Of a DNA stretch of 13,639 nucleotides, positions 1 through 13,639 are shown piece after piece. The stretch spans positions 1 to 13,639 of the forward strand of contig JBHHXT010000122.1 in the NCBI GenBank assembly GCA_046757165.1, given 5' to 3'. The first letter of the stretch is position 1. Each line of letters begins with the position of its first letter. This DNA comes from a bacterium. GTDB taxonomy: Bacteria; Zhuqueibacterota; Zhuqueibacteria; Oceanimicrobiales; Oceanimicrobiaceae. A model generated the notes under the pieces. The model made no database searches. It was not told where the DNA came from and worked only from the letters and a program-made list of their open reading frames with translations. The position numbers and the translations under genes are program-made.

Positions 1-81
1 TGTTCCATTCATTTGCGGTTGTCAAATCCCGTGTTTTATACGGGGCTTCGCCGCGCTGGGAATAATTCTGCACTGACAGGA

Positions 82-1236
82 CTAGAATTCTTGAATTTTC
101 ATCCTTCTGTTCAGCTCCGCGCGGTCGATTCTGCCCCGGTCGTAGGCATCCAGGTCTTTCTTCATCGCCTGAACCGTCAAGCGCTCGGGCAGAGAATGCT
201 CCGGTAGCCAGGCGTGGTCGAAGTCCACTGAGACGATGATGGCTTCATCTTCCGGCAGGGTTCTCAGCGTGTGCCCGAAGTCACCAATGAGCTCGACCAG
301 AACTTGCTTGAAATATTCAAAACTCTCGGCCACCTGTTTCCGCTGCTGCCGTTGCTTGTCGACTTCAACCTCCTCCAGGTACTGCCTGACGTAGTCCGTC
401 ACAAAGGTGTCGGATTCCTTCAAGAGAAGATTGCTATTCAGGAAAAACAACACGCCCAGACCCTCGACGTAGGTGCCTTGTTTCTTCTCGAGCGCCCCAA
501 ATTCCTGGTTGTGCTTTTGACTGAGCGCGGTGGACAGAATGTTTGCCATGATCTCGACATTGCGCCTCATCGCCTCGTCGCTCTCCTGCTCTTTGAAGGC
601 AAGCTTCTGACGAAACTGGTGCAGGGAGAGCTTGCCGCGACGATAGTCAACAATGTCTGACTTCCTGGCAGAGGCTTGGACCAGCCCGTTCTGGGGTCGC
701 GTCTCCTCGGGTTCAAAGTCAAAGACCGCCAGATTTGAACGGGGCAGAACCAGCACGGTGATGCGGTCCTCGGCCCGCATCTGTCCAATGGCGTCCGCAT
801 AGTTGCCCAGGAACTCGACAACCTGCTGCATGAGTCCCTCCCCGGTCACGCTCTTGCGGTCGAGGCGGTCCCGCGGACTGGCCACCACGACTGGCGCCGG
901 GTCATCCGGATCCGTTTTCACTTTGATCACCGCGTTGGGCTCGTGCAAGATGACTTCATTCAATTCATTGTTGCTCCAAACGAAATGAAAGATACCGTCG
1001 CGGTCCACCAGGAAAACCACGCCATACCCTTCAAAGTACACGCCGCGCACGTTGCCATGAAATGGCTCAATCAAGTGCCGGGGCGTCATGAGTTTGCTCA
1101 GCACGCCTTCCATGATGTCCAGGTCGCGCTGCATGCGCTTCCAATCGAGAGCCTCGGACCTCTGGGCCAGCAAGCTCGGCGCCAGAAGGAGCACCGAGGC
1201 AAGCATCGCCATCCATCTGGTTGAGATAAGCTTCAT
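82..1236 (-). CDS. Exported hypothetical protein with two tandem homologous domains; third gene of the ECF sigma/anti-sigma operon
   Basis: 384-aa ORF; AGGAG RBS 6 nt before ATG; N-terminal signal peptide (MKLISTRWMAMLASVLLLAPSLLA-Q); starts 16 nt after the anti-sigma stop; internal duplication visible (GVYFEGYGVVF vs GTYVEGLGVLF). Confidence 0.85.
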   Translation of the reverse strand: MKLISTRWMAMLASVLLLAPSLLAQRSEALDWKRMQRDLDIMEGVLSKLMTPRHLIEPFHGNVRGVYFEGYGVVFLVDRDGIFHFVWSNNELNEVILHEPNAVIKVKTDPDDPAPVVVASPRDRLDRKSVTGEGLMQQVVEFLGNYADAIGQMRAEDRITVLVLPRSNLAVFDFEPEETRPQNGLVQASARKSDIVDYRRGKLSLHQFRQKLAFKEQESDEAMRRNVEIMANILSTALSQKHNQEFGALEKKQGTYVEGLGVLFFLNSNLLLKESDTFVTDYVRQYLEEVEVDKQRQQRKQVAESFEYFKQVLVELIGDFGHTLRTLPEDEAIIVSVDFDHAWLPEHSLPERLTVQAMKKDLDAYDRGRIDRAELNRRMKIQEF

Positions 1237-1252
1237 CTTGTTCTCCTGATCG

Positions 1253-1957
1253 TCATTTGTTGTCGCGTCCAGCGTCCGGCCGCTGCGACACCTGCATGAG
1301 ACGTTGCAGCGCCTCGTTTGTCCGTTGCAACCGGTGGCGGTTTGACAACTGAAAGGTCTCGAGACCGCGGCCGACCCAGTGCAAGTCCTGCCGTCGCTGC
1401 CTCTCGAACTTCCTCGCGAGCCGGGTCAACGCAGCCCGGCTCTCCTGCCGCTGCCGTTCATCCAACTCCTGAATGAGCTGTCGCAGGTCCTGATAAGCGT
1501 CCTCTTTCCACAGGTCGAATTCCTCCCGGGTGACGGGGGTCGCAGACGATTCCGGCAAGGAATCCGCCCTGCGCTCAGACGGTGGCCGCAGACCAAACTG
1601 CAGAGTGAGGTTCCCCTGCTCGTAAGTCGCGCGCAGATTCACCAGGACCAGGATGATCAGCACCACGGCTAACCCAACCATCACGCCAGGCCCCAGCCGG
1701 CGCCAGCCTCTCGTGCGAAAGCTGGCAGAGCTGCCCGGGCTCGCACGGGGTGCCGACACTGCCGGGAAGGTTAGATTGAAATCCGGCACCTCATCTGCTG
1801 ACAGACGGAGCAGTCGCGAAGTCTCCTGCAATCTCGCCAGCACCCGCTTGCAGGTTCGACACGTTCTGGCATGGGTCTCCACCTGTGCATACTCCGTCTC
1901 CGACAGTTCGGCATAAAGATATGCAATCAACTGTTCTTTTGAAAAATCACATCTCAT
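1253..1957 (-). CDS. Zinc-binding (zf-HC2/ZAS) transmembrane anti-sigma factor
   Basis: Start reassigned to ATG at 1957 (MRCDFSKEQLIAYL...), overlapping the sigma gene end by 11 nt; N-terminal Cys plus HARTCRTC (HxxxCxxC); one TM helix (GVMVGLAVVLIILVLV); charged helical C-terminal region; 234 aa. Confidence 0.88.
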   Translation of the reverse strand: MRCDFSKEQLIAYLYAELSETEYAQVETHARTCRTCKRVLARLQETSRLLRLSADEVPDFNLTFPAVSAPRASPGSSASFRTRGWRRLGPGVMVGLAVVLIILVLVNLRATYEQGNLTLQFGLRPPSERRADSLPESSATPVTREEFDLWKEDAYQDLRQLIQELDERQRQESRAALTRLARKFERQRRQDLHWVGRGLETFQLSNRHRLQRTNEALQRLMQVSQRPDAGRDNK

Positions 1958-2549
1958 CGTTGACGCTCTCCTTATCAATCTTCCATTCTTTGAAAACTTT
2001 GCGCAAAGCCGCAAGCCCATAATACATCCTCGATTTTGCGGTATTTTCGGAGATGCCTAGAATATCGGCGATTTCCTTGAACTTCAGATTCTGGTACTCT
2101 TTCATAATGATGACCACGCGCTGCGGTTCTGATATTTCCTGCAAGGCACGATTGAGCAGATGGGTCAGGTCGTTGGCACACGCCTGCTGCTCGGGATCCG
2201 GTTGCGGTTCAGGCGGCACCAGATCTTCTCCATCATGTCCGCCGTTCGAATTCTCGCGCAGCTCATCCAGAGACAAAAGTGGTCGCCGTTTGATGGCTTT
2301 CAGCTCATCGCGGCAGAGATTGACGGCAATTTGAAAAAGCCAGGTCGAGAATTTCTCCACCTGCTGCAGCCCGTGTAGCTTGTCGTAAACCCGAACGAAA
2401 GTCTTCTGGCTGATATCCCTCGCAAGCTCGCGATCGCCGAGATAGCGTGAGATGAAATTGTACACGGGCTTCTGCCATCTCCACACCAGGGTGTTGAAGG
2501 CATGGACATTGCCATCCAGGAACTGCACGATGAGTTTGTCGTCTGTCAT
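1947..2549 (-). CDS. ECF-family RNA polymerase sigma-70 factor
   Basis: Region 2 (DISQKTFVRVY...FSTWLFQIAVNLCRD) and region 4 HTH (LKFKEIADILGISENTAKSRMYYG); typical start MTDDKLIV...GNVHAFNTLV. Start at 2549 preferred over 2603 because an ECF-type promoter overlaps 2603. Confidence 0.93.
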   Translation of the reverse strand: MTDDKLIVQFLDGNVHAFNTLVWRWQKPVYNFISRYLGDRELARDISQKTFVRVYDKLHGLQQVEKFSTWLFQIAVNLCRDELKAIKRRPLLSLDELRENSNGGHDGEDLVPPEPQPDPEQQACANDLTHLLNRALQEISEPQRVVIIMKEYQNLKFKEIADILGISENTAKSRMYYGLAALRKVFKEWKIDKESVNDEM

Positions 2550-2585
2550 GAATCGTTGAGGTTCGATTACTCTTGCATACCGTTT

Positions 2586-2612
2586 GACGACTGAAACGCG
2601 CATAAAGTTTTA
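2586..2612 (-). promoter_or_regulatory. Candidate autoregulatory ECF promoter
   Basis: Minus strand reads TAAAAC-N17-CGTC(AA), matching the generic ECF AAC...CGT pattern, 36 nt upstream of the sigma ATG at 2549. Confidence 0.6.
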
Positions 2613-2664
2613 AACCTGCTTCCCGGGATTCGCCGGTAGGAGGGCGTCATTTTTCGCTCTTGAA

Positions 2665-2690
2665 GGAATTTTACGCGGGCCGAATTCGTT
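2665..2690 (+). promoter_or_regulatory. Candidate ECF promoter for the DUF3179 selenoprotein gene
   Basis: GGAAT (2665-2669)-N18-GTT (2688-2690), the pattern of SigR/SigH-type promoters, 43 nt upstream of ATG 2734. The motif is short, so a chance match is possible. Confidence 0.4.
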
Positions 2691-2733
2691 TTCTAAAGTG
2701 TTCAGCAACCCACATAACATTCGAGGAGAACTT

Positions 2734-3729
2734 ATGAACGTTCTGCAACAGATATTCTGGTGTTCCGGCACATTGCTCCTGACTCTCTTCACAGGTAGTT
2801 ATGCCCAAAACAATGACCTGCCAAAGGAATTCAGACAGATCATCCCCCGCGGCAGAATCGCTGCTATCTCACAACCCACTTTTGTCACCGCCCGGGAAGC
2901 AGACATCGGTGGCGACTCCTGGGTCCTGGGCGTTGTCATCGACGGGCAGGCGAAAGCCTATAGCCTCACCTTGCTCAACAGCCATGAGATCGTCAACGAC
3001 CGGATCGGTGACACCAATTTTGCGGCCGTGTGGTGACCGCTGGCCAACACGGCCGTCGTGTACGGCCGGGATTACCAGGGGAAAACCCTCAACTTCGAAG
3101 CCTCCGGGGGCCTGATCCACAGCTCCTTGGTGATGCAAGATTTCGAAACCGATTCCTACTGGGCGATCATGACGGGAGCGTCCATCGCCGGGGCGTTCAA
3201 AGGAACAAAACTGCAAGAATTGCCGATCGGCAAAAAAGTAAAGTGGAAAGACTGGGTCAAAGAACACCCGAACACGCTGATCCTCTCCGTCCGCGGCCGC
3301 GAAGACGGGGTCGACGTTTATCGTGATTATTTCTATTCGCCACAGGGATTTGGCGGCGAGCGCGCCCGGGATTCCCGCCTGCGCACAAAGGAGCCGATCT
3401 TTGCCTTCCGCTTCCATGGCAAGAACTACGCGATCGAGCTGAAATCCCTCGAGGGCGGCAGAGCCTTCGATGTCGATGGCACGACGGTATTCTTCTACCG
3501 GCCCAAAGGTGCGAAAATGTTTCATTCCACGCTCGCCTTCGCAAGTGGGGGCAGCGGCTTTAGCCGGGAAAGCGGCCAGTGGCAGGAAAACGATTCCGGC
3601 TGCATCTTCAACCCGGAAACCGGCAGGTTTGAAGGGGAGGACGCTTGCGCAAGCCGGCTGGACGGAGGCTTTGATACCTTTTGGTACAATTGGAGTTTGG
3701 CCAACCCAGAGACTGAAATCTTGAAATAG
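2734..3729 (+). CDS. DUF3179-family exported selenoprotein (331 aa, Sec101 encoded by TGA 3034-3036)
   Basis: ORFs 2698..3036 and 3058..3729 share one frame, separated only by TGA; read-through gives NFAAVW-U-PLANTAVVYGR, aligned with the family CPLC motif. DUF3179-like motifs lie on both sides (IAAISQPTF, AKAYSLTLLNSHEIVND; LVMQDFETDSYW, WKDWVKEHPNT, FWYNW...P). GAGGAG RBS, signal peptide, SECIS-like hairpin and adjacent tRNA-Sec. Confidence 0.9.
3037..3081 (+). promoter_or_regulatory. Bacterial SECIS element (putative)
   Basis: Directly after the TGA: lower stem CTGG (3040-3043)/CCAG (3075-3078), internal loop, perfect 7-bp upper stem CGGCCGT (3050-3056)/ACGGCCG (3062-3068), apical loop CGTGT with G at position 2 followed by U; 20 nt between UGA and loop. 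Confidence 0.78.
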
Positions 3730-3748
3730 GTTCCGGTTGGCTGGCCAC

Positions 3749-3877
3749 GGTGTTCACGCTTTAGCGTGTCCACGCAGGGCGCGGTTTTGCAGGAAAGTAA
3801 ACCGGCGTGCCCCACCGCCCCGCAAGCTGAAGCTTGTACACCGGTCCGCCCCGATTCGGGAGTTCTGCTTTAGCGTG
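3749..3877. repeat. Cluster of three REP-like palindromic units
   Basis: GGTGTTCACGCTTTAGCGTG (+, 3749-3768), GGTGTACAAGCTTCAGCTTG (-, 3823-3842), degenerate GGAGTTCTGCTTTAGCGTG (+, 3859-3877). Confidence 0.7.
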
Positions 3878-3909
3878 TTTACCTGGAAGCGTCTCTGCCT
3901 ATCAAACAC

Positions 3910-3945
3910 AAACCCCGAGGTTAGCCCCCTCGGGGTTTTGTTTTT
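3910..3945. terminator. Intrinsic terminator, probably bidirectional, between the selenoprotein gene and selC
   Basis: 11-bp perfect stem AAACCCCGAGG (3910-3920)/CCTCGGGGTTT (3928-3938), 7-nt loop, T-rich tails on both strands. Confidence 0.85.
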
Positions 3946-3946
3946 G

Positions 3947-4045
3947 TGGCGGGAATGTGTGGGAATCGAACCCACCCATCCTGAGGCGACTCAGGACGCA
4001 ACGGTTTTGAAGACCGCGGAGGCCACCAGGCACCCATCCATTCCC
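3947..4045 (-). tRNA. selC: tRNA-Sec (anticodon TCA)
   Basis: 99 nt on the minus strand: acceptor GGGAATGG/ACATTCCC, long D-stem with 4-nt TGGT loop, anticodon arm GCGGT-CTTCAAA-ACCGT, 9-bp variable arm CGTCCTGAG/CTCAGGATG, T-arm GTGGG-TTCGATT-CCCAC, G discriminator and encoded CCA. Confidence 0.97.
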
Positions 4046-4096
4046 GGGCAAAAATGGCACAAAAACCGCTTGCCTGTGCTGCGTGTGCCACGTTCG

Positions 4097-4125
4097 AAAA
4101 TAGAGAACCTGCAGAAACTTTTCAA
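4097..4125 (-). promoter_or_regulatory. Sigma-70 promoter of selC (putative)
   Basis: Minus strand TTGAAA (4125-4120)-N17-TATTTT (4102-4097), about 50 nt upstream of the tRNA 5' end. Confidence 0.55.
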
Positions 4126-4185
4126 GCAATTGTTTGCCCACTTGAATGTCCCCCATTTTTTGAGGACAGTTCATTCACCTGATCC

Positions 4186-4246
4186 AACACGGTTTGCAAC
4201 CGTGTTTTAGGGACAAATGCGAAAGGGATCCACAGTTGCAACTGTG
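4186..4246. repeat. Pair of related palindromes upstream of the selC promoter
   Basis: AACACGGTT-TGC-AACCGTGTT (4186-4206) and perfect 16-bp CACAGTTGCAACTGTG (4231-4246), each preceded by GATC. Confidence 0.7.
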
Positions 4247-4327
4247 CAGGATCGCTCCTTCTCGATTCCTGTCTTGAATTATCACAAGCGGATTAAGGCC
4301 GTGCCGGGACGCACCGACTATCGCGAC

Positions 4328-4924
4328 TTACTCCTGCGGCTCGATATAGTATCGCATGACCGGCCTCGTTTCTGAACGACGCGCACACTCCACAAAGCCG
4401 GCTTTTTCAAAAGCAGACTGAAAGCCAGTGCAAGCAAAAACGACTGGATAGCCATCTGTTTTCGGCGCCACCGGGTAGCCCTCGAGAATGGTGGCGCCCC
4501 GCTCTTTCACATAGTCGATGACGGCCTCGAGGAGGGCGCGGGTCAGACCACATCTTCTGAGATCCTTTGTCACAAAAAAACAGACAATCGACCACACTGG
4601 TCTGTCATCGACAGGCTTTAGAATGTGAGACCGTTGCAGAACCGGGAACTCCTCTCTTGGCGCGACAGAGCACCAGGCAACCGCCCGGTCGCCGCAGTAA
4701 GCCAGAAGCCCCGGGACGGTCCCCGCATCAACCCGTGCTTTGATCGCGTGCTTATTGCCGTCACCTTTGTTGCGCTCAAATTCAGAGCGCTTCAAACGGT
4801 ACCACATACACCAGCACCCGCCACAAGCACCGCGCGCGCCAAAGAGGTTCTCAAAATCTGGCCATCGTTCCGGTGTCAGCGGCTCGAAGTGTAGATTCGA
4901 AAGAGTTTCTGATTTGACTGCCAC
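4328..4924 (-). CDS. GNAT-family N-acetyltransferase (CWC-motif type)
   Basis: PLTPERWPDFENLFG..GACGGCWCM, GLLAY...AWCSVAPR, WSIVCFFV..DLRRCGLTRALL (acetyl-CoA motif A), LEGYP, FEKAGF. GTG at 4924 has GGAG 7 nt upstream; the alternative start is GTG 4945. Confidence 0.88.
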   Translation of the reverse strand: MAVKSETLSNLHFEPLTPERWPDFENLFGARGACGGCWCMWYRLKRSEFERNKGDGNKHAIKARVDAGTVPGLLAYCGDRAVAWCSVAPREEFPVLQRSHILKPVDDRPVWSIVCFFVTKDLRRCGLTRALLEAVIDYVKERGATILEGYPVAPKTDGYPVVFACTGFQSAFEKAGFVECARRSETRPVMRYYIEPQE

Positions 4925-5161
4925 GCTCTGTCTCCGGTTTTGCACCTCAAAACTCGGGTTGCCAGGCGAAATCCCTGCAACCGGGTCAAATTTCTTGTCC
5001 GCCTGCCGTTCTTATTACAAAGTAGGAACAATTTAACCGGTAGAAGGGAAACATGCAATCGAATCATCACCGAAATCACTCGCGAAGTCAAATTCGCCGC
5101 CATTGTCCTAACCTGAATAATTCATTCACCGCAAAGGCAGGAAGAACGCAAAGAGGCTAGT

Positions 5162-5281
5162 TTTTTTCGCAGACTTCGCTGCGAAAAAAGTCATTAGCGC
5201 TTCGCGCCGTCATTTGGTCATTGCCTGCTCAATGCCGCCCACAGGGCAAATGACAACAAATGACGAGCAAAGCTCAATGAC
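5162..5281. repeat. Structured intergenic element: 11-bp hairpin plus a branched GTCATT/AATGAC inverted repeat
   Basis: TTTTTTCGCAG/CTGCGAAAAAA hairpin (5162-5189); three GTCATT (5190, 5209, 5217) mirrored by three AATGAC (5249, 5259, 5276). Confidence 0.6.
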
Positions 5282-5316
5282 GGGCCTTTTCTGAAACGGT
5301 TGATCCAAAAGAAATT

Positions 5317-5336
5317 ATCGACAAAACTTTGTCGAT
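5317..5336. promoter_or_regulatory. Perfect inverted repeat, possible operator
   Basis: ATCGACAAA-AC-TTTGTCGAT in the divergent GNAT/GT2 intergenic region, about 95 nt before the GT2 ATG. Confidence 0.4.
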
Positions 5337-5430
5337 GTCTGGCGCCAAGCGCCTAAGAAGCACGTACGCAACCGGGGCCCTTTTGGAGTACTATCACTAA
5401 AACACGCACCCAGAGAGAAACACGGAGCTT

Positions 5431-6243
5431 ATGGCATTCAGAGAGAAGAAAGTTGTCGTGATCATGCCCGCCTTTAACGCAGCTCGTACGTTGCGTCGCA
5501 CCTACGACGAGGTGATGGCGCAGAACGTCGTCGATCAGGTCATCATCGTCGACGACGGGAGTCAGGATGAGACCTCGGCCATCGCCGGCACGCTGCCACA
5601 TGCCAGGCTCTTCACGTGCAAACAGAATCGAGGCTACGGCGCCAATCAGAAGATATGCTACCGGCTGGCGCTGGAGGAAGGGGGAGACATCATCATCATG
5701 GTGCACCCGGACTATCAGTACACGCCGCGCCTGATTCCGGCCATGGTTTCTGTCATCGGCAATGAGCTCTATGACTGTGTCCTGGGCTCCAGGATCCTGG
5801 GCGGGTACGCGCTCAAAGGGGGCATGCCCGGCTGGAAATACCTCAGCAACCGTTTTCTGACACTGGTCGAAAACCTGCTCACGGGCGCTAACCTGTCGGA
5901 ATACCATACCGGCTACCGGGCCTTCTCGCGCCGTCTCATCGAGCAGATTCCGTTTCATCTCAACTCGGACGATTTTGTTTTTGATAACCAGATGTTGGCG
6001 CAGATCCTGTGGTATGGATACACCATTGCCGAAATCACCTGTCCCACGCGCTACTTTCCGGAAGCCTCCTCTATCAACCTGCAACGGAGCATCGAATACG
6101 GATTCGGGTGTCTGGCAACGGGTTTGTCTTTCCGGCTCGCTAAATGGGGACTGGTGCGCAGTCCCATTTTTCCGTCTCCTGCAGAGCTCTCCCCTGAGAA
6201 CCTACATTCGTCCCGGATCGCTGTCTGCGAAATTGACACCTGA
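5431..6243 (+). CDS. Glycosyltransferase family 2 (DPM1/polyprenol-phosphate glycosyltransferase-like)
   Basis: VVIMPAFNAA, IIVDDGSQDET, NRGYGANQK, HPDYQY, GSR, HTGYRAF motifs; GGAG RBS; 270 aa. Confidence 0.93.
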   Translation: MAFREKKVVVIMPAFNAARTLRRTYDEVMAQNVVDQVIIVDDGSQDETSAIAGTLPHARLFTCKQNRGYGANQKICYRLALEEGGDIIIMVHPDYQYTPRLIPAMVSVIGNELYDCVLGSRILGGYALKGGMPGWKYLSNRFLTLVENLLTGANLSEYHTGYRAFSRRLIEQIPFHLNSDDFVFDNQMLAQILWYGYTIAEITCPTRYFPEASSINLQRSIEYGFGCLATGLSFRLAKWGLVRSPIFPSPAELSPENLHSSRIAVCEIDT

Positions 6244-6595
6244 GCACTCCGCTTGCAAAATTTGGCGTATTATGATCAAGCACCGGTCCCGGGGGTGTCT
6301 AAAAAGGCCTACTTTTTCTATCATTCCCGCGAAAGGCACGGCGTTGCCTTGCAAACCAGAATCCGCGCCAAGAGTCCTCCCCCTTTCCAAAACTTATCGT
6401 CGTATGTAGAAAGTGCAAAACAAAACAGTTTACTCATTAGCGTTTTAGTATTATCTTCCTGCAAGAGAGCATGACCGTCCCTTGGGTCATCGAATCCGTC
6501 CCGGAGTTTATGCTCTTGCCAGGAAAAGTCTATGTCACCAAGTTCGGGATCGAAGAGCCTGTCTCTTCCTAATTCCGAAGGTAGCCAGGACAAGT

Positions 6596-6702
6596 GACAA
6601 ACACACGGCGCCCAGAGCCCTTTTCGTCGATTGCGGGCGCGGGGGGCATGAGAGCGAAACGGCGACAAACACACGTATGCCCTGTCGCCTCTTCGTCGGT
6701 TG
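6596..6702. repeat. Imperfect ~39-bp direct repeat, two copies
   Basis: GACAAACACACG-GCGCCCAGAGCCCTTTTCGTCGATTG (6596-6633) and GACAAACACACGTATGCCCTGTCGCCTCTTCGTCGGTTG (6664-6702). Confidence 0.65.
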
Positions 6703-6837
6703 GGATGACCCCGGTCATCCAACTGATAAGATAACATGATTTGGGAAAAAACAATCTATCTGTGCAATTTTCAGCAAAAAACTCTTGACTTTCAACGGAA
6801 TAACTACGGAGTTTTGACGATTCTGATGGTCGGATTT

Positions 6838-7000
6838 CTATGAACATGTCACCCCTAGCCGGGTTGACGTTCATTGTGTCGCGCCATGTGACCATCAGTC
6901 AGGACAGCCAATAGAGGCAACAACCGCGGAGCGGTGACATGTTTATGGTGTGTCCGGTTGAACGAACTATCAAACCCCGTTAGGGGTGACATGTCAATGG
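6838..7000. repeat. Cluster of three REP-like units (ACATGTCACC core plus small hairpin)
   Basis: CTATGAACATGTCACCCCTAGCCGGGTT (+, 6838-6865); inverted copies AACCGCGGAGCGGTGACATGTTTATGG (6922-6948) and AACCCCGTTAGGGGTGACATGTCAATGG (6973-7000). Confidence 0.75.
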
Positions 7001-7129
7001 CATTTCTACCAGATGTGGCTGAACACCAGGAGCCCAAACAAAACGACTGAAGATTACCAAGTTAGTTCTGCGCAAGCCCTTAGAATCGAACACCTCCGTC
7101 CACTTGTCAAGAATTGAAAGAGAGGACCC

Positions 7130-9991
7130 ATGCCGAACAGACCCACGCCTGGATTGCTCGAGAAGTTGGCCGAAAAACTGCGCCTCATCCCCGACCTTCA
7201 AAGTGAATCTTCCCCGGCGCTGTCACGTCTCACCGAGCCGGGCGACCTGACCGCTTACCCGCCGCCAGAACAGTGGCAGGATTGGGTCGAGTACGACGCC
7301 AAAAGCTGGCCCAGGGGCGAGGCCAAACACTATGTCATTGTGCCAACCGCGTGTTTCAACTGCGAGGCGGGGTGCGGACTGCTGAGCTACATCGACAAAG
7401 AGACCCTGCGAGTTCGCAAGTTCGAGGGCAATCCGTACCATCCTGGCAGCCGTGGCCGCAACTGTGCCAAGGGGCCGGCAACCATCAACCAAATCAACGA
7501 CACGGAGCGCATCCTTTACCCGCTCAAAAGAACCGGCAAGCGCGGCGAGGGCAAGTGGCAACGCTTGTCGTGGGACACCGTGCTGGACGAAATTGCGGGG
7601 CGCATCCGTGAAGCGTTACAGGATAAACGCAACAACGAAATCGCCTATCACGTCGGCCGGCCAGGCCACGAGGGCTACATCGACCGCGTCTTGAAGGCCT
7701 GGGGGGTCGACGGCCACAACAGCCACACCAACATCTGCTCAGCCGGCGCCAGATTTGGCTATGCCATCTGGCACGGTTTTGACCGGCCATCACCCGACCA
7801 CGCCAACGCCAGGTTCATCCTTCTCATCAGCGCCCATCTCGAATCAGGACATTATTTCAATCCGCACGCCCAACGCATCCTGGAAGGCATGATGAACGGC
7901 GCCAAACTTGCCGTGCTCGATCCCAGGCTCTCCAACACCGCCAGCATGGCTGACTACTGGCTTCCATCCTATCCCGGCAGCGAAGCCGCCATCCTGCTGG
8001 CCATCGCCAGAATCATTCTGCAAGAAGCGCTCTACAACGAGCCGTTCATGAAAACCTGGGTCAACTGGCAAACGTATCTCCAGAAAGAGAAGCCAAGCCT
8101 GGAGGTCACCTTCGAAAACTTCATCGCAGCGCTGCTGGAAGAGTACAAGGACTACACACCAGAGTTTGCCGAACAGGAGAGCGGCGTCCCGGCCGGGTTG
8201 ATCGTGAAGGTCGCGCAGCAAATCGGCGCGGCAGGCACGCGTTTCGCGAGCCATAACTGGCGCAGCGCCGGCAGCGGCAATCTCGGCGGCTGGGCAGTGG
8301 CGCGCTGTCTCCATTTTCTCAACGTGCTCACCGGCAGCGTCGGCACGGTCGGCGGCACGTCGCCCAGCGGCTGGAATAAATTCAAGCCGACGGTCTTTTC
8401 CCAGCCCCCGGCTGTGAAATTCTGGAATGAGCTGCACTTCCCAAACGAGTACCCCCTGGCACACTATGAAATGAGCTTCCTGCTGCCGCATTTTCTCAAG
8501 GAGGGCCGTGGCAAATTGTCGGTCTATTTCACGCGCGTTTTCAACCCGGTCTGGACGTACCCGGACGGATTCACCTGGATCGAAGCCCTGACCGATGAAT
8601 CCAAAATAGGCTTGCATGCCGCGCTGACCCCCACGTGGAATGAAACGGCCTACTTTGCGGACTATGTCCTGCCCATGGGCCACGCCAGCGAGCGGCACGA
8701 CATCATCAGCTACGAGACACACTCCGGGGTGTGGCTGGCGTTCAGGCAACCCGTGCTGCGAGCCGCTGCTCAGAAGATGGGCAAAGCCGTGACCTTCACC
8801 TACGAAACCAACCCGGGCGAAGTCTGGGAAGAAGATGAATTCTGGATCGAGCTCTCCTGCCGCATCGACCCGGATGGCACCCTCGGCATCAGGGAGCATT
8901 TTCTCTCTCCGTACCGGCCCGGCGAAAAAATCACCATCGACGAGTACTACCAGTACATCTTTGAACACGTCTCCGGGCTGCCGCAAACAGCGCAACAGGA
9001 GGGGCTGACGCCGCTGGATTATATGCGCAAATATGGCGCGTTTGAAGTTGAAAAAACCTCCTATGCCAAACACGGGAAAGAACTGCCGAAAAAAGCGCTC
9101 ACAGGCGTACAGATCGATTCGGCAACCCATACCATTTTCAAAGGAGGCAAGGCTGTTGGCGTGATGGCAGATGAGGTGGCCTGCTCTGGTTTCCCCACGC
9201 CCTCGCGCAAGCAAGAGTTCTATTCTGAAACGTTGGCGCGCTGGGGCTGGCCGCAGTACGCCATTCCCACCTACATCAAAAGCCACATCCATCCCGATGA
9301 GCTGGACCGTGAGAAGGGCGAGTTTCCCCTGGTGCCAACCTTTCGTCTGCCAACGCTGATTCACTCACGCTCCGGCAATGCCAAATGGCTCGCAGAGATC
9401 TCCAACCGCAACCCGGTCTGGATGCACACGAACGATGCTCGACGCCTCGGGGTGCAAACCGGCGATTTGCTGCGCGTCAACACGGATATCGGCTACTTCG
9501 TCGACAAAGTCTGGGTCACGGAGGGCATGAAGCCTGGCGTGGTCGCGTGCTCCCACCACCTGGGAAGATGGCGCCGGCCACAGGATGTCCCGGGCAACCG
9601 CTGGGCCACAAATCTCGTCACCATCGACCATGACGGCAACGGCAAGTGGCGCATGCGCTGCCTGGACGGGATCCGTCCTCACCAGAGCGAGGACCCGGAC
9701 ACGGCCAGAATCTTCTGGAGCGACGGCGGCGTGCACCAGAACATTACCTTCCCGGTCCATCCCGACCCGGTCAGTGGCATGCATTGCTGGCACCAGAAAG
9801 TGCGCATCGAGAAAGCCAAACCCGAAGACCGGTACGGCGATGTGGTGGTTGACACGCAGAAGTCCTTTCAGATTTACAAGCAATGGCTCGAGATGACCCG
9901 GCCCGCGCCTGGACCGGACGGGTTGCGCCGGCCCTTGTGGTTGAACCGGCCGCTGCGGCCGGCAGAGGCGCTCTACTACCTGGGCGAGTAG
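7130..9991 (+). CDS. Molybdopterin (bis-MGD) oxidoreductase catalytic subunit, DMSO reductase superfamily
   Basis: 953 aa; N-terminal 4Fe-4S motif CFNCEAGC-x-GRNCAKG; RILYPLKRTGKRGEGKWQRLSWD; SHTNICS with candidate Mo-ligand Cys203; DPRLSNTA; ETAYFADYVLP; C-terminal molydopterin dinucleotide-binding domain (HSRS, NPVWMHTNDARRLGVQTGD); GAGGA RBS; no Tat signal. Confidence 0.93.
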   Translation: MPNRPTPGLLEKLAEKLRLIPDLQSESSPALSRLTEPGDLTAYPPPEQWQDWVEYDAKSWPRGEAKHYVIVPTACFNCEAGCGLLSYIDKETLRVRKFEGNPYHPGSRGRNCAKGPATINQINDTERILYPLKRTGKRGEGKWQRLSWDTVLDEIAGRIREALQDKRNNEIAYHVGRPGHEGYIDRVLKAWGVDGHNSHTNICSAGARFGYAIWHGFDRPSPDHANARFILLISAHLESGHYFNPHAQRILEGMMNGAKLAVLDPRLSNTASMADYWLPSYPGSEAAILLAIARIILQEALYNEPFMKTWVNWQTYLQKEKPSLEVTFENFIAALLEEYKDYTPEFAEQESGVPAGLIVKVAQQIGAAGTRFASHNWRSAGSGNLGGWAVARCLHFLNVLTGSVGTVGGTSPSGWNKFKPTVFSQPPAVKFWNELHFPNEYPLAHYEMSFLLPHFLKEGRGKLSVYFTRVFNPVWTYPDGFTWIEALTDESKIGLHAALTPTWNETAYFADYVLPMGHASERHDIISYETHSGVWLAFRQPVLRAAAQKMGKAVTFTYETNPGEVWEEDEFWIELSCRIDPDGTLGIREHFLSPYRPGEKITIDEYYQYIFEHVSGLPQTAQQEGLTPLDYMRKYGAFEVEKTSYAKHGKELPKKALTGVQIDSATHTIFKGGKAVGVMADEVACSGFPTPSRKQEFYSETLARWGWPQYAIPTYIKSHIHPDELDREKGEFPLVPTFRLPTLIHSRSGNAKWLAEISNRNPVWMHTNDARRLGVQTGDLLRVNTDIGYFVDKVWVTEGMKPGVVACSHHLGRWRRPQDVPGNRWATNLVTIDHDGNGKWRMRCLDGIRPHQSEDPDTARIFWSDGGVHQNITFPVHPDPVSGMHCWHQKVRIEKAKPEDRYGDVVVDTQKSFQIYKQWLEMTRPAPGPDGLRRPLWLNRPLRPAEALYYLGE

Positions 9992-10084
9992 CGGCGTTGA
10001 CCGAATCGGTATCTTATTCTGACAAAGAAGTACAAACCAGTACGGTTCTCAAGTGGCTCTTGATAAAAGGATCGTCAAATACCA

Positions 10085-10113
10085 TTGACAAATTTCAGAT
10101 TTGTTCCTACATC
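10085..10113 (+). promoter_or_regulatory. Putative sigma-70 promoter with overlapping inverted repeat upstream of the TA remnant
   Basis: TTGACA (10085-10090)-N17-TACATC (10108-10113); inverted repeat ACAAAT (10088-10093)/ATTTGT (10099-10104). The -10 box is imperfect. Confidence 0.4.
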
Positions 10114-10160
10114 ATTCCAACTGGATTGTATTCTTCAACATGAGCAAGCGAGGTTTCAAA

Positions 10161-10494
10161 ATGCAAATAGATGACTATTTTGATTTTTTGGCCTCTGATG
10201 ACATTCGCTTGAAAGGCTCGCGTATCGGAATCGAGACGGTACTCTACGAGTACATTCATAAAGCAAAGGCCGGAGGCGATCCAGAGCAGCTTTCCAACGC
10301 TCTCCCTCGAGCAGGTTGACGCAACAATCCTCTACTATCTCAGGAACCCCAAAAAGGTCGAGGCTTACATAACGGACTGGTTGGAATGGGGTGAGCGGAT
10401 GAGGGCCAACCAGGCCAAAAACCCGCCGCCTGTCGTCATGAGACTACGGAGTCTCAAACAAAAAAGAGGAACAGTCGCAGAAGGTGAGTCGTGA
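10161..10494 (+). pseudogene. DUF433-family antitoxin, frameshifted
   Basis: MQIDDYFDFLASDDIRLKGSRIGIETVLYEYIHKAK continues in another frame near 10270 as PEAIQSSFPTLSLEQVDATILYYLRNPKKVEAYITDW... to TGA 10492-10494; both halves carry DUF433-like motifs (GSRIGIE; PE.I...FPTLSLEQV.A.I.YY). Confidence 0.82.
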
Positions 10495-10712
10495 GATATG
10501 TTTTTTGCTCGATGAAAATGTTGACCAACAACCGAAAATCGATGCCAGGACATTTGCGCGACCATTTATCCCAGGGTAGACATATTCCTGGTGTTTTCAT
10601 CTTGAACCCTAAGATGAGTATCTCAGACACAGCCAACGAGTTGGTCTTGATCTGGGGCGCTTCAGATGCAGATGAGTACCGCGACCTGGTTATTCATCTC
10701 CCGATAGCTTGA
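10484..10712 (+). pseudogene. DUF5615 PIN-like toxin with internal deletion and frameshift
   Basis: GTG 10484 gives MSREICFLLDENVD (LLDEN PIN start); at about 10522-10526 the frame switches to TNNRKSMPGHLRDHLSQGRHIPGVFIL...EYRDLVIHLP; the central segment expected between these motifs is absent. Confidence 0.78.
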
Positions 10713-10744
10713 CCCATCCATCTACGGCTTCACCCACCCTTTCC

Positions 10745-10773
10745 TTGACTTTTCCAAACCATTTCTGTACTTT
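10745..10773 (+). promoter_or_regulatory. Sigma-70 promoter of the M28 peptidase gene (putative)
   Basis: TTGACT (10745-10750)-N17-TACTTT (10768-10773), 52 nt upstream of ATG 10826. Confidence 0.6.
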
Positions 10774-10825
10774 TGCGCCAGACTCGCCTCAGGATTCACA
10801 CACATTATCACAACCGGAGGGAACC

Positions 10826-13135
10826 ATGCGTATTTGGAATCGACTCTTCTTGTCGCTCATCCTGCTATTTCCGTACCGAGCTTACTCGCAATGGCAGGGA
10901 TTCAGTGCGGACAGCGCTTATGCCTACACGCACCATCTCAGCGTCACCATCGGTCCGCGCCCGATGGGATCAGCCAATGAACAAGCCGCCTTGCGGTGGG
11001 CGGTGCAAAAGTTTGCGGAATTCGGGGCAGACACGGCTTTCGTTCTCGATCTCACAAAGGCAAAAACCAGAAACACGGTCCTCAACACGCACAGTGGCAC
11101 GGCGGTGGGGGTTTTCAAAGGGGAAACGGATTCCACCATCGTCATCGGCGGGCACATCGATTCCTCTGCCAGAGAACATCCGGGCGCAAACGACGATGCC
11201 TCTGGCACCGCCTGTGCCGTGGAGCTGGCGCGCCTCTGGAGCCAGCGGCCGCGCCACTATACGCTAGTCTTTGCCACCTTCGGCGGCGAAGAATCCGGCT
11301 TGATCGGCTCGAAACATTTCGTGGGCCACTATCCAGACATCGATGATGTGGTGCTCATGCTGCACGTCGACATGGCGGGTGCCACCGGGCCGCTGATTCC
11401 GTTCATCGAAAGCGGTGAAAAACAGACGCCGGAGTGGCTGGTTGAAGATGCGTTCGCCGTCGAAAGAACCGTCGGTTCTGCGAGCTTGCGCTATCCCGTG
11501 TACTTTTTTTCTCTCAATGCGCCCCTCGGGGCTGCCAGCTCCGACCATTCCCCGTTCATCGAAAAGGGGATCCCGGCGATCACCTTCACGGCGGGGGTGA
11601 GCACCTCGCCGGTTCATACCCAGCAAGACAAGATCGAGTTTGTCGACAAGACCATGCTCGCCAGAAGCGGCAACCTGGTCGACGGCCTGATCAAAAAATA
11701 CCAGGCGCACGGCATCCCGGCACCGAGAACCGGCGACTACCTGCTGTGGCCGATTTGGGGCGGACGCTTCTTCATCCCCGCCTGGCTGGTCCTATCGCTG
11801 GTGATTCTCTCGCTGGTGCTCGGCGCCTGGGCTTTCATGTACAGCCGCGAACGCCGCCTGCAAATTCCGAAAACCGAACGGGTGCGGTTCTCCGGCTGGA
11901 AGCTCCTCCTGATCATGGCGCTGATCGCGATTTTTACTCAGCTCGGTGAAGCGGGCATGCAACTGCTGAAGGGGTTGCGCTATCCCTGGCTGGCACATGT
12001 GAACAAATACCTCATATTCGCCGCCATCTGGGCAGTCGCGGGTATCTGGAGCGCCAGCCAGCTCACCCGGCTCTGGCGCTTTAGTCCGGACCCATATGTG
12101 TACACCAAACGGGCGCTCGGCATGCTGGTCGTTTTCATTTTGCTTCTGGGCATTGCAAGCCTACGTCTCGCCTTGCATCCGTCCTTGACCTTAGTGCTCA
12201 TCAGTCTGGCCATCTTCGTGCCGAGTCCCCTGTTCAAACTCGTCATCGGTTTGATCGCCCCGGTGCCGATGTTCAAGCTGATGTTTATGGAAGTCTTTCC
12301 GTTTCTGGCGCACAACTTCAGCCTGATCGGCTTTGGCATTGACAGCTCCGTTAAGGCCTTTCTTTACAGCGCAACCATCACAGCCCTTCTCGTCATCTGG
12401 TACCTACCGTCCATCTATTTCTATTCCTACCTGTTGGTTTCCATCAAGCCGCTACAGACTATCTTGCAACGTCTGCGAAATCCTGTTGTTGGCACCGGTC
12501 TGCTCCTGGCCATTTTCGGCTATGGTGGCTACCTGTACTCGTTCCCGGCCTACACCGAGATGTGGCGGGCACGGATCAGCGTCAATGCCGACTATGACAT
12601 GCAAAGCGGCGAAAGCGAGCTAAAGTTAGTCGGCAACGAATATTTCCGCAACGTCACCGTCACCACTGACTCGCTCAACCGGCACTATGACGACAAAATC
12701 CACCACGACGACTTGCCCATTGCCTTTCAGGCCAATTGGATGACGGTTGCCGGCACAGAAACGCTCCGCGTTGGCCAGGACAACACGGTCGACATCGACT
12801 GGCTGATCGCCAGCAGCAAACCGTGGCTGCGGGCACAAGTCACGATTCAAGCAGACACACTCGGTGTCCAGGAGGTGTCCTCAGAGCTGGGATTTACCCA
12901 CAAGGACGAGCAGGCGAGGTTTACCTGGTACTCCGAGCCACCGGACAGCCTGCAGCTGAAAGCAAATCTGACCCTGACACCGGGCGCAAGGCTCATCCGG
13001 GAGATCAAAGCCACTTACGCGGAAATGCCAGTCGCCATCGAGGTGACAGCCGACTTGGCTGAGGTGCGCTACCGGACGTCGGTTGTGCGACGGGATACGC
13101 TGGCGGTTCTGGGAACGCAATCGACACAGAAATGA
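10826..13135 (+). CDS. M28-family metallopeptidase with a multi-pass membrane domain
   Basis: Start reassigned to ATG 10826 (GGAGG RBS, signal peptide MRIWNRLFLSLILLF...); zinc-ligand motifs GGHIDS, GANDDASG, GEESGLIGS, HVDMAG, SDHSPF, VHTQQD; about 8-9 hydrophobic helices, then a soluble C-terminal domain; 769 aa; ends TGA TAA TAG. Confidence 0.92.
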   Translation: MRIWNRLFLSLILLFPYRAYSQWQGFSADSAYAYTHHLSVTIGPRPMGSANEQAALRWAVQKFAEFGADTAFVLDLTKAKTRNTVLNTHSGTAVGVFKGETDSTIVIGGHIDSSAREHPGANDDASGTACAVELARLWSQRPRHYTLVFATFGGEESGLIGSKHFVGHYPDIDDVVLMLHVDMAGATGPLIPFIESGEKQTPEWLVEDAFAVERTVGSASLRYPVYFFSLNAPLGAASSDHSPFIEKGIPAITFTAGVSTSPVHTQQDKIEFVDKTMLARSGNLVDGLIKKYQAHGIPAPRTGDYLLWPIWGGRFFIPAWLVLSLVILSLVLGAWAFMYSRERRLQIPKTERVRFSGWKLLLIMALIAIFTQLGEAGMQLLKGLRYPWLAHVNKYLIFAAIWAVAGIWSASQLTRLWRFSPDPYVYTKRALGMLVVFILLLGIASLRLALHPSLTLVLISLAIFVPSPLFKLVIGLIAPVPMFKLMFMEVFPFLAHNFSLIGFGIDSSVKAFLYSATITALLVIWYLPSIYFYSYLLVSIKPLQTILQRLRNPVVGTGLLLAIFGYGGYLYSFPAYTEMWRARISVNADYDMQSGESELKLVGNEYFRNVTVTTDSLNRHYDDKIHHDDLPIAFQANWMTVAGTETLRVGQDNTVDIDWLIASSKPWLRAQVTIQADTLGVQEVSSELGFTHKDEQARFTWYSEPPDSLQLKANLTLTPGARLIREIKATYAEMPVAIEVTADLAEVRYRTSVVRRDTLAVLGTQSTQK

Positions 13136-13195
13136 TAATAGGACTTTGCGGGGCGCCCGTAACTATAGTATTACATCTATTACATCTCATCTTTT

Positions 13196-13600
13196 GCACT
13201 TGTCACGCTCGGGCACAAATTCTTGGGCAACGACTATGTTTATGCGATCCAGGACATCCGAGGTCGCTCTAAATCAGAGGGCGATTATGCCACCTATCGC
13301 GTACCTCGAGGGGCCTTTGATAAGACCGAGACCGACGAGACTACAGACGCATGGGACACCATAGACTGGCTGGTGAAAAACATACCTTCAAACGGCCGGG
13401 TCGGCACATGGGGTACATCCTACCGGGGCTGGCTCACGCTCGCGGCCATGCGCAATCCGCATCCGGCGCTCGCCGCTGCCGTCCCGTTCAATCCCGTTGT
13501 GGATGTCTGGAAGGCCGATGACTGGTTTCATTGGGGCACTTTTCGTGCGACCTATGCGTTTTCGTACATCTATGAGATGGAAACCCGAACGAAAGCATAA
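13196..13600 (+). pseudogene. CocE/NonD (S15-like) alpha/beta hydrolase fragment
   Basis: YVYAIQDIRGRSKSEG, DAWDTIDWLVKN, GRVGTWGTSYRG (GxSYxG nucleophile), HPALAAAVP, DDWFHWG; in-frame TAG at 13166-13168 upstream, no RBS, TAA at 13598-13600; about 135 codons versus roughly 550-650 aa for intact members. Confidence 0.8.
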
Positions 13601-13639
13601 CCTGCGCTGCCATTCAACGCACTTAAATTGATTAACATA

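Follow-up and report, generated by a model that had tools for sequence, protein, structure and literature searches.

Selenoproteins of the DUF3179 family have been tabulated before, with the motif UxxC/T (PMC9312934, PMC13188914). For this family the entry in PMC9312934 cites PMC1976440, and that in PMC13188914 cites its list number or the paper; we infer that DUF3179 is one of the OS_HP families of PMC1976440, although the name is absent from section 12 of that paper. PMC9230427 lists a DUF3179 protein, but solely among the proteins with CXXCH that it tabulates. One NCBI record already carries the name 'DUF3179 domain-containing (seleno)protein', and the selenoprotein call for the family itself is not new, as stated in a preliminary description of the locus studied here. 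The literature searched, mostly non-subscription, contained nothing on UxxA, the fold or fusions of DUF3179, and the covered text of the BSepDB supplement (PMC13326102) held no match. Selenoproteins outside the cytoplasm have also been described: MccSep was shown to be periplasmic (PMC13510729), and SaoB carries a signal sequence (bioRxiv 10.1101/2022.07.06.499078).

Here, we analyzed a stretch of 13,639 nucleotides (contig JBHHXT010000122.1 of assembly GCA_046757165.1), hereafter the window, with the features listed in Table 1. As noticed in the preliminary description, the ORFs 2734-3036 and 3058-3729 form one frame interrupted by a single TGA at 3034-3036. Read-through gives the 331-aa protein proposed there, with U101 as the sole recoded codon, a TAG stop, and W-U-P-L-A-N-T-A-V-V-Y at residues 100-110. 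The suggested assignment of the joined protein to Pfam DUF3179 holds across the TGA: PF11376 matches residues 41-327 (E 7.9e-50, 170.4 bits against a cut-off of 27), with positions 3-292 of the 292 in the model covered, and the NCBIfam profile search returned no family. Codon 101 is bridged unchanged by contigs of three of four public runs, which belong to one study and possibly to the source sample.

Table 1. Features of the DUF3179 locus in the window.
Feature	Position	Strand	Remarks
Ribosome-binding site GAGGAG	2723..2728	+	5 nt before ATG 2734; from sequence directly
DUF3179 (PF11376) putative selenoprotein gene, 331 aa with TGA as Sec	2734..3729	+	
Probable cleavable signal peptide, about residues 1-24	2734..2805	+	inferred from sequence and homologue N-termini
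Repeat 1, residues about 62-172	2917..3249	+	putative Rieske-like fold without cluster ligands
In-frame TGA, predicted Sec101	3034..3036	+	first Cys of the family C-P-L-C motif, here U-P-L-A
Putative upper stem-loop of bacterial SECIS	3050..3068	+	stem 3050-3056/3062-3068, loop CGUGU
Repeat 2, residues 214-331	3373..3726	+	diverged copy of repeat 1
Terminator-like hairpin	3910..3938	both strands scored	between gene and tRNA-Sec; consensus scan only
tRNA-Sec (selC)	3947..4045	-	RF01852, 69.7 bits; convergent with the DUF3179 gene

Codon 101 is spanned in 53 of 59 related loci from GTDB genomes (two of the loci in one genome; L053-L057 and L059, which have no match over residue 101, were left out of the count). 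These loci are labelled KSB1, Calditrichota, Acidobacteriota, Gammaproteobacteria, Planctomycetota and Latescibacterota, among others. TGA is kept in 51, with TGG and TCT in one locus each. Among the 117 full-length homologues spanning the Sec column, 103 have Cys, 12 have Ser and none has Trp, and the motif most often seen in the distant ones is CxxC (76 of 94 Cys rows). Trp at this column, or relatives without the TGA, had been named beforehand as grounds against a selenoprotein; the distribution instead follows the TGA and Cys pattern expected of one. The two replaced codons (L033:5217-5219, TGG with the hairpin letters kept, and L039:5193-5195, TCT, both in genomes with selA) possibly reflect Sec loss or sequencing error. 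Of the best 120 database matches, no more than 10 span residue 101, and the commonest starts of the remaining 110 lie directly after the TGA, indicating that UxxA-type genes are split by gene callers, as had been anticipated for this gene. The subfamily is thus mostly recorded as fragments that miss the Sec column, and reading through the TGA corrects a mis-annotated, widely split gene.

The SECIS-like hairpin described directly after the TGA is borne out by folding: the segment 3034-3085 reaches -23.7 kcal/mol (z -2.58), with 5 of 200 shuffles as good, and four other segments gave z -1.34 to -2.38 by the same test. The bSECIS criteria listed in PMC13188914 are a loop of 3-9 nt, a stem of 4-16 bp, a G in the first two loop positions, a distance of 16-37 nt from the UGA and an MFE at or below -7.5, and the hairpin lies within all of them, having a stem of 7 bp and a loop of 5 nt with G second, 20 nt after the UGA. 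In an alignment of 51 distinct rows, which are kin and not independent, 87% of the stem cells pair, against 18-49% at slid control positions, and both-sided changes number 13 vs 3.0 after shuffling (0/500). Some points weigh against this: one of the pairs is open in 29 of the 51 rows, RNAalifold retains only three pairs, and the G of the loop doubles as the first position of a Val codon that is itself conserved. The paralogues offer a better control than covariation among kin: CGTGT is the loop sequence in all 10 TGA loci and in none of the 14 Cys/Ser loci, the other 10 of the 34 loci having no pattern match. A genome-wide scan for TGA with the same loop gave 20 matches, of which three are DUF3179 genes and the others are unconvincing by eye.

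The Sec machinery, pointed to earlier as a check, is present: selA, selB and selD exceed their profile cut-offs in the genome, and selC lies on the contig. A selA gene was found in 47 of the 50 genomes behind L001-L050, to which the search was confined (L051-L059 excluded), vs 1 of 14 control genomes; the three misses are metagenome-assembled genomes with TGA loci, and both non-TGA genomes carry selA. Taken together, sequence comparison makes it almost certain that the TGA encodes Sec and that the protein is a selenoprotein. That the TGA instead terminates translation, arose by error or is read as Trp, the locus then being a pseudogene, a split gene or a case of an alternative code, is scarcely credible and already largely refuted, since the TGG and TCT loci and the three selA-less genomes, MAGs of unstated completeness, are outweighed by one TGA codon kept across several phyla with frames open on both sides, the lack of Trp at the column, a covarying SECIS and the agreement of contigs from three runs.

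In the genome, selB precedes a selD that itself contains an in-frame TGA (G000:C43:27035-29678), and a second selD match lies inside a 757-aa frame (G000:C171:910-1833). The tRNA-Sec gene lies 218 nt past the stop, close to the 220 nt given in the preliminary description, to which its convergent orientation on the minus strand has to be added. We rejected it as an operon partner, as it lies on the opposite strand behind a terminator-like hairpin and is nearby in only 5 of the 59 loci. Between the gene and tRNA-Sec, at 3749-3845, is a short palindromic motif pair that recurs throughout the genome (139 blastn hits on 78 contigs), is far over-covered in metagenome contigs and resembles a REP/REPIN-type element.

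The neighbourhoods of related loci have no shared function, and no neighbour points to a substrate. Upstream in the window, a divergent ECF sigma factor, a zf-HC2 anti-sigma factor and a 384-aa protein without Pfam match occupy 82-2603 on the minus strand; the sigma and anti-sigma genes keep this position in seven close relatives only, and the 384-aa orphan gene is found in six, with a PDZ protein next to it in line in five of these. Downstream, all on the plus strand, are a 953-aa molybdopterin oxidoreductase (7130-9991), below every NCBIfam cut-off and nearest to the models for reductases of DMSO/selenate and thiosulfate, and two short ORFs (10101-10712) that have no Pfam match and may be a broken DUF433/PIN-like pair. 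These are followed by an M28 peptidase whose membrane region is long (10709-13135) and, close to where the contig ends, by a short fragment of an S15 peptidase (13223-13600). In L040, L045, L047 and L052, three of them labelled Acidobacteriota, the UxxA gene comes after genes for a sodium:sulfate symporter and a PDZ protein, with feoA/feoB in the vicinity.

The preliminary description regarded U-x-x-A, which lacks the adjacent thiol, as unusual. It is typical of the whole subfamily, occurring in 50 of the 51 TGA loci with U-x-x-S in one, and adds a new motif to a known Sec family, beyond the listed UxxC/T. Other Sec paralogues have T, V, E or C at the fourth position. As all of these forms occur alongside A and S, the fourth position appears to be free and Sec to work without a neighbouring thiol; the listed Sec motif is widened from UxxC/T to UxxA/S/V/E. 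On a tree made by a quick method, with many open forks, the Cys and Ser forms are interleaved (L006, L035 and L058, which have frame problems, and L005 were excluded from alignment and tree).

The genome contains five DUF3179 genes, three of them with TGA. The four in addition to the window gene are G000:C189:7457-8104 (U-P-L-T), C98:10817-11278 (U-P-L-V, a product of about 230 aa with apparently one repeat), C135:629-1555 (C-P-L-T, lipoprotein-like) and C60:5777-6658 (C-I-L-A, with membrane helices), and the SECIS loop position is identical in the U-P-L-T and U-P-L-V genes. In relatives, paralogues (among L116, L119, L124, L129; L060, L064, L111, L118, L132) lie near DUF2064/TIGR04282 genes, with a lipid kinase or VTT gene nearby and a recurring protein of 290-310 aa without Pfam or NCBIfam match.

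The UxxA selenoprotein is likely exported, as judged from the N-termini. The h-region of the window protein is weak (1.61); a hydropathy peak of at least 1.6 near the N-terminus is found in 49 of 52 read-through proteins, some of which have lipobox-like ends, and two DUF3179 paralogues carry T9SS tails. The signal peptide proposed in the preliminary description thus stands as likely, whereas its view that this is exceptional for a selenoprotein does not, given the precedents of MccSep (PMC13510729) and SaoB/SaoX (bioRxiv 10.1101/2022.07.06.499078).

The mature protein consists of two copies of one unit, the product of a duplication. Repeat 1 contains the conserved His84, Glu85, Sec101, Arg112, Asp136, Thr139 and Trp143, and repeat 2 the optional Cys290/Cys305 pair and an invariant F-D-T-F-W-Y-N-W end. 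With moderate confidence, we assign to both repeats a Rieske-like beta fold without Fe-S ligands. The Rieske ligand boxes C-x-H and C-x-x-H are absent from the sequence and the alignment, and the Pfam search of the 331-aa protein gave no PF00355 match. PDB sequence searches with the single protein and a 60-sequence profile found no match to E 10, and Foldseek had no match at E 0.001, its output being limited to weak propeller rows. In HHalign comparisons with 37 natural Rieske domains, left after 3 of 40 rows had been removed as spurious or duplicate, the scores were 11.5 and 17.3, not significant against block-shuffle maxima of 19.0 and 17.3. No Trx, MsrA or MsrB fold or family was among the matches listed in the Pfam, NCBIfam and Foldseek searches. 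From secondary structure, we infer that Sec101 ends a strand of repeat 1 opposite His84 and Glu85, both 92% conserved, by hairpin register. A position of Sec at a Rieske ligand site was rejected, as range offsets and a weak profile register place it on an earlier hairpin; for this placement we assume the ligand numbering of Rieske ferredoxins.

In the mechanism that we propose, SelB would decode UGA101 as Sec using the SECIS within the coding sequence, and the signal peptide would export the 331-aa protein; these two predicted steps are well supported. The most likely role is that of a single-selenol oxidoreductase of the cell envelope, in which Sec would attack an oxidized substrate (candidates are a sulfoxide, a peroxide or an S-S/persulfide bond). 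As no resolving Cys is conserved, the oxidized selenium would be returned to the reduced state in trans, with electrons passing from DsbD/CcdA through a TlpA-like redoxin, as in periplasmic PilB. Consistent with this, 10 of the 35 long representatives scanned (of 150 listed) begin with a hydrophobic leader and an AhpC/TSA-Redoxin domain that has a CxxC of its own, and a DsbD-type gene is present in the genome. The redoxin fusions are confined to the distant C-P-L-C group and may go back to one event. No fused form of greater length was found among 7,999 candidates, which is weak evidence. Other fusions seen are P0122, P0182 and P0261, in which DUF3179 is joined three times with fibronectin III domains, to an ArsP_1-type permease or to a vWA domain. 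We give the redox mechanism an even chance of being right, and the complete explanation, from decoding and export through the duplicated Rieske-like fold to recycling in trans, slightly less than that.

Rather unlikely is a role as a periplasmic chaperone, carrier or sensor, in which Sec101 with His84/Glu85 (and the second Cys in CxxC members) would bind a soft metal or metalloid (Cu, Zn, Hg, As). The conservation of His84 and Glu85, probably adjacent to Sec, would suit such a site, as would the ArsP_1-type permease fused to one homologue, the DUF2064/TIGR04282 genes near some paralogues, feoAB near four loci called Acidobacteriota, and the precedent of SaoB, an exported metal-binding Sec protein (bioRxiv 10.1101/2022.07.06.499078). 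Nevertheless, the second ligand position accepts Ala, Val and Thr, redoxin fusions outnumber permease fusions (10/35 vs 1/35), and metal transporters are missing from the conserved neighbours of UxxA genes.

Sec could also be the nucleophile of a non-redox envelope enzyme, a hydrolase or transferase with a Sec/Cys/Ser-His-Glu triad. The replacement of Cys by Ser in 12 of the 117 spanning homologues recalls nucleophile-swapping hydrolases, His and Glu are conserved, and invariant aromatic residues could line a pocket; the predominance of CxxC among distant homologues, the mostly redox nature of the known Sec/Cys pairs (PMC9312934) and the absence of a hydrolase fold among the matches of the fold searches make this improbable.

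The C-terminal Cys290 and Cys305 had been put forward either as the resolving thiols of Sec101 or as a disulfide. Among 48 intact TGA loci (the frame-damaged L006, L035 and L058 excluded), 22 have both, two have one and 24 have no Cys after Sec. That 22 loci keep both is what in-chain resolution would have in its favour; with the motif unchanged in the 24 that lack them, and the residues gained or lost as a pair like a structural disulfide of an exported protein, resolution within the same chain is very unlikely, and an optional structural disulfide fits.

Returning to the single-selenol oxidoreductase, we tentatively extend it to the DUF3179 family as a whole (11,175 representatives at an E-value limit of 0.001): its members could be envelope thiol/selenol oxidoreductases on a duplicated cluster-free Rieske fold, a redox scaffold without kinship to the thioredoxin or Msr folds, with UxxA as a single-selenol form recycled in trans by TlpA/DsbD and one genome holding three Sec and two Cys versions, a generalization that we regard as somewhat doubtful. 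If the redox reading is true, a non-thioredoxin scaffold is added to envelope redox biology. The predicted fold, the candidate active site His84/Glu85/Sec101 and the candidate electron source are, within the literature searched, the first testable handles for this large family, and these structural and functional leads are new but of moderate strength.

The published DUF3179 selenoproteins belong to the same Pfam family and likewise have Sec at the first Cys of a CxxC-type motif and a SECIS in the coding sequence; in contrast to the UxxA described here, their listed motif is UxxC/T, and the table entries give no fold, location or mechanism (PMC9312934, PMC13188914). MccSep/ExtKL (PMC13510729) and SaoB/SaoX (bioRxiv 10.1101/2022.07.06.499078) similarly combine a signal peptide with an in-frame UGA and were two annotated genes before correction, but their folds, a multiheme cytochrome and an ABC substrate-binding protein, are unrelated to DUF3179. 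Compared with the Rieske [2Fe-2S] domains of the toluene and naphthalene dioxygenase ferredoxins (3dqy, 2qpz) and NirD-like 3c0d, DUF3179 lacks the ligand boxes, whose places are apparently taken by Arg112, Asp136 and Thr139 (in a weak register), and differs in its tandem copy and in the different hairpin that carries Sec. PilB, a TlpA-like redoxin with MsrA/MsrB and a DsbD relay, acts in the envelope and is recycled by a thioredoxin-like domain, whether fused or separate (PMC6210582). Distant DUF3179 proteins have the same kind of redoxin fusion; unlike PilB, however, the window protein has no fused redoxin, and no likeness to MsrA/MsrB in sequence or fold was found.
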